Source: Paludibacteraceae bacterium (GTDB lineage: Bacteria; Bacteroidota; Bacteroidia; Bacteroidales; Paludibacteraceae). Taken from it: a stretch of DNA of 58,239 nt. This document shows, piece by piece, positions 1-58,239 of this stretch. The DNA is taken from NCBI GenBank assembly GCA_024401515.1, contig JAKSKY010000001.1:1-58239 (forward strand). The letters run 5' to 3'. The notes beneath the pieces are model-generated. The model was not told where the DNA came from and did no database searches. It saw nothing but the letters and a program-made list of their open reading frames with translations. The first letter of the stretch is position 1, and the number at the start of each line of letters is the position of its first letter. The position numbers and the translations under genes were made by a program.

Positions 1-177
1 CAGGCATAGAGGTAAATCCCAATGCGGAAAGCAAGGAAAATATTCCCTTGTTCACTAATTTTCTGTAAGCAACACTATTTTTCACTAATCATTAATTAAG
101 TTCAATACTAGTTGGGGCAAATATAAAAACTATTATTGATATATTACAATAAAGCAAACAATTTTTTCAAAACACAA

Positions 178-1101
178 TCACAAACCTCCATTTATAAAGG
201 ATTCACATCTTTTTTTCATATTCTCCTTGATATTCGCCGCATAAAGCCATGTATCCGCAAAATGTAGATTTCCCCAAGGAAATGGTTCTTTCAAGGTCTC
301 GTTGTAACAAACTTTCGGATCAACCTCCTTACAAATGAGCAGATGATCCTTGATTTGAACGCTCGTGAAACCTGGAATCGTCTTATAACCTTGAATCTTC
401 TTGTCATATCGAATGATTCCCTTGTGCATTTCCGCAGGCGCCAACGTCTCATCGGTCTTCCAATTCAATGGATTGATGCAAACCACACTGTTGGCAAGTA
501 GCGGAGAACGTCCCTCAGGCATCACAGCAGAGTTATAGGAGATGACAACTCCGTGGTCCAACTCCCCTTGCGCAGGTTTCAGACGATGCGGATACTTCGT
601 CAACTCCTTCTCCGTAATCTCATACCCTAATAGATAGGCCGCCACCATTTGATTATATTGTTTGTCTGTCATACCATGCTTCAACAACTCCAAGAGCATC
701 TGGGAGCCTTGGCTGTGACTCAACAAAATATAGGGACGTCCTTGATTGAACTCACGCATATAATACTGGAAAGCGCGCTTCACATCTATGGCGGAAAGTT
801 TCGCGCGAAGCTTACGCTCGGTATTACTCATCGCAAAAACCTTGGTGGTCATTTGACGGTAATACGGCGCATAGAAGTTGAAATCATCGGCGGCATAGAC
901 CGCTTTGATGTAGGCTTGATTCTTACGGGCCGCATTACGCACCTCCGCCCTACTGATATCCGTGTAGGAAGGAACGGAACCACGGTTGGTCAATGGTTCG
1001 GAATTGATAGTGGGATATACATAAAAAATATCTACCGCCTTCTCCATGTTTTGGGAAGGAAAATCATACCAGTTTCTTGTGAGTGAGTATTTTGGATGCA
1101 T
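178..1101 (-). CDS. DUF3089-like alpha/beta-hydrolase-fold protein
   Basis: 307-aa ORF with a nucleophile-elbow-like LSHSQGS motif. Overall resemblance to DUF3089 proteins, recalled from memory only. Confidence 0.5.
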   Translation of the reverse strand: MHPKYSLTRNWYDFPSQNMEKAVDIFYVYPTINSEPLTNRGSVPSYTDISRAEVRNAARKNQAYIKAVYAADDFNFYAPYYRQMTTKVFAMSNTERKLRAKLSAIDVKRAFQYYMREFNQGRPYILLSHSQGSQMLLELLKHGMTDKQYNQMVAAYLLGYEITEKELTKYPHRLKPAQGELDHGVVISYNSAVMPEGRSPLLANSVVCINPLNWKTDETLAPAEMHKGIIRYDKKIQGYKTIPGFTSVQIKDHLLICKEVDPKVCYNETLKEPFPWGNLHFADTWLYAANIKENMKKRCESFINGGL

Positions 1102-1141
1102 ATTCTAACATTAATCTCCACAAAGATACGAAAAACAACAA

Positions 1142-1170
1142 AAGGAGATATGCATAAAGCCTATCTCCTT
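1142..1170 (-). terminator. Rho-independent terminator downstream of the 1193..1594 gene
   Basis: 9-bp stem aaggagata/tatctcctt with an 11-nt loop. On the minus strand the hairpin is followed by TTTTGTTGTTTTT. Confidence 0.55.
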
Positions 1171-1192
1171 CTCAATTATCGTTTGGTAAAAA

Positions 1193-1594
1193 CTATTTCT
1201 TCACGAGGATAGTGGAGAAATGCTTCTCTCCTTCACGAATCGCCAAGATATAGTTACCTGATTGCAAATCGCCCATATAAAGCTTCTCATCTGTTTTCAA
1301 AGAGGCCTCTTTGACTATTTTTCCAGAGATATCCGCTATCGAAACTTGCATGGTTTGACAACCTTTGGCTACAATCTGAAGATAATCCTCCACTGGGTTT
1401 AGGATTTGAAAATCTTCTCTATTCACATAATCGGTTGTGCCTGTACCATATGTTGGCGCAATTTCGTATTCCTCGTCATCTGGATTGGAAACTGGCGTCC
1501 ATTCTTGAGTAGATTGGGCATGAAGCGGACAAAAGCCCAAGGCCGATAACATCGACAAAATCAGTTTGTTGCTTTTTTTTCTTGTATTACTCAT
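1193..1594 (-). CDS. Small secreted protein with a T9SS type-A C-terminal sorting domain
   Basis: N-terminal signal peptide (KLILSMLSALGFCPLHA). The C-terminal ~70 aa end in GNYILAIREGEKHFSTILVKK, typical of Por/T9SS CTDs. Confidence 0.6.
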   Translation of the reverse strand: MSNTRKKSNKLILSMLSALGFCPLHAQSTQEWTPVSNPDDEEYEIAPTYGTGTTDYVNREDFQILNPVEDYLQIVAKGCQTMQVSIADISGKIVKEASLKTDEKLYMGDLQSGNYILAIREGEKHFSTILVKK

Positions 1595-1662
1595 AGATAC
1601 CCCCTTTAATTATATTAACGCACAAATTTAATAATTTTTTTTAAAACATCAACTGACAATAG

Positions 1663-1691
1663 AAAAAAGGGAGACGCTCAATGCATCTCCC
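1663..1691 (-). terminator. Rho-independent terminator downstream of the 1712..3370 gene
   Basis: Stem gggagacgc/gcatctccc (one C.A mismatch) with loop tcaat. An A-run on the plus strand gives a T-run after the hairpin on the minus strand. Confidence 0.5.
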
Positions 1692-1711
1692 TTTATACGA
1701 TATCAACTGCT

Positions 1712-3370
1712 TTATTGGCCTACATTAGGACGCTGCATGGTTGAATATTTCACAATATCAGAAGCTTGATTCTTCAGGTTCAATTGAGATGCGGGACTCA
1801 ACGTCGCCTCTATATTGATGAATGAATTCGTGTTATTTTGATCCTCTACCTGCACACGGATTTTCTCTATTTGCTTCTCCGATAACATTTTAAACATATT
1901 CAAATCAGTGGGCGTTTCAAAAGCGCATTGATAAGGATAGGCATTTAGTTCAATTTCTTTACTAGCGTGGAAAGTATGGAAAGGAAGATTCTTCAATGTT
2001 CCATCCGTAAACTTAAAATAGATGGAGCAATGGTAACTATTCACCGTTGACGAACTATTTACCCAACCATCAATTTTATATCCATCCTTAACATCGTACT
2101 TCAATTGCAAAGCCATTTCCGGGCTAACCTCCTCTGGCTTCGCCATAAAACGCCACTGCCAAGCGGATTCTTCCACTTCACACTGATCAAACGAACCTTG
2201 GTATGGAAATGCGGGATAAACTCTTTTCGCCAAATAATCGGTCGCTCTCTTCTCTGAGGCTAATTTAGGCGCTTGCGCAATGAAATCCTTCGCATAGGCC
2301 AATACATAGTCGGCGGAACGTTCCCTGAGTTTTCTCTCAGTAACATAAAAGCCGATTGGCTGTTCTAATTCGACTCTAACCATTTCCAACTTCTTGGATG
2401 CCAACTTTTCGACAAAAGCTCTATCACACGCCACCTTTAGGAAGGTCATTTTTTGGTCATTCCATTTCTCGGGACATTTAAAGATCGCAAGCGTGAATCT
2501 ATTGATCGTTTGATCCTCGAATTTGAATGAGACAAAATCACCATTAGGTCGTACACAATCATTCACTTCAGGAGCATAAATGTTAATGTAATAGAAGGTG
2601 TCTACCGTAGAGATAGTCATATCCATCATGCCTGATCGAATCGGAAGGAAAGAGGTCTCCACTTGACGCATACCTGTAAACTCATCGATATTTTTTGTAA
2701 AGTAGGTATACTGGTTAATTTTCATATCATTGGTTCTACCCAAGAAGTCTTGAGCATACGCTTGCACCTTTGTCGCATTTTCAGGATGACGAGTTACAAA
2801 ATTATAAACGCAGTGCTTATAGTTGCTTTTCACCACCACATCTACCGAAGCGATCTCTTTTTGGGCAAACAGCTCAATATCCTTCTTGTCCACGTCCAAT
2901 GTAAAGGTATAGGAGTAATGGTTTTTCATCTCTTTCGCCTCTGCCACTAAGCCTTCATATTGGAACACACGACTGGTGTTATCCGAAAAATTGAACTTTA
3001 TGGTAGAATAATTATCCATGGAGAATTTCGTAGGATCATAGAGACTCAAAATCAATTGATAATTCTTTTGGTCCGCCAAGAAACTCATACCGAACTGATG
3101 GTATTGACCCTCCAAACCAGAACCAATTTCAATGCCGGAAATGGCGGATGCGATTATGCCTCGACGAGCCTTCTTTAACTCCTTTTCGCTATAACCTGTA
3201 ATAGCCACCAAATTGGTCATTACCGTCCTGATACCAGTTTTGGAATCTACAGAATCTTTGAAATAACCGACTGTTGTTTGATCTCCCGTTTCGTTTTTTG
3301 CCTGGGCAAAAAAGATAGATGACAACAAGATTGCCACCAATAAGCTGATTTTCTTCATATATATATTCAC
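1712..3370 (-). CDS. Secreted hypothetical protein built from three tandem ~170-aa repeats
   Basis: Signal peptide MKKISLLVAILLSSIFFAQA. Three internal repeats share motifs: IKFNFSDNT / VSFKFEDQT / IYFKFTDGT, and KEIASVDVVV / KKLEMVRVEL / KQIEKIRVQV. Confidence 0.7.
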   Translation of the reverse strand: MNIYMKKISLLVAILLSSIFFAQAKNETGDQTTVGYFKDSVDSKTGIRTVMTNLVAITGYSEKELKKARRGIIASAISGIEIGSGLEGQYHQFGMSFLADQKNYQLILSLYDPTKFSMDNYSTIKFNFSDNTSRVFQYEGLVAEAKEMKNHYSYTFTLDVDKKDIELFAQKEIASVDVVVKSNYKHCVYNFVTRHPENATKVQAYAQDFLGRTNDMKINQYTYFTKNIDEFTGMRQVETSFLPIRSGMMDMTISTVDTFYYINIYAPEVNDCVRPNGDFVSFKFEDQTINRFTLAIFKCPEKWNDQKMTFLKVACDRAFVEKLASKKLEMVRVELEQPIGFYVTERKLRERSADYVLAYAKDFIAQAPKLASEKRATDYLAKRVYPAFPYQGSFDQCEVEESAWQWRFMAKPEEVSPEMALQLKYDVKDGYKIDGWVNSSSTVNSYHCSIYFKFTDGTLKNLPFHTFHASKEIELNAYPYQCAFETPTDLNMFKMLSEKQIEKIRVQVEDQNNTNSFINIEATLSPASQLNLKNQASDIVKYSTMQRPNVGQ

Positions 3371-3435
3371 ATTAAAGCAATATTAATACATCACAAATGT
3401 AGTCATAAAACACAAGAAACGAAACTACCACCAAT

Positions 3436-3473
3436 AAAAAAGGAGACGCACCGAAATGCATCTCCCTTTTTTT
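3436..3473 (-). terminator. Terminator after the oad operon (bidirectional appearance)
   Basis: Stem ggagacgc/gcatctcc, flanked by an A-run upstream and a T-run downstream. It lies 21 nt below the oadB stop. Confidence 0.6.
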
Positions 3474-3493
3474 GAAGGGTTTCCCCTATTCTA

Positions 3494-4777
3494 TTATCCC
3501 AAGAAAGAGATCAAGATACCAGCGGCAACCGCTGATCCGATCACACCTGCCACGTTAGATGACATACAATAGTTCAACACGTGGTTTCTTGAATCGTACT
3601 TCAAAGCGATATCGTTTGCCACACGTGATGCCATAGGCACAGCGCTCAAACCAGTCGCACCGATCAATGGATTGATCTTCTTCTTTGAGAAGAGGTTCAT
3701 GACCTTTACCAACAAGATACCACCGAAAATTGAGAATCCGAAAGCTAGGAATCCACCTGCCACGATACCGATGGTCTTCAAGTTCAAGAAGGCATCCACG
3801 GTCATGGTAGCTCCGACGCAAAGACCCAAGAAGATGGTTGCGGCGTTCATAATACCATTTGAAGCGGCGTTGAACAAACGGGAAGTGTTATTACCGATCT
3901 CCTTAATCAAGTTACCGAACATCAACATACCTACCAATGACACAGCATCAGGAACAACGATTGCCACGATAGTAGTAACTGCGATTGGGAAAAGAATCTT
4001 CAATACGCCCATGTTCTTAAACTCTTGCTTTGAAGGGAACTTCTTGTCTTGCTCCTTCATGTTGATCTTCAACTCCTTCTCTGAGCAGGTCAACTTCACT
4101 ACCAATGGTACAATCACTGGCACCAAAGCCATGTATGAGTAAGCTGCGATAGCGATAGGACCCAACATGTGAGGAGCCAATTTCAAAGTAGTAAAGATGG
4201 CAGTTGGTCCATCAGCACCACCGATGATGGCCAAAGAACCAGCCTCTTGCATGGTGAAGAATTGGCTTGCCACCAACAATACAGCAAAGATACCGAATTG
4301 TGCGCCAGCACCGAAGATAGCCAACTTCAAGTTACGCAACATCGGACCGAAGTCTGTCAAGGCTCCAACACCCATGAAGATGATTGGCGGAAGCAAACCA
4401 GACTTAATCAATGCGTAGTAAAGATAGTTCATGATACCCAAATCGTGAGCGATTTGAGGCAATCCCACCTCATAAATGTTGTATGGAATACCATTGGCGT
4501 CACTCCAAATAGTACCATCCGACAATGTCACGGCATTGTGATATAACACACCGTTTACAGTTGTATCTACGGCCGCATAGACACCCATACCACCACCAGG
4601 GAAGTTAGCGATCAACACACCAAACGCAATTGGGACAAGCAACAATGGCTCGTACTCCTTCTTGATACCCAAATAGAGCAAAAAGAAGGCCAATAGGATC
4701 ATGATAATGTATGAAGGGTTCTCGACAAAATTACCGAGAGCCGTCATACCATATATTTTTTCAAATATTTCTCCCAT
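3494..4777 (-). CDS. oadB: Na+-translocating decarboxylase beta subunit (OadB/MmdB family)
   Basis: 427-aa polytopic membrane protein typical of the OadB family. It sits directly downstream of the alpha subunit. Confidence 0.85.
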   Translation of the reverse strand: MGEIFEKIYGMTALGNFVENPSYIIMILLAFFLLYLGIKKEYEPLLLVPIAFGVLIANFPGGGMGVYAAVDTTVNGVLYHNAVTLSDGTIWSDANGIPYNIYEVGLPQIAHDLGIMNYLYYALIKSGLLPPIIFMGVGALTDFGPMLRNLKLAIFGAGAQFGIFAVLLVASQFFTMQEAGSLAIIGGADGPTAIFTTLKLAPHMLGPIAIAAYSYMALVPVIVPLVVKLTCSEKELKINMKEQDKKFPSKQEFKNMGVLKILFPIAVTTIVAIVVPDAVSLVGMLMFGNLIKEIGNNTSRLFNAASNGIMNAATIFLGLCVGATMTVDAFLNLKTIGIVAGGFLAFGFSIFGGILLVKVMNLFSKKKINPLIGATGLSAVPMASRVANDIALKYDSRNHVLNYCMSSNVAGVIGSAVAAGILISFLG

Positions 4778-4785
4778 GATTACGA

Positions 4786-6624
4786 TTATTTAATTTTCAT
4801 CAATACATCGTCCTCTGAAACAGAAGAACCGCTTGTTAAACAGATTTGTGTAACCACACCGTCACACTCAGCAGCGATAGCGTTGAAGGTCTTCATTGCC
4901 TCCACGTAGCAAACCACTTGGCCCTTCTTTACAGTGTCACCCACCTTAACAGGAGTGTCACCAGAGTTCTTCACCAAGTAGAATTTACCCTCCAATGGAG
5001 AGGTCAAATCATTGCCCTCACCTGGAGCAGCGGCAACAGCTGGAGCACCTGCGGCAGGAGCGGCGGCTGAACCATCGTTAGCACCGATTGTAACGTTGTA
5101 CTTCACACCGTTCACATCCACTGTAACGGTTTGAGGCAAACTTACACCACCGTTTCCAGCAGCCTTCTTTGCCTTGCGCTCGTCAAGGTCAGCCAAGAAA
5201 TCTGCCTTTGCCTTACCTGACTTGTATGCGCGGTATTGTTGTGGGTGCATAGCCAACTCGAACAACTCCTCGTCGTCTTGACCAAGCTCCCAACCCTCTT
5301 TTTGCATCTCCTCACGGAATGTATCCAAAGCGTCTGGATAGTTGCTTTGAGGATCCTCAGTGTGGAACTCACGTCCTTGCTCCTTCGCCTTAGCCACCAA
5401 TTCAGGAGCCAAAGGACCAGGCAAGTTACCTGACTTACCAAGCATCATATCCCAAATATCGTCTGCGATCATTGACCAACGCTCTTTACCCTTCTCCATT
5501 TGCATAACGTTCATGAGCGCCATGTTCTTCACATATTGAGAGAATGGAGTCACCAAGCATGGATAACCCATCATAGGCCATACATACTTCACCTCGTCGA
5601 ACAACTTGATCAACAATTCGTCTTGGCTCATCTTAGGCTTTCCGTTCTTCTCTTTCCACTTGTTGATGGATTCAAGGTTAGTCTCCAAGTCGGTCATCAA
5701 TGATCCCATCATACCACCAGGAAGACCTGGACCGATCAACAATGAGTTCATTTGACGGTTACGGGCAGGAATATAGTAACCCAAGAAGTCGTCCATCATC
5801 TCTTGAACGAGTGTACGAACCTCCATGTAAGCCTCCATGTTAATCTCCTTTACTTGGAAGCCAGCGTCCTTCAACATCGCTTGAACAGCGATAACGTCAG
5901 CGTGACCAGTACCCCAAGACAATGGTTCCATACCTACATCGACGTAGTCGCAACCAGCCTTACATACCTCCAAGATAGAAGCCATATTGAAACCAGGACC
6001 TGCGTGGCTATGATATTGGATCGTGATATCCTTGATCTCCTTGATTCTGCGGGTCAACTCACCCAAGAATACTGGACGGCCGATACCAGCCATATCCTTC
6101 AAACAGATCTCGTCGCAACCAGCCTCGATGAACTTCTTCGCCAACTCCACGTAATAATCAACTGTATGGATTGGAGAGCTAGTGATACAAAGGGAAGCTT
6201 GGGCGATCATGCCAGCCTCTTTGGAATATTTGATAGAAGGAATTACGTTACGTGAATCGTTCAAACCACAGAAGATACGAGTGATATCGGTTCCTTGTGC
6301 ATGCTTAACTTTGTAGAAAAGCTTACGAACGTCTGCAGGAACTGGGCTCATTCTCAAACCGTTCAACGCACGGTCCAACATATGAGTTTGGATACCTGCC
6401 TCATGGAAAGGCTTAGTCCATTGACGAACAGCCTTGTTTGGATTCTCTCCGAACAAAAGGTTTACTTGCTCAAAACCACCACCATTCGTCTCTACACGGT
6501 CGAAGCATCCCATCTTAATGATTGCAGGAGCTACTTTTACTAATTGGTCAACGCGTGGTACATACTTACCAGCCGCTTGCCACATGTCTCTGAAAACGAG
6601 ACTGAATTTTACTTCTTTAGCCAT
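4786..6624 (-). CDS. oadA: Oxaloacetate decarboxylase alpha subunit (carboxyltransferase plus C-terminal biotinyl domain)
   Basis: 612 aa with an N-terminal HMGL-like/5S carboxyltransferase region. An Ala/Pro-rich linker (AAAPAAGAPAVAAAPG) leads to a biotinyl-lysine motif VEAMKT. Confidence 0.85.
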   Translation of the reverse strand: MAKEVKFSLVFRDMWQAAGKYVPRVDQLVKVAPAIIKMGCFDRVETNGGGFEQVNLLFGENPNKAVRQWTKPFHEAGIQTHMLDRALNGLRMSPVPADVRKLFYKVKHAQGTDITRIFCGLNDSRNVIPSIKYSKEAGMIAQASLCITSSPIHTVDYYVELAKKFIEAGCDEICLKDMAGIGRPVFLGELTRRIKEIKDITIQYHSHAGPGFNMASILEVCKAGCDYVDVGMEPLSWGTGHADVIAVQAMLKDAGFQVKEINMEAYMEVRTLVQEMMDDFLGYYIPARNRQMNSLLIGPGLPGGMMGSLMTDLETNLESINKWKEKNGKPKMSQDELLIKLFDEVKYVWPMMGYPCLVTPFSQYVKNMALMNVMQMEKGKERWSMIADDIWDMMLGKSGNLPGPLAPELVAKAKEQGREFHTEDPQSNYPDALDTFREEMQKEGWELGQDDEELFELAMHPQQYRAYKSGKAKADFLADLDERKAKKAAGNGGVSLPQTVTVDVNGVKYNVTIGANDGSAAAPAAGAPAVAAAPGEGNDLTSPLEGKFYLVKNSGDTPVKVGDTVKKGQVVCYVEAMKTFNAIAAECDGVVTQICLTSGSSVSEDDVLMKIK

Positions 6625-6643
6625 TTTTTATATTGTAAAATTA

Positions 6644-6913
6644 TTATAATCTTTCAATCTTGTTAGCCTTTGACTTTCCATTGGTCAATTTCATGATCGC
6701 AGCGTTGATCGCTTGTGCGACACCCGCATCTACAACGGCGTTATTCGCAGGGGTAGATGACAATGTTGTCGGCTTTACCTCCTCAGGGAAGAATTTGTTC
6801 ACCAATTTAATCAGCACATTGCCGAAGAAAATAATAAATAGCAACACGCAAAAGACGGTCGCCAAACCGATTCCCATCAATTGGAGGGATTCTGTGAAAT
6901 TCGCTGTATTCAT
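6644..6913 (-). CDS. oadG: Decarboxylase gamma subunit (OadG-like single-pass membrane protein)
   Basis: Small ORF with one TM helix (LMGIGLATVFCVLLFIIFFGNVLI), first in the operon. I prefer the start at internal Met 6913 (MNTANF) over the track start at 6955. Confidence 0.6.
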   Translation of the reverse strand: MNTANFTESLQLMGIGLATVFCVLLFIIFFGNVLIKLVNKFFPEEVKPTTLSSTPANNAVVDAGVAQAINAAIMKLTNGKSKANKIERL

Positions 6914-7131
6914 AATATTCAATAAAAATTCAATATTTATACAATATTTTCCCAAATTTATATAATTTATCCCACATATATGGTATAAATGCTCAAAAAA
7001 TTAAATTCAAAACCTCGATACTATCATATTGTTACTAAATCAAATGATAGAGAAACAATATGAATAAAATTCCAGCCCATGGAAGGAAATAGTAAAAATT
7101 CGCCTGATGCTTAAATATTAAAAAAAATGCA

Positions 7132-8031
7132 TCATGAACGTTCCGGATTTGTATAAATCGGCTTAGTAGAGAAAAAATATTCATCTAGACTACCCTTTCC
7201 TCCTTGACCAATCGGCATGACATCCACATTTCCTTTTCCGCTCAAATATGGGGCCACGGCTTGGGCTATACTCTGTGCAACCTCTTGATTTAGCCCACCA
7301 TGGACACCAAAGGCATAATGAGGTGGTTCATTCGGCTCGTCAGGGAATTCCATATAAGCTAAATAGACCTCCAAAACGGTAGAAAATTCCGACAGCTTTT
7401 GCTTGATTGCATCAACCATCTCCTGTGGACAATAGGCAGGAACACCTAACCGAACCTTCCTTCTTTGTTGCTGGGGTTGCGGTTGGTTCATCATCTCTAT
7501 GATTGATCCATCCAATGTATGTTCCACCTCGGATGGAGAAAACTCCTTATGCATATAGGAGAATGGATTGAGCACATATTTCGACCCTTTGGTCGCTTCA
7601 TACAACTGACTCAATTTCAATGAAATGACATTCTTTTTCTCCTTAACTGCCCCATTGTCGTACACCTTATCCTCAGAAGTGAATACAGGTATTTCACCAC
7701 TATTAAGATTAAGGATCTGCCACTTCATCTCCTTGCCATCCGCACCCGAAGGTTCTCCTTGGGAAGTGATGATATACAGATTATCTTGTGCGAAACGTTT
7801 GTAAAATTCCATACGGGCAGGAAGATCATCGGCCGCCTTTTCAAAAAGCTCCCCCAAAGACAATGCGTCAAAATCCGCCATTTCCTTTGGAACAACCTTC
7901 TCTTCCTCCTTATTGGTTGTTTGTGGTTCTGACACTTGAGGGTTCAACACCTCCGACTCTTTCACGATGTTTTCAGGCGCACTATTTTCCTTATTCTCCT
8001 TTTTTTTCTTGAAGAAATCAAATATTCCCAT
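7132..8031 (-). CDS. SseB-family-like protein (tentative)
   Basis: 299 aa. The central region (LFEKAADDLPARMEFYKRFAQDNLYIITSQ ... IPVFTSEDKV) resembles the SseB N-terminal domain. Called from memory only. Confidence 0.4.
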   Translation of the reverse strand: MGIFDFFKKKKENKENSAPENIVKESEVLNPQVSEPQTTNKEEEKVVPKEMADFDALSLGELFEKAADDLPARMEFYKRFAQDNLYIITSQGEPSGADGKEMKWQILNLNSGEIPVFTSEDKVYDNGAVKEKKNVISLKLSQLYEATKGSKYVLNPFSYMHKEFSPSEVEHTLDGSIIEMMNQPQPQQQRRKVRLGVPAYCPQEMVDAIKQKLSEFSTVLEVYLAYMEFPDEPNEPPHYAFGVHGGLNQEVAQSIAQAVAPYLSGKGNVDVMPIGQGGKGSLDEYFFSTKPIYTNPERS

Positions 8032-8062
8032 ACTGTTTATACGATATATAAATAAAACTCAA

Positions 8063-9343
8063 TTATAAGAAAATGAACAACAACAATATATTCACCACAC
8101 AAATGACACTATAGCCCAACAACAAATCCTTGAGCAATTTCTTTCCAGAGAAGAAGGTTCCATAGGCCCACTTCACCACATTATTGCTAATGATCGCCTG
8201 GAAAGCGGCTAAAATCAACAAAGAGGCTTCCACCGAATGAGTGGATTGGAATAGGTTAATAATGAATGGATTAATATCCGTCACACCCACAATGATGGAT
8301 AGAATACGAAGACCACTGTCACCAAAATATATCAATGCGTAATGGGTCACCAAAGTGAAGGCGATGAACAAGAAGGCAAATAGAATCGCCACCTTAAATT
8401 CAAGCGGATTCTTCTCCTCCTCCTCAACTTGCTCAACCGCACCAGCAACTTGAGTCTTTCTCTTTTTCATATAAAAGAATCCTGCCACTAAGGCGGAAAC
8501 GACTATCATGATACCGAAAAGATGCCAGTAACGTTTCATCAAATCCATGTTGAATATACCCAACAGAATCATCATCTTAAAATACATCATGGTGATCGCA
8601 CAGAAAATAGCGGAGACATACTCTGACAAATCCCCGTTCTTATCCTTGGCCTTCTTTGCAAGAATGATGCAGGTGGCCGTACTACTATAGATACCGCCCA
8701 AAATACCTGTCACAATAACACCGGCATCCTTGAAGATATACTTCTTCACCAAATAGCTGGCATACGAAATACCTGAAATCACGACGGTCGCCAGCCAAAT
8801 CGAATATGGGGTCAAACCTGTCCCTTCGATAATTTCCACCTTGGGCAATATAGGCAAAATCACACCGGCTATGATCATAAACTTCGCCAAATTGATGAAC
8901 TCCTCATCGTTCATCGTCTTCGTGAATTGGATGAATTTATCCTTCATCTCAGTCAAGATCAGAACCGCCACCACAATGACGATAGCCATCCATGGTTCCT
9001 TTTCATAGACGATCGGCGCCAAACAATAGGTGATTAGGGCAATCATGATGGATGTGATGCCATAAGATCCCTTTTTGAATATCTTATGGACATAGTAAAC
9101 TACCAAAAGCATTGAGAGTGTGGCCCCACCACAAAGGAAAGGAATCAAACTGCCAGATCCGGCCAAATAGAGGATATAACCTAAAATACCGATCAATGTA
9201 AAAGTGCGGTCCGAACCGAAGGTATGAACGATTTCATCCTCCTTGGAATAGAGTTTTCTCTGTGAAAGACCAATCACCAACGACATCAACGCCACTACAA
9301 CGAATTTGACCAAATCCGAGGAAAGAATATCTGTTGTTTCCAT
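8063..9343 (-). CDS. MgtC/SapB-plus-DUF4010-type polytopic membrane protein
   Basis: 426 aa with about 10 TM segments. The N-terminal GLSQRKL..FGSDRTFTLIGILG resembles the MgtC GxxxRE..G.RT motif. Confidence 0.5.
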   Translation of the reverse strand: METTDILSSDLVKFVVVALMSLVIGLSQRKLYSKEDEIVHTFGSDRTFTLIGILGYILYLAGSGSLIPFLCGGATLSMLLVVYYVHKIFKKGSYGITSIMIALITYCLAPIVYEKEPWMAIVIVVAVLILTEMKDKFIQFTKTMNDEEFINLAKFMIIAGVILPILPKVEIIEGTGLTPYSIWLATVVISGISYASYLVKKYIFKDAGVIVTGILGGIYSSTATCIILAKKAKDKNGDLSEYVSAIFCAITMMYFKMMILLGIFNMDLMKRYWHLFGIMIVVSALVAGFFYMKKRKTQVAGAVEQVEEEEKNPLEFKVAILFAFLFIAFTLVTHYALIYFGDSGLRILSIIVGVTDINPFIINLFQSTHSVEASLLILAAFQAIISNNVVKWAYGTFFSGKKLLKDLLLGYSVICVVNILLLFIFL

Positions 9344-9502
9344 ACTATTAGACTTTACAGGGCCTAAGCATAAACATTCGCCCTAATTAATATTACCGTT
9401 CCCCTCGAAGGAGAATTCGAATGGAGTTAATAAAAGTACGGAAAATAAATGGATAGCGCAAACATTTCAGTAGAAAACAATCTAAAAAATAGATTGGGCG
9501 AA

Positions 9503-9709
9503 TCACATAATCAAACAAATTCTTCCTCCATCTTTACAAAACAGATTAGGGAAACGACAGATTACCGCATATACCTGCTTGCTGCTGACCGGATTCCCAT
9601 CTTTACGGATATGCAACCGATGGGCATTTATGTAGTCGGCAATCTGATCCGTCGTCATGCCATGACCGCTATTCGCTAAAGAAAAAACTATGGCCTCCTC
9701 GATTTTCAT
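9503..9709 (-). CDS. Small stand-alone winged-helix (HARE-HTH-like) protein
   Basis: 68 aa. The pattern EEAIVFSLANSGHGMTTDQIADYI ... V...I......F resembles HARE-HTH/wHTH domains. Confidence 0.35.
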   Translation of the reverse strand: MKIEEAIVFSLANSGHGMTTDQIADYINAHRLHIRKDGNPVSSKQVYAVICRFPNLFCKDGGRICLIM

Positions 9710-9712
9710 AAG

Positions 9713-10414
9713 CTAAGCTCTTATGGCGCAACAAAGAATGGAGAAGAGGACTATGGAGAGGACAACAACTATCTGGTAGATGTCACGTACCGCATATCCG
9801 CTTTCGGTCACACTTCCTTCGGGAAGCGTTGTTAGATGGACTGGATAACGTTTCAGCGCCATGCGCAATCCATAATAGGAAAGGGAGCCCAAGAAAAGTC
9901 CCAATACCATGCCACAGCAAATATCCAACGGGAAGTGGACCCCTAGATAGATGCGGGAATAAGAGCATAACAATGCCCAAATAGCCGCCACAACCGTATA
10001 GAGACGATTTTTCAGTATCAAAGAGGATAAAATCATGAAACCGAATGAGTTAGCTGCGTGCGAAGAAGGGAATCCGAATTGTCCGCCCCTGTATTCGTGC
10101 ACATATGACAACAAATCCATGACAAAAGGGTCCCGACTTGGGCGCAATCTCGCTATGCTAGGTTTTAAAAGCGACGAAGAGATCTGGTCGCAAAGCGCAA
10201 ACATGACAATAACAGATAATAACACATAAAACACCTCCTTTTTTTTGTTTTTAGCGACCACATAAAAGAAGGTGGCCAAGACAGGCATCCAAACCAAGAT
10301 GTCGGAAACCATCCATAAGAAGGTGTCTAAAAAAACGGAATGGTTACTCCCCATATTGAGAGCAACCATCGCATTCCTATCCCACTCTATGATCGAATCT
10401 ATCATGGGTATCAA
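9713..10414 (-). CDS. PAP2-family phosphatase (membrane)
   Basis: All three acid-phosphatase motifs are present: KPSIARLRPS, PSSHA and SRIYLGVHFPLD. Multiple TM helices. Confidence 0.85.
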   Translation of the reverse strand: MIPMIDSIIEWDRNAMVALNMGSNHSVFLDTFLWMVSDILVWMPVLATFFYVVAKNKKKEVFYVLLSVIVMFALCDQISSSLLKPSIARLRPSRDPFVMDLLSYVHEYRGGQFGFPSSHAANSFGFMILSSLILKNRLYTVVAAIWALLCSYSRIYLGVHFPLDICCGMVLGLFLGSLSYYGLRMALKRYPVHLTTLPEGSVTESGYAVRDIYQIVVVLSIVLFSILCCAIRA

Positions 10415-11241
10415 TAAGCGTCTTCCGCCTTCATGACAAGACGTAGACCAACATACTTCAACTTAGAGGTTGGCAAACTCTTCGCACGGAAAGAGTTTCT
10501 GCAATAAAAGGCAGGGTCATCGAAACTACCACCTCTCGCCACTCTTTCGCTACTTGCCAAAGCAGTTGCGGGTCCAGCGGGATCCACTTGCAACGTAGTA
10601 TCATAATCAGCGTAAACATCCACACACCATTCACGGACGTTACCGCTCATATCATAAAGGCCCAACTCATTAGGTCTTCTCTTTCCTGTCTCTGTGGTCT
10701 CCTTTTTGTTATCGTCGCTACACCAACCGACAACCTTCATCGCGTCGCCACCGGAATATTTGTAGGATTGTGATTTCTTACCACCCTTGGCGGCAAACTC
10801 CCACTGAGCCTCTGTCGGCATCGCGAAATGTTTTTGGGTCATCTCATTCAACTTGGCGATGAACCTTTGGCAATCATTCCATGAAACGTTTTCCACCGGA
10901 TACTTGTCGCTGGTTCCCGCGCCTTTGTAATTATCGGAAGGAATGGTATTTAGCACCTTCTTCCACAAGGCTTGAGTCACCTCAAGTTCTCCGATGTAAT
11001 AATCGGACAGAATCACTTTGTGAACAGGGATTTCATCTCCCCAAAAGTCACGATCTATTGCTGTATCCGCTCCCATCGTGAAGGTATCACCCTCCACAAA
11101 AATCATATTGAACTTGACACCCGCCACATCGAATGTCTTCTTTTCTTTGCTGGAGGTATTAGATTCTGGCTCATCCTCATGATTACAAGAAAGGACCATA
11201 CAGCAAATCAATGATAATATGCATGCCAATCTAATTTTCAT
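10411..11241 (-). CDS. Formylglycine-generating-enzyme (SUMF1) family lipoprotein
   Basis: Motifs VSWNDCQRFIAKLN, GLYDMSGNVREW and RGGSF. I prefer the start at MKIRLACILSLICCMVLSC (lipoprotein signal), which removes the overlap with nfo. Confidence 0.8.
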   Translation of the reverse strand: MKIRLACILSLICCMVLSCNHEDEPESNTSSKEKKTFDVAGVKFNMIFVEGDTFTMGADTAIDRDFWGDEIPVHKVILSDYYIGELEVTQALWKKVLNTIPSDNYKGAGTSDKYPVENVSWNDCQRFIAKLNEMTQKHFAMPTEAQWEFAAKGGKKSQSYKYSGGDAMKVVGWCSDDNKKETTETGKRRPNELGLYDMSGNVREWCVDVYADYDTTLQVDPAGPATALASSERVARGGSFDDPAFYCRNSFRAKSLPTSKLKYVGLRLVMKAEDAY

Positions 11242-11279
11242 AACCCTATAACTCCTATAATTAAAACAACTGTTTCTTT

Positions 11280-12122
11280 TTATTTGCAATAAGAATATAG
11301 TGCGCTTATCTCTTCCGCCCATTTGCTTTCGTCTGGCGTCTCCAATATCATTGGGATACCATCCAATCGCTCATCTTTCATAAGCGCTCTAAATGCGTTT
11401 TCTCCAATTTCCCCTAATCCAATGCTTTCATGTCTGTCGACATGTGAACCAACTCCCTTCTTTGAATCGTTCAAATGCATCGCCCTCAAATAAGAGAGCC
11501 CGACTATTTCGTCGAAACGGGAGAGCGTATTGGCAACACCCTCTTCGCCTCGCATATCATAACCAGCAGCCATCGCGTGACAAGTGTCGATGCAGACTCC
11601 TACTCTGCTTTTATCCTCCACCCTGTCAATGATATAAGCAAGTTCCTCGAATGTGTTGCCGACATTGCTGCCCTGACCAGCCGTATTCTCTATCACCGCA
11701 CAAACACCTTGTGTCTTATTCAATGTGATATTGATCGATTCGGCGATTCTGGCGAGACATTCCTCCGTTGAAATCTCCTTCAGAGAACTGCCTGGATGGA
11801 AATTAAGCATCGTTAATCCCAACTGCTCGCAACGTCGCATTTCATCCAAAAACGAAGCTCTCGATTTCTCGATGCCCTCCTCTGATGGATGACCCAAATT
11901 GATTAGATAACTGTCATGAGGCAATATTTGGTCACTTGTGAATCCCATCTCGGCGCAATTCTTCTTAAATGCGGCGATACTCGCCTCACTCAAAGGCACC
12001 GAAACCCATTGTCTTTGGTTCTTCGTGAAAAGCGCAAACGCCTTAGCGCCTATCGCCAAAGCATTCTTTGGCGCATTTTCAACACCACCGGAAGAACTCA
12101 CATGTGCTCCTATATGTTTCAT
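11280..12122 (-). CDS. nfo: Deoxyribonuclease IV (endonuclease IV)
   Basis: Full-length similarity to Nfo ([13 protein letters not shown] ... HLNDSK ... ETP). The start at 12122 fits the -7 promoter box at 12154..12161. Confidence 0.9.
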
Positions 12123-12153
12123 AATCATCCCTATCTTATCAATCACTTAAGGG

Positions 12154-12161
12154 CAAAAATA
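12154..12161 (-). promoter_or_regulatory. Bacteroidota -7 promoter element (TATTTTTG) for nfo
   Basis: Matches the TAnnTTTG consensus on the minus strand, about 32 nt upstream of the ATG at 12122. Confidence 0.4.
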
Positions 12162-12256
12162 TGTTTTTTTTTCTAAAAAGTATATTTTTTTCAAAAAAAT
12201 TTCGCGCCGTTTTTTCCTAACACACTGATTATAAGCGAATACTTTAATCAAGAAAA

Positions 12257-13288
12257 TTAATGCAAAATTTTAAATATCAACTCCTTCAGCAGTTCTCCGT
12301 CATTAGCTGAAATATTACCCACGCCCTTCGCCATCGCATCGTATGTACGCAACAAAGAAATGATTTCCATGGTCTTTTTCGGTTTGAAATTCATAGCAGC
12401 CGAAGCATATTGCTTCACAAAAAATGGATTGATCTTCAATTCCGCAGCCACATCTTTATCATTCTTATAATTGGTACCTGGAATATTCGGCATGTAATGG
12501 TAAACCATCAAATTGGAAAAAGAGGAAAAGATGGTGGTGATGGTTGGGATAATGCTAAAGCTTTTGGACTTAGCCATCTGCAAAGAGATGAGGTTGCACC
12601 TTTGCACATTTCTGGCAAATAACGCGTTCACCAATTCGAAAGCGTTGAAATCCTTGCTAATACCAATATTACGTTCCACCAAATCACAAGAGATCGATTT
12701 GCAATCGGCAGGCTTAGAAACCAATAATTTGTCTATTTCATTGGCTACCTTCTGCAAATCATTGCCTAGGTGCTCAGCGATCATCAGCTTAGCCTTGGGT
12801 TCAACACTCATTCCCCTCTCCTTCAAATAGCTCTCGACGAAATCAGGAACTTGGTTGTCATACAATTTTTCAAAGGTAAACAAAGCCTTCTCCTTCTCAA
12901 GATCCTTGGTGATCTTCTTTCTCGCATCCAACTTCTTCCCTTTGAAGCAGAAAACAATGATGGATGAGGGCATTGGTTTTTGCAAGTAGAGGCTTAAATC
13001 ATCCACGGAAGGCATCTTTTGCGCCTCCTTCACCACCACAAGACGGTTGGGGGCACCCATAGGGAAAGACCTTGCCAAATCAATCACCTTACGCACATCC
13101 ACATCTTGGCCATAGACCACGTTTTGATTGAAATCGCGCTGTTCCTCCTCCAATACATGCTCAATCATGTAATTGGAAATCAAATCAATATAATATGGCT
13201 CCTCCCCTTGTAGGAAATACACGGGCTTGAACTTCTTTTCGGAAATCTCGGAAAGAATAGTGCGATAATCGATTGCCACTTTTGCCAT
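12257..13288 (-). CDS. holA: DNA polymerase III delta subunit
   Basis: 343 aa. Typical HolA N-terminus (KPVYFLQGEEPYYID) and overall length. Confidence 0.8.
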   Translation of the reverse strand: MAKVAIDYRTILSEISEKKFKPVYFLQGEEPYYIDLISNYMIEHVLEEEQRDFNQNVVYGQDVDVRKVIDLARSFPMGAPNRLVVVKEAQKMPSVDDLSLYLQKPMPSSIIVFCFKGKKLDARKKITKDLEKEKALFTFEKLYDNQVPDFVESYLKERGMSVEPKAKLMIAEHLGNDLQKVANEIDKLLVSKPADCKSISCDLVERNIGISKDFNAFELVNALFARNVQRCNLISLQMAKSKSFSIIPTITTIFSSFSNLMVYHYMPNIPGTNYKNDKDVAAELKINPFFVKQYASAAMNFKPKKTMEIISLLRTYDAMAKGVGNISANDGELLKELIFKILH

Positions 13289-13296
13289 AATTGATT

Positions 13297-13304
13297 ATTT
13301 TTGC
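13297..13304 (+). promoter_or_regulatory. -7 promoter element (TATTTTTG)
   Basis: TAnnTTTG match 21 nt upstream of the 13325 start. Confidence 0.4.
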
Positions 13305-13324
13305 AATTGCAAAGATAAGTAAAA

Positions 13325-13795
13325 ATGTTTGAACTGAACTTACCCAAATATACATTCAAAACAAAAAGCGAAAAAGAGGGGCTAACCATCTTTGACCGCT
13401 GCCGTCAAAAATATGTAGCTTTAACACCTGAAGAATGGGTAAGGCAGAATATGGTCGAGTACCTTATCCAAGCCAAAGCGTTCCCTGCGGCCAGAATCGC
13501 CAACGAAGTGACCGTCAACATCAACGGCATGAAAAAGAGAAGCGATTCGGTCATCTACGACCGGGAGATGCGACCTCGTATCATTGTGGAATACAAAGCG
13601 CCTACCGTCAAAATAACCCAAAAGGTATTTGACCAAATCGCCACCTACAATTTCGAGCTGGACGTTGACCTCCTCATCGTCTCCAATGGATTGCAGCACT
13701 ACTGTTGCAAAATGGACAAAGAGAACCGTAAATATTTTTTTCTGAAAGAGATACCTAATTACAACCAATTGAATTGGGAATCAACTAACACATGA
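13325..13795 (+). CDS. HsdR-N-terminal-domain (PD-(D/E)xK-like) stand-alone protein
   Basis: 156 aa. Resembles the small type I restriction enzyme HsdR N-terminal domain proteins commonly found divergent from holA in Bacteroidota. Confidence 0.6.
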   Translation: MFELNLPKYTFKTKSEKEGLTIFDRCRQKYVALTPEEWVRQNMVEYLIQAKAFPAARIANEVTVNINGMKKRSDSVIYDREMRPRIIVEYKAPTVKITQKVFDQIATYNFELDVDLLIVSNGLQHYCCKMDKENRKYFFLKEIPNYNQLNWESTNT

Positions 13796-16137
13796 CAATC
13801 ATGCGACATCTAAAATCGCTCTTCCTATTCTCTCTTTTGCTTCTCCGCATATCCACCTGTTGGGCCACAGAGCACAAATTGTATGGAACCGTTGTCGAGA
13901 AAGAGAGTTGGAGCAAACTCCCTGAAGTATCCATTATCGTCAACCAAAGCGATGCGGCCATCACAGACAAGAATGGCAAATATAGTTTCATGTTGCCTGA
14001 CGGAGAATACACGGTCGAAGCGGAATTCATAGGCTATAAAACCATCACCAAGAAAGTCACCATCAACGGCAAGGATGTTAAACTGGACTTCCACATGGAG
14101 ACTGACTTCGAGGAGTTGGACGAAGTGATGGTCTCCAAATACAAAGAAGACGCCAATGTGACAAATGCCACCATCGGTGTTCAACGCATAGATGCGGAAG
14201 CCCTCAAAAAGATGCCGTCTCTCATGGGAGAGACGGATGTCATAAAGGTCATCCAAATGTTGCCCGGCGTACAAAGTGCGGCGGAGGGAGGTTCCGGTTT
14301 CAGTGTAAGAGGAGGTAAAACAGACCAAAACCTTATATTGTTAGATGACGCCTCCCTATACAACGCATCCCACATGATGGGTTTCTTCTCTATATTCAAC
14401 AATGATGTTGTCAGCGAAGCCACCCTGTTAAAGGGAGACATCCCCGCACAATATGGAGGACGTCTAGCATCCGTACTGAAGGTAGAGACCAAAGATGGCT
14501 TCCCTACCCGTTTCAACGGAGCCGGCGGCATCGGTTTGATTTCAAGCCACTTCATGCTGGACATTCCCATCCAACCCATCCGAACCAGCGTCATGGTAGC
14601 CGCCAGACGTTCGTACGCCGATCTATTCCTGCCACTCTCCAGCAACGAAGCATTAAAGGAGACTAAACTCTTCTTCTACGACATGAACGCAAAGATCTGC
14701 CATAAAATCAACGGGAAGAACAGATTATACTGGAGCGGTTACATGGGAACCGACAAGTTGGGTATGAACGGAAAGATGGACCTTCGATTTGGTAACACCA
14801 ACACAACCCTTCGTTGGAACCATATCCACAACAACAACACCAACTCCAACCTAACCGTTATCGGCACGCGCTATAACTACAACATCAACGTCTATCTTGC
14901 GCCCTATGACTGCGACATCGACGCATGGACCAAAGATTGGACTATGAAATATGATTGGAAACACAAAACTCAAAACAACAATACCATCACAGCTGGCGCA
15001 TCCACTGCCATACATAGGTTCAACCAGGGATCCTTAACCTCCAATCAGGAGGAGAACTATGGATTCAGCCTCTTTGACAATACCATTATGGAGACGAGAA
15101 AGGCCTTGGAACATGGTATTTATGGAGCTTATGAGGCTGAAATCACCCCTCGCTTCACCTTAAAAGCGGGACTTCGTTTATCCATGTTCCAAAACATTGG
15201 AGAGGAGACCTTCTATCTAATGGACGAACAACACAAATGCGTCGACACGATCCATTACGGAAAAGCGGAGATATTCCATACAGAGATCCATCCGGAGCCT
15301 AGGTTGGGTCTTCTTTACAAACTGAACGCATCCTCTTCCTTGAAAGGAGCCTACACCAGAACCATACAATATGCCCAAGTAGCCAGCAACTCCACAGGAG
15401 GTCTGCCGTTCGACATCTGGTTCCCGACAAGTCCCAACATCAAACCACAAAAATGCGACCAATGGTCTGTGGGTTATTTCAAGAATTTTGCGGAAAACAA
15501 GTTTGAAAGTTCCGTTGAGTTATTTTATAAAAACATGTACAACATCATCGATTTCAAAGACGAAGCCTCCATTTACGGTAACGAAAAGGTAGACGGGGAT
15601 GTTCGTACAGGAAAAGGAAAATCCTATGGATTGGAGGTCTTGTTCAGAAAGAATACAGGGAAATTGACAGGATGGCTCAGTTATACCTATTCCCATGCGG
15701 TACAAACGGTGGAAGAGATCAATTTCGGAGAACAATACCGCTCCCCTTTCGACCGTCCTCACAACATCACGGCCGTATTAAGCTATGATTTCCATAAGAG
15801 ATGGAACGCAACAGCCAGTTGGGTCTTTCTCAGCGGCCAACCCTGCACCAATCCATACGGCAAATATACGGTGGATAACGTATCCTACGCTATTTACACG
15901 GGCTATCGTAACAGGAGCAACTATCCTAACTACCATCGCCTAGATCTATCCCTTACCTTCAAAACCAAACCTAAGAAGCGTTGGGAAGGCGAATGGAACC
16001 TATCGGTCTATAACGCATACGCTAGGCACAACACATGGGCGGTCATCTTCTCTCAAGGAGAAAACCACTCCATTGAGACCACCAAGGTCTATCTATTCTC
16101 TTTTGTACCATCCATTTCCTATAATTTCAAATTCTAA
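13792..16137 (+). CDS. TonB-dependent receptor with carboxypeptidase-regulatory-like N-domain
   Basis: Signal peptide, CarbopepD_reg-like segment (YGTVVEK...DKNGKYSFMLPDGEYTVEAEFIGYK), plug region, and a C-terminal beta-barrel ending in F. Confidence 0.85.
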   Translation: MTIMRHLKSLFLFSLLLLRISTCWATEHKLYGTVVEKESWSKLPEVSIIVNQSDAAITDKNGKYSFMLPDGEYTVEAEFIGYKTITKKVTINGKDVKLDFHMETDFEELDEVMVSKYKEDANVTNATIGVQRIDAEALKKMPSLMGETDVIKVIQMLPGVQSAAEGGSGFSVRGGKTDQNLILLDDASLYNASHMMGFFSIFNNDVVSEATLLKGDIPAQYGGRLASVLKVETKDGFPTRFNGAGGIGLISSHFMLDIPIQPIRTSVMVAARRSYADLFLPLSSNEALKETKLFFYDMNAKICHKINGKNRLYWSGYMGTDKLGMNGKMDLRFGNTNTTLRWNHIHNNNTNSNLTVIGTRYNYNINVYLAPYDCDIDAWTKDWTMKYDWKHKTQNNNTITAGASTAIHRFNQGSLTSNQEENYGFSLFDNTIMETRKALEHGIYGAYEAEITPRFTLKAGLRLSMFQNIGEETFYLMDEQHKCVDTIHYGKAEIFHTEIHPEPRLGLLYKLNASSSLKGAYTRTIQYAQVASNSTGGLPFDIWFPTSPNIKPQKCDQWSVGYFKNFAENKFESSVELFYKNMYNIIDFKDEASIYGNEKVDGDVRTGKGKSYGLEVLFRKNTGKLTGWLSYTYSHAVQTVEEINFGEQYRSPFDRPHNITAVLSYDFHKRWNATASWVFLSGQPCTNPYGKYTVDNVSYAIYTGYRNRSNYPNYHRLDLSLTFKTKPKKRWEGEWNLSVYNAYARHNTWAVIFSQGENHSIETTKVYLFSFVPSISYNFKF

Positions 16138-17051
16138 TGAGAAAATTATTCTTCCACATATTATTGAGTTTGACAGCCCTAACAAATTTCGCTTGTCAAG
16201 AAGATATCATCCTAGACACGGAAGAGGGCGAGGCTAAAATAGGCATCTATGGCGGCATCACCACCGATCTGAAGCGCCATACCATCACGATCAGCCGCAC
16301 CTCTAGTTTCTACTCCCAAGAGGAGATCGATATGATATCCGACGCTGAGGTCCGCATCATCGACCAAACGGTTGACGACACGCTGTTCTTGAAAGAGACG
16401 GAGAGAGGCGTATACGCTACGGAGGAGGTGGCTGGTTCTATCGGCCATACCTATCGCCTAGAGGCTGATATTAAAGAGAATGGGCAGATCCTTCACTTCG
16501 CGGCCAAAAGCGCCATCGACTCCTTTCCGCCTAACATTGATTCCATACAAGTCCATACTTTCACTATGCTAGACATAGAGATGGAAGAGACCTACAAGAT
16601 TTGCCCCTTCTTCCAATCTAGTCAACGGAACATCTATTATCTTTTCGATCTGAAAATCAACAATTATTGTTATACAGACACATTAACGAAGAAGGCGAAA
16701 CTCCACTTGGGTTCACTCAGCGGATTGTATTACAACGGCAAAGAGATGGCCTTGATATACAAAGACCTCAACATCTATCCCAACGGACTATTCAACCTAG
16801 ACCAGACCATGGAAGAGGAGACTCTCCATGTCGGAGACACCATATCCATAGACATACACAATGTGCCTAGCGGTTATTACAAATACATAGGAGATATCAC
16901 AGGCAGTATCGGTAGCAACCCATTGATGGGCAGTCCAACCAATGTCAGAACCAACATTGTGGGCAAAGAAAAAGAGGCTGTCGGGTATTTCTACGCAGCC
17001 TCTTCCGTACATTTCAGACAAATCATCCAATCGCTTCCTCTAAAGGAATAG
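16137..17051 (+). CDS. DUF4249-family lipoprotein (partner of the TonB-dependent receptor)
   Basis: Start overlaps the receptor stop (TAATG). Lipoprotein-like signal ending in C. This gene pairing is typical. Confidence 0.6.
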   Translation: MRKLFFHILLSLTALTNFACQEDIILDTEEGEAKIGIYGGITTDLKRHTITISRTSSFYSQEEIDMISDAEVRIIDQTVDDTLFLKETERGVYATEEVAGSIGHTYRLEADIKENGQILHFAAKSAIDSFPPNIDSIQVHTFTMLDIEMEETYKICPFFQSSQRNIYYLFDLKINNYCYTDTLTKKAKLHLGSLSGLYYNGKEMALIYKDLNIYPNGLFNLDQTMEEETLHVGDTISIDIHNVPSGYYKYIGDITGSIGSNPLMGSPTNVRTNIVGKEKEAVGYFYAASSVHFRQIIQSLPLKE

Positions 17052-18573
17052 ATTGATGCTCCGCACGGAGCAAATCCGTCACCATCTTAACTGGTGAGAA
17101 GGTCTCTATCGGCACCTCCACGAAGATTGTGTTCCAATCAGACATGGCTCCGTTCCATAGGCCAGGAAGCTCCAACGCCTTGAGCGATTTGCCATTCTTG
17201 GATTTCATGGAGATAAAACCTGTATTAGGATCCACAAACTTTGTGAGGTCATATTTTTCATTCTTATAATTCTTCACGCCACATACCAAATCTACTGGAT
17301 TGAAGTGAGTAGCACCATTGAAAATTGCCATCTGCTCCTCATTGCTCTTATCGAACTGTGAACTCTCCAAGATTTGGGCTGAAACCGTTCCATTCGGATT
17401 TTGGCACAAATAAGGACCGCCACCAGGCTCGCCCTCATTTTTCACCATACCACACACACGCAATGGACGATTCAAGACCATCTTCAAGTAGGCGATCTTG
17501 TCCGCCTTGGTCTCCATCAAATTGAACTTATTGGTAATGCACAATTTCTTTTGGCAAAAATCGAGCATCTTCTGCAATAAATCATCAGAAATGGAGGTGC
17601 TATTCTCCAAAGCGCTTTGGTATTCGAATATTGTCTTTTGATATTTCACCAACAGACCGGCTAAAACCACCTTATTTTCGATGGTAGGCTGCTTAAAGAC
17701 ATCAGGTGATACATTGTCAATGTTTTTGATAAATACGATGTCCGCATCGATCGCATTCAAGTTCTCGATCAGTGCGCCATGACCACCAGGTCTAAATATC
17801 AACGAACCATCGCTGTTACGCATAGGTTCGTTATGCTCATCCACAGCCACTGTGTCGGTGGAAGGATTCTGCACAGAGAATGATACATTGAAAGAGGCTC
17901 CATAACGATATGAGAGACTCTCCTCTTTACTCTTCAATAAAGATTGGAAGAATGGCATATGCTCCGGAGAAACCGTAAAATGAAGATTTACCTCTCCCTT
18001 CTTGTTTTTCGCATACAACGCACCCTCGACGAAATGCTCCTCAAATGGAGTGCGCGCACCCTCTTCATAAGCATGGAAGAGAAGCAATCCTTTGGGAAGG
18101 AATCCATAATTCAATCCCTTTTTATCCAACAAATTCTTCACAACGTCCAAATATCTGCCTCTCTCACGCAACGTGACCGCATCCAACCCCTCGTTTCTTT
18201 TACACTTGGCATTCAACGCGTCTATGAAAGCAAAACGCTCTAGACATTCAAAGAACTTACGTTCCGTCTCATTTTCCAATTCGTTCTTTCCCCTCTCCAA
18301 GAATTCAAACAATGCCTTAAACATACGGCTGGCAGCACCAGACGCAGGCACAAACTTCACCACCTTCTTGTCGAGATTCAAGTATTCACGCCATAGATCT
18401 ATACATTCGCTTCGTTCAGAGTCATCCAAAACGGATACGGCATCAGACACTACTGCTGGGCGCTCAACCTTCATATAAGGAAAACCATTTCTGAATCGAG
18501 TCAATTGCTCCTCGAACTTTTCCTCAGAAATACCTTTATCTTGCAATATTTTCACATCTACATCCGTCATCAT
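17023..18573 (-). CDS. DUF4301-family protein
   Basis: 516 aa. N-terminus (ILQDKGISEEKFEEQLTRFRNGFPYMKVERPA ... KFVPASGAASRMF) matches my memory of DUF4301 proteins. Confidence 0.6.
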   Translation of the reverse strand: MMTDVDVKILQDKGISEEKFEEQLTRFRNGFPYMKVERPAVVSDAVSVLDDSERSECIDLWREYLNLDKKVVKFVPASGAASRMFKALFEFLERGKNELENETERKFFECLERFAFIDALNAKCKRNEGLDAVTLRERGRYLDVVKNLLDKKGLNYGFLPKGLLLFHAYEEGARTPFEEHFVEGALYAKNKKGEVNLHFTVSPEHMPFFQSLLKSKEESLSYRYGASFNVSFSVQNPSTDTVAVDEHNEPMRNSDGSLIFRPGGHGALIENLNAIDADIVFIKNIDNVSPDVFKQPTIENKVVLAGLLVKYQKTIFEYQSALENSTSISDDLLQKMLDFCQKKLCITNKFNLMETKADKIAYLKMVLNRPLRVCGMVKNEGEPGGGPYLCQNPNGTVSAQILESSQFDKSNEEQMAIFNGATHFNPVDLVCGVKNYKNEKYDLTKFVDPNTGFISMKSKNGKSLKALELPGLWNGAMSDWNTIFVEVPIETFSPVKMVTDLLRAEHQSIPLEEAIG

Positions 18574-18638
18574 CTTCGCTCATTTAAATTTCTGCTAATA
18601 TACCAAATCCATTTGTATTTGTCAAATGTTTTTTGTGT

Positions 18639-18646
18639 TATTTTTG
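18639..18646 (+). promoter_or_regulatory. -7 promoter element (TATTTTTG)
   Basis: TAnnTTTG match 28 nt upstream of the 18674 start. Confidence 0.4.
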
Positions 18647-18673
18647 CAGAACCAATAAAAAAAAGCAGAAATC

Positions 18674-19603
18674 ATGCAGGGTGAAAAAAGATATTCCGAT
18701 TACTCGACCTATCTGAATCATATATTTCCGCAAAAGATGCAGAAAATATCCGTAAACGGAGGTTTCTCTTGCCCCAATCGGGACGGAAAGATATCCACAG
18801 GAGGTTGCACATTCTGCAACAACCACACCTTCCATCCCGATTATTGCCAACCGGACAAAAGCATCACCCAACAGTTAGAAGAGGGAATCGCCTTCTTTAG
18901 CAGGAAATACAAGAGTATGCGTTACCTCGCCTACTTCCAATCCTACACCAACACCTACGGCGAAACAGATAAAATCATCGCTAAATATGAGGAGGCACTC
19001 GCCCATCCTTCCGTGGACGGACTCATCATAGGCACCAGACCGGACTGCATGGCGGATGATCTATTGGCCTATCTTTCGCAAAAAGCGCGACAGAAATACA
19101 TCATGGTGGAATATGGGGTGGAATCCACCTGTGACGAGACCCTACGTCTTATCAACAGAGGTCATACATTCGCCACCGCGCAAGCGACCATCCGCAAAAG
19201 CGCGGAGGCACAAATACACACGAGCGCCCATTTGATATTGGGCCTACCCCAAGAGGATCGATCCACCATGCTATCCCACGCAAAAGCGCTAGGAGAACTT
19301 CCTTTAGAAACGATCAAACTCCACCAACTACAAATAATCAAAGGGACCGCAATGGAGAAGCAAATCATTGAACATCCCGAATGGTTCCATCTTTTCGATG
19401 CGGAGGAATACATTGAACTCATCATCGATTTTCTCGAACTACTACCTCGGGAGATAATCGTAGAAAGATTCGTCTCCTCCTCCCCCAAAGAGTTATTAAT
19501 CGCCCCAGATTGGGGGCTTAAAAACTATGAATTCACCGCCAAATTGGAGAAGCGGTTGAAGGAACGGGACAGCTGGCAGGGAAAACTTTTCGAAAAGAAA
19601 TGA
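18674..19603 (+). CDS. TIGR01212-family radical SAM protein
   Basis: [25 protein letters not shown] cysteine motif. Length is typical for the family. Confidence 0.8.
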
Positions 19604-19645
19604 CGAATTTTCAAAAATGAGCGAAGAATATTCGCGGAAAAAATG

Positions 19646-19653
19646 TAAATTTG
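19646..19653 (+). promoter_or_regulatory. -7 promoter element (TAAATTTG) for guaB
   Basis: TAnnTTTG match lying inside the track ORF's N-terminal extension. This argues for the downstream start at 19701. Confidence 0.45.
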
Positions 19654-19700
19654 CAAAATTTTTCACAGGTAGAAGAAAAGTAACAATAAGATATCGTAGT

Positions 19701-21194
19701 ATGGCCAAGATTCTAAATGACGTGTCAAGAACATTCGGAGAATACCTTCTTATTCCCGGATTGACGACAAAAGAGTGTATCCCGAGCAACGTGTCGCTCA
19801 AAACACCGCTTGTAAAATACAAGAAGGGTGAAAAATCAGCTATCAACCTAAACATTCCGTTCGTTTCCGCTATTATGCAAGCGGTTTCCGATTCAGGACT
19901 TGCGATTGAGTTGGCAAGAAATGGAGGTCTATCCTTCATCTTCGGTTCTCAACCTATCGAGTCTCAAGCGGAGATGGTTAGAAAAGTGAAAAACTTCAAG
20001 GCAGGTTTCGTCATCAGCGACACCAACGTAAAGCCTGACACCACATTGGCTGAGGCGATCAGATTGATCGGTCAAACTGGCCACTCCACCATCGGTGTAA
20101 CATCAGACGGAACTCCTAACGGTAAGTTGGAAGGTTTGTTGACAAGCCGTGACTACCGCGCGGACAAGGAGGATCTTTCCGCTCCTGTATGCAAATTCAT
20201 GACTCCATTCGAGAAGTTAACTGTCGGAAAGTTGGGCATGACCCTTTCCGAGGCTAACCAAATCATTTGGGAGCACAAATTGAACACTTTGCCTATCGTT
20301 GACGACAAGGGCAATTTGAAATACTTCGTATTCAGAAAAGATTACAACAGTCATCACGAGAATCCAAACGAGTTGTCTGACTCAGACAAGAAGTTGTTGG
20401 TGGGTGCCGGTATCAACTCCCGAGACTATGAGCAACGCGTTCCTGCCTTGGTAGAGGCTGGTGTTGATGTACTTTGCATCGACTCTTCAGACGGTTTCTC
20501 AGAGTGGCAAAAAGATACCTTGGCATGGATCAAGGCAAAATATGGCGACAAGGTGAAGTGTGGTGCTGGAAACGTAGTTGACGCTGACGGTTTCAACTAC
20601 CTCGTAGAGGCTGGCGCTGATTTCATCAAGGTAGGTATCGGTGGTGGTTCCATCTGTATCACCCGTGAGCAAAAAGGTATCGGTAGAGGTCAAGCTACTG
20701 CCCTATTGGATGTAGCAAAGGCTAGAGACGAATATTTCCAAAAGACTGGTATCTATGTGCCAATCTGTAGTGATGGTGGTCTAGTTCAAGATTATCACAT
20801 GGTTTTGGCGTTGGCAATGGGTGCTGATTTCTTGATGATGGGTCGTTATTTCGCTCGTTTCGACGAGTCTCCAACTAAGAAGCTCACCATCGGCAACAGA
20901 ATCGTGAAAGAGTACTGGGGCGAGGGTTCTAACAGAGCAAAGAACTGGCAACGTTACGACATGGGCGGAAACGCGGCGCTTAAATTCGAAGAGGGCGTTG
21001 ATAGCTACGTTCCATACGCAGGTAAGTTGAAGGATAACTTGAACCAAACATTGGGCAAGATGATCTCCACCATGTGCAGCTGCGGTTCAACCACTATTCC
21101 AGAGTTGCAACAAAAGGCAAAGATCACCATCGTATCTTCCACTTCCATCATCGAGGGTGGTGCGCACGATGTCATCTTGAAGGAGCAAGGATAA
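19701..21194 (+). CDS. guaB: IMP dehydrogenase
   Basis: Begins [24 protein letters not shown] pair region present. Catalytic loop [13 protein letters not shown]. Confidence 0.9.
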
Positions 21195-21222
21195 TTTCAA
21201 GACTCCTATATACAACAAAAAA

Positions 21223-21247
21223 GGCATACATTTGTATGCCTTTTTTT
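21223..21247. terminator. Bidirectional terminator between guaB and the yhcH-like gene
   Basis: Perfect 8-bp stem ggcataca/tgtatgcc with a 2-nt loop. A6 lies upstream and T7 downstream. Confidence 0.75.
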
Positions 21248-21271
21248 GTTACCTGACATCCGAATACCATT

Positions 21272-21712
21272 TCATACCCGAATCTTCATTACAATCTTTT
21301 TGGTCATTCCCTCGCCTAAAATAGGCATGTGGCCATCTTGTGGAAAGAAGATCACAAAGGAGCCTACCCGCAAATCCAATGTGGTCGCTAGCGGAGCATC
21401 GTAGAAAGCAATGTCTTTACCCTCTCTCACCTCCACAGGACTACCCAACAAAGAACGATCAATATAACCGACCTTTTCGTTCGCAGTCAAAGGAATCTGA
21501 ATGTCGATATACTCGTCATGCGTCTCATAACGAGCTTCCTCCACAGGTCGCAAAGAGACTTCATCCACATTAATATACATATCCTCATCCACAATGATTT
21601 TCCCCTTGGTCAACTGGGAGAAATCCAATTTCTTTAAGCAATTGAAAGCCTTTGGGAATCGCGGATGAAGCGAGACATACATCGTTAGATTTTCGAGAGA
21701 ATCTATGACCAT
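21272..21712 (-). CDS. YhcH/YjgK/YiaL (DUF386) family protein
   Basis: 146-aa cupin-like protein. The N-terminus (L.NL..Y..LHP.F..AF..L) is typical of the family. Confidence 0.6.
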   Translation of the reverse strand: MVIDSLENLTMYVSLHPRFPKAFNCLKKLDFSQLTKGKIIVDEDMYINVDEVSLRPVEEARYETHDEYIDIQIPLTANEKVGYIDRSLLGSPVEVREGKDIAFYDAPLATTLDLRVGSFVIFFPQDGHMPILGEGMTKKIVMKIRV

Positions 21713-21715
21713 CGA

Positions 21716-22264
21716 TTATTTCTTGAAATAACGGTTAAACAAGCCCTCAAATCCCTTACCGTGACGAGCCTCGTCCTTAGCCATCTCATGAACGGTATCG
21801 TGGATAGCATCCAAATCCAACTTCTTCGCGCGAGCAGCGATACGCATCTTATCCGCGCAAGCACCTGACTCTGCGTTCATACGCTTCTCCAAGTTAGTCT
21901 TGGTATCCCAAACTACATCACCCAAAAGTTCAGCGAACTTAGCAGCGTGCTCAGCCTCTTCCCAAGCATATCTCTTGAATGCCTCAGCCACTTCTGGATA
22001 ACCCTCACGGTCTGCTTGACGGCTCATAGCAAGGTACATACCAACCTCTGTGCACTCGCCCATAAAGTGAGCGTTCAAATCCTTGATCATCTCCTCGTCA
22101 CAACCCTTTGCGACGCCAATCACGTGCTCTGTCACGAAAGACAATGGAGCGCTCTCGTCCAACTTTTGGAACTTGTTTGCAGGAACCTTACATTGAGGGC
22201 ACTTCTCTGGTGCAGCGTCTCCCTCGTGAACATAACCACATACGGAACAAATGAATTTTGCCAT
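21716..22264 (-). CDS. rbr: Rubrerythrin with reversed domain order (N-terminal rubredoxin-like, C-terminal diiron ferritin-like)
   Basis: CSVCG...CPQC at the N-terminus. Two ExxH diiron motifs follow ([18 protein letters not shown]). Confidence 0.85.
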
Positions 22265-22284
22265 AATTATAAATCTTTTAAATA

Positions 22285-22701
22285 TTAATAGTTAGAATTA
22301 GTTTCAGCTTCGTTGCACGCCTCGCAAAGGCCATGCAGATAGACTAGAACCTCTTTCACGGACAGTCCCTTGGGAACATCCACCTCAGGCGCATTCTTGA
22401 GATCCAAATCAGCCACGCAACCGCAACGAGAACACAAAAAATGCGCATGCGGATGGGTATAGCCATCAAATCTCGCGTTCTTATGGTCAATAGATAGATA
22501 CAGAACAGCTCCCTTCTCGTGAAAGTGTTTCAGTGTATTGTAAACTGTTGTCTTTGACAACGTGGGAATCGACTCCTTCAGGTTCTCAAAGATCTCATCA
22601 GACGTAGGATGGGTACGATGCGACAAGAGATATTCCATGATGGATAATCTCTGCGCCGATGGCCTAATGCCATATTTCACCAAATGGTCATATGCTCTCA
22701 T
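22285..22701 (-). CDS. Fur-family transcriptional repressor, PerR-like
   Basis: 138 aa. Winged-helix N-domain, a HxH-containing region and two CxxC pairs (CSRCGC, CEAC). Directly upstream of rubrerythrin. Confidence 0.8.
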
Positions 22702-22714
22702 CCTACTACAAAAT

Positions 22715-22746
22715 TTGTAATGATTACAATTTTATAACGATTACAA
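22715..22746. promoter_or_regulatory. Two tandem Fur/PerR-type 7-1-7 operator boxes
   Basis: Box 1, TTGTAATGATTACAA (22715..22729), is a perfect 7-1-7 palindrome. Box 2, TTATAACGATTACAA (22732..22746), matches 5/7 plus 7/7. Both lie between the -7 element and the perR-like start. Confidence 0.65.
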
Positions 22747-22751
22747 ATATA
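22744..22751 (-). promoter_or_regulatory. -7 promoter element (TATATTTG) of the perR-like/rbr operon
   Basis: TAnnTTTG match on the minus strand. It overlaps operator box 2 by 3 nt. Confidence 0.45.
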
Positions 22752-22803
22752 CAATTATTATACAATCCGACAAATTATTCAGGGAAAAATCTTATCTTTG
22801 CCA

Positions 22804-22811
22804 CGTTAATT
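22804..22811 (+). promoter_or_regulatory. -7 promoter element (TATCTTTG) of the SDR gene
   Basis: TAnnTTTG match 32 nt upstream of the 22843 start. Confidence 0.4.
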
Positions 22812-22842
22812 AAAAGATAAATGTTTCTAATCAATCTAAAGT

Positions 22843-23571
22843 ATGAAAACGAATGTAAAAGGCAAATGGGCCCTTGTTACAGGAGCTAACCGCGGAATCG
22901 GTTACCGTGTAACCAAATTCATGGCATCTCAAGGTTGTAATTTGATTCTACACAGCCGCAGTTTGGAGCACACCCAAAAGGTTTGCGAAGAGGTGAAGGC
23001 TATGGGTGTGGAGGCTTACTGCGTAGCAGCGGAACTTTCCAACCCAGTTGAGGTGGAGAAGATGATCCAAGAGATCAAGGCAAAGGGCACACAAGTGGAC
23101 CTATTGTTCAACAACGCGGCGGTACAAATCGCTTACCGCACTGAGTATTTCAAAACTCCAGTAGAGGACTACTCTACCAGTTTCCACATCAATACCATCG
23201 CTCCGATGATGTTGTGCTACGCTTTCGTCCCAGATATGATCAAGCGTGGATTCGGTCGTGTCATCAACACAACCAGCGGTATCAAGAACGAGCCACAACA
23301 AGCAGGCTACTCCGCAAGTAAAGCTGCCCTTGACAAGGTAACAACCGATTTGGCAGGCACTGTGGATGGAACAGATGTGATCATCAGCTTAGCTGATCCA
23401 GGATGGTGCAGAACCGATTTAGGAGGACCTAAGGCTCCTAACGATCCAGACTCCGCTATTCCAGGTATGGTACTAGGCGCTTTCGTCAACGACAAGAAGA
23501 GCGGTAGATTCTTCTCCGCGCAAGATTATGCGGGCTTGACGCTTGACGAGGCTTTAGCCAAACTGAAATAA
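22843..23571 (+). CDS. SDR-family oxidoreductase
   Basis: TGANRGIG cofactor motif, NNAA motif, and catalytic YxxxK (YSASK). Confidence 0.85.
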   Translation: MKTNVKGKWALVTGANRGIGYRVTKFMASQGCNLILHSRSLEHTQKVCEEVKAMGVEAYCVAAELSNPVEVEKMIQEIKAKGTQVDLLFNNAAVQIAYRTEYFKTPVEDYSTSFHINTIAPMMLCYAFVPDMIKRGFGRVINTTSGIKNEPQQAGYSASKAALDKVTTDLAGTVDGTDVIISLADPGWCRTDLGGPKAPNDPDSAIPGMVLGAFVNDKKSGRFFSAQDYAGLTLDEALAKLK

Positions 23572-23603
23572 TCAGTTAATTCACACAAAACAAAAAGCAA
23601 AAG

Positions 23604-23619
23604 AAAAGGCAGCCAATTC
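23604..23619. terminator. Left half of a host terminator hairpin split by the insertion
   Basis: aaaaggcag-c-caat pairs with attg-a-ctgcctttt at 29450..29463 once 23620..29447 is removed. Confidence 0.65.
23616..23619. repeat. Target-site duplication, left copy (ATTC)
   Basis: The same 4 nt abut the outer ends of both inverted repeats. Confidence 0.65.
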
Positions 23620-23644
23620 TGATATGAACCCCGAAAGTTAGACA
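23620..23644 (+). repeat. IRL (TGATATGAACCCCGAAAGTTAGACA)
   Basis: Matches the reverse complement of 29419..29443 (TGAGGTGACCCCGAAAAGTTGGACA) at about 21 positions, with two 1-nt indels. The CCCCnAAAGTTnGACA core is as I recall for IS150-group ends. Confidence 0.75.
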
Positions 23645-23660
23645 AAAAACTTTCGGGGTT
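23627..23660 (+). promoter_or_regulatory. Perfect 13-bp hairpin formed by IRL and an internal complement, 6 nt upstream of orfA
   Basis: AACCCCGAAAGTT, 8-nt loop, AACTTTCGGGGTT, then TATTTATG. Confidence 0.6.
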
Positions 23661-23665
23661 TATTT

Positions 23666-24199
23666 ATGACACAAAGAAAGAAACACTCGTATGCGGATAG
23701 ATTGAAATATATGCATATGCTTGAAGATGGATATTCCAATGGCTATATCCACAAACATTATGGCATAGGACATAGTTTATTGTCTGTGTTATGGAGACGA
23801 TATCAAAAAGAAGGTTGTGCTGTTCTGAAAAAGAAAACATCCACAAGGGCCACAGCAAAAATAAAACTCAAAGCGATCCTTGACTATGAGAAAAAACATT
23901 TACCTTTGGTGGATGTGATGTCGAAGTACGACATTAGCGAGAGTGCTCTATTAGCCTGGTGCCGGAAGTATCATTCAGGTGGCGTAGAGAGCCTTCGCAA
24001 GAAAGGAACTAAAGTCAGACCACCAGTTATGGGCAGACCAAAGAAAAAGACAGTAGAGGAAATGACTGAACTTGAGCGACTCCAAAAAGAGAACCAGGAG
24101 CTCAAAACAGAGATTGCCCTACTAAAAAAAGTGAGAGCCTTAGTAGAGGAAAGGAATGCCCGACTAAGAGAGATTGGGCACGGGCCATCGAAGAACTAA
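23666..24199 (+). CDS. IS3-family transposase OrfA (HTH plus leucine zipper)
   Basis: 177 aa. HTH regions, then GRPKKK ... ELERLQKENQELKTEIALLKKVRALVEE. The A AAA AAA slippery heptamer is in the correct frame. Confidence 0.85.
   Translation: MTQRKKHSYADRLKYMHMLEDGYSNGYIHKHYGIGHSLLSVLWRRYQKEGCAVLKKKTSTRATAKIKLKAILDYEKKHLPLVDVMSKYDISESALLAWCRKYHSGGVESLRKKGTKVRPPVMGRPKKKTVEEMTELERLQKENQELKTEIALLKKVRALVEERNARLREIGHGPSKN
24124..24130 (+). promoter_or_regulatory. Programmed -1 frameshift heptamer A AAA AAA
   Basis: The zero frame reads CTA AAA AAA GTG. The -1 frame continues into an OrfB-like sequence (..RAIEELRRGGH). Confidence 0.6.
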
Positions 24200-24222
24200 G
24201 GCGAGGAGGCCATCTTTATTAA
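24130..24222 (+). pseudogene. N-terminal stub of IS3 OrfB (about 30 codons, -1 frame)
   Basis: The -1 frame reads SESLSRGKECPTKRDWARAIEELRRGGHLY*. The typical IS3 OrfB N-terminus (..I.ELR..) is cut off before the DDE domain. Confidence 0.6.
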
Positions 24223-24299
24223 ATAATTCGACTCGTTTTTTTGAGTCTTATATAAAAGATTTTAAACTAAATTTAAACAATTTCTTAATCTTTTTATAT

Positions 24300-24680
24300 A
24301 TGAATACAGAAGAATCGCAAAATGTTGCAAATGTGAGTGCTGAACAATGGGCTGAGGCAAAAAAGATCGCACAGGATTTTATTGTGAATAAAAATGCCTC
24401 CGCACCTTGGACCATCAACAAATTGGTAGAGTGTGGATTTGAAAAAAGTGTCGCTGAATCAGTGGTTGAGTCTATCATGGTGCCAATTCTAAAGAAGAAG
24501 GCTGCCGATGAGGCTGCTAGTCAGGATTTGCTTTGGGGAGCTGTCGCCTTGTTTGGTGGAACAGGTCTTTTGATTGTGGAATTGATGTTCATGCCTAAAG
24601 TACATATCATTTTGTTCTTGGCGCCAGTATATGGTATCTACAGACTGATCAAGGGAATTTTTGGGAAAGTAAAGAAATAA
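24300..24680 (+). CDS. Small membrane protein (soluble N-domain plus two C-terminal TM helices), function unknown
   Basis: 126 aa from the ATG at 24300. TM segments LLWGAVALFGGTGLLIVELMF and VHIILFLAPVYGIYRLI. The track's upstream extension to 24174 runs into IS sequence. Confidence 0.5.
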   Translation: MNTEESQNVANVSAEQWAEAKKIAQDFIVNKNASAPWTINKLVECGFEKSVAESVVESIMVPILKKKAADEAASQDLLWGAVALFGGTGLLIVELMFMPKVHIILFLAPVYGIYRLIKGIFGKVKK

Positions 24681-25011
24681 GGTGATGTTGACGTTGAGCG
24701 AAGTCTAATGCACGGAGGTTCAACATATACGGAATTATCAGACTTAAATCCACATCGATTGGTCCTTTTGTCGTAATTATCCGATAAAGGGGAATCCGAA
24801 CAATCTCTAACAAACATGAGAATACTATTTTTATTTCTTTCGATTATAGTCTCGCAAGCAATATTCTCCCAGGTTAAAGAACTATATCCAACCAAGGTGG
24901 AGAAACTTCCTTTTACAGCACACACTAAGGTTCAATATTGAAATGTGAATACCAAGGGATGGTTTGGGTAGATTTCATCCATCAATTTTGAAAACTAAAA
25001 AAGTAAAACTT

Positions 25012-26577
25012 ATGAATAGGATAAAGCGTTTTTTACTGGCAATATGCGGACTGGTTGCTGTTGCTAATACCAGCGCGAAGGAGTATGAGGTGAGAACTAC
25101 CTGTCCGGAAAGTGTCAAGTTGGGAGAATCTTTCAAGATTGCGTACCAGCTTGCAGTTGATAGTTTGCAGAATAAAGCTACCATCGGCAAGGTTAATGTG
25201 GAGAATGGTCAGATCACATACGGGCCTAAGATGGCCACCTCTACGAACGTTAGTGTGATTGGTGGCAAGTTTTCAAAGAATACTACCTATACATTCAATT
25301 TAGCCATACAAGCCAATGACAAGGATGTTGTCATCGAGCCTGTCGATTTTGATGTTTTGCTTTCAGATTCGGTGGTTGGCCATGCCAAGTCAGAAAGACT
25401 TGTGGTAAAGGTTGATTCTGTAGGAGAAGTAAAAAGGGAACAAATAATTGAATACGACAGCATCAAACCAGATGACATATTTGTCAAATGGGAATGCAGT
25501 AGAGACAAAATTACGTTAGGCGATACCATACAATGCGTATGCAATTTATATTATGATGTTTCCGGTTTGGATGTAGTTCATTTTGAAATGAGCAATTTCG
25601 ATGATTGTCTAGTTCTTTGTGATACCATGGGAAATTCGGATGAGAGAACAAAAAAGGTTAATTTAAATGGCCGGGAATATGACTGTTATACTTTGCTCCG
25701 GTATGTTTTGAAACCATTGAGGACAGGTACATTCAGCGTTGATGGCGGGGAAGCGACATTGGCAGTGCGTGTCAGGGAAAAACCCAAGAAAAACGCTATC
25801 TTTCCGGATGTTTTTTTTACAGTGTACCATAAAAAAGTGGAATATCAAACGAGGGTGGCTGGAGCCTCATTTAAAGTGAAGGGCAAGACAAAGCCAATCA
25901 AGAGTCAGCGGGTAAAAGGGACGGATGATGTCTATCTCTTGTGTAAGATGTCCCTATCTATGAATACTTTGGATTTCACGCCTGACCGTAAAGGTGCAGT
26001 TGCCAATTTTGCGGAGTCATGGTTCAAGAAGGTAGAGCACAGTGGATATGCGACATTCGCATCTTGTATCGGGACAATTTCCAAACCGAACGAGAAGCCA
26101 AGCAAAATAGACACCTCAATTAGTTGCGATCGTCCGGGTACCGCAACAGGAGACGCATTGCTCAAGTTGTCAGAGTCTGTGGAGAAGTGTAAGGATATTA
26201 TTATCATTACAGACGGTCCAAGTAATACAGGGCGTTTCTCTCTAAATACAGCCTTGGAGATTGTCCGCAGCAAGGGCATACGTGTCAGCTTTGTCTATGT
26301 GAATTCAGGTACAGATAAGGTTGATTACATGATAGATGGTAAAAAGGAGAGCTTGGGTAATTATACCCTCAAAGAGAAGGATATCAACAAGATACGAGAG
26401 GCAGTTGAGTCCACAGGCGGTATATTCGTTGAGGCTAAGAGTAATGATGAATTGCTTGGACTCTTACCACAGTTGAAGGCGTTGGTCTCTTCAAAGAGGG
26501 AATGTCCGAAAGCCGATGGTTGTCTTTATGACGCAAAACTGGTGAAGGAGGGTCTGGAGCTCTTGAAGGAGGAGTGA
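25012..26577 (+). CDS. Secreted BatD-like N-region fused to a vWA-like domain with a non-canonical MIDAS
   Basis: Signal peptide MNRIKRFLLAICGLVAVANTSA. BatD-like segments (VKLGESFKIAYQL; ITLGDTIQCVCNLYY ... LRYVLKPLRTGTF). vWA landmarks DVYLLCKMSLSM, GTATGDAL and IIIITDGPSN. Confidence 0.55.
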   Translation: MNRIKRFLLAICGLVAVANTSAKEYEVRTTCPESVKLGESFKIAYQLAVDSLQNKATIGKVNVENGQITYGPKMATSTNVSVIGGKFSKNTTYTFNLAIQANDKDVVIEPVDFDVLLSDSVVGHAKSERLVVKVDSVGEVKREQIIEYDSIKPDDIFVKWECSRDKITLGDTIQCVCNLYYDVSGLDVVHFEMSNFDDCLVLCDTMGNSDERTKKVNLNGREYDCYTLLRYVLKPLRTGTFSVDGGEATLAVRVREKPKKNAIFPDVFFTVYHKKVEYQTRVAGASFKVKGKTKPIKSQRVKGTDDVYLLCKMSLSMNTLDFTPDRKGAVANFAESWFKKVEHSGYATFASCIGTISKPNEKPSKIDTSISCDRPGTATGDALLKLSESVEKCKDIIIITDGPSNTGRFSLNTALEIVRSKGIRVSFVYVNSGTDKVDYMIDGKKESLGNYTLKEKDINKIREAVESTGGIFVEAKSNDELLGLLPQLKALVSSKRECPKADGCLYDAKLVKEGLELLKEE

Positions 26578-26668
26578 TGCGTGGTCTTTTGCGGGCGGCC
26601 ATAAGGGCCTCATTAAGAATAGAAAAACGATGCGCAAGGATAGCCGAGTTTATTAAGTAAAGAACGGA

Positions 26669-27436
26669 ATGAAACGAATAATTATCAATGCGGACGACTT
26701 TGGTCTTCATAAGGAGGGCGATCTTCATATTGCTCGCTTTATGGAGAGAGGATTTGTTTCAAGCACTTCGGTGGTGGCCAATGGGACGGATTTAGAGAGT
26801 GTGATTCAATGGGTCAAGTCGTTCCCCGATATTTCATATGGGATACATCTGAATCTCACGGATGGTGCGCCATTGACTCAAAGCCAATTGCTTTTGGATA
26901 TGGGTTTTTTCAAGGAGATCAATGGGAAAGTGCTATTCAATGGTAGACAATTCGCACGCGAATGGTTGACGAAAGAAGAGCGAAAGGATATCTTTACGGA
27001 GTTGGTGGCGCAAGTTAGTCGGTTGCGAGATTTAGGAATCGAATTATCTCATATGGATAGCCATCATCATATACATACCGCATACTTCATGTATCCTATA
27101 TTGCCGGATTTGTGCGATAAGGTAAAACTTTATAAGGTGCGGAACATAAGGAATTGTTATAGTCGTTTTTCGTTGACGCAAAAAGTCAGAAAACTGTGGG
27201 GAATGGGTCTCCGTATCCAAAATCGGAAGATTCAATTCCCTGATATGTTCTGTGATTTGATGACATATGCACATGCGTTGGAAAAGAATGCCAATGCCTT
27301 TTCTGCTGATGAGGTGGTGGAGTTGGAGTGTCATCCAGGCAGTGTAAAATGTAGATTGAAGGAGGAACCATTGTTTGAGAGAGTCCAGGTGGAGCAATGG
27401 AGCCAACGACGTCTTATTTCATACAAAGAACTGTGA
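26669..27436 (+). CDS. YdjC/ChbG-family carbohydrate deacetylase
   Basis: N-terminal IINADDFG motif, GIHLNLTDG, and a later SHMDSHHHIH segment. Length of 255 aa is typical. Confidence 0.8.
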   Translation: MKRIIINADDFGLHKEGDLHIARFMERGFVSSTSVVANGTDLESVIQWVKSFPDISYGIHLNLTDGAPLTQSQLLLDMGFFKEINGKVLFNGRQFAREWLTKEERKDIFTELVAQVSRLRDLGIELSHMDSHHHIHTAYFMYPILPDLCDKVKLYKVRNIRNCYSRFSLTQKVRKLWGMGLRIQNRKIQFPDMFCDLMTYAHALEKNANAFSADEVVELECHPGSVKCRLKEEPLFERVQVEQWSQRRLISYKEL

Positions 27437-27566
27437 TAGAGGTTGTAAATAAATATTACATACAAAGATTATATGCCCAAGAACTGAAATAGAATGATTG
27501 GTGACATGCGGTGTTTTGATTCGACTATTCAAGGAATAATATGCCTTTAAAACTCAAAGTAAAACA

Positions 27567-27977
27567 ATGAAAAAGATTGTGTTTGGTATATTTGTATTGT
27601 TGCTCTTTGTGGGAGGATATTGGTTAAAAGTCTGTACTTCAGAAACAATACAAATAAGTGAGAATACAGAGTTAAAATCTAAAGTTAATAGTAATTATAT
27701 GGAGCAGAATTTATTTTTGAAAGCTGTTGAACAGGATGAAATCATAGCATATTTTTCAGGTGAAGGGGAATATTCTATACATATTCCACGTACTCCTCAT
27801 TGGGGATATGAGGATAATGGAGAACATTTTTATGCTGAATCCTTTTCGGGAATGGAGTCTTGTGTCGTCAATAATTTAATAAGTGAAGAAAAATTGTATG
27901 ATGAATTGGATCGAAGTTTTACGAGTTGTTTAAGAAACAATCCTACAATAGATGTATTTTTTGATGTCATATATTAA
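27567..27977 (+). CDS. Hypothetical N-terminally membrane-anchored or secreted protein
   Basis: 136 aa. Hydrophobic N-terminus KKIVFGIFVLLLFVGGYWL. No recognisable domain. A+T-rich. Confidence 0.45.
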   Translation: MKKIVFGIFVLLLFVGGYWLKVCTSETIQISENTELKSKVNSNYMEQNLFLKAVEQDEIIAYFSGEGEYSIHIPRTPHWGYEDNGEHFYAESFSGMESCVVNNLISEEKLYDELDRSFTSCLRNNPTIDVFFDVIY

Positions 27978-28210
27978 ACACGATCTATCTAATTCACAAA
28001 AATGATGAAGATAGCTTCAAAAAGGAGTGGGTCTATTCCGATCATCTTATAGAATCGTTATTGGAAGAAAAAGCAACAAGAAAAAAAGGATTTAGAAAAA
28101 ATCCAAGAAATACAACGTTTCCTGAATTGGTTTAATGAGAATCAGATGAATGGGAAACTTGGCGAGATTTGTCAATAGCATGGGCGTAATACAATTTAAA
28201 TTTAAGAATT

Positions 28211-28609
28211 ATGAAAAGCATTGTAACAACTATTATCTCTCTTTTATTAATGGTTCCGGTATTTGCGCAAAATAGTTCAACTACTTCTGAATTAGTTCCT
28301 CTATTCGTTGTCAAAACTAGTGTCGAAGGAGGTATGCACGAAATTATTGGTCAAACTGGCAAAGATATTTTTCATATCAATAAAGAGACAGGAGAAGTTA
28401 AGTTATTATATTATGAAAAATACATCAATCTCAGTCGTCAGGAATCAAGCGAAGATGTCGCTGAGGCTGGTAAGATTAATTATCAGTTAGTGATATCTTC
28501 CAACGAAGTTTATCTTATGAACATTAATACTGGCGTTATTTGGTATTTGAAGAGCGCTGGCCTTACACACTCCAAAGATAAGTTCATTCTGATTACAGAA
28601 AAGAAATGA
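28211..28609 (+). CDS. Hypothetical secreted protein
   Basis: 132 aa. Signal peptide MKSIVTTIISLLLMVPVFAQ. The stop overlaps the next start (ATGA). Confidence 0.5.
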   Translation: MKSIVTTIISLLLMVPVFAQNSSTTSELVPLFVVKTSVEGGMHEIIGQTGKDIFHINKETGEVKLLYYEKYINLSRQESSEDVAEAGKINYQLVISSNEVYLMNINTGVIWYLKSAGLTHSKDKFILITEKK

Positions 28610-29367
28610 TTAAGGATTTTGTTGACACATATCTTGGGGGGAATATTGGGGACTTAAAAAATTTTGATTTCTCTCAACTACAAAGAGATAAGATCTATGG
28701 TTGTCCCGGTAGACCATTCGATTGCGATGACACAAATCTTGCTCGTTCCATCTATGTGCTTGTCTATCAGCAAGCTTTCCCAGATCTTTCTATAGAATCT
28801 CTTGAAGATGGCAAGTACAGGGGAGATACCATGAACTCCTTCAGGACTTTGATGGGGAAGTTTGTAGATGAACATGCTGCTTGTGAGGATGTGTATGACA
28901 TACCAGCTGACTTAGCACCCAAAATTCATCGTTTCATACATACCTATCATACCATTGGCAATTTTGTGCCTCTCCCTAACATTAAGACTACAAGGAATCT
29001 TAATATGATGCGAAGTATTCTTTGGCATGATTATTTTGACAGATTTTTGATTGAGGTAAAAAATTACCTGAACGAAGAGTTGTATCACGAGAAGTTCACT
29101 CCTTTGATGGAGGCCAACCACTTTGCCTTTGGGCAATATAAGGGTACGGAGAATGGATTTGCACGTTTAATTCATCTTCTTATGCTCGATGGTTATTTAG
29201 ACGATGATGGTTCCATTCATAAGTTCCAGGGGTTAACACTTCGTGGGAAATGGCCGAACGAGCTCTATTTCAATGAGGTTGAGCACTACATTGATTTTTG
29301 TACGTCATTGATAGAGGATCGAGCAGAGAAGATTATCGGGATTCTGAAGGATAAAATGCATAATTAG
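28606..29367 (+). CDS. Hypothetical cytoplasmic protein, no recognisable domain
   Basis: 253 aa with no signal peptide. Translationally coupled to the upstream ORF. Its stop lies at the junction with the IS OrfB C-terminal stub. Confidence 0.5.
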   Translation: MIKDFVDTYLGGNIGDLKNFDFSQLQRDKIYGCPGRPFDCDDTNLARSIYVLVYQQAFPDLSIESLEDGKYRGDTMNSFRTLMGKFVDEHAACEDVYDIPADLAPKIHRFIHTYHTIGNFVPLPNIKTTRNLNMMRSILWHDYFDRFLIEVKNYLNEELYHEKFTPLMEANHFAFGQYKGTENGFARLIHLLMLDGYLDDDGSIHKFQGLTLRGKWPNELYFNEVEHYIDFCTSLIEDRAEKIIGILKDKMHN

Positions 29368-29404
29368 CCCGGTACAATACCGAGCCCATTCTCTTATTAA
29401 TTAA
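29366..29404 (+). pseudogene. C-terminal stub of IS3 OrfB
   Basis: Reads SPVQYRAHSLIN*. (S/T)PVQYR is the characteristic C-terminal motif of IS3-family DDE transposases. The stop is 14 nt before IRR. Confidence 0.6.
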
Positions 29405-29418
29405 CTTATTTATTAATC

Positions 29419-29443
29419 TGTCCAACTTTTCGGGGTCACCTCA
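29419..29443 (-). repeat. IRR (plus strand TGTCCAACTTTTCGGGGTCACCTCA)
   Basis: Inverted copy of IRL; see 23620..23644. Confidence 0.75.
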
Positions 29444-29447
29444 ATTC
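29444..29447. repeat. Target-site duplication, right copy (ATTC)
   Basis: Identical to 23616..23619. Confidence 0.65.
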
Positions 29448-29463
29448 TCATTGACTGCCTTTT
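29448..29463. terminator. Right half of the split host terminator
   Basis: tc-attg-a-ctgcctttt pairs with 23604..23618 in the reconstructed empty site. It lies 25 nt past the stop of the 29488..30258 gene. Confidence 0.65.
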
Positions 29464-29487
29464 ATATTTCTATAAAAGAGGATGGAT

Positions 29488-30258
29488 TTACTTTTCCCCG
29501 TCCTTACGCTCCTTGAACTTGATCGCATCGAACAATGCGGTAACCACCACACCGAACATTTGGTTGTTTGAGCGTTGGAAAACATCCGATTTCTTGTTGT
29601 TATACAAATCACCGAATCCATAAGAATAACGGAACTCTGCCAATAGATGGAAACGACTACCGATCATCACATCGAAACCGCCTCCGCCGCACAATCCATA
29701 ATCCATGGATTTATAATCCTCCATGAAACGGGGATCATCCAACTTAAAGGCCTCCTTACGGAGATCATTTTCGGGAATGTTCCACTTCACATCATGGTAA
29801 TTCATCAAGAACCTTAACTCAGGGCCCAAATTGACGATAAACTTCAACCTACGTTGTCCGAAGTAGATATGCGCTAATATCGGCACATCGATGTAGTCCA
29901 ACCTACGACCCAAAGAGACATCCTGAAGGTCGATACCATTCACCATCGCGACGCCCAAATCCTCATGGAATTTCTCCTTCCAGCCCGCTTGCGCATAATT
30001 CGCCTCCAATTGCACACCAAAATGGTTACGATGAACATATCGGGCCGTAAAACCCCAACGGGTAGCCATATCAAACGATTGATCTCCTAATTCAAAGAGG
30101 CGATCCGTCGTATTATGCAAGAAGCTAACTTTCGAGAAATTCAAACCTCCGTTGACACCAAATGAAACAGATTGTTCAAAGTCCCTACGTAACAACTGTC
30201 CGTAGGTGACCAAACAAGCTACAAGAGAGAATGTTAGGGTAAGAAACAATCTACGCAT
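29488..30258 (-). CDS. Outer-membrane beta-barrel protein (PorT/OmpA-beta-barrel-like)
   Basis: Signal peptide, alternating-hydrophobic beta-strand pattern, and an aromatic-rich C-terminal region. Confidence 0.6.
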   Translation of the reverse strand: MRRLFLTLTFSLVACLVTYGQLLRRDFEQSVSFGVNGGLNFSKVSFLHNTTDRLFELGDQSFDMATRWGFTARYVHRNHFGVQLEANYAQAGWKEKFHEDLGVAMVNGIDLQDVSLGRRLDYIDVPILAHIYFGQRRLKFIVNLGPELRFLMNYHDVKWNIPENDLRKEAFKLDDPRFMEDYKSMDYGLCGGGGFDVMIGSRFHLLAEFRYSYGFGDLYNNKKSDVFQRSNNQMFGVVVTALFDAIKFKERKDGEK

Positions 30259-30262
30259 AGGA

Positions 30263-32515
30263 TTACTTTTTCGATTTAGCGGCTGCCTCTTTCAACTCCT
30301 TTTGCTTGCGAAGCATTGGCTTCACCAAGTCAGAATGTGTTCCGTCAACCAATGTGATGCCATCCTTACGGTTATGCATCAACAACATGAAGTTTGAATT
30401 GTAGTAACCACCACCCTCAAATTTATCGAATGCGAAATGGGACTGAAGACCATTCAATTCTATCTTAGCCATACCATGCTCAAAGTCATGGCCATAGTTG
30501 GATATCGCATGAGCAAAGTAGAATACCGCATCATAACCCAACATACCATATTGTGGTTGGCTATTAGCTGGTTCGGCATTATAATACTTTCTAAAGTTCT
30601 TCAAATAGGTAAGGGTGTTAGGATCTTGGAAATTCGTGTAGAACGGAGAAATGATATAGGTATCCAACACGAACAAATCCTTGGCGATACCTGGATAATT
30701 CTGCCACTCTGAGAATCCGAACAACGAAACACTCTTCTTATTATCCGAATTCAACATATTCACCATAGGAAGCACTTGGCTCAAAGAAACCTGATTGGCT
30801 GTCAACGGCACAATGATATTCTCTTTATTGGCCACCAATTCATTACGGATAGCGGAAATCGTACTGAAGTTCACAGAACTGAATTTCATTCCCTTAGCAG
30901 TCATCATAGCAGCCAATGTGTCGCCAAACGCCTTCTTATCCTCTTTTGAATTAGTGAATTTCACCAAAACGACATGTTTGTTGGAGAAATTCTTGATGAA
31001 CAAATTAGCCATCATATAATTCATTTGGTCAAGCGGCGTATTCACTTGGAAGATATTTGGATTCTCCTTGGTATCATCCGACTTGGAAGAGAAAGGAATC
31101 AATAGTTTCACATCGTTCTCTTTCGCGAAATCAGACAATGTCTTCATTTGGCTTGTATAGGCAGGGCCGATGATGACATCCATGCTCTCCAAACTTTGAT
31201 CCTTCATCACCTTCGCCAAGTCTGGTTCATTCTTTCCAGAATCATAGACATTCAAATTGAAGGAAAGGCCGGTCTTACGCAATGAATCCACTGCCAACAA
31301 CGCGCCTTGATAAAACTCCAAGAATTTATCCGTATTGCCATCGATTTGGCTAGCGGAGGTGATTTTACCCAACTGATAAGGCAACACGATCGCCATATTG
31401 ATCTCCTTCTTAGGCGTTGTTTGGGCCACAAAAACAGGAGCGGCCACCGTATCGACAGAGATGGTATCGGCAGGAAGGGCGGCATTTTCATAAACCGGAG
31501 GAATAATCAACACCATATTCACCTTGATACCATCCACAGCGGCTGGGTTCAACTTCAAAACATCTTCCTGTGTAACACCATACTTTTGGCAGATGCTAAA
31601 CAATGTCTCTTTTTTCTTAACTGTATGATAAGAGAATGTTTTAGACACTTTTTTCTCCGCTGGCTTAACTTGAGCTGTTTGCACAACAGGCGGAATGATC
31701 AATGTTTGTCCCTCATTCACACCCTCTTTGGCTGTAGGGTTCAAACGAATGATGTCTTCTTGCGCGACGCCATATTCATGACTAATGGAGAAAAGCGTCT
31801 CACCCTTTTTCACAATGTGGTTGGTGAATTTCTTAGGCAATTTGCTCTCCGCCGACTTTTCCGTCAAAGCAGTATTGGAATGGACAGGGGGGATGATCAA
31901 TTTTTGCCCCTCCTTCACACCCTCCTTCACATCAGGATTCAAACGGATAATCTCCTCCGAGGTGATTCCGTATTGACGACAAATACCAAAGAGCGACTCC
32001 CCCTTCACCACCTGATGAATCAAGAAGGCTGGCTTATTCTCCACCTTCTTCACCTTTGGCAAGGTGTCACTGACCGTCATATTCTGACCTGTAATGGTCT
32101 TCTTCGTAGGGATTTTTATCTCTGTGCCAAACTTCAAACCATCCGTTTTCAATGAAGGGTTCAAAGCATACAAATCATCATACGTGACATCGTATTTTTT
32201 TGAAAGAGAATAAAGCGTCTCTTTCTTATCCACCACATGCGTCGTGTATGAATTCGCCTTTACTGGGATAAGAATGGTGGAATTATAGGTTAAGCCATGC
32301 TCCGTACCAGGATTGACGGCTTTAATCTCCTCCTCTGTTACACCAAATTTCTTTGAGATTGAGTAAAATCCTTCGCTTTTTTGAACGACATACTCATAGT
32401 ATTGCTTGCCATTTATAGCCTTCTGGGGATAATTCAAATCCACCGCCCCCGCGGAGAAGGTCAAAAGAGAACATGCAAATACACTTAACAATATTTTCCT
32501 CATAATAATCATCAA
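30263..32515 (-). CDS. Five-LysM-repeat protein fused to a type-1 periplasmic-binding-protein domain
   Basis: Five repeats of the form H.VKKGETLFSIS..YGV..EDI..LNP. The C-terminal ~370 aa are PBP1-like (AIVLPY ... IIGPAY). Confidence 0.75.
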   Translation of the reverse strand: MMIIMRKILLSVFACSLLTFSAGAVDLNYPQKAINGKQYYEYVVQKSEGFYSISKKFGVTEEEIKAVNPGTEHGLTYNSTILIPVKANSYTTHVVDKKETLYSLSKKYDVTYDDLYALNPSLKTDGLKFGTEIKIPTKKTITGQNMTVSDTLPKVKKVENKPAFLIHQVVKGESLFGICRQYGITSEEIIRLNPDVKEGVKEGQKLIIPPVHSNTALTEKSAESKLPKKFTNHIVKKGETLFSISHEYGVAQEDIIRLNPTAKEGVNEGQTLIIPPVVQTAQVKPAEKKVSKTFSYHTVKKKETLFSICQKYGVTQEDVLKLNPAAVDGIKVNMVLIIPPVYENAALPADTISVDTVAAPVFVAQTTPKKEINMAIVLPYQLGKITSASQIDGNTDKFLEFYQGALLAVDSLRKTGLSFNLNVYDSGKNEPDLAKVMKDQSLESMDVIIGPAYTSQMKTLSDFAKENDVKLLIPFSSKSDDTKENPNIFQVNTPLDQMNYMMANLFIKNFSNKHVVLVKFTNSKEDKKAFGDTLAAMMTAKGMKFSSVNFSTISAIRNELVANKENIIVPLTANQVSLSQVLPMVNMLNSDNKKSVSLFGFSEWQNYPGIAKDLFVLDTYIISPFYTNFQDPNTLTYLKNFRKYYNAEPANSQPQYGMLGYDAVFYFAHAISNYGHDFEHGMAKIELNGLQSHFAFDKFEGGGYYNSNFMLLMHNRKDGITLVDGTHSDLVKPMLRKQKELKEAAAKSKK

Positions 32516-32596
32516 TTACCTAACACGCAAAAATACATAAAAATTTCAATATTCCCCCGAATATTTGTAATATTGCATTCGATTTGTAATTGATAA

Positions 32597-33967
32597 ATGA
32601 TGAAACGTAGCATTATATTTTTGATAACCGCTTTTGGTGCGGCAACTAACTTATTGGCCGGCACATTCTCAGTGACAAGCGGCAACGGAGTCGTGGAAAA
32701 AGGAACAGATTGCATCATTTTCGAAAATGCGAGCCAAGGATCCATTACCTTCACCACAGGAAATCTTCCCCTTAGAGACTTGAAATGTTTCCAAAACTCA
32801 TTGGTGGACGGAAAAATCCAAAGAGATTCAGTCCCTACCGCAAATCTGACATTAGCAGCAGATTCACAATCAGTTACAATCAAAAACATAACAGCGAATA
32901 GAGGATACGAGATTTCATACAACAACTATTCGTACGGAGAACCGTTGAACGAAAGCGCATATGCCTGCGTAATTGATTTCCTACCGCTTTCCAAAGTCTA
33001 CTTTCCAGACACTGTCGTCTGCGACGAGGTGGAATTATTCATAGAACCTGAAATGGTCTATTTCAACCAATATGGAAACACGAAAAAAATCACAAGGGAA
33101 TTATCAATCGGGTACCATGCTTTCGGTTTAAGGGGAGAGAATCCATCCATCGACAGCATCTCGTATGTAACCAATGCATCCGACCATCTCTATTTGGACA
33201 CACTACCCTACACGGATACGAAATTCTACATTTCGGACCTTACCGGTAAACAATTGTTCAAAAAGGATTTGATAATAGCCACAGAAGACACCTTCTTCAA
33301 CCATGCGGTGATCGCATTCCCTAGAATGACCACCTCAGCCAAACAAGAACACGAGGGGGATGATTCCAAGGATAGTACCATGAACTTCTACCCAGATATA
33401 GACATGGCGAAGGAAGCGGCCAAAGATTTCAGACATTCCGCTCCCCTCTTCATAAATTTGGATAGTAGAGCCAACGACATCACCAACCACTACGAATGGG
33501 CATTTATCCAAGGTGATGACGCCATCAACAACGACTTTAATGGCGCTTATACCTATTTCGACAAATATGTGAACGCATTTGAGATCTCCGATCCCGGTTT
33601 ACATTGCATTGAACTTACCATCAGCAACATCCGAGACGATAGCGCTTGCGCACATAAATCCTATGGTTGTCTGCAAATTACAGAATCCGACATTTACGTA
33701 CCAAACGTATTCACCCCTAATGGAGATGGAACCAACGACGAATTCAGGGTCGCTTATCGTTCCATTAGCGAATTTGAAATTTCAATATATGACCAATGGG
33801 GACGCCGCGTATATCAATCTGACGACATTACCAAAGGTTGGGACGGCACCTTCCACGGAGATTTAGCCTCTATGGGAACTTACTTCTACGTCATCAAAGC
33901 CAAGGGTACGGATGATTATGAATATGTCATCAAAGGCTCCGTCAATCTATTGAGGACTAAAAAATAA
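32597..33967 (+). CDS. T9SS type-B (gliding-motility CHU_C-like) sorting-domain protein
   Basis: C-terminus VPNVFTPNGDGTNDEFRV ... WDG ... GTYFYVIKA. N-terminal signal peptide. Confidence 0.8.
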   Translation: MMKRSIIFLITAFGAATNLLAGTFSVTSGNGVVEKGTDCIIFENASQGSITFTTGNLPLRDLKCFQNSLVDGKIQRDSVPTANLTLAADSQSVTIKNITANRGYEISYNNYSYGEPLNESAYACVIDFLPLSKVYFPDTVVCDEVELFIEPEMVYFNQYGNTKKITRELSIGYHAFGLRGENPSIDSISYVTNASDHLYLDTLPYTDTKFYISDLTGKQLFKKDLIIATEDTFFNHAVIAFPRMTTSAKQEHEGDDSKDSTMNFYPDIDMAKEAAKDFRHSAPLFINLDSRANDITNHYEWAFIQGDDAINNDFNGAYTYFDKYVNAFEISDPGLHCIELTISNIRDDSACAHKSYGCLQITESDIYVPNVFTPNGDGTNDEFRVAYRSISEFEISIYDQWGRRVYQSDDITKGWDGTFHGDLASMGTYFYVIKAKGTDDYEYVIKGSVNLLRTKK

Positions 33968-33990
33968 AGAGACACATAAACAGAAAGAAA

Positions 33991-34018
33991 GAGGGTGTAT
34001 CAAAATTGATATGCCCTC
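33991..34018. terminator. Hairpin between convergent genes
   Basis: 13-bp stem gagggtgtatcaa/ttgatatgccctc. It has two G.U pairs in the plus-strand RNA and a 2-nt loop. The T-run is on the minus-strand side only. Confidence 0.5.
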
Positions 34019-34023
34019 ATCTA

Positions 34024-34635
34024 TCAAAAACCTTCATAAATATCTTGTCTGGTATCCTTTTTTACATTTACTAATCTGGAATGTACTTCTTCAATAGCGT
34101 ATCTGGACCATCGACCGAAATAGTCACGTTTATAAGATATATCCACATAACCAGTACTGCTAGACAATCTTATCTTAGTTATCTTTTTTCTTTGTATTAG
34201 TTGAATATCCGACATTGACAGTTTAAACACTGAAATGTAATAGTTCATTTTGGGTGATGGCATAGTAGTGATTGTATTGCCAGACAAATAACTATGGGTA
34301 GGCTGTTCAACTTCACTAACTGTAACATTATTAGCTATAAGACTAACAATGTCTCCGCTTTCACTTTTCAATAACAATTCTGCATTCGAAGGTATTGACG
34401 AATAAGATGAAATAACTAATGCGTATGTGGTATCATTATTTGTCGCAAATGCCTTAATTCTAAAGTAATACTTTGTGCCATAAGCTCCATTACTCAAATA
34501 AAAGGTCCTAGAACTTGACATCACTTGCCGTGTTCCATCACTCGTAAAACCATCGTAATCTATAATCTGAGATGATTGCGCCAATGCAATCACTGAACAA
34601 GATAATAACCAAAGAATAGCTACAATTTTTTTCAT
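34024..34635 (-). CDS. Secreted hypothetical protein; single-copy paralog of the repeat unit in 1712..3370
   Basis: I prefer the start at MKKIVAILWLLSCSVIALAQ. Motifs AELLLKSESGDIV and KKITKIRLSSS align with the repeat motifs of the 552-aa protein. Confidence 0.55.
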   Translation of the reverse strand: MKKIVAILWLLSCSVIALAQSSQIIDYDGFTSDGTRQVMSSSRTFYLSNGAYGTKYYFRIKAFATNNDTTYALVISSYSSIPSNAELLLKSESGDIVSLIANNVTVSEVEQPTHSYLSGNTITTMPSPKMNYYISVFKLSMSDIQLIQRKKITKIRLSSSTGYVDISYKRDYFGRWSRYAIEEVHSRLVNVKKDTRQDIYEGF

Positions 34636-34736
34636 AAGTAACAATTGAAAACACATTGCAAATGTATGATTAATTAAGAATTATTGTCATATTCTACTCC
34701 ATTTTTTCGTACGCTTCCAATTCTAACGTTATTTCC

Positions 34737-34823
34737 CTATTTCTTCATAATCAAACAACTCTTTTCAGCCACCTTCAACAAATAAAGTCCTGGTATGAAT
34801 GTTCTCATGTCGATGTATATAAA
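34737..34823 (-). pseudogene. Orphan tail of a T9SS type-A C-terminal sorting domain
   Basis: Reads FIYIDMRTFIPGLYLLKVAEKSCLIMKK*, the canonical last strands of a Por CTD. Two stop codons precede it and no upstream body exists. Confidence 0.45.
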
Positions 34824-34826
34824 TTA

Positions 34827-35285
34827 TTAACAGACTAGCAAAGCCAATAGAATGGCACCCAAAACATAGGTGGCGATATTTACCTTCAAAGTAGCGCTAC
34901 CGATTCGCTTCGTATGATACGATTTATGTAAGAATAAATAATTGATACCAAACTCAATAATTAAGGTAAGTAGGAAGGCAACCAAATAATAGACGATTAA
35001 CCACATCAGTTGTCCATGGTGATGGATATTAACCTCATGCTTACTTACCCACGGGAACCATACAACAAGCCACCAACCACCATTTAAGGCCATAGAAATA
35101 ATGATACCCGTAATTCCACTAACTACATTACCGGTTATCTGTGACCAATATATAAGTTTATTAAAATTAGCTTTCGCTAAACATTTCGACATAAGTATAG
35201 CCTCACATAGAATGACGAAAAGCATAAAAAGCCAACCATAGGGGGTAAAGGCAAAAATTCCAAAAGAGACATCCAACAGCACCAT
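34827..35285 (-). CDS. Hypothetical polytopic membrane protein
   Basis: 152 aa with 4 to 5 hydrophobic helices. No recognisable family. Confidence 0.45.
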   Translation of the reverse strand: MVLLDVSFGIFAFTPYGWLFMLFVILCEAILMSKCLAKANFNKLIYWSQITGNVVSGITGIIISMALNGGWWLVVWFPWVSKHEVNIHHHGQLMWLIVYYLVAFLLTLIIEFGINYLFLHKSYHTKRIGSATLKVNIATYVLGAILLALLVC

Positions 35286-35318
35286 AATATTAAGCTATTA
35301 ATTCTTAACTCTTAATTA

Positions 35319-36749
35319 CTACATTCCCCTACCCGATACCACCGTACGAATTGTATAAATCAAGATCTTGAGGTCAATCAATAGGGATATATTCTCCAAA
35401 TAGATAATATCATACTGCAAACGTTCCACCATCTTATCCACATCATTCGCATAGCCATATTTGACCATTCCCCAAGAGGTGATTCCCGGTTGAACTTTGT
35501 GGACCAAGCTATAATATGGAGCCTTCTCCTCGATCTGCTTCTCATAGAATAGACGCTCTGGACGAGGCCCCACGATGGACATATCCCCCTTTAAGACATT
35601 AATGAACTGTGGAATCTCATCCAAACGATATTTACGGAGAGAATGTCCGATCTTCGTAATCCTATGATCGTTGTCACTCGCCAACTGAGGTCCTTGGGCC
35701 TCGGCATTCACGCACATCGTCCTAAATTTGAAAATATGGAAGGGTTTTCCATGCAACCCAATACGTTCTTGTTTATAGAAAACAGGCCCTTCTGAGGTTA
35801 GTTTAACCAATATAGAGAGGATCAAAAAGAGAGGTGAAAGAGCAATCAAGACGACGCACGAGAAAATAATATCGAACAATCGTTTAAAATTCTTCTCACA
35901 ATCACTCAAACGCACATCCAAGGCACTGACTAGCGGCGTTCCAAAAATAGAGGACATACGGACACCCCCGACAATATAATCATAGAGTCTAGGCGTGATT
36001 CTAACGTCCACATCATATTTGTACAATTGATTAATGACCGGGAAAACCGCATCCCTATCTTCCGAATCTAGCGCGACAATCACCTCCTCTACCTCATGCT
36101 CCTTCATTATGGAATCCAAATGAGCCATATCTCCCAGAACAGTGACGCCACTCTCCACAGGTTCCGCGTCGCAAGAGACAAAACCTTTGATGATATGACC
36201 CGAGGAGAGCTTCATGGATTGCAATTGTTCATAAATACCCTTAGCATTCTTTCCCGTACCGATAATCAAGGTATTGAAGCCCATGATTCTGCGATGTATC
36301 TGACTGGTCGTAATACGCGTAATGGAATAACGGAACAAATAGACCACCACAAAATAGATGACAAACAAGACGACAAAAGAGAGGTAATAGTCCTTGTAAT
36401 TAACCACAGGATCATCCAGCAATAAGATGAAGAATAACGCTAAGGAACCAAGGAAAACACTAAAAAATGTCTGAGCGAACTCAGAGAGTCGAGATTTTCG
36501 GAAGGGTTGATTGTAATAGCCCGACAACCAAAAGACAAAGAGCCAAAAGAATGGTATGCCGAACAATAACTCTGTAAAATTGTATACTGGAGAGAACAAC
36601 TGAATCTCTCGAATCACATTCGACTCTATCTCAATTCGACGGAACAGGAAAAAGAATACCCAAGCCAACAAGACAGAGAACACATCCATAAGGATGTATT
36701 TCAATCGTTGCACCTTTTTGCGTTTATGGGTAATCGAATTCTGATCCAT
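35319..36749 (-). CDS. Polyprenyl-phosphate glycosyl-1-phosphate transferase (WbaP/large PGT family sugar transferase)
   Basis: N-terminal TM bundle, central Rossmann-like region, and a C-terminal bacterial sugar-transferase domain (KRLFDIIFS ... PVFYKQERIG ... FKFRTM ... DEIPQF ... GDMSIVGPRP). Confidence 0.85.
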   Translation of the reverse strand: MDQNSITHKRKKVQRLKYILMDVFSVLLAWVFFFLFRRIEIESNVIREIQLFSPVYNFTELLFGIPFFWLFVFWLSGYYNQPFRKSRLSEFAQTFFSVFLGSLALFFILLLDDPVVNYKDYYLSFVVLFVIYFVVVYLFRYSITRITTSQIHRRIMGFNTLIIGTGKNAKGIYEQLQSMKLSSGHIIKGFVSCDAEPVESGVTVLGDMAHLDSIMKEHEVEEVIVALDSEDRDAVFPVINQLYKYDVDVRITPRLYDYIVGGVRMSSIFGTPLVSALDVRLSDCEKNFKRLFDIIFSCVVLIALSPLFLILSILVKLTSEGPVFYKQERIGLHGKPFHIFKFRTMCVNAEAQGPQLASDNDHRITKIGHSLRKYRLDEIPQFINVLKGDMSIVGPRPERLFYEKQIEEKAPYYSLVHKVQPGITSWGMVKYGYANDVDKMVERLQYDIIYLENISLLIDLKILIYTIRTVVSGRGM

Positions 36750-36756
36750 GGATGCC

Positions 36757-37326
36757 CTATCGAATAATTGTAACTACGCCACCTTTGGCCAATTTGATAA
36801 TGGAGGAAGGAGATGCCTTTCGCTTGTCATCTTGTCTATAAGAGACAATATAATCCACACCCGCCTTGATAACGTCACTCACCTCCGCGAAATTTTGAGG
36901 AGAGGGTTCTCCACTGATATTCGCTGATGTAGAGACAATCGGAATACGAAACTCCTCACATAATTTCTTGGAAAAAGCCTCATTGGTAATGCGAATGCCC
37001 ACGCTACCATCTTCCGCAATTAAATTCGCGGCCAGATTTTTGGCGCCATCATATATGATAGTCAAGGGTTTATCAGCACACTCCACCAAATCATAGGCAA
37101 CGTCCGGCACCTCGTCCACTACACGTTCCACTTTGGCGATACTATCAGTCAAAACCAACATGGATTTTGCGTCGGAACGATGCTTCAACTCAAAGATCTT
37201 CTTGACAGCCGCCTCGTTCGTGGCGTCACATCCCAACCCCCAAATGGTATCGGTAGGATACAAAATAATACCACCCGCTTTTAGGGTTTTGATGGCATTT
37301 CGAATATCTTCCTTAAAATCTTCCAT
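36757..37326 (-). CDS. tsaC: L-threonylcarbamoyladenylate synthase (YrdC/TsaC type)
   Basis: 189-aa YrdC domain with GGIILYPTDTIWGLGCDA. Confidence 0.8.
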   Translation of the reverse strand: MEDFKEDIRNAIKTLKAGGIILYPTDTIWGLGCDATNEAAVKKIFELKHRSDAKSMLVLTDSIAKVERVVDEVPDVAYDLVECADKPLTIIYDGAKNLAANLIAEDGSVGIRITNEAFSKKLCEEFRIPIVSTSANISGEPSPQNFAEVSDVIKAGVDYIVSYRQDDKRKASPSSIIKLAKGGVVTIIR

Positions 37327-37327
37327 A

Positions 37328-40135
37328 TCAAATCTTTCCTTTCAAAAATTTTGCTGTATGTGATGCCTCACACTTGACGAGTTCCTCAGGAGTTCCCGCG
37401 AAGACGAGATTTCCGCCCTTGTCTCCACCTTCAGGTCCTATATCGATAATATGATCCGCACATTTTATCACATCCAAATCATGCTCAATAATAATCACGG
37501 TGTGACCATTTGCGATCAATGCGTTAAAGGCTTTCATCAAAGTTTTAATATCATGGAAGTGGAGCCCGGTCGTCGGCTCATCAAAGATGAAAAGCATCGG
37601 CTGCGATTTTTCATTACCCAAGATTTCCGCCAACTTCACGCGCTGGCTCTCTCCACCTGACAACGTATCGGAGGATTGACCCAATTTCACATACCCCAAT
37701 CCAACATCTTGAAGGGTCTTTAACTTCTTGACAATTTTTTTTTCGCTCGCACCCAACTGTTCGGAGAAAAATTCGACAGCCTGGTTGACAGTCATATTCA
37801 AAACGTCAAAGATGTTCTTTTCTCGATACATCACCTCCAACACATCTGGTTTGAATCGCTTACCATGGCAAGATTCACACTCCAAGACCAAATCAGCCAT
37901 GAATTGCATCTCTACCGTTACCGTACCATCTCCCTGACATTCGTCGCAACGGCCCCCCTCCACATTGAAGGAGAATGTCGCCGCAGTATAACCCATTTGT
38001 TTGGCCAATGGTTGGTCAGCAAAGAGTTTCCTGATTTCGTCATAAGCCTTGATATAGGTAATCGGATTGGAACGGGACGATTTACCAATTGGATTCTGAT
38101 CCACAAATTCCACATCATGAATCATATTCATGCTTCCCCCTAGCGAAGAGTGAAGACCTGGTTTATCAGCCGCACCATCCATGGCACGTTTCAACGCATT
38201 ATAGAAAATATCCTGTACCAATGAGGATTTACCAGATCCGCTGACACCCGTTACCACCGTAATCACATTCAAAGGGAATTTCACATCGATTCCCTTCAGA
38301 TTATTTTGGCGGGCCCCCTTCACCTCTATGAAATTGTTCCATTTACGACGGAAGGCCGGCACCTCAATTTTGTCTGTACCCAACAAATACTTGATCGTAT
38401 AACTCTTTTCCTGCAACTCTTTATCGCCAAGCAAATCATCGGATAATTTTCCTTGGAAAACCACCTCACCACCCAATCGACCGGCGTGAGGGCCTATGTC
38501 TATGATATAATCGGCAGCACGCATAAACTCCTCATCATGCTCCACCACCACAACTGTATTTCCCAACTGCTGCAATTTACGTAGCACAGAGATCAAACGA
38601 TGCGTATCCCTAGGATGCAGACCAATACTTGGCTCATCCAAAATATAGAGTGAACCCACCAAACTGCTGCTCAAAGAGGTCACCAAATTGATACGTTGGC
38701 TCTCTCCTCCCGATAACGTATTAGAGAGACGGTTCATGGTCAAATAACCCAAACCGACATCCAATAGACATTGTAATCTGTTATTGATCTCCACCAAAAG
38801 ACGTTTCGCCACCTTCTGGTCCGCCTCGTTGATTTGTAAATGATCAAAGTAATCTTTTAGCTCAACCACGGACATGGATACCAATTCAGTGATGGTTCTG
38901 CCACCCACTTTCACATAGTTGGCAGACTCCTTCAAACGGGTACCATTGCAAGTCGGACAAGTGGTTTTTCCCCTAAAACGGGCCAACATCACACGATATT
39001 GGATCTTATATTGATTCTCCTTAACAAACTCAAAAAAGTCATCGATACCATGGAAATATGGAGTTCCACGCCACAACATACGTTTTTGCTCCTGCGTCAA
39101 ATCCGCATAAGGCGTGTGGATAGGAAAATTCACCTTAGAGGCATTGTATACAAGCTCATTGGTCCATTCGGACATCTTATCTCCTCGCCAGCAAACCACC
39201 GCACCGTCATAAACGGAACGTGATTGGTCTGGAATCACAAGGTCCTCGTCAATACCCATCACCTTGCCAAATCCTTCACAAGTTGGACAGGCACCATAAG
39301 GGCTGTTGAAACTGAACATCAAATCAGAAGGTTCCTCGAAAGAGATGCCATCCGCCTCAAACTGTTTCGAGAATCGCTCTTCGCTCTCCTTACCCTCCTC
39401 ATAGAAGCGTACATAACAGATCTCACCGCCCTCCAAAAAGGCGGTTTGGATAGAATCGGACAGACGGGTGCGTGTATCCGCATCATCTTTTACCGAAAAG
39501 CGATCCACCACCAAATTGACACGATCTTTCTTCGCGTCATACTTAGCCACCCTCTCCGTCGCCTCCTCCATGCGGACCATCTCGCCATTTACTTCGATGC
39601 GGCTATATCCTTGCATGCGGAACACCTCCAACTGTTGGCTCATCGTACGGCCTTCCGGAAGCGCTATGGGGGCGAAAATAATACCACGGGTTGCCTCTGG
39701 CTTGGTGTAAATATAATCCACCACATCACTCACGGTATGTTTCTTCACCTCACATCCGGAAACAGGAGAATAGGTTCTACCAATACGGGCAAAAAGCAAT
39801 TTCAAATACTCATACACCTCCGTGGATGTACCCACCGTAGAACGAGGATTTCGCGTGTTCACCTTCTGTTCGATGGCGATGGCAGGAGGCAATCCTTTGA
39901 TGTAATCCACCTCCGGCTTGGACATTCTGCCCAAGAATTGTCGGGCATAGGAAGATAAGCTCTCCACATATCTCCGTTGTCCTTCCGCATACAACGTATC
40001 AAAAGCCAAAGAGGACTTTCCTGAGCCGGAAAGTCCTGTGATGACTACAAATTTATTGCGGGGAATGACAACGTCCACCCCCTTCAGATTATGGATATGA
40101 GCGTTTTTTACGCTAATTTCACCTGTATCAGACAT
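37328..40135 (-). CDS. uvrA: Excinuclease ABC subunit A
   Basis: 935 aa. Two ABC ATPase modules ([20 protein letters not shown]), zinc-finger cysteines and LSGGE signatures. Confidence 0.95.
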
Positions 40136-40146
40136 ATCTTTCTAAT

Positions 40147-40275
40147 CTAACCTTGTTGCCCCTTGGTAGTAGGTTTGGTTCCCTTACCGAGCAATCCCAG
40201 TTTTTTCTTTTTGAGGAAAATAGCTTTCTTTCGCTCATATTCCTCGTATTTTTTCTCTAAATAATTATCAGCCAT
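40147..40275 (-). CDS. 42-aa Lys-rich small ORF (MADNYLEKKYEEYERKK...)
   Basis: ATG-to-TAG ORF that fills the uvrA-trxB gap. The N-terminus resembles small conserved Bacteroidales ORFs beginning M.DNYLEK (memory only). Not in the ORF track because it is under 60 aa. Confidence 0.35.
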   Translation of the reverse strand: MADNYLEKKYEEYERKKAIFLKKKKLGLLGKGTKPTTKGQQG

Positions 40276-40278
40276 GGC

Positions 40279-41217
40279 TTACAAACCATTCTCAATTAAA
40301 TAGTGTTCACAATCGATGGCCGCTCTACAACCGCTCGCAGCCGCGGTAATCGCTTGTCTGTAACGAGGGTCTGCCACATCTCCCGCGGCAAATACGCTTG
40401 GTATATTGGTCTGTTGTGTGCCATTGAATGTTTTGATATAGCCAGTTTCATCCAAATCAACACTTCCTTTGAACAAATTGGTATTTGGATGGTGGCCAAT
40501 AGCCAAGAACATACCATCCACCTCAATTTGATAAACCTCCTCATCTTTCTCTCCACGATTCTTCTTCAAGACAGCGCCAGAGACACCATCCTCACCGACG
40601 AGACCAATCACCTCATGCTTGAATAGAATCTCTATCTTCTCATTACGCAACACTCTCTCCTGCATCACTTTAGATGCTCGAAGGGAATCTTTTCGGACTG
40701 CCAAATACACCTTGCTGCATATAGCGGAAAGATACATCGCATCCTCACAAGCGGTATCACCACCACCCACTACGACAACCCTCTTCTTACGATAGAAGAA
40801 TCCATCACAAGTCGCACATGCGGAGACGCCTAAACCTGCATACTTCTTCTCATCTGGCAAGCCTAGATATTTTGCGGACGCACCCGTGGAAATAATGACG
40901 GTACTAGCCTGGATTTCGGTCTCTCCATCAATCGTCACAACACTGTTATTGGGTTGAAGATCAGCTTTTGTCACCAAGCCCACACGGATATCCGCGCCGA
41001 AACGAATCGCTTGCTTACGAAGGTCCTCCATCATTTGAGGACCGGAAATTCCATCAGGATATCCAGGGAAATTTTCAATCTCAGTGGTGGTGGTCAATTG
41101 ACCACCAGGCAATGAACCCTCGTACAATACGGGAGACAAATTCGCGCGGGCCGCATAGATAGCGGCAGTATATCCCGCAGGACCTGATCCAATAATCAAG
41201 CAACGTACCTTTTCCAT
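40279..41217 (-). CDS. trxB: Thioredoxin-disulfide reductase
   Basis: GSGPAG FAD motif, redox-active CATCDG, GGGDTA NADPH motif. Confidence 0.95.
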   Translation of the reverse strand: MEKVRCLIIGSGPAGYTAAIYAARANLSPVLYEGSLPGGQLTTTTEIENFPGYPDGISGPQMMEDLRKQAIRFGADIRVGLVTKADLQPNNSVVTIDGETEIQASTVIISTGASAKYLGLPDEKKYAGLGVSACATCDGFFYRKKRVVVVGGGDTACEDAMYLSAICSKVYLAVRKDSLRASKVMQERVLRNEKIEILFKHEVIGLVGEDGVSGAVLKKNRGEKDEEVYQIEVDGMFLAIGHHPNTNLFKGSVDLDETGYIKTFNGTQQTNIPSVFAAGDVADPRYRQAITAAASGCRAAIDCEHYLIENGL

Positions 41218-41252
41218 TTCTATATTATATTCTAATTATCTAATTATTAATC

Positions 41253-41906
41253 TTATCGTAAATCCACAACTTCGACATCAGGGAATTTCTTCGCATCGAA
41301 GGAGAACTCGGCGTCTCCAATCTCCTTTTGCGTCACCTTCGTCACCTTAAAATGTGTATGGACACCACCCTTGCCACGTAGTGTGATATTTTGCAACATC
41401 ATACTCTTTTTCTCAAACATCAAGTGGATGATGGAATAATCGCTATTCAAATCGTTAGGATACAATTCAACCTCCTCGCAAAGTTTGCCTTCGTAGTTGT
41501 CCGCACCCATATAACGCATTTTGTAACCCGTATTATAGGACTTCATCAAAAGGATTGGGTTCAAATCCTTCAAATCATCCTTATCAGGCGTGCTGATGGT
41601 CACCTCCTTCTCTTTAACCATATGGACGGATTGAGTCTTTCCATCGAAATAGGTATCCACATCGCGCAAAGAGAGTTTAAACTTCTCCTTTTTCAAAAGA
41701 GCGCTACCATTGTAGGAATCACTTTTATTTACACGGGTATTCAATACTTCAATCGTGAACTGAATCTCCATTCCTTTCTTACTCTCCATGACGGAGACAG
41801 CCTTGTCCAATAAGGACTTTGCCTTAGGATCAATACTTTCCTCTTTTTGGGAGAAGAGCATAACCGGCATCAATACCGAGATTAGAACAAATAACAATTT
41901 CTTCAT
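41253..41906 (-). CDS. lolA: LolA-like outer-membrane lipoprotein carrier protein
   Basis: 217 aa with a signal peptide. Conserved position immediately downstream of ftsK in Bacteroidota. Confidence 0.65.
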   Translation of the reverse strand: MKKLLFVLISVLMPVMLFSQKEESIDPKAKSLLDKAVSVMESKKGMEIQFTIEVLNTRVNKSDSYNGSALLKKEKFKLSLRDVDTYFDGKTQSVHMVKEKEVTISTPDKDDLKDLNPILLMKSYNTGYKMRYMGADNYEGKLCEEVELYPNDLNSDYSIIHLMFEKKSMMLQNITLRGKGGVHTHFKVTKVTQKEIGDAEFSFDAKKFPDVEVVDLR

Positions 41907-41913
41907 ATCCGTA

Positions 41914-44490
41914 TTATTTCTTTAAATTCTTAACTATCATATCCAATTGCTCCAAATCAGCCACTAGGACTTGACGAGGTTTACTACCCTCTTGAGGGCC
42001 AACGATACCAGCCACCTCCAATTGATCCATCAATCTACCGGCACGGTTGTAACCCAGAGAATATTTTCTTTGAATGTTGGATGTGGAGCCTTGTTGGGTT
42101 GAAACAATATTGGCGGCCACCTCCTCGAAGAGAGGATCCAATTTAGAGAAGTCAACATCCTTAGGACCAGAAGCATCTCCCTCAACTGGCGCCTCTGGTA
42201 GAATATAGGCGGTAGGATAACCTTGTTGACCCGCAATATACTTGGTGATGCGTTCCACCTCCGGCGTATCCACAAAGGCGCATTGTACACGTTCGAAATC
42301 ATTACCTTGGCTGATCAGCATATCACCGCGACCGATCAATTGGTCCGCACCATTTTGATCGAGGATGACACGAGACTCAAGTCCAGTGGAAACCTTGAAC
42401 GCGAATCTCGCAGGGAAGTTGGCGCGAATCACACCCGTGATGATATTCGCGGATGGACGTTGCGTCGCCAAAATCATATGGATACCCACCGCACGCGCTT
42501 TTTGGGCAATACGGGCAATCGGTTGCTCCACCTCTTTACCTACTTGCATAATCAAATCCGCGAACTCATCGATGATTACCACAATGTAAGGCATGAAACG
42601 ATGTCCCTTATTCGGATTCAACTCACGCTTGATGAACTTAGCGTTATACTCCTTCAACTGACGGACATTCGCATCCTTCAACAACTTATAACGGTCGTCC
42701 ATCTCCACACAAAGCGATTTCAATGTCTCCACCACTTTGTTCACATCTGTGATGATCGCATCCTCCGCATCAGGCAATTTTGCCAAGAAATGGTTCTCCA
42801 ATGGCGCATACATGCTAAACTCAACCATTTTCGGATCGACCATGACAAATTTCACCTCTGCCGGATGTTTCTTATATAGGATGGAGGTAATGATCGCATT
42901 CAAACCAACAGACTTACCTTGTCCCGTCGCACCTGCCACCAAAACGTGTGGCATCTTACAAAGATCCACCATATAGACATCATTGGTGATGGTTTTACCG
43001 ATTGCGATAGGAAGCTCGTAACTGGAGGCTTGGAATTTCTTGCTATTGATGATATCCGCCATCGGTACCGTCTGTGCCTTCATATTCGGCACCTCAATAC
43101 CAATGGTACCCTTGCCTGGAATTGGCGCTATGATACGAATACCCTTCGCAGCGATGCTCAAAGCGATATCATCGCCCAAATTTCTAATCTTACTGATTCT
43201 CACGCCCGCTGCTGGCGTAACCTCATACAAGGTCACCGTAGGGCCAACCGTTGCGGTGATAGAAGCGATCTCCACACCGAAACTTCTCAAGACCTCCACA
43301 ATTTTATCCTTATTCTGTTTCTGCTCCTCCATATCAATGGTAGGACCGCTCACTACAGATTGGTCGAATAGATCGGTCGAAGGTTTTTTATAGAAACTAA
43401 GATCTTTAGTCGGATCATACAATTCAGTCTCTATATTTTCCGCTGATATCGTTTCTCCTGTTTGAACAACAAAAGGAGATTTATCCGCCGAAGCTGGAAG
43501 ATTCGCTTCGTCAGACTTTTCGGTGTCATCGACATTATCATCTACATTTTCAGCCACATCTTTACCATCGTTATAATCAGGATCATTATTGATGATAAAT
43601 GGCATATCTCCATCCATGGAAGAGTCAGTCGCGACTTTTGATGGATCCGATTCGTTAGAGAAGTCGATTTGATTGTCATCCCCCGTTTCATCCGGACCAT
43701 TAGAAGAGGCGGTTTCATCCGGATTAGGAACCCAAGGTTGATCAGTTGTCACTTGGCAAGCAACATCCACGCCTTCTCCTCCGGCATCATCACCCGCACT
43801 CGCATCTTCAGTATCTCCATCCACAACCGGGCTATCATCACCCAATTGATGGATTTTGGATAAAATGTCAGAACCGACACTCTTAATCTTAGGCAAGGCC
43901 GTCTTGTAAGCGCAAAACACGAACAACAGCAATGATGCAATCAGCAAAAGGGAGGTTCCCGCCACACCAATGGAGGAACGCAACCACTGAGAGAGATAAA
44001 AGCCGTGCTCTCCACCCCAGTAGAGATGGGTGGATTCGTAATTTTTCACAAAGAAAAAGCCGAAAAACAATGACAACCAAAACAAAAAGAATGAGCAAAT
44101 CAGAAAGGTTCGCAACATGCGGAAAGGCCTGATTTGCATCAACCACAACGCCACCAAGAAAAAGTAGAACAAATAGAGCAAACATGGCACACCAAAGGTA
44201 CGGTTGATGAAATAATCAGCCATACGGGCACCCTTCAAACCAGCCCAGTTTCTTACATTCTCATTGATGTAATCAATCGTGTACCCTTTGATATTCATAA
44301 TCAAACTTTGGTCCTCTTTTCCGGTAAAGAAGAAGGAAATAAAGGCCAAAGCGACATAGAGTCCAATCGTCAATAGGACCAGTCCTATCATCGTCTGGAT
44401 ACGTTCATCCTTTATTTTGGAGATATACGAAGAGAAGAGATTCGGCTTCGTTTCCTTATTTGTAGTTTCTGTTTTATCTTTTTTTGCCAT
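41914..44490 (-). CDS. ftsK: DNA translocase FtsK
   Basis: N-terminal TM helices, an acidic low-complexity linker, a motor domain (GATGQGKS Walker A) and a C-terminal gamma wHTH. Confidence 0.95.
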   Translation of the reverse strand: MAKKDKTETTNKETKPNLFSSYISKIKDERIQTMIGLVLLTIGLYVALAFISFFFTGKEDQSLIMNIKGYTIDYINENVRNWAGLKGARMADYFINRTFGVPCLLYLFYFFLVALWLMQIRPFRMLRTFLICSFFLFWLSLFFGFFFVKNYESTHLYWGGEHGFYLSQWLRSSIGVAGTSLLLIASLLLFVFCAYKTALPKIKSVGSDILSKIHQLGDDSPVVDGDTEDASAGDDAGGEGVDVACQVTTDQPWVPNPDETASSNGPDETGDDNQIDFSNESDPSKVATDSSMDGDMPFIINNDPDYNDGKDVAENVDDNVDDTEKSDEANLPASADKSPFVVQTGETISAENIETELYDPTKDLSFYKKPSTDLFDQSVVSGPTIDMEEQKQNKDKIVEVLRSFGVEIASITATVGPTVTLYEVTPAAGVRISKIRNLGDDIALSIAAKGIRIIAPIPGKGTIGIEVPNMKAQTVPMADIINSKKFQASSYELPIAIGKTITNDVYMVDLCKMPHVLVAGATGQGKSVGLNAIITSILYKKHPAEVKFVMVDPKMVEFSMYAPLENHFLAKLPDAEDAIITDVNKVVETLKSLCVEMDDRYKLLKDANVRQLKEYNAKFIKRELNPNKGHRFMPYIVVIIDEFADLIMQVGKEVEQPIARIAQKARAVGIHMILATQRPSANIITGVIRANFPARFAFKVSTGLESRVILDQNGADQLIGRGDMLISQGNDFERVQCAFVDTPEVERITKYIAGQQGYPTAYILPEAPVEGDASGPKDVDFSKLDPLFEEVAANIVSTQQGSTSNIQRKYSLGYNRAGRLMDQLEVAGIVGPQEGSKPRQVLVADLEQLDMIVKNLKK

Positions 44491-44517
44491 TATACTTGTC
44501 CATAATTAGTAAGTATG

Positions 44518-44525
44518 CAAAGTTA
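44518..44525 (-). promoter_or_regulatory. -7 promoter element (TAACTTTG) for ftsK
   Basis: TAnnTTTG match on the minus strand, about 28 nt upstream of the ATG at 44490. Confidence 0.4.
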
Positions 44526-44691
44526 ATTAAAAAGAGATACAAACCATCATCTGAAGGCAAAACCATTCGATGAAATCTAAAAAAAACATAAAATAACGAA
44601 GAGAGAGGAAGTTAGGGCAAAAAGGAAGAGAGTCAACCTACTGGTTATCTAGGAGACTACATGTTTAAACAACCAATTACAACATTGATTA

Positions 44692-45267
44692 TCAATCATT
44701 TTGCATCATCTTTCTGATCATCGGCACCACAAAATCACGGATGGAAGCCTCTGGTGGATAGTGACCGCCAGGCATAAAAAAACGATGGCTATAATGTTGT
44801 TTAAACCAATGGGCAGCCATACGGGTCATAAAATCCACACGGCCGAACATACCGACCGTCAAACGGTCCTCTTCCTCGGTCAAATCGTCATATTGTACCC
44901 TTTGCATCTCCTTGTACTTTTTGCACATATGCTTCTCGACGTGCCATATTTGATTGCCATCAGCCCTCGCCTCTTTGTATTTATTATCTCCTTGAAAAAG
45001 ATACATATAGGACATACCCAAGCTTGGATTCAATAGAATTTTCTTTCTGCCTCGGAATTTTTGCGCCATAAAGCCGCCAAGGCTATGGCCAATGATGATA
45101 TCGATCGGATGTTCAGCCAAATAGGTCTCGATTTGAGGGAATGCGATGTTCGGATCTATCGATAAATCCGGCACATGAACAGTGGCTTCTGGTAAATATT
45201 TACGGATGAATTCAGCGGTTTGTGACTCATGGCTAGAGGCCATTCCATGTAAAAATAGTATCTCCAT
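44692..45267 (-). CDS. YqiA/YcfP-family alpha/beta-hydrolase (esterase)
   Basis: 191 aa. ILFLHGMASS and the nucleophile elbow GHSLGG. Confidence 0.7.
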   Translation of the reverse strand: MEILFLHGMASSHESQTAEFIRKYLPEATVHVPDLSIDPNIAFPQIETYLAEHPIDIIIGHSLGGFMAQKFRGRKKILLNPSLGMSYMYLFQGDNKYKEARADGNQIWHVEKHMCKKYKEMQRVQYDDLTEEEDRLTVGMFGRVDFMTRMAAHWFKQHYSHRFFMPGGHYPPEASIRDFVVPMIRKMMQND

Positions 45268-45338
45268 ATCATCAATAATTCAACCTCGCGAATATACGCA
45301 TAATAACAGAAAGTATTGCGGGAAAGAGAAGATTTGAC

Positions 45339-45346
45339 TACATTTG
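45339..45346 (+). promoter_or_regulatory. -7 promoter element (TACATTTG) for rsmG
   Basis: The TAnnTTTG match lies inside the track ORF's N-terminal extension. This supports the start at 45382. Confidence 0.4.
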
Positions 45347-45381
45347 TAGAGGTAAAACTGAAAAGAAAAACAATCAACCAT

Positions 45382-46005
45382 ATGGATTTAATTCTTAAAT
45401 ATTTCCCGAATCTAACGGAAAAACAAAAAGAGCAATACGCCGCTTTGTACGACCTTTACACTGACTGGAACAGCAAAATCAACGTCATCTCCAGAAAGGA
45501 TATCGAAAACTTGTACGAGCACCATGTACTCCACTCTTTATCCATAGCAAAGATTTTAAAATTCACAGATGGAACAACCATCATGGATGTGGGAACTGGA
45601 GGTGGATTCCCTGCCATTCCTTTGGCTATCCTATTTCCAAACTGCCACTTTCACTTAGTCGATTCCATCGGGAAAAAAATACGTGTCGCCACAGTAGTAT
45701 CCAATGCCATCGGATTGACCAACACCACCTTCGCTCACGAACGTGTGGAAGATGAAAAACAAAAATTCGATTTCATCGTTAGCCGCGCGGTGATGCCATT
45801 GGGCGACCTTGTCAAATTGGTACGAAAGAATGTCCAACAGAAGCAACAACACAATGCCCTTCCCAATGGACTCATCTGTCTAAAAGGAGGTGAATTGCAA
45901 CACGAAGTGATGGAATTTAGAAAAGCGGCCGCTTTGTACGACATCCGAGAGATTTTCGAAGAGGAATTCTTCGAGACTAAAAAGGCGGTTTATTTACCTC
46001 TCTAA
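45382..46005 (+). CDS. rsmG: 16S rRNA (guanine527-N7)-methyltransferase
   Basis: Begins MDLILKYFPNLTEKQKEQY. SAM-binding DVGTGGGFP. Confidence 0.9.
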   Translation: MDLILKYFPNLTEKQKEQYAALYDLYTDWNSKINVISRKDIENLYEHHVLHSLSIAKILKFTDGTTIMDVGTGGGFPAIPLAILFPNCHFHLVDSIGKKIRVATVVSNAIGLTNTTFAHERVEDEKQKFDFIVSRAVMPLGDLVKLVRKNVQQKQQHNALPNGLICLKGGELQHEVMEFRKAAALYDIREIFEEEFFETKKAVYLPL

Positions 46006-46016
46006 AATCGACGATC

Positions 46017-46658
46017 ATGACTGATACGCCCAGACATGCGGCTCTTAGACGACGCCTTGCGGAAGAACTTCAAAAGAAGGGAATCAAGGATGAAAAGGTA
46101 TTAGACGCAATCAGAAACGTGCCCAGACATCTCTTTATGAGCAGCAGCTTCGAGCCTTTCGCCTATAATGACAGCGCCTACCCCATCGGTGCCAACCAAA
46201 CCATTTCCCAACCCCACACCGTTGCGCTACAAACTGAATTGTTGAACCCGCAACCCAAGGAGAGGATTTTGGAAATTGGCACAGGATCAGGATACCAGAC
46301 AGCAGTGCTCGTCCATTGTGGAGCGACCGTCTATACCATAGAAAGAATCAGAGAATTGCATCTGCAAGCGCAAGCAACGCTCAACAACCTCAAATACAAA
46401 GCCATCTGTAAATATGGAGACGGCCACGATGGATGGAACGATATTGCGCCATTTGACCGAATAATCGTCACCGCCGGAGCGGAAGAGATGCCAATGAAAC
46501 TGATCAAACAATGCAAAATTGGCGGAGTCATCGTAGTGCCTGTCTTAGATAACGGCACATTAAAAATGTTACGTCTCACCAGACAATCAGAGGAAGATTT
46601 CACCCAAGAGGATTTCGGACCATGCGCATTTGTCCCAATGTTAAAAGGCATTAGCTAA
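46017..46658 (+). CDS. pcm: Protein-L-isoaspartate O-methyltransferase
   Basis: TISQPHTVA motif and EIGTGSGYQTA SAM motif. Confidence 0.9.
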   Translation: MTDTPRHAALRRRLAEELQKKGIKDEKVLDAIRNVPRHLFMSSSFEPFAYNDSAYPIGANQTISQPHTVALQTELLNPQPKERILEIGTGSGYQTAVLVHCGATVYTIERIRELHLQAQATLNNLKYKAICKYGDGHDGWNDIAPFDRIIVTAGAEEMPMKLIKQCKIGGVIVVPVLDNGTLKMLRLTRQSEEDFTQEDFGPCAFVPMLKGIS

Positions 46659-46665
46659 ATAAATC

Positions 46666-47307
46666 ATGGAGATCAAACGATTCATATTCAATCCATTCCA
46701 AGAGAACACTTACCTGCTCATCAATGAAAAGAGAGAGTGTATCATCATCGATCCAGGCGCCTTGTTCGATATGGAGAGAAAACATTTGGTTGAATACATC
46801 CAACAAAACGGATTAAAACTAACAAGGATTCTTCAAACGCATCTTCATCTTGACCATATTTTCGGATGCAAGAGACTTTTCGATGAATTCGGCGTTTCTC
46901 CCGAGGCGCATCAAGAGGACGAATTCCTATTGGAACGATTTCCCGATCAAATGAAGAGATTCGGATTTTCAAACGTGGAACCAACCGTTCCATTAAAGGG
47001 TTATCTTTCCGAAGGTGATATCATCCCCTTTGGCGAGACCCAATTGCAAGTTATCCACACACCAGGACATTCACCCGGTGGACTCTGCTTCTACGCACAA
47101 ACGGAAAGAGTTGTTTTCTGCGGAGATTCCCTCTTCCAATGCAGCATAGGCAGAACCGATTTGGAGGGAGGCAGTGAAGCGAAATTGCTCCATTCCATCA
47201 AGCATAAGATACTTACGCTTCCTGAATTCACAACTGTCTATTCAGGACATGGACCGGAAACCTCCATTGAGTTCGAGCGAAACCACAACCCCTATTTCCA
47301 TGAGTGA
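46666..47307 (+). CDS. MBL-fold metallo-hydrolase
   Basis: THLHLDH metal motif. 213 aa, glyoxalase-II-like. Confidence 0.85.
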   Translation: MEIKRFIFNPFQENTYLLINEKRECIIIDPGALFDMERKHLVEYIQQNGLKLTRILQTHLHLDHIFGCKRLFDEFGVSPEAHQEDEFLLERFPDQMKRFGFSNVEPTVPLKGYLSEGDIIPFGETQLQVIHTPGHSPGGLCFYAQTERVVFCGDSLFQCSIGRTDLEGGSEAKLLHSIKHKILTLPEFTTVYSGHGPETSIEFERNHNPYFHE

Positions 47308-48058
47308 AGTAATTCTTCAAACCCGCCATCTGGCCATTGGCTACCCGCTCAAAAAGAACAACGCTAAGAGGGTCCAAGAGTCACTCAATTTAGAGATGAG
47401 GGCAGGAGAAATGATTGCTCTCGTGGGTTCCAATGGTGCCGGCAAATCTACCCTATTACGATCGTTGTGCGGTCTACAAAAGTGTCTGGAAGGAGAAATC
47501 ATCATCCAGGGGAAAGAGATGCAATCATTGTCCCCATCGGCCAAAGCGAAAACCATCAGCGTCGTACTAACCCACCATGCTGACACTAACCTTTTAAGCG
47601 TAAAAGAGGTCGTTTCCATCGGAAGACAGCCCTATACCAATTGGATTGGAACCAATAGTGAGATGGACGATGAAATCATCCGTCAATCACTTTCCACCGT
47701 TCAAATCAGCCATCTCACCGAAAGAAGATTATCGGAATTATCGGACGGAGAGAAACAAAAGGTTTGGATAGCCATGGCATTGGCACAAAACACGCCAATC
47801 ATCCTATTGGACGAACCCACCTCTCATTTGGATTACAAAAACAAAACAGAGATTTTCAAACTACTGAAACAACTATCCCAAACAGGTAAATCCATTCTCA
47901 TTTCCACCCATGAAATCGACCTTTCCCTCCAATACGCCGACCAACTTTGGGTCATGGAGAAAGGGGTCCATCAAGGAACACCCCAAGAGATGGAACAAGC
48001 TGGTATCTTAGAGCGTGTGTTGGGCTACAGCCAAAATCCTAGCCATATCAGCCTTTAA
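47300..48058 (+). CDS. ABC transporter ATP-binding protein (FecE/BtuD-like), no adjacent permease
   Basis: The start at MSEVILQ overlaps the upstream stop by 8 nt. Walker A GSNGAGKST, signature LSDGEKQ, Walker B ILLDEP. Confidence 0.85.
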   Translation: MSEVILQTRHLAIGYPLKKNNAKRVQESLNLEMRAGEMIALVGSNGAGKSTLLRSLCGLQKCLEGEIIIQGKEMQSLSPSAKAKTISVVLTHHADTNLLSVKEVVSIGRQPYTNWIGTNSEMDDEIIRQSLSTVQISHLTERRLSELSDGEKQKVWIAMALAQNTPIILLDEPTSHLDYKNKTEIFKLLKQLSQTGKSILISTHEIDLSLQYADQLWVMEKGVHQGTPQEMEQAGILERVLGYSQNPSHISL

Positions 48059-48715
48059 CTCAGCCATGCTATGGTAAAGCAGGTCCGCACCATTATTCAA
48101 CAACTCCTCATCCCTTAAAATACCCGTATTCACCGCAATGGTAAAAATACCCGCAGCAACCGCGGAACGGACACCCAGCGGTGCGTTTTCAACAACAATC
48201 GCCTGATTCGCCTTCAATCCGCCCTTCTCAAGAGCCATCAAATAGGGTTCCGGGTCTGGCTTACCCTTTTTCACATCAAAGGCTGTCACCATACGCTCTT
48301 TCACAAAAACACCAGGAAAGGCATGGTTGAGTTTATCCAACAACGAAGCTTGTCCGGAACCAGTCACCAGAAAAATCTCCTTTTCTGCGGCCTGTATCGC
48401 AGCCAAAACCCCATCCACATCCTTCATCACTGTTGCGGCAGGCAAAGACTCAAAGTATTTAGATTTAAATTGATAGATGCGCTGACACTCCTCTTCTGTT
48501 GCCGTACGATTCAACTGAGCGCCAAAGACTTCGTTGATAGTGGAGGAACCAGTCATACCCTCTCTCATATAGACATCGTAATCGGTGAACTTCAAACCCA
48601 AAGAGACAAAAGCATGTACCCATGCCTTCGCATGGTTAGGCATTGAGTCAAACAACACACCATCCATATCAAACAAGAAGGCTCTTAAATCCAAATCCGC
48701 TAAATTCTTTCCCAT
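48008..48715 (-). CDS. HAD-IA family hydrolase (beta-phosphoglucomutase-like)
   Basis: FLFDMDGVLFDS motif I, TGS motif II, and K...EN/D motifs. Confidence 0.8.
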   Translation of the reverse strand: MGKNLADLDLRAFLFDMDGVLFDSMPNHAKAWVHAFVSLGLKFTDYDVYMREGMTGSSTINEVFGAQLNRTATEEECQRIYQFKSKYFESLPAATVMKDVDGVLAAIQAAEKEIFLVTGSGQASLLDKLNHAFPGVFVKERMVTAFDVKKGKPDPEPYLMALEKGGLKANQAIVVENAPLGVRSAVAAGIFTIAVNTGILRDEELLNNGADLLYHSMAELKADMARILAVAQHTL

Positions 48716-48724
48716 CGCATCTAT

Positions 48725-48763
48725 AAATAAAAAATGAAAGGAGGCGATCCATCAGACCGCCTC
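48725..48763 (-). terminator. Rho-independent terminator after the DUF3078 gene
   Basis: 7-bp GC-rich stem ggaggcg/cgcctcc. On the minus strand it is followed by TTTCATTTTTTATTT. Confidence 0.6.
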
Positions 48764-48780
48764 CCCTAACTGTTTATCAA

Positions 48781-49905
48781 TTAAAACTTGTATGATACAC
48801 CCAATGATGTAGTCTCCCAGAATTGAAGATCAGCCTTCTTCAAACCATAGTTAACACCATCAATTGCCTTTTGCTCAGCGTTATCATACTTGTGTTGCAT
48901 TCTGAAGGAAATGTTCAAATACTTTGAAACCTTCAACATCAACTCCATCTTCCACTTGATAGACCAACCGTGAACTGGCTTCTCGATAGACAAGTCATAA
49001 GCATCGGTAAATGCCTCTGGATTCAAAGCCGCGTTCTCAGGAGCCAAACCGTACCAATCAACATACTCGTCTCTATATTGGAAGACGTGTTTTCTATAAG
49101 CATAGAATCCCTCCAAAGTACTGAAGAAGTGCAAACTCTTTGTGATGTCGAAATCAGAACGCAAGATGATGTAAGCACCCAACTCAGCACGTGACTTCTT
49201 GTAAAGCGCATCTGTAAGAAGTGAACCATCCTCCGCATAAGTGGCAGCCTCTTTCAACTCCATGCTGTAACTAGGAGCCAATTCATTCACGCGGCAAACA
49301 GAGATACGGGCAGTCAATGGAGACACGAACATGCTGATGTACTTGTTAGGAACGAAGTCAGCACCCAAAGAAAGCTTAATAGAAGCTGGAGCGAAGAAAT
49401 CAGAGATTACAGTCGCTGTATCTGCATTCAAAGTCTCTGAGAACTCATAAGAGTAACCCTTGGTGAATTGAGACTCCAAACTAGCCAATGCTGAAGCATA
49501 CCAATATTTGCTCAACTTATAACCGAACTTAGAGCTAAGGATGAACTCATCCATATTCTTACGGATGTTCTCACCATTGAATGCGGTGGAGTACAAGAAA
49601 CCATATTTAGCGGAAAATGCGTTGTCCCACTTTGCTCTCTTCTTCTCGTAGTTAGCGTTCAAGTTCAAGAATGCGTCCAATGAAAGGCTAAGACCTTCGC
49701 CCTCGTTACAGTACTCGTTGAAATAGGCTTGGTTAGCGTTCAAACCCATCGAACCTGGATATTTCCAATAGATAGAATCCTTAGAAATCTCACCGCTGGA
49801 CTTTGTTGAAATGGAGGTAGCAGTCTCCACCAAATCCTTTTCATCCGCATATGCGGAAACAAATAACATAGACAAAAGGCCTAATGCGATACTTTTTTTC
49901 TTCAT
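48781..49905 (-). CDS. DUF3078-family outer-membrane protein
   Basis: Signal peptide. The pattern W..G..GLNANQAYF.. ..LNLNANYEKKRAKWDN..SAKYGF is typical of DUF3078. Ends in F. Confidence 0.65.
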   Translation of the reverse strand: MKKKSIALGLLSMLFVSAYADEKDLVETATSISTKSSGEISKDSIYWKYPGSMGLNANQAYFNEYCNEGEGLSLSLDAFLNLNANYEKKRAKWDNAFSAKYGFLYSTAFNGENIRKNMDEFILSSKFGYKLSKYWYASALASLESQFTKGYSYEFSETLNADTATVISDFFAPASIKLSLGADFVPNKYISMFVSPLTARISVCRVNELAPSYSMELKEAATYAEDGSLLTDALYKKSRAELGAYIILRSDFDITKSLHFFSTLEGFYAYRKHVFQYRDEYVDWYGLAPENAALNPEAFTDAYDLSIEKPVHGWSIKWKMELMLKVSKYLNISFRMQHKYDNAEQKAIDGVNYGLKKADLQFWETTSLGVSYKF

Positions 49906-49938
49906 AACACAATCAATTATTACATATTAAATTCTTTA

Positions 49939-51726
49939 CTAATCAAGCTTAAGCACCTCCAAGAATGCTTTTTGCGGTACCTCTACCGTACCGATTTGCT
50001 TCATACGTTTCTTTCCCTCTTTCTGCTTCTCAAGCAACTTACGTTTACGGGAAATATCACCACCATAACACTTAGCGGTCACATCCTTACGGACAGCCTT
50101 TACGGTTTCACGGGCGATCACCTTGGTTCCGATGGCCGCTTGGATCGCCACATCGAATTGTTGGCGAGGAATCAAATCCTTCAACTTCTCACACATACGC
50201 TTGCCCAATGTATAGGCGTTGTCGAAGTGGGTCAATGTAGATAGTGCATCCACAGGCTCACCGTTCAACAAGACATCCAACTTCACCAATTTAGACTCTC
50301 GCATACCATTCATATGGTAATCGAAAGAGGCGTATCCCTTCGAAATACTCTTCAATTTATCATAGAAATCGAAGACAATTTCGCCCAATGGCATGTTATA
50401 AACCAACTCTACACGATTTCCGGAAACATAGTCCTGACGAACCAATTCACCTCGTTTACCTAGGCAAAGGGTCATAATCGGACCGATGTAATCGGAGGCT
50501 GTGATGATAGAGGCACGGATATAGGGCTCTTCGATCTTTTCTATCAAAGTAGGATCAGGCAATCCCGAAGGGTTGTGCACCTCGATTTTCTCGCCCTTCT
50601 TGGTATATACGTCATACTCCACATTCGGAACGGTGGTGATGACATTCATATTGAACTCACGATCCAAACGCTCTTGGATAATCTCCATGTGCAACATGCC
50701 CAAGAATCCGCAACGGAAACCGAAGCCTAAGGCCAAGGAAGACTCCGCTTGGAAGGTCAAAGAGGCGTCGTTCAACTGCAACTTCTCAATGGAAGAACGC
50801 AAATCTTCAAAATCCTCCGTTTCTATCGGATAAACACCGGCGAAGACCATCGGCTTCACCTCTTGGAAACCCTCTATGGCCTTATCGCATTGACGAGCCA
50901 CTTGGGTAATGGTATCTCCCACTTTCACCTCCTTGGAAGTCTTGATACCGGAAATGATATAACCCACATTACCTGCGGATAGTTGCTTCTTAGGCTCCAT
51001 ATCCAAACGAAGGATTCCGATTTCATCGGCTAAATACTCCTTCTCAGTCGCCACAAACTTTACCAAATCACCGCTATTGATGGTACCATTCACAATCTTA
51101 AAGTATGCGATGATACCACGGAATGGATTAAATACAGAATCGAAAATCAAACATTGAAGCGGCGCGTTAGGGTCACCAACGGGTGGTTGGATCCGTTCTA
51201 CGATCGCCTCCAAAATCTTATCGACACCCTCACCCGTCTTTCCACTGGCTCGGATGATCTCTTCCCTATCACAACCCAACAAATCAACGATTTGATCCTC
51301 CACTTCATCTGGCATTGCACCAGGAAGGTCAATCTTATTCATCACGGGAATAATGGTCAAATCGTGTTCTAGAGCCATATAGAGGTTCGAAATAGTCTGC
51401 GCTTGGATACCCTGTGAGGCATCCACAATCAACAAAGCGCCTTCACATGCCGCGATGGAGCGTGAAACCTCGTATGAAAAATCCACGTGTCCCGGAGTAT
51501 CAATCAAGTTCAAGACATATTTCTCGCCCTTGTAATTGTAATCCATTTGGATGGCATGGCTCTTAATGGTGATTCCTCTTTCACGTTCCAAATCCATATC
51601 ATCCAAGACTTGCTCCTGCAAATCCTTACCAGTCACCGTCTTCGTCATTTCCAACAAACGGTCTGCCAATGTACTCTTACCATGATCGATGTGAGCGATG
51701 ATACAGAAATTACGGATATTCTTCAT
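49939..51726 (-). CDS. lepA: Translation elongation factor 4
   Basis: [19 protein letters not shown]1 motif. LepA-specific C-terminal domain. 595 aa. Confidence 0.95.
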
Positions 51727-51974
51727 TATTTCTAAAAATTCTATATTTCTAATTTACTCAATGTCGGAGTGTCGCAACTTAGGATTTTCACGATGGAAAC
51801 ATCTTATTTACAACCCATTTGATTGACAGAAGAACAACTTTCAATCCCCTTTTTTCAATCAAATTTTTCCGAGTACAAAATTAGCAAAAAAGTGTTAAAC
51901 GCAAAATAGGTCACAAAACATAGGCGAAAAAAACATATTAGAATTCATTTTTTGACAACAACAAGAGATTTCAC

Positions 51975-52006
51975 AAAAAAAAGCCCGGAAAAAAACTTCC
52001 CGGGCT
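51975..52006 (-). terminator. Rho-independent terminator after rho
   Basis: Stem agcccgg/ccgggct. On the minus strand it is followed by a T8 run. Confidence 0.6.
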
Positions 52007-52028
52007 TTGTCATATACAATATAAACTA

Positions 52029-53828
52029 TCAATCATTCATAGACGCCAAGAACTCTTCGTTGGAACTTGTCTTCTCCAAACGGTCCTTCAAGAACTCCAT
52101 TGCCTCCACAGGGGTCATATCAGACAAGTAACGACGCAAGATCCACATACGTTGGATAGTCTCCTTATTGTGAAGCAAATCATCACGACGCGTACTGGAA
52201 GCCATGATATCCACAGCAGGATAGATTCGTTTATTAGCCAATTGACGAGAAAGTTGCAACTCCATATTACCAGTTCCCTTAAACTCCTCGAAGATGACAT
52301 CGTCCATCTTAGAACCCGTGTCGGTCAACGCTGTAGCGATAATAGTCAAGCTTCCGCCGTTTTCAATATTACGCGCAGCTCCAAAGAAACGTTTAGGCTT
52401 ATGAAGCGCATTGGCGTCCACACCACCGGAAAGCACCTTACCGGATGCAGGAGAAACTGTATTGTAGGCACGGGCCAAACGAGTGATGGAATCCAACAAA
52501 ATCACCACATCATGTCCACACTCCACCATTCTCTTCGCCTTCTCCAAAACAATGCTTGCGATCTTCACGTGACGCTCAGCTGGTTCATCGAACGTAGAAG
52601 AAATCACCTCCGCATTCACGCTACGAGCCATATCAGTCACCTCCTCAGGACGCTCATCAATCAATAGGATAATCATATATACCTCCGGGTGATTCTCGGC
52701 AATCGCATTAGCGATATCCTTCAACAAAACGGTTTTACCAGTCTTAGGTTGCGCTACGATCAAACCACGTTGACCCTTACCGATTGGAGAGAAAAGATCC
52801 ACAGTACGGACAGACAAATTGCAAGTGGTACGACCACCCGTCAAATTGAACTTTTCATCTGGGAACAAAGGCGTCAAATGGTCAAATGGCACACGATCCC
52901 TAACAAATTCAGGAGAACGCGCGTTGATTTTGTCGATACCCATCAAAGGGAAATACTTCTCTCCCTCTTTAGGCGGACGGATAGAACCTTCGATAACATC
53001 ACCCGTCTTCAAACCATACATCTTGATTTGAGACTGAGAAACATAAATATCGTCTGGAGAATTCAAATAGTTGTAATCGGAAGAACGGATAAATCCGAAT
53101 CCATCAGGCATGATCTCCAAAACACCTTGTCCCTTGATAATATTATCAAAATCATAAGAACGAGGTTTCACCACAGGCGCCTCAGGCTCTGGCGCGACGT
53201 TTTGTGCGTTGTTATTATTTTGTTGCTTAAAAGATGGATGGTTATTATTGGTTTGAGCTTGCTTAGGCTCCTCCTTTTCCTGCACCTCCATCTCATTGTT
53301 TTGCATCTGATTTTGTTGGGAAACAGCCTCTGTCGCGGAGAGAACCTCCTCGATTGGCGGCGTCTTTATACCCTTCTTCTTATCCAATATTAATCTTGCG
53401 ATAGCAGCAGCCTTGTTTCCTGACGCAATAGCGTCAAAACCGCCACGTGGGCGCATATGAACAGGCTTGTTATCTTGTCTACGATCTTGGTTACCTTGAT
53501 AATCCGCACGTTGACCATTGTCATAAGAGTTAGGTTCACCGTATGAATTCTCATTTCCTGCAGATTGCTCACTATTTTCATTTTCGAAAGTAGCATTGCT
53601 AACGCCTTCTTCAGGAACATCTTCTATTTCAGAAGAAAATGAATCGTTATTTTGTGAAGACAGAATAGCATCATCAAAGTTACCCTCATTTTGTTGAGCC
53701 GCCAATTCATCCACAATCGCGCCGATGAGTTCATCCTTACGGAATGACTCAACACGTTTAATTCCTAGACTTTTCGCAATGGCTCTTAGTTCCGGAAGGT
53801 TCTTACCTTTCAACTCAATTACATTCAT
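52029..53828 (-). CDS. rho: Transcription termination factor Rho with a long N-terminal low-complexity insertion
   Basis: Rho N-terminal helix bundle, then ~190 aa rich in N/Q/E/S, then the CSD-like RNA-binding domain. ATPase motifs include [12 protein letters not shown] (Walker A). Confidence 0.95.
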
Positions 53829-54096
53829 ATTATCGCAAAAAACTAAATATCATTTTAAATAATGCGTGAACGATAACGCATAAACATTCAATCAAAATAA
53901 AGAATTCGATTTCTTAAAACAACGAAAAAACAGAATTCGTATTATCACATTCCCAAGCGTACCATCATCTCTGGGGTAAATAAACTAAAGAAAAAAAGGA
54001 TTGCTGAAACAAAAATTCTTGAATCTGGTTTTTCCAAGTCAACATTCACCTAAATGTGACATTCAAAATAGATTGTGAAAATTGATTTTTCAAACT

Positions 54097-54172
54097 TGGA
54101 GCGGAAAACGGGGTTCGAACCCGCGACCCTCAGCTTGGAAGGCTGATGCTCTACCAACTGAGCTACTTCCGC
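54097..54172 (-). tRNA. tRNA-Gly (anticodon UCC)
   Basis: Hand-folded cloverleaf GCGGAAG...CUUCCAA loop...GGUUCGAACCC...UUUCCGC-U-CCA. The CCA end is encoded. Confidence 0.85.
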
Positions 54173-54187
54173 AAATTGTTATTGGTG

Positions 54188-54269
54188 TGGGCGTGGGTGG
54201 ACTCGAACCACCGAAGACCGAAGTCGAGAGATTTACAGTCTCTTGCCATTGCCGCTAGGCGACACGCCC
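54188..54269 (-). tRNA. tRNA-Tyr (anticodon GUA), type II with long variable arm
   Basis: Acceptor GGGCGUG/CACGCCC, anticodon loop CUGUAAA, variable arm GAC-UUCG-GUC, T-loop GGUGG-UUCGAGU-CCACC. CCA is not directly encoded. Ends are uncertain by a few nt. Confidence 0.8.
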
Positions 54270-54322
54270 CCGTTTTGAAATCGAGTGCAAAGATAGAACT
54301 ATTTTTCTATCTCGCAAAAGAT

Positions 54323-54808
54323 TTACAAATATTTTTTCTTAAAATCTACCATTTTTATAGCAGTAACCGCAGCTTCAGTGCCTTTGTTACCCAAACAACC
54401 ACCTGCACGGTCTTCAGCCTGCTTCATATCATCGGTAGTAAGAAGTCCGAAGATAAAAGGAACATCATATTCGGCATTCAATTTCGCCAAACCATATGTG
54501 GTACCTTGACAAACATAATCAAAGTGAGGAGTACCTCCCCTTACAACGCATCCCAACGCAATAACGGCATCCACATCTTGCGCATCCGCCAATTGTTGAG
54601 AGCCAAAGATCAACTCAAAGCTACCTGGCACATGAGCCACAATGATATTCTTCTCTTTAGCGCCATGTTTCTTCAACGTCTCATAAGCGCCTTCCAACAA
54701 CTTAAAAGTAATATCGTGGTTCCAATCAGAAACCACGATACCAAATTTCATATTTGCCGCACTAGGTACGGAATTTATGTCGTACTCAGACAAATTCTTT
54801 GTTGCCAT
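54323..54808 (-). CDS. ribH: 6,7-dimethyl-8-ribityllumazine synthase
   Basis: 161 aa. [20 protein letters not shown] and the C-terminal region are typical of RibH. Confidence 0.9.
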
Positions 54809-55506
54809 TATTTAGCAGCTTTAGCAATTTCAAGGAACTTCACCACCTCAGCCATCTGAAGTTGGTGAATATTAGGATATTCACGAACAATTTGCTCCAA
54901 CAACTTAACAGCCTCCGCATTTTTGCCCAATTGCATTTGGCACATTGCGGCACGCTTCAAATACATTGGAGACAAGACATCGTTATCAGCGCTCTTCGCA
55001 GCATCCAAATATGCCTTGCAAGCCTTCTCTGTCTCTTCCATGTCCCAATAGCAATCCGCAACAGCACCCTTCAAAGCAGGAGCTACCATATCATCGCTAC
55101 CAGAGAACTTGTTCAAATAATCCTTAGCATTGTCGTATTCGCCCAATTGCTTGTAGCAAATACCCGCATACGCCTTCGCCAAATTACCACTCTTGGTGGA
55201 ACCATAGTTATCGATGATTTCAAGGAATCCAGAGAAATCATCCTCCTTACCTTCCAATGCCACTTTGAAAGAATCTTTAGCAAACGCTTGCTCAGCCTTA
55301 AAAATCTCTCTTGCAGCCTCACTCTCCTTTGGTTGCCATACGAAGTGATCCAACAAAAAATAAAAAACGACAGCGGCGATGATAGCAACAAAACCAATCA
55401 ACAATTGCTTTTGATGGCTCTCAACAAAGCTCTCCGCATTATTCATCGTACTCTCGATCTTCTCGAACCCGTCTACTACAGGCTCCATCTCTTTTTTATC
55501 TGCCAT
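54808..55506 (-). CDS. TPR-repeat membrane-anchored protein
   Basis: One N-terminal TM helix followed by TPR-like helices. Conserved upstream neighbour of ribH in Bacteroidales. Confidence 0.6.
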
Positions 55507-55577
55507 TTTATTTAAATATTATTATTTTTTTCTTTTAAGCGCACAAATTTAGTGTATTTCTACCAACCCCCCAAATT

Positions 55578-56168
55578 TTACCGCAACTTTTCCTTCACTT
55601 CCTTAGAAACATCATGCCAGATCTGAATCGGCAAAAAGAATCTCACATCCTTATCATCCAAAATGGAATTACGGATAAAAGTAGAGGAAACTTCTACCCG
55701 TGGCGCATTTTCCAACAAAGTCATTCGACTACGCCACTCGGTCGGTATTTCCGTAGGGCCATCCAATCGAGGATAGACCAAAATAGGATAATTAGCCATG
55801 ATCCACTCATACCTACGCCATCCACTGAAAGCCACCAAATTGTCTCCTCCCATCACCAACAGGAATTCCACGTCAGGCTCAAGGGCGGACAATCGCTCCA
55901 AGGTATCGCTTGTATAAGAGGGTTTAGGCATTGAAAGCTCAATATCAGTCACACTAAACTTTGGATAATCGCCAATGGCTCGTCTCACCCACTCCACTCT
56001 CAAGGTATCGTCCATCAAACTTTTATTCTGTTTAAATGGATTTTGCGGAGAAACGACAAAACGCACCTCATCCACACCGCCATACTCAGCGATATGGTTC
56101 GCCAAGGCAAGATGGCCGATATGGATAGGATTAAACGATCCGAAGAAAAGCGCTACTCTCTTTTTCAT
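55578..56168 (-). CDS. nadD: Nicotinate-nucleotide adenylyltransferase
   Basis: GSFNPIHIGH motif and SSTFIR motif. Confidence 0.9.
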   Translation of the reverse strand: MKKRVALFFGSFNPIHIGHLALANHIAEYGGVDEVRFVVSPQNPFKQNKSLMDDTLRVEWVRRAIGDYPKFSVTDIELSMPKPSYTSDTLERLSALEPDVEFLLVMGGDNLVAFSGWRRYEWIMANYPILVYPRLDGPTEIPTEWRSRMTLLENAPRVEVSSTFIRNSILDDKDVRFFLPIQIWHDVSKEVKEKLR

Positions 56169-56728
56169 GCCTCAATAAAATCCTTTACCACTTGGTAAAT
56201 ATCCGCTTTCGCTTGTTCCAAGTCATCGTTCACAACGACCTTATCATATTTATCTGAAAACGTCATCTCGTAAGCGGCCTTTTGCACACGGTCATTGATC
56301 ACCTCCATGCTATCCGTACCACGACCGATCAATCTAGCTTTCAAAGCTTCCACGGAAGGGGGCATGATAAAGACAGACATCGCATTCTCGCCAAACATCT
56401 TCTTCATATTGCATCCACCAGCCACGTCAACATCCAAAACTACGATATTTCCCTTGCCGTTGATACGTTCAACCTCGCTTTTCAAGGTGCCATAGTACTT
56501 ATTCGTATAGACCTCTTCCCACTCTAAGAATGCGCCTTCCGCAATTTTTGCGCGGAACTCGTCAGGCGTCAAGAAGTAATACTCGACACCATTCTTCTCC
56601 TCTCCGCGTGGATTGCGGCTAGTAGCGGAGATTGAAAACTCCAAGCAGTCGAAACGGGTCATCAAGTAATTGATCAAGGTTGATTTGCCCGATCCGGAAG
56701 GAGCTGAAAAAATGATTACCTTTTCCAT
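56165..56728 (-). CDS. gmk: Guanylate kinase
   Basis: SAPSGSGKST P-loop. TSRNPRGEE.GVEYYF motif. Confidence 0.95.
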   Translation of the reverse strand: MEKVIIFSAPSGSGKSTLINYLMTRFDCLEFSISATSRNPRGEEKNGVEYYFLTPDEFRAKIAEGAFLEWEEVYTNKYYGTLKSEVERINGKGNIVVLDVDVAGGCNMKKMFGENAMSVFIMPPSVEALKARLIGRGTDSMEVINDRVQKAAYEMTFSDKYDKVVVNDDLEQAKADIYQVVKDFIEA

Positions 56729-56740
56729 AGCACACTCCTA

Positions 56741-57613
56741 TTATAGAACATTCAAAACCTGTTCCTTGATTTGCTCTAACTCATCCTTCATCTTCACAAC
56801 GATTTTTTGCATCTCGCTATGATTAGACTTTGAGCCCAAAGTATTGATCTCTCTACCTATTTCCTGTGCGATGAAGCCAAGCTTCTTTCCACAGCTTCCC
56901 TCAACATCCATGGTCTCCTCAAAATACTTCAAGTGTTGCGCCAAACGGTTCTTCTCCTCATTGACATCCAACTTCTCAATGTAGTAAATGAGTTCTTGCT
57001 CAAATCTGTTCTTATCGAAATTGACATCCTCCAACGAAGAAAGATTATCCATAATGCGAGACTTCACCTTCTCGATACGCTCCTTCTCATAAGGATCTAT
57101 CTCCACTAGAAGCGCACGGATATTCGCGATCTTCTCTTCGAAAACACGACGTAATGAGGCCCCCTCCTTCACACGGAAATCCACCAATGCGTCAACTGCT
57201 TGCTTGAATGCGCCATAAACTTGTCCCCACTCCAACTCATCCAACTCCTGGGATTCGTTTTTGGTCGCCTCCGGCAATCTTAGTAAGATAGAGAACCAAT
57301 CGGTAGGCAATGGAATATTTAGGTTCTTTGAAATCTCTGTGATTTGTTTGCAGTATGTCTGAATGACAGGCTCATTCAACTGCAAATTTGTCTCTGTTCC
57401 AATATTTTCCACAAAAAGGCAAAAATCCACCTTTCCGCGCTCAAGACGTTGGCTAACTAGATTACGAAGTTCCAAGTCCTTTTCACGGTACATACTAGGC
57501 ACACGAGATGACAAATCTAATTGTTTACTGTTCAGTGATTTAATCTCAATTGTAATTTTCTTGGTTCCAACGGTGCAAGTTGACTTGCCGAACCCTGTCA
57601 TTGATATTACCAT
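56741..57613 (-). CDS. YicC/YloC-family endoribonuclease
   Basis: SMTGFG N-terminus and C-terminal DUF1732 region (IAQEIGREINTLGSKS). Confidence 0.85.
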   Translation of the reverse strand: MVISMTGFGKSTCTVGTKKITIEIKSLNSKQLDLSSRVPSMYREKDLELRNLVSQRLERGKVDFCLFVENIGTETNLQLNEPVIQTYCKQITEISKNLNIPLPTDWFSILLRLPEATKNESQELDELEWGQVYGAFKQAVDALVDFRVKEGASLRRVFEEKIANIRALLVEIDPYEKERIEKVKSRIMDNLSSLEDVNFDKNRFEQELIYYIEKLDVNEEKNRLAQHLKYFEETMDVEGSCGKKLGFIAQEIGREINTLGSKSNHSEMQKIVVKMKDELEQIKEQVLNVL

Positions 57614-57668
57614 AATTTATTCTTTAGTTGAAAATTAACGTTACAAATATATCGATTATTCAGAATCT

Positions 57669-57850
57669 ATGGCCAATATTCTCCATATCTTTTTAACAAC
57701 ATCAAAATTTGACGTAGATATCTACGAATAATTAGCTTTGCAAAAAATCATCCCGATCGACACGCAGGCGAGAACGAAGAACGCATTGAATTCTACACCG
57801 AGAAATTCAAGCATGTTAACGAAGCGTATGAAGTATTAAGCAAATCATAA
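57669..57850 (+). pseudogene. Frameshifted mini J-domain gene
   Basis: The frame from ATG 57669 (MANILHIFLTTSKFDVDIYE*) stops at 57731. An overlapping frame, open from 57713, reads ..SFAKNHPDRHAGENEERIEFYTEKFKHVNEAYEVLSKS*, with the HPD motif and helix III, but has no start codon. Confidence 0.4.
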
Positions 57851-57941
57851 AGTTTTTAGGACACCACTTTCATTAATTTTATAAAAGATATAACTTTGCA
57901 TAGACTTTCACAGCAATCATCCTGTGAGATAAAATAGAGTA

Positions 57942-58239
57942 ATGGCAAACATCATCTTGATTGACACATCGACGGAGGTATGTTCCGTCGCCCTTTCCCA
58001 AAACGGGAAGATTCTATGGGAAAAAGTGAGTGAAGAGAGCATGAACCACTCTGTTCTCCTAGCCAAATACATCCAAGAACTCACCCAACACATGCGTAGC
58101 CAATCCATTCAAGCGGACGCAGTCGCAGTGAGTTGTGGACCAGGATCTTACACAGGTTTACGAATCGGTGTATCCACAGCGAAAGGACTCTGTTTTGGAT
58201 CAGACATTCCCCTTCTCGCCATCAACACGCTTCAAGTCA
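57942..58239 (+). CDS. tsaB: tRNA threonylcarbamoyladenosine biosynthesis protein TsaB (5' part, runs off the window)
   Basis: MANIILIDTSTEVCSVAL ... VSCGPGSYTGLRIGVSTAKGL is the hallmark TsaB N-terminus. No stop before the window end. Confidence 0.85.
   Translation, partial: MANIILIDTSTEVCSVALSQNGKILWEKVSEESMNHSVLLAKYIQELTQHMRSQSIQADAVAVSCGPGSYTGLRIGVSTAKGLCFGSDIPLLAINTLQV

Follow-up and report, generated by a model that had tools for sequence, protein, structure and literature searches.

A 5.8-kb element in a Paludibacteraceae genome, with IS3-family ends and a target duplication enclosing six genes

The locus and the ends of the element

We describe a 5.8-kb element in a rumen/gut Paludibacteraceae genome in which IS3-family ends and a target duplication enclose six genes. 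The window analysed is a stretch of 58,239 nucleotides, and the features of the locus are collected in Table 1. The element lies between two convergent genes, one for an SDR oxidoreductase and one for an outer-membrane beta-barrel protein (OMP), and when its flanks are joined they form a terminator hairpin between these genes with (A)TTC at the apex of the loop; by folding prediction, the reconstructed empty site has an energy of -14.8 kcal/mol (z = -2.65). The insertion target is the terminator hairpin common to the two convergent housekeeping genes. A preliminary description of this DNA had named cargo lying at the locus in related genomes without inverted repeats (IRs) as evidence against an element; in L024, the nearest related genome available, the SDR-OMP locus has neither IRs nor cargo and represents the empty site, so the element is not refuted there.

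The left and right inverted repeats (IRL and IRR) align with 21 identical positions, two 1-nt indels and TG...CA termini, and none of 20,000 random pairs of 30-mers drawn from the window equalled the score of this alignment. ATTC adjoins both ends of the element. The target duplication could be TTC, of 3 bp, if the terminus of the IS is ...TCAA, and is otherwise ATTC, of 4 bp; the A is likewise present at this point in the single intact sibling IS (see below) with a right flank, and the duplications of relatives are mostly of 3 bp and in some cases of 4 bp.

Inside the left end, the core of IRL and an internal arm form a hairpin (-24.1 kcal/mol, z = -6.8, by folding prediction) that is kept throughout the IS clade and probably blocks read-in transcription. 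The orfA product has an HTH_28/HTH_Tnp_1 domain and, among NCBIfam models, best matches the N-terminal part of transpos_IS3. In the -1 frame the orfB stub closes with a TAA codon at 24220-24222, and the predicted frameshift product of the window copy is 185 aa long and lacks the DDE domain. Inside the right end, the tail of orfB ends 14 nt before IRR. The preliminary description had reported the IR alignment, ATTC at both outer ends, a 177-aa OrfA with the A AAA AAA heptamer and about 30 OrfB codons, and the last 12 OrfB codons ahead of IRR, and all of these could be reproduced, the OrfB part of the stub amounting to 28 native residues followed by L-Y-stop.

Table 1. Features of the element and its insertion site (positions in the window; a point marks features given no strand)
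Feature	Position	Strand	Remarks
SDR oxidoreductase gene, convergent with OMP gene	22843..23571	+	Pfam adh_short
Target terminator stem, left half AAAAGGCAG	23604..23612	.	pairs with 29455-29463
Target-site duplication, left copy, ATTC (or TTC)	23616..23619	.	loop apex of reconstructed hairpin
IRL	23620..23644	+	exactly the first 25 nt of the sibling
Left-end hairpin: IRL core and internal IRR-like arm, then T-rich run just upstream of orfA ATG	23624..23663	+	
orfA, 177 aa, intact	23666..24199	+	100% identical to sibling OrfA
A AAA AAA slippery heptamer, in frame, for -1 frameshift	24124..24130	+	
orfB stub, -1 frame: 28 native residues, L-Y-stop	24130..24222	+	comparison with sibling OrfAB
Left breakpoint, IS sequence stops at sibling nt 596-599	24214..24217	.	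alignment to sibling
Cargo, ~5.15 kb, six same-strand genes, GC 31-44% (lower)	24218..29365	+	no similarity to IS
Cargo gene 1, 126 aa, hydrophobic C-terminal part	24300..24680	+	
Cargo gene 2, signal peptide, BatD-like domain, VWA-like C-terminus, orphan	25012..26577	+	
Cargo gene 3, YdjC-family carbohydrate deacetylase	26669..27436	+	PF04794, 129 bits
Cargo gene 4, 136 aa, N-terminal hydrophobic segment	27567..27977	+	
Cargo gene 5, 132 aa, signal-peptide-like N-terminus	28211..28609	+	
Cargo gene 6, DUF6994-family protein, full length	28606..29367	+	
Right breakpoint, IS restarts at sibling nt 1370	29365..29366	.	alignment to sibling
Last 12 orfB codons and stop, SPVQYRAHSLIN then stop	29366..29404	+	
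IRR	29419..29443	-	identical to sibling right end
Target-site duplication, right copy, ATTC	29444..29447	.	same IRR/flank junction in L018
Target terminator stem, right half CTGCCTTTT	29455..29463	.	pairs with 23604-23612
Outer-membrane beta-barrel gene	29488..30258	-	Pfam OMP_b-brl_2

An intact sibling and the extent of the substitution

A search for an intact sibling, proposed earlier together with its alignment to place the breakpoints, found an IS of 1,446-1,447 bp in public assemblies (L002:1-1447), both ends of which are the same as those of the window copy. Its OrfA is identical to that of the window, and from the A AAA AAA late in orfA a shift to the -1 frame leads into a full OrfB of 269 aa. 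This OrfB reaches 316 bits with NF033516 transpos_IS3 (cutoff 160), has a Pfam rve domain on record and is, judged by its sequence, a bona fide IS3 transposase. The length and TG...CA IRs of the sibling, and the 3-4-bp duplications of its relatives, fit the IS3 family. L002 matches the window at 99.5% over 23620-24217 and with two mismatches over 29362-29443, and against the sibling consensus the arms of the window copy differ by 2 SNPs in approximately 670 nt (99.7% identity). The sequencing projects that yielded the cargo also contain near-identical intact siblings; none was found in the 58-kb window.

The alignment shows that approximately 770 bp of orfB (sibling nt 597-1369), containing the catalytic core, are swapped for approximately 5.15 kb. 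About 255 of the 269 OrfB codons are missing, and the window copy does not encode a complete OrfAB because sibling nt 597-1369 are missing, as in the preliminary description, where the DDE core was absent and six same-strand ORFs stood in its place. The right breakpoint has an imperfect microhomology, AAT(G/T)AG (AATKAG).

We consider, with a probability of roughly 85%, that the unit is one 1,446-bp IS3 copy in which the interior of orfB was replaced by cargo, making a 5.8-kb defective and non-autonomous element of the mobile insertion cassette (MIC) type; this figure covers the structural and non-autonomous reading, not mobility. The earlier proposal of an IS3 copy carrying cargo for its DDE core stands on the same ground, in that the sibling ends and OrfA match and the frameshift product is truncated. 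The outer IRL and IRR are also oriented correctly for a direct-repeat composite transposon, in which the cargo once lay between two full IS copies whose inner parts were afterwards deleted, but the two independent deletions would have had to leave exactly one non-overlapping IS-worth of sequence (nt 1-596 and 1370-1447), and the unit has one IRL and one IRR only, with no inner IRs and no duplicated IS segments. Such a remnant is unparsimonious and we hold it to be extremely improbable.

The sibling belongs to a large IS3 clade whose left end is the CCCCGAAAGTT motif, which also forms the left end of the clade's mini-derivatives. The concern that sequences with this motif might be a common repeat unrelated to any IS proved right as to abundance, the motif being common in metagenomes, and wrong as to origin, for the motif is IS-derived. 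Judged from their flanks, relatives in the clade sit in hairpin loops with 3-4-bp duplications, and their targets include unique intrinsic-terminator hairpins and a repeated palindrome. The clade combines a hairpin-shaped left end, insertion into hairpin loops and palindromic mini-derivatives of 48 bp.

The cargo and its recurrence

The cargo is an orphan six-gene mosaic that comprises a BatD/VWA protein, a YdjC protein, a DUF6994 protein and three small envelope proteins. Gene 1 has no match in Pfam, NCBIfam, PADLOC (query residues 2-126) or PHROGs. Gene 2 encodes 521 aa from the ATG at 25012 chosen by the public gene caller, or 537 aa from a TTG at 24964, the NCBIfam matches of gene 3 fall under their cutoffs, gene 4 is partly deleted in the variant L149, and the TAG stop codon of gene 6 overlaps the right junction. 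No link of the cargo to phages, plasmids or anti-phage defence islands emerged: its proteins gave no PADLOC or PHROGs hits, IMG/VR contained no relative of gene 2, and there was no match in PLSDB. We looked for a promoter of the cargo's own and found none, so transcription of the cargo genes may come from orfA by read-through. The SNPs in the cargo are 16 non-synonymous against 8 synonymous and one variant carries a 285-bp deletion, which suggests that the cargo is weakly constrained, more a passenger in decay than a module kept by selection.

Contigs of four further sequencing runs (L009, L010, L149 and L150) show exactly the same right junction, between cargo and IS tail, and because of this recurrence it is not an assembly artefact. 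Three of these four contigs break off exactly 30 nt into the IS tail, which is what a k=31 graph branch would produce where intact IS tails are also present. The cargo in the four runs differs from that of the window by approximately 0.1-1%, which, with the shared junction, argues for one substitution event, older than the divergence of the cargo. Outside the window, every contig bearing the cargo measures about 5 kb at most, too short to display flanks.

The left junction is seen solely in the assembly of the window itself, without an independent contig (the cargo-only contigs L011 and L149 both begin at 24260), and the window looks like a metagenome-assembled contig. An assembler could have crossed the shared 596-bp left arm, which exceeds short-read length, from the SDR flank into cargo located elsewhere. 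Against such a chimera, the right arm is just 78-82 bp, so that single reads can span cargo, IRR and OMP gene, the right junction is repeated in the four further runs, and both the SDR/IRL and IRR/OMP junctions, with matching ATTC, are present in a separate assembly; the IRR here is joined to cargo, so the element at this position includes the cargo. We regard a chimera as very unlikely.

Routes to this site and relation to known elements

The preliminary description had suggested looking for IR-cargo-IR units at other loci with other duplications and for circular junctions, and neither was recovered: 120 loci of this IS clade yielded no further unit of the kind, no second locus, different duplication or other relative bearing the cargo was found, leaving one known locus, and searches of JGI metagenomes and IMG/VR gave no IRR-IRL circle junction. 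So far, nothing indicates that the unit is mobile. An active MIC, formed elsewhere and transposed here whole by sibling OrfAB, would itself have made the ATTC duplication, and both intact ends, the perfect duplication at the clade's preferred kind of target, the near-identity of the arms to siblings, the presence of intact siblings in the projects that yielded the cargo, and the fact that very large databases nowhere show the cargo outside an IS context, are all consistent with it. However, neither second locus nor circle is on record, a normal IS inserting first predicts the same duplication equally, and the cis preference of IS3 transposases speaks against it; whole-unit transposition is possible, if short of probable.

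The unit may instead be a dead relic, in which an ordinary copy inserted and duplicated ATTC, its interior was later swapped through two illegitimate joints, and the result never moved and was inherited vertically. The single known locus, variants that differ by about 1% and by indels in the manner of strain-level alleles of one locus, the weak constraint on the cargo and the short imperfect microhomology at the right joint agree with such a history, which nevertheless requires a double illegitimate integration of 5 kb precisely within a 1.4-kb IS, from a presumed donor context that is absent from the databases searched. We hold this reading to be as likely as whole-unit transposition, with the odds somewhat against it. 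A third route, missing from the two considered in the preliminary description, is that a pre-formed unit overwrote the interior of a resident IS by homologous recombination through the 596-bp left and 78-bp right arms, with no need of transposase. Arms near-identical to siblings, an IS that is multicopy in these communities and an orphan cargo of lower GC consistent with import would suit such a conversion, but direct evidence is lacking, the right arm is short for efficient recombination and a plain IS at the site was not recovered in any strain, and we think it unlikely.

For the defective MIC-type element that we favour, the substitution probably arose by illegitimate recombination, with AATKAG as imperfect microhomology at the right junction. 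The element would be unable to cut or paste itself, its sole frameshift product being the predicted 185-aa DNA-binding stub, and it would be a valid substrate for sibling OrfAB by the copy-out-paste-in route of the IS3 family. IS3-family transposases such as that of IS911 prefer to act in cis, and trans-mobilisation would for this reason be expected to be inefficient. The element's own OrfA and stub would be likelier to modulate or compete than to help.

Defective cargo-carrying copies are already known from other IS families. MICs are defined as IS-type IRs around passenger genes with no working transposase, needing a cognate IS elsewhere (PMC3129680). Like MICs such as MIC231 of the Bacillus cereus group, the window unit has IRs and a target duplication around passengers and no working transposase; its IRs are matched by the sibling, a cognate intact IS exists and ATTC is duplicated, whereas for occurrence at several sites or trans-mobilisation, a further mark of MICs, there is one known copy. 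MIC231 derives from IS231, of the IS4 family; the window unit differs in its IS3-family origin and in keeping orfA intact with its frameshift site and a 28-residue OrfB stub, even though it has lost the catalytic portion and carries six unrelated genes. The earlier comparison with a MIC or a transporter IS (tIS) holds for the MIC. Passenger genes lie inside the IRs of a tIS as they do here (PMC9330008, PMC3129680), but a tIS is an autonomous element that retains its transposase, and with the DDE core deleted we reject this assignment.

The sibling is like IS911-type IS3 elements in its orfA/orfB arrangement, A7 slippery site, rve-type OrfB, TG...CA ends, 1.45-kb length and 3-4-bp duplications, and its closest named relative is an ISBce15-type transposase (54% aa), whereas the window copy is 5.8 kb long, with a long OrfA (177 aa) and a strong hairpin at its left end. 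IS1397 and ISKpn1, IS3-family elements that target palindromic units, likewise enter the loops of hairpins or extragenic palindromes and make short duplications (PMC1525189); the window clade differs in its gut and rumen Bacteroidales hosts and in also targeting unique terminator hairpins, its specificity being judged from flanks. Mosaic transposons built from Tn3-derived TIMEs are, as far as PMC4133298 describes them, also non-autonomous, moved in trans and made of captured DNA between transposon ends, but of another family and mechanism, with two mini-elements in place of one internally substituted copy.

A more far-reaching reading, which we find rather doubtful, is that the unit is a live, trans-mobilised IS3 cassette that arose in a single step (for instance through template switching in copy-out replication of an IS circle) and is spreading into terminator loops of rumen and gut Bacteroidales with orfA as its own regulator. 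In the literature searched we found no description of a MIC from the IS3 family that keeps a regulatory gene; if this reading is true, the element would be one.

Replacement of the transposase core

The unit at 23620-29443 had been proposed to be a non-autonomous, cargo-bearing IS3 derivative, and this interpretation is supported by an intact sibling IS against which both the loss of the catalytic core and the cargo in its place can be mapped. Exact-protein look-up of OrfA in public assemblies recovered several contigs that pair the same OrfA with a 269-aa OrfB bearing rve domains. One of these (L002:1-1447) contains the whole element, 1,447 bp long, which starts TGATATGAACCCCGAAAGTTAGACA and ends ...CTGTCCAACTTTTCGGGGTCACCTCA, and its OrfB scores 316 bits against the NCBIfam model transpos_IS3 (cutoff 160). 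The six sibling copies differ from one another by 0-4 SNPs, and we take the consensus length to be 1,446 bp because five of them have the six-A run of the window. Within the IS3 family the sibling is unremarkable: the named transposases nearest to it in plasmid records are of the ISBce15 type (54%). Blastn with its sequence found no second copy of the IS within the window.

By blastn, nt 1-599 of the IS correspond to window 23620-24217 (99.5%) and nt 1366-1447 to window 29362-29443; a base-by-base comparison refines the breakpoints (see table) and reveals an imperfect microhomology, AAT(G/T)AG, at the right one. About 770 bp of orfB, coding for the catalytic core, are gone and about 5.15 kb stand in their place, which bears out the replacement originally deduced from the window by itself. 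Relative to the sibling copies, the retained arms (596 bp on the left, 78 bp on the right) have two private SNPs only, the synonymous changes 125T>C and 1402A>T.

Every element listed in the preliminary description was recovered at the same position. IRL and the reverse complement of IRR align with 21 identities and two 1-nt indels, and their termini are TG...CA; none of 20,000 random 30-mer pairs drawn from the window matched the score of this alignment, and ATTC lies directly outside both ends. The CCCCGAAAGTT motif was also considered as a generic intergenic repeat, which was ruled out, the motif being the end of the IS. An A follows ...CCTCA both in the window (29443-29447) and in the sole right-flanked sibling (L002:1447-1451), so that the IS may end in ...TCAA, making the duplication 3 bp (TTC) and not 4 bp. 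In NCBIfam, OrfA best matches the N-terminal part of the model for IS3 transposases and, in frame after a -1 slip, orfB opens with 28 native residues followed by L-Y-stop.

Features of the unit and its flanks (window coordinates)
Feature	Position	Description
SDR gene	22843-23571	left flank, convergent with OMP gene
IRL	23620-23644	left terminal inverted repeat
Left-end hairpin	23620-23663	IRL core plus internal IRR-like arm, -24.1 kcal/mol
orfA	23666-24199	177 aa, HTH_28/HTH_Tnp_1 domains
Slippery heptamer	24124-24130	A AAA AAA, in frame
Left breakpoint	24214-24217	identity to sibling lost
Indel polymorphism	24288-24296	9 bp
Cargo gene 1		126 aa, C-terminal part hydrophobic
Cargo gene 2		521-aa secreted BatD-like/VWA protein
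Cargo gene 3		YdjC-family deacetylase
Cargo genes 4, 5		small proteins, hydrophobic N-termini
Deletion in L149	27492-27776	285 bp, part of gene 4
Cargo gene 6	28606-29367	DUF6994 protein
Right breakpoint	29366	identity to sibling regained
orfB tail	29366-29404	final 12 codons and stop, 14 nt before IRR
IRR	29419-29443	right terminal inverted repeat
OMP gene	29488-30258	right flank, convergent with SDR gene

The cargo and its junctions

Six same-strand genes lie between the breakpoints, as had been described, with a GC content down to 31-38% in the right half. PADLOC, PHROGs, Rfam and PLSDB gave zero matches for the cargo, and IMG/VR none for gene 2, whose relatives are its own cluster and a single protein at 40%, without synteny and with nothing above that identity outside the cluster. 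The C-terminus of gene 6 is complete and the right joint therefore coincides with its natural stop codon. Among GTDB species representatives this gene has only 34-41% relatives, from Lentisphaeria and again without synteny, and its closer relatives (53-70%) sit in unrelated neighbourhoods; the six-gene order recurs in none of the cargo-gene relatives searched (GTDB representatives, gene-2 and gene-6 relatives). The AlphaFold model of the DUF6994 protein is of very high confidence (pLDDT 96.6, pTM 0.92), yet Foldseek found no structure resembling it in PDB or BFVD. The only hits are faint ones to GmrSD/DUF262 (E ~5), and one source labels a homologue DUF262.

The Bacteroidetes-type promoter motif TAnnTTTG is absent upstream of the cargo genes, and read-through from orfA is a possible source of their transcription. 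The left-end hairpin (z = -6.8), with the T-rich run that comes next, probably blocks read-in from the SDR gene. A cargo variant on contig L149 is 99% identical to that of the window; its 285-bp deletion, a 9-bp indel and a ratio of 16 non-synonymous to 8 synonymous differences argue for weak constraint on the cargo, and the passenger genes may be decaying.

The left cargo junction (GGAGGCCATCTTTATTAAATAATTCG) is present only in the window, and all other cargo copies are on contigs of about 5 kb or less, which fits a cargo always bounded by repeated IS sequence. Two independent cargo contigs (L011 and L149) both open at window 24260, 45 nt into the cargo; a graph bubble at the 9-bp indel, 28 nt downstream, could cause these starts, its predicted start being 2 nt off, or the starts may reflect a different setting upstream of the cargo. 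The cargo/IS-tail junction (GCATAATTAGCCCGGTACAATACC) was found in Logan contigs (L009, L010, L149 and L150) of four further runs, SRR18398411, SRR25429215, SRR17543912 and SRR29445156. Three of these four contigs end exactly 30 nt beyond the junction, where a k=31 graph would be expected to branch in the presence of intact IS tails. Separate contigs of SRR17543910, the only run matched by exact-protein look-ups of the flanking genes, contain the SDR/IRL and IRR/OMP junctions, with ATTC at each. Since the right arm measures no more than 78-82 bp and is joined to cargo, the cargo has to be part of the element found here, and we regard an assembly chimera as very improbable.

The insertion site and the origin of the unit

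The left and right flanks of the unit are mutually complementary. Removal of the unit and one ATTC rebuilds an empty site (...GCCAATTCTCATTG... expected before insertion; ATTCTCATTGACTGCC beyond IRR in the window) that folds into a hairpin, AAAAGGCAG-loop-CTGCCTTTT, of -14.8 kcal/mol with UUCU at its apex. As it is located between the convergent SDR and OMP genes, this hairpin is their common terminator; it is not a repeated REP within the window. The same locus in a related organism (L024), where Fur-SDR faces OMP, carries neither IS nor cargo, in agreement with the proposed insertion: its SDR-OMP gap is 79 bp and contains a similar hairpin (AAAAAGGCAA...TTGCCTTTTT), the SDR proteins are 96% identical and the flanking DNA is 89% (left) and 75% (right) identical to the window. 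By the source names of the closest SDR homologues, the organism is placed in the Paludibacteraceae (Bacteroidales).

The unit lacks the capacity to encode a transposase, and it has the ends of an IS family with intact, near-identical members in the same sequencing projects. In the IS911 model of the IS3 family, OrfAB binds the ends, forms a figure-eight and then a circle and integrates the element, and the transposases show a preference for acting in cis. By extension from this biology, OrfAB of the sibling could bind the ends of the unit, convert it to a figure-eight and then a circle and integrate it; such mobilisation would be inefficient, given the cis preference and competition by the OrfA and the 185-aa stub that the unit itself encodes.

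We give a probability of about 0.35 to the transposition of the unit to this site as a whole, and hold it equally plausible, and equally tentative, that an ordinary IS copy was remodelled in place. The support for mobility is the intact ends and the duplication, and nothing further, because the junction searches gave no hit and none of the IRL-core loci has cargo between IRs. A 24-mer across the right junction had zero matches in JGI metagenome contigs, as did the left and right junction patterns in IMG/VR. The 120 metagenome loci with an IRL core that we examined (L029-L148) sort into full IS copies, 48-bp minis (short palindromic IS derivatives), solo ends and contig-truncated cases; none has a cargo homologue, and the further IR-cargo-IR copies to which the preliminary description had looked are thus absent from this set. 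A resident IS copy overwritten by homologous recombination through the two arms is an unlikely origin, and the small remaining probability falls jointly to a chimera or a composite origin, the composite transposon having been rejected as unparsimonious.

The wider clade and related cassettes

More than 120 metagenome contigs from gut and rumen contain the 20-mer IRL core, and the clade's IRL is itself a strong hairpin. Full-length relatives of 1.42-1.46 kb, with mostly 3-bp and some 4-bp duplications, are flanked by the arms of strong hairpins, whose loop apex they occupy (-16 to -23 kcal/mol; hairpin-loop insertions, minis included: L037, L040, L054, L084, L107, L116, L130, L132, L139, L144). 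They recall IS1397 and ISKpn1, which insert in palindromic units (PMC1525189), and their flanks point to a similar target preference for hairpin loops. At about 15 loci (L029, L052, L061, L064, L074, L086, L089, L093, L094, L105, L108, L118, L128, L139) we find minis, perfect palindromes of about 48 bp made of IRL and its inverse (e.g. TGAAGTGAACCCCGAAAGTTAGACAAAAAACTTTCGGGGTTCACTTCA). Several have 2-4-bp duplications, of the same duplication and target kind as the full-length relatives, and they seem to be minimal, MITE-like forms derived from the IS.

One palindrome of about 30 nt (GGAGAGCGAACATCNCTG...TTGGCTCTCC) holds a 1,455-bp IS in L054 and a 48-bp mini in L094. These are unrelated loci, and their reading as a single locus was ruled out, only the palindromic target being common to them; this target is apparently a REP-like repeat found dispersed. 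Solo IRL hairpins without orfA form two sets whose left flanks recur across different contigs, AGAG[T/C]AAATAAA in one and GAA[A/T]ATATGTCA in the other (members L041, L056, L112, L133, L141 and L070, L080, L087, L106, L121, L129); they may be fixed IS scars now acting as terminators.

Likeness to a mobile insertion cassette (MIC) or a transporter IS (tIS) had been suggested, and the former part stands. A MIC has IS ends and passenger genes without a transposase and is activated by a cognate IS (PMC3129680), a definition that the structure of the unit matches, whereas a tIS keeps its transposase (PMC9330008, PMC3129680), which is lost here. The unit differs from a textbook MIC in its IS3-family derivation, its retained orfA and its one known locus.

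The observation is thus confirmed and its interpretation supported, with modest novelty: as known now, this is a defective IS at one locus, whose orphan cargo is weakly constrained, a help to annotation and no surprise to IS specialists. It is a natural and clean case of an IS becoming a gene-carrying, non-autonomous cassette, with both breakpoints mapped against a near-identical intact sibling. Were movement shown, MIC-type gene carriage would extend, in Bacteroidales of the gut and rumen, to the IS3 family with its copy-out-paste-in route, and the unit would offer a tractable case for the effect of a kept OrfA on trans-mobilisation. The traits of the clade, a hairpin IRL, hairpin-loop insertion and 48-bp minis, are probably of broader use in the annotation of Bacteroidales.

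Follow-up and report, generated by a model that had tools for sequence, protein, structure and literature searches.

Six open reading frames (P1 to P6), all on one strand, lie between two fragments of an IS3-family orfB gene in a Paludibacteraceae bacterium, and the question raised by this locus is whether they form a functional unit spread by a mobile element or are unrelated passengers of it. The first-pass annotation of the 58,239-nt stretch of DNA analysed here (the window) had considered a mobile envelope or surface-modification module, or a conflict module. The best reading involves no novel system for the envelope or for defence but an ordinary hitch-hiking cassette: positions 23620-29443 are quite probably an IS3-family derivative that is non-autonomous, is of the kind called 'mobile insertion cassette' (MIC) and carries patchwork passengers (Table 1).

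Table 1. Features of the element, its cargo and its insertion site (positions in the window).
Feature	Position	Strand	Remarks
Target terminator hairpin, left arm	23608..23617	.	GGCAGCCAAT; between convergent SDR and OMP genes
Target-site duplication, left copy	23616..23619	.	ATTC, 4 bp
IS3-family derivative	23620-29443		5,824 bp; both inverted repeats, OrfA and A7G frameshift site retained
Left inverted repeat (IRL)	23620..23645	+	TGATATGAACCCCGAAAGTTAGACAA; same start in parent IS and about 80 relatives; aligned to IRR
OrfA, IS3-family	23666..24199	+	177 aa, HTH; 100% identical to OrfA of autonomous parent IS
A7G slippery motif	24124..24131	+	-1 frameshift, OrfA to OrfAB
OrfB 5' stub	24130..24222	+	-1 frame, ends ...EELRRGGHLY then stop; parent homology stops at 24217
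Cargo	24218..29365	+	5,148 bp; found in none of the 80 related IS loci
Cargo segment	24218-26606		G+C 40.9%
P1	24300..24680	+	126-aa small membrane protein, orphan; soluble N-terminus, two C-terminal TM helices
ORF in P1-P2 spacer	24816..24941	+	41 aa; signal-peptide-like start
P2	25012..26577	+	521 aa, secreted, signal peptide; BatD-like beta-sandwich domains and BatB-like VWA domain
Capsule/O-antigen locus scrap	26607..27517	+	911 bp; 89% nt identical to L109
Cargo segment	26607-27517		G+C 41.2%
P3	26669..27436	+	YdjC/ChbG-family deacetylase, 255 aa; Pfam YdjC E 3e-37, 129 bits
Decayed stump of CPS gene following ydjC in L109	27433..27492	+	TGG to TAG, stop after 19 codons
Cargo segment	27518-28108		G+C 30.5%
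Low-GC segment	27551..28108	+	558 bp; missing in sibling copy L002
P4	27567..27977	+	136 aa, N-terminal hydrophobic anchor, orphan; recorded in this lineage only
Cargo segment	28109-29365		G+C 37.1%
P5	28211..28609	+	132-aa secreted orphan, signal peptide; stop overlaps P6 start (ATGA)
P6	28606..29367	+	253 aa, cytoplasmic, DUF6994 family; hydrophobic segment absent; stop codon straddles right junction
G6 run near P6 5' end	28636..28641	+	G5 in L002, frame shifted
OrfB 3' stub	29366..29404	+	SPVQYRAHSLIN then stop
Right inverted repeat (IRR)	29418..29443	-	end ...GGGGTCACCTCA
Target-site duplication, right copy	29444..29447	.	ATTC
Target terminator hairpin, right arm	29450..29459	.	ATTGACTGCC

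The IS3-family shell

Homology to the IS3 family, assessed against about 80 full-length relatives and the exact parent IS, is restricted to two arms (23620-24217 and 29362-29445), which establishes that the two OrfB stubs noted earlier are real. They belong to the two arms of a single IS, in which the cargo takes the place of the 766-bp DDE core of OrfB. The first-pass annotation mentions neither this single origin nor the intact inverted repeats, the 4-bp target duplication and the hairpin target. The autonomous parent IS occurs in other assemblies on seven contigs, one of which stems from the run series of the cargo contigs; it combines the identical OrfA with an intact OrfB (269-aa rve), shares 99.5% and 97.6% nucleotide identity with the two arms, and when compared with the element reveals clean breakpoints between arm and cargo. 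The left junction (24217/24218) is seen in the window only, the right junction in the window and in the sibling copy L002. The first-pass view of the block as cargo of a mobile element is supported. The role of the A7G slippery motif is established IS3 biology.

The insertion site

The element interrupts a terminator hairpin at its loop, its two flanks being the halves of this one hairpin, and the reconstructed empty site folds with -14.4 kcal/mol (z -5.2). Seven full-length relatives are likewise positioned at a hairpin apex (z -6 to -9), flanked by 3-bp target duplications in five cases and by no clean duplication in two, and strong hairpins make up 8/8 reconstructed targets of this IS clade. 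Judged from eight sites only, the terminator hairpin loop would thus appear to be the usual target of the clade. A comparable preference is that of IS1397 and ISKpn1, IS3-family elements targeting REP/BIME palindromes, which share with the present element the insertion in the loop of extragenic palindromes (PMC1525189), whereas the targets here, eight in number, are individual intrinsic-terminator-like hairpins in Bacteroidales and no repeated REP family. In a syntenic relative (L111) the SDR gene, hairpin and OMP gene are present, the IS is absent and the site is empty. Every sibling contig breaks off at the IS arms, so that a single insertion site is known.

A patchwork cargo

The six + strand ORFs exist at the coordinates of Table 1, export or membrane signals are confirmed in four of them, and the cargo contains no match to a transposase, integrase, resistance gene or PADLOC defence system; PADLOC, PHROG, phage, plasmid and Rfam searches of the region gave no matches. 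As first suspected, none of the published operons, defence systems or resistance cassettes matches the cargo. The compositional mosaic described earlier also stood, with G+C shifting stepwise along the cargo, but its contrast had been overstated: the mean of 35 host ORFs is 44.0% (sd 2.8) rather than 52%, that of the window is 42.8%, and clear deviation is confined to P4 (z -4.9) and P5 (z -3.7). The proposed minimum of two acquisition layers has to be raised to at least four segments.

The passenger DNA is best read as no one-purpose operon, being composed of at least four pieces that were probably joined by illegitimate recombination. The first holds the small membrane protein P1 and the secreted BatD/VWA protein P2, the ORF in the spacer between them possibly being a gene fragment; P2 would be an adhesin-like periplasmic or surface protein with a degenerate metal site. 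The second is the capsule/O-antigen scrap, in which an intact ydjC gene (P3) is bounded by stumps of both its neighbours: a GT4 gene of which the 3' end remains, and the next gene, reduced to its 5' end. The closest relatives of P3 (87% and 60% amino acid identity) are ordinary capsule/O-antigen locus members, the former encoded between GT4 glycosyltransferases, Wzy and Wzx. With its Pfam score, this 87% identity and the catalytic motifs NADDFG, H60 and DSHHH all present, P3 resembles the Bacteroidales YdjC/ChbG deacetylases of such loci and has probably remained active as a sugar deacetylase; unlike them, it is an isolated fragment stripped of the entire pathway. The third piece, the low-GC P4 segment, would be dispensable: P4 is an indel between siblings, missing from the one alignable sibling copy, L002, and forms a single-member cluster. 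The fourth consists of the secreted orphan P5 and the DUF6994 protein P6, the latter probably an active enzyme.

Having lost the DDE core, the cassette would be immobile by itself but could be mobilised in trans if a full-length copy of the IS is co-resident and supplies OrfAB, presumably by copy-out/paste-in as is usual for IS3 and into the terminator hairpin loop, with the cargo genes as hitch-hikers. MICs such as the IS231-derived MIC231 of Bacillus cereus (De Palmenaer et al. 2004), as far as they are described where cited in PMC3129680 and PMC3281130, similarly have the ends of a known IS around passenger genes, a flanking target duplication and no functional transposase, and move only where an intact IS of their population supplies the cognate transposase, as is probable here. 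The present element differs from MIC231 in belonging to the IS3 rather than the IS4 family, and from MICs as described there in retaining the small regulatory/DNA-binding OrfA with the frameshift site, in its larger (5.1 kb, six ORFs) and visibly patchwork cargo, and in a trans-mobilisation that is here predicted. Passenger genes between the inverted repeats of an IS-sized element also occur, in the account of PMC3129680, in transporter IS (tIS), among them members of the IS1595 family (Siguier et al. 2009); these are, however, autonomous with their own transposase, whereas the DDE domain is deleted here.

A possible module acting at the cell surface

The cargo, or a stable core of P1, P2, P3 and P5, could alternatively be a coherent mobile envelope or surface-modification module spread by the IS, in which a membrane protein, a secreted VWA/BatD adhesin-like protein and a sugar deacetylase cooperate at the surface. 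This appears unlikely, even though the block is compact, lies on one strand, has no internal + strand terminator that could be found, is rich in export and membrane signals, and draws its P3 from a polysaccharide biosynthesis locus. P3 arrived on a torn piece that also holds what is left of a glycosyltransferase gene and of the next gene, which is not how modules are built, and no substrate pathway is obvious here for a YdjC enzyme that lacks its transferases, flippase and polymerase. No two cargo homologues were co-localised in the 190 loci examined; relatives of P2, P3 and P6 are scattered, each in separate and unrelated contexts, which leaves the idea of six genes acting as one envelope or conflict module unsupported.

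The N-terminal domain of P2 scores above the cut-off against Pfam BatD (29.9 bits), and its C-terminal VWA domain is borne out by fold, superposing on the BatB VWA structures 3ibs (E 1.7e-9) and 4jdu (9e-8), so that it recalls BatB and BatD of the Bat (Bacteroides aerotolerance) system; it is, however, a single secreted fusion without TM anchors, and the partners MoxR, DUF58, BatA, BatC and BatE are absent. P2 belongs to a sparse family of proteins of roughly 530 aa, at least 90% of which keep the MIDAS Asp (Asp312). Against the module, this residue is Lys in 13/13 variants, and the only close relative found with its context (40% identity) is solitary, behind a terminator and beside a helicase, with neither P1 nor YdjC as a neighbour. 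Variation in P2 is concentrated in a surface loop (residues 199-217), as might suit a surface module.

Sibling copies bear on the same question. P1 is full length in 7/7 variants, P2 is intact in 13/13, P5 in 10/10 and P3 in 9/10, P6 keeps its invariant residues, and the P5/P6 overlap resembles translational coupling; several cargo genes thus look maintained, and part of the cargo may have a selected function. Against a single module, P4 is missing in L002, P6 is disrupted in 4/14 variants and P3 is truncated in 1/10. Between two siblings P1 and P2 together show 10 non-synonymous and 3 synonymous differences (dN/dS about 0.9), which argues against the module, and P3 shows 2 and 3; at a sibling divergence of about 1%, such counts and ORF integrity are weak evidence in either direction.

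P6 as a possible defence gene

P6, alone or paired with P5, might be an IS-carried conflict or defence gene, a DUF6994 HNH-like nuclease akin to the nuclease end of the GmrSD/BrxU type IV restriction enzymes, which slippage in the G6 tract might turn on and off. For DUF6994, Pfam curators predict a beta-beta-alpha-metal fold as in type IV restriction enzymes, to whose HNH-like nuclease end they relate the family, and the HNH catalytic His is not conserved in the family (PMC11701544). P6 belongs to this family (85 homologues) and keeps 13/13 of its invariant residues, and its predicted structure is confident (pLDDT 96). The only biologically sensible fold-search matches were BrxU and GmrSD/DUF262 proteins, but they were not significant (BrxU E 1.0, probability 0.28, TM 0.30). 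In a widespread Prevotella lineage a DUF6994 gene is third in an operon with two GmrSD_N proteins, within a defence island; P6 resembles these split operons, as well as GmrSD/BrxU, in its DUF6994 membership, yet no GmrSD_N/DUF262 partner exists in the element. Its closer homologues (54-64% identity) are solitary, in metabolic or unknown contexts, with no adjoining P5 homologue. The overlap of the P5 stop with the P6 start would favour a pair, although a signal peptide makes P5 an odd partner for a cytoplasmic nuclease, and frameshift variants at or near the G6 run would suit a switch, although the N-terminal disruptions fit decay as well as phase variation. A defence role, which PADLOC did not recover either, is therefore quite improbable, DUF6994 membership being the one conflict-like hint to survive.

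Assembly and recombination

There is also a slim chance that no mobile unit exists at this site. The window is a short-read contig threading repeats of 598 and 82 bp, and may be mis-threaded, with the parent IS here and the cargo copy elsewhere; alternatively, the parent IS may have gained its cargo later by homologous recombination, as gene conversion of a resident parent IS from another cargo copy would produce the same picture without transposition of a cassette. The near-identity of the arms to a multi-copy IS would allow this, in public assemblies built from the same material the contigs end precisely at the arms, and the duplication and hairpin prove only the insertion of some IS with these ends. 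However, the NCBI contig covers the entire element and continues into unique sequence for 23 kb on one side and 29 kb on the other, the right junction recurs independently in L002 from a different sample, and typical sibling contigs of 4,583-4,585 bp correspond to the repeat-bounded cargo minus P4; either way, the cargo lies between IS arms somewhere in the population.

An IS3 shell with a replaced catalytic core

The best-supported account of the 5.8-kb element at 23620-29443 is that of a MIC-like, non-autonomous derivative of an IS3-family insertion sequence (IS) whose passengers are hitch-hikers. MICs are elements in which the ends of a known IS enclose passenger genes without a transposase gene, the cognate autonomous IS acting in trans (PMC3129680, PMC3281130). 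The shell carries an OrfA with a helix-turn-helix followed by a -1 frameshift motif, and it is bounded by imperfect terminal inverted repeats of the 5'-TG...CA-3' type (TGATATGA...CACCTCA, about 21 of 26 positions matching) and by a 4-bp ATTC duplication. The DDE (rve) domain of OrfB is missing from the element but present in the parent, and all that remains of the OrfB frame is about 30 codons of its 5' end (...EELRRGGHLY and a stop) and the final 12 codons (SPVQYRAHSLIN and a stop). The first-pass annotation had set the passenger genes between two OrfB stubs; both OrfB ends do remain, but they belong to one IS, not two.

Coordinates of the element, its passengers and the adjoining host features
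Feature	Position	Strand	Characteristics
SDR gene	22843-23571		host gene, convergent with OMP
Target hairpin	23608-23619 and 29444-29459		two halves, one on each side of the element
ATTC duplication	23616-23619 and 29444-29447		4 bp
IRL	23620-23645		left inverted repeat
IS3-family OrfA	23666-24199	+	177 aa; HTH_28; NCBIfam transpos_IS3 over the N-terminal part
A7G slippery site	24124-24131		-1 frameshift motif
9-bp indel	24285-24293		just upstream of P1
P1	24300-24680	+	126 aa; two C-terminal TM helices (hydropathy)
41-aa ORF	24816-24941		signal-peptide-like start
P2	25012-26577	+	521 aa; short signal peptide (MNRIKRFLLAICGLVAVANTSA followed by KE), helix 2-18 in model
P3	26669-27436	+	255 aa; Pfam YdjC E 3e-37
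P4	27567-27977	+	136 aa; N-terminal hydrophobic segment (hydropathy)
P5	28211-28609	+	132 aa; N-terminal hydrophobic segment (hydropathy)
P6	28606-29367	+	253 aa
G6 homopolymer	28636-28641		about codon 11 of P6
IRR	end at 29443		right inverted repeat
OMP gene	29488-30258		host gene, convergent with SDR

When 185,579 species genomes were scanned with OrfA, 80 loci emerged; among those whose downstream sequence is long enough for a judgement, most are IS3 elements of the ordinary kind, 1.45 kb long and with an OrfB of about 300 aa, and blastn matches of the window to these 80 loci are confined to 23620-24214 and 29362-29446. The parent itself was retrieved by exact-sequence look-up of OrfA in seven contigs, where the identical 177-aa OrfA precedes an OrfB of 269 aa that has HTH_21 and rve domains; one of these contigs derives from SRR17543914, a run in the series that also gave the cargo contigs. 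Positions 1-599 of the parent correspond to window 23620-24217 (99.5% identity) and positions 1366-1449 to 29362-29445 (97.6%), and therefore 766 bp of OrfB, comprising the entire DDE core, have been swapped for 5,148 bp at 24218-29365. The breakpoints are clean, with microhomology of at most 3-4 nt, the right junction lying inside the TAG stop of P6; the k-mers across the junctions are GGCCATCTTTATTAAATAATTCGAC and GCATAATTAGCCCGGTACAATACC. Among reference genomes, the nearest relative of OrfA (L004 1749-3402, 72% protein identity) breaks off elsewhere, close to the OrfA end, and continues into unrelated DNA and a NERD-domain ORF that is cut by the contig end; it may represent another derivative lacking OrfB and bearing cargo, or a mere remnant.

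Insertion at the apex of a terminator-like hairpin

The sequences on either side of the element together make up a single hairpin, GGCAGCCAAT/ATTGACTGCC, preceded by an A-run, followed by a T-run and lying between the convergent SDR and OMP genes. With the element removed and the site rebuilt, the folding energy is -14.4 kcal/mol (z -5.2 vs shuffles), and the same treatment of seven full-length relatives gives hairpin energies between -14 and -24 kcal/mol (z -6 to -9), with the insertion at the apex in every case; 3-bp duplications accompany five of the seven, L034 and L016 having no clean duplication. IS3-family targeting of hairpin loops is already known for REP sequences (PMC1525189), and for the present Bacteroidales clade the insertion target appears to be specifically the apex of hairpins that resemble intrinsic terminators. 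The relatives behind this count are L028-L032, L034 and L016, and strong folding (z -5 to -9) is seen in all eight targets when that of the window is included.

In one metagenome contig, encoding an SDR protein of 90% identity, SDR, hairpin and OMP are adjacent without an IS, the empty site being found only in this 77%-identical relative. The 5.8-kb unit is therefore foreign to the site, and the first-pass view of the cargo as mobile is upheld. Searches for identical copies of the two flanking proteins, SDR and OMP, aimed at an empty or second insertion site, gave only short same-sample contigs ending in IS arms. The neighbouring genes are housekeeping ones, encoding DNA polymerase III delta, AP endonuclease and oxaloacetate decarboxylase.

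Relation to known mobile elements

Like a MIC, the element has the ends of a known IS flanking passengers and no transposase gene, although it keeps a non-catalytic OrfA. A candidate cognate IS is the parent, which has the identical OrfA and turns up in other assemblies, one of them from the same run series; it does not lie in the 58-kb window. The duplication and the canonical hairpin target would fit transposition as a unit, at a single known insertion site, since the contigs of sibling copies stop at the IS arms. A tIS, in contrast, keeps its own functional transposase alongside its passengers, whereas here the OrfB core is deleted. OrfAB of the parent would mobilise the cassette in trans by the copy-out/paste-in route of IS3, the cargo having presumably arisen by illegitimate recombination, and the cargo genes would have no joint function.

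Against the MIC-like account stand the left junction, seen in the window contig only, and the single known insertion site. Gene conversion into an IS already present there would leave an indistinguishable arrangement, and a short-read contig could have been mis-threaded through the 598-bp and 82-bp arms. A composite transposon, consisting of two complete IS copies around its cargo, is rejected since the arms, left and right, add up to a single IS, with neither OrfA nor the inverted-repeat pair present twice, as is a prophage or ICE fragment, there being no such genes and the flanks being housekeeping. Nothing was found by PADLOC, PHROGs or Rfam scans of the element, or by comparing cargo DNA and protein with phage and plasmid collections.

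A patchwork cargo

All six plus-strand ORFs of the first-pass annotation are present, and its description of the cargo as mosaic is borne out by a P4 indel in the sibling copy L002, a 911-nt stretch of capsule-locus origin (26607-27517) and steps in G+C content, which is 40.9% over 24218-26606, 41.2% over 26607-27517, 30.5% over 27518-28108 and 37.1% over 28109-29365. The origin of the cargo is a patchwork at least for the P3 and P4 segments. The flank of about 52% G+C that had served for comparison is a local peak, the window having 42.8% and host ORFs 44.0% (sd 2.8), and the only outliers are P4 (z -4.9) and P5 (z -3.7).

P3 is a YdjC/ChbG (PF04794) protein, scoring 129.2 bits vs a gathering cut-off of 29.7, and its motifs NADDFG, GIH and DSHHHIH align to 7vi8, a solved chitooligosaccharide deacetylase. 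It is not ChbG of a chb operon: the NCBIfam equivalog gives 110.5 bits vs a cut-off of 227, and the nearest homologues lie in CPS loci rather than chb operons. The closest relatives (87% and 60% aa identity) are members of capsule or O-antigen loci in the order UDP-glucose dehydrogenase, Wzx, ATP-grasp, Wzy, GT4, YdjC, a gene of unknown function and GT4. DNA identity of 89% to the locus of the 87% relative spans exactly 26607-27517, that is, 62 nt from the GT4 3' end, the complete ydjC and 81 nt of the gene after it, in which a TGG has become a TAG stop after 19 codons before homology ends. The segment is a torn-out piece of a polysaccharide locus.

P1, P4 and P5 are orphan proteins, with no domain match in Pfam, as NCBIfam agrees, and no hits in IMG/VR scans. 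L002, which comes from another sample and is 99% identical, lacks 27551-28108, corresponding to the P4 gene; the P4 protein cluster has a single member, and the usual sibling contigs of 4,583-4,585 bp are the cargo minus P4, broken at the IS arms. A P5 variant, P0167, sits on a 35.5-kb Logan contig that could show a second insertion site, and another, P0165, on a Logan contig of 7.6 kb.

The 331-nt spacer between P1 and P2 contains a 41-aa ORF (MRILFLFLSIIVSQAIFSQ...), which may be the 5' fragment of another captured gene. Upstream of P1, a 9-bp indel (TTAATCTTT) differs between sibling copies, and the public contigs L001 and L002 both begin about 30 nt before it, which suggests that each sample contains both alleles and that they interrupt the assembly graph at this point. 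The element has no match to TTTG-N17-23-TAnnTTTG, a strict form of the Bacteroidetes promoter pattern, and a sigma-70 scan of it did not rise above shuffles.

A BatD/VWA fusion protein

P2 matches Pfam BatD at 29.9 bits vs a cut-off of 24.1, with a weak VWA match, and its AlphaFold model (pLDDT 80) consists of beta-sandwich domains followed by a VWA domain that matches the BatB structures 3ibs (E 1.7e-9) and 4jdu. The family is sparse: a word-seeded search of 5.8 billion proteins found only P2 itself and one 40% relative, and a profile search of 1.84 billion representatives gave a family of roughly 530 aa with about six members below E 1e-60, together with many half-matches to BatD or VWA proteins. 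Among 17 aligned members, BatD is recognised in 13 and VWA_2 in seven. A scan of JGI metagenomes with the family alignment and PDB sequence searches with P2 and P6 found nothing.

The VWA domain departs from the functional MIDAS pattern (DxSxS with downstream Thr and Asp), reading KMSLS with a TDG motif present; the first MIDAS residue (residue 312, window 25945-25947) is Lys in the window and in 13 of 13 sibling variants, and Asp in at least 90% of the family. The Bat aerotolerance operon unites a MoxR ATPase, DUF58 and BatA to BatE, of which only BatD-like and VWA domains, fused in P2, occur here. A Pfam scan of ten upstream ORFs and the immediate flanking genes revealed no MoxR- or DUF58-like gene, and a Bat operon is rejected because its partner genes are absent. 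The 40% relative lies behind a terminator, adjoining a convergent DEAD helicase, with no P1 or YdjC beside it.

A probable DUF6994 protein

P6 scores 22.8 bits for DUF6994 (PF22507) vs a cut-off of 27, shares 35-40% full-length identity with PF22507 carriers and has 13 of 13 invariant residues; many of its 85 homologues carry PF22507, and its end coincides with that of the family (median C-terminal extension among homologues 0). DUF6994 shares a beta-beta-alpha-metal core with type IV restriction enzymes according to the Pfam curators, with two invariant Asp residues and a catalytic His that is not conserved (PMC11701544). The P6 model (pLDDT 96) has no significant match among PDB and viral structures, the sole sensible fold matches, all non-significant, being BrxU (TM 0.30, with a match probability of 0.28) and two GmrSD/DUF262 proteins. 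GmrSD/BrxU enzymes combine an N-terminal DUF262/GmrSD_N with a C-terminal HNH-like DUF1524, and no DUF262 occurs in P6 or its neighbours. Closer homologues (54-64%) lie after an aldo-keto reductase, after a phosphoglucomutase or at a contig end, none with a P5 homologue beside it.

A widespread uncultured Prevotella lineage (187 contigs; L092-L099 3456-8801) has a conserved operon of GmrSD_N (644 aa), GmrSD_N (869 aa) and DUF6994 (266 aa), the DUF6994 gene last, in a defence island with RelE, UvrD/DUF2726 helicase, RhuM and VapE. These three genes may constitute a split type IV restriction system.

Variation between sibling copies

Differences between the window and L002 give a dN/dS of about 0.9 for P1 and P2 and about 0.17 for P3, on counts too small for a firm test.

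Variation of the passengers between the window and L002 and within protein clusters
Protein	Non-synonymous, window vs L002	Synonymous, window vs L002	Variable sites in cluster	Full-length variants
P1	3	0	7.1%	7/7
P2	7	3	4.6%, hot spot residues 199-217	13/13
P3	2	3	2.7%	9/10
P5			6.8%	10/10
P6	1, plus 1-nt deletion in G6 run		4.0%	10/14

The hot spot of amino-acid variation in P2 is a low-confidence loop in the model. The G6 run of P6 is G5 in L002, and N-termini are altered or truncated in four of 14 P6 cluster variants, which could reflect decay or slipped-strand switching.

Joint function of the passengers and significance

The suggestion that the passengers form one envelope or conflict module is not supported: homologues of the cargo genes are not co-localised, P3 comes from a torn capsule scrap, and PADLOC-DB v2 has no component HMM match for OrfA or P1-P6 at E <= 0.1, the last agreeing with the earlier statement that no known defence system was recognised. 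The neighbourhood check that accompanied the suggestion found the P2 relative without P1 or YdjC, P6 relatives without P5, and P3 relatives in CPS loci. No new defence or envelope system is revealed.

A broader reading, which we consider improbable, is that the cassette is a trans-mobilised Bacteroidales gene shuttle in terminator-loop safe harbours, spreading because part of the cargo, P2 with P1 or P5-P6, is selected. P2, as a variable secreted BatD/VWA protein, would then serve with P1 as a surface or phage-receptor-masking factor or, alternatively, P5-P6 would form a new slippage-switched DUF6994 nuclease defence; OrfA would be kept to damp transposition of the competing parent IS, and terminator loops would be neutral sites.

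As a MIC-like derivative, the element is a clean, dated example of a plain IS turned gene vehicle: parent and derivative are both in hand, the breakpoints are known to the base, and one passenger piece, with remnants of the adjacent genes still on it, can be followed back to a capsule locus. A Bacteroidales IS3 clade inserting atop terminator hairpins matters for annotation because its cassettes break short-read assemblies at the arms, and also for understanding the movement of accessory genes that, in gut Bacteroidales, involves neither plasmids nor ICEs. Of all the components, only the BatD/VWA fusion family and the probable DUF6994 protein are likely to reward experimental work.

Outside the element, the window contains a second low-G+C stretch (34000-35200, 31-36% G+C), in which the ORF at 34024-34656 has 33% G+C, the lowest among the 35 host ORFs examined.
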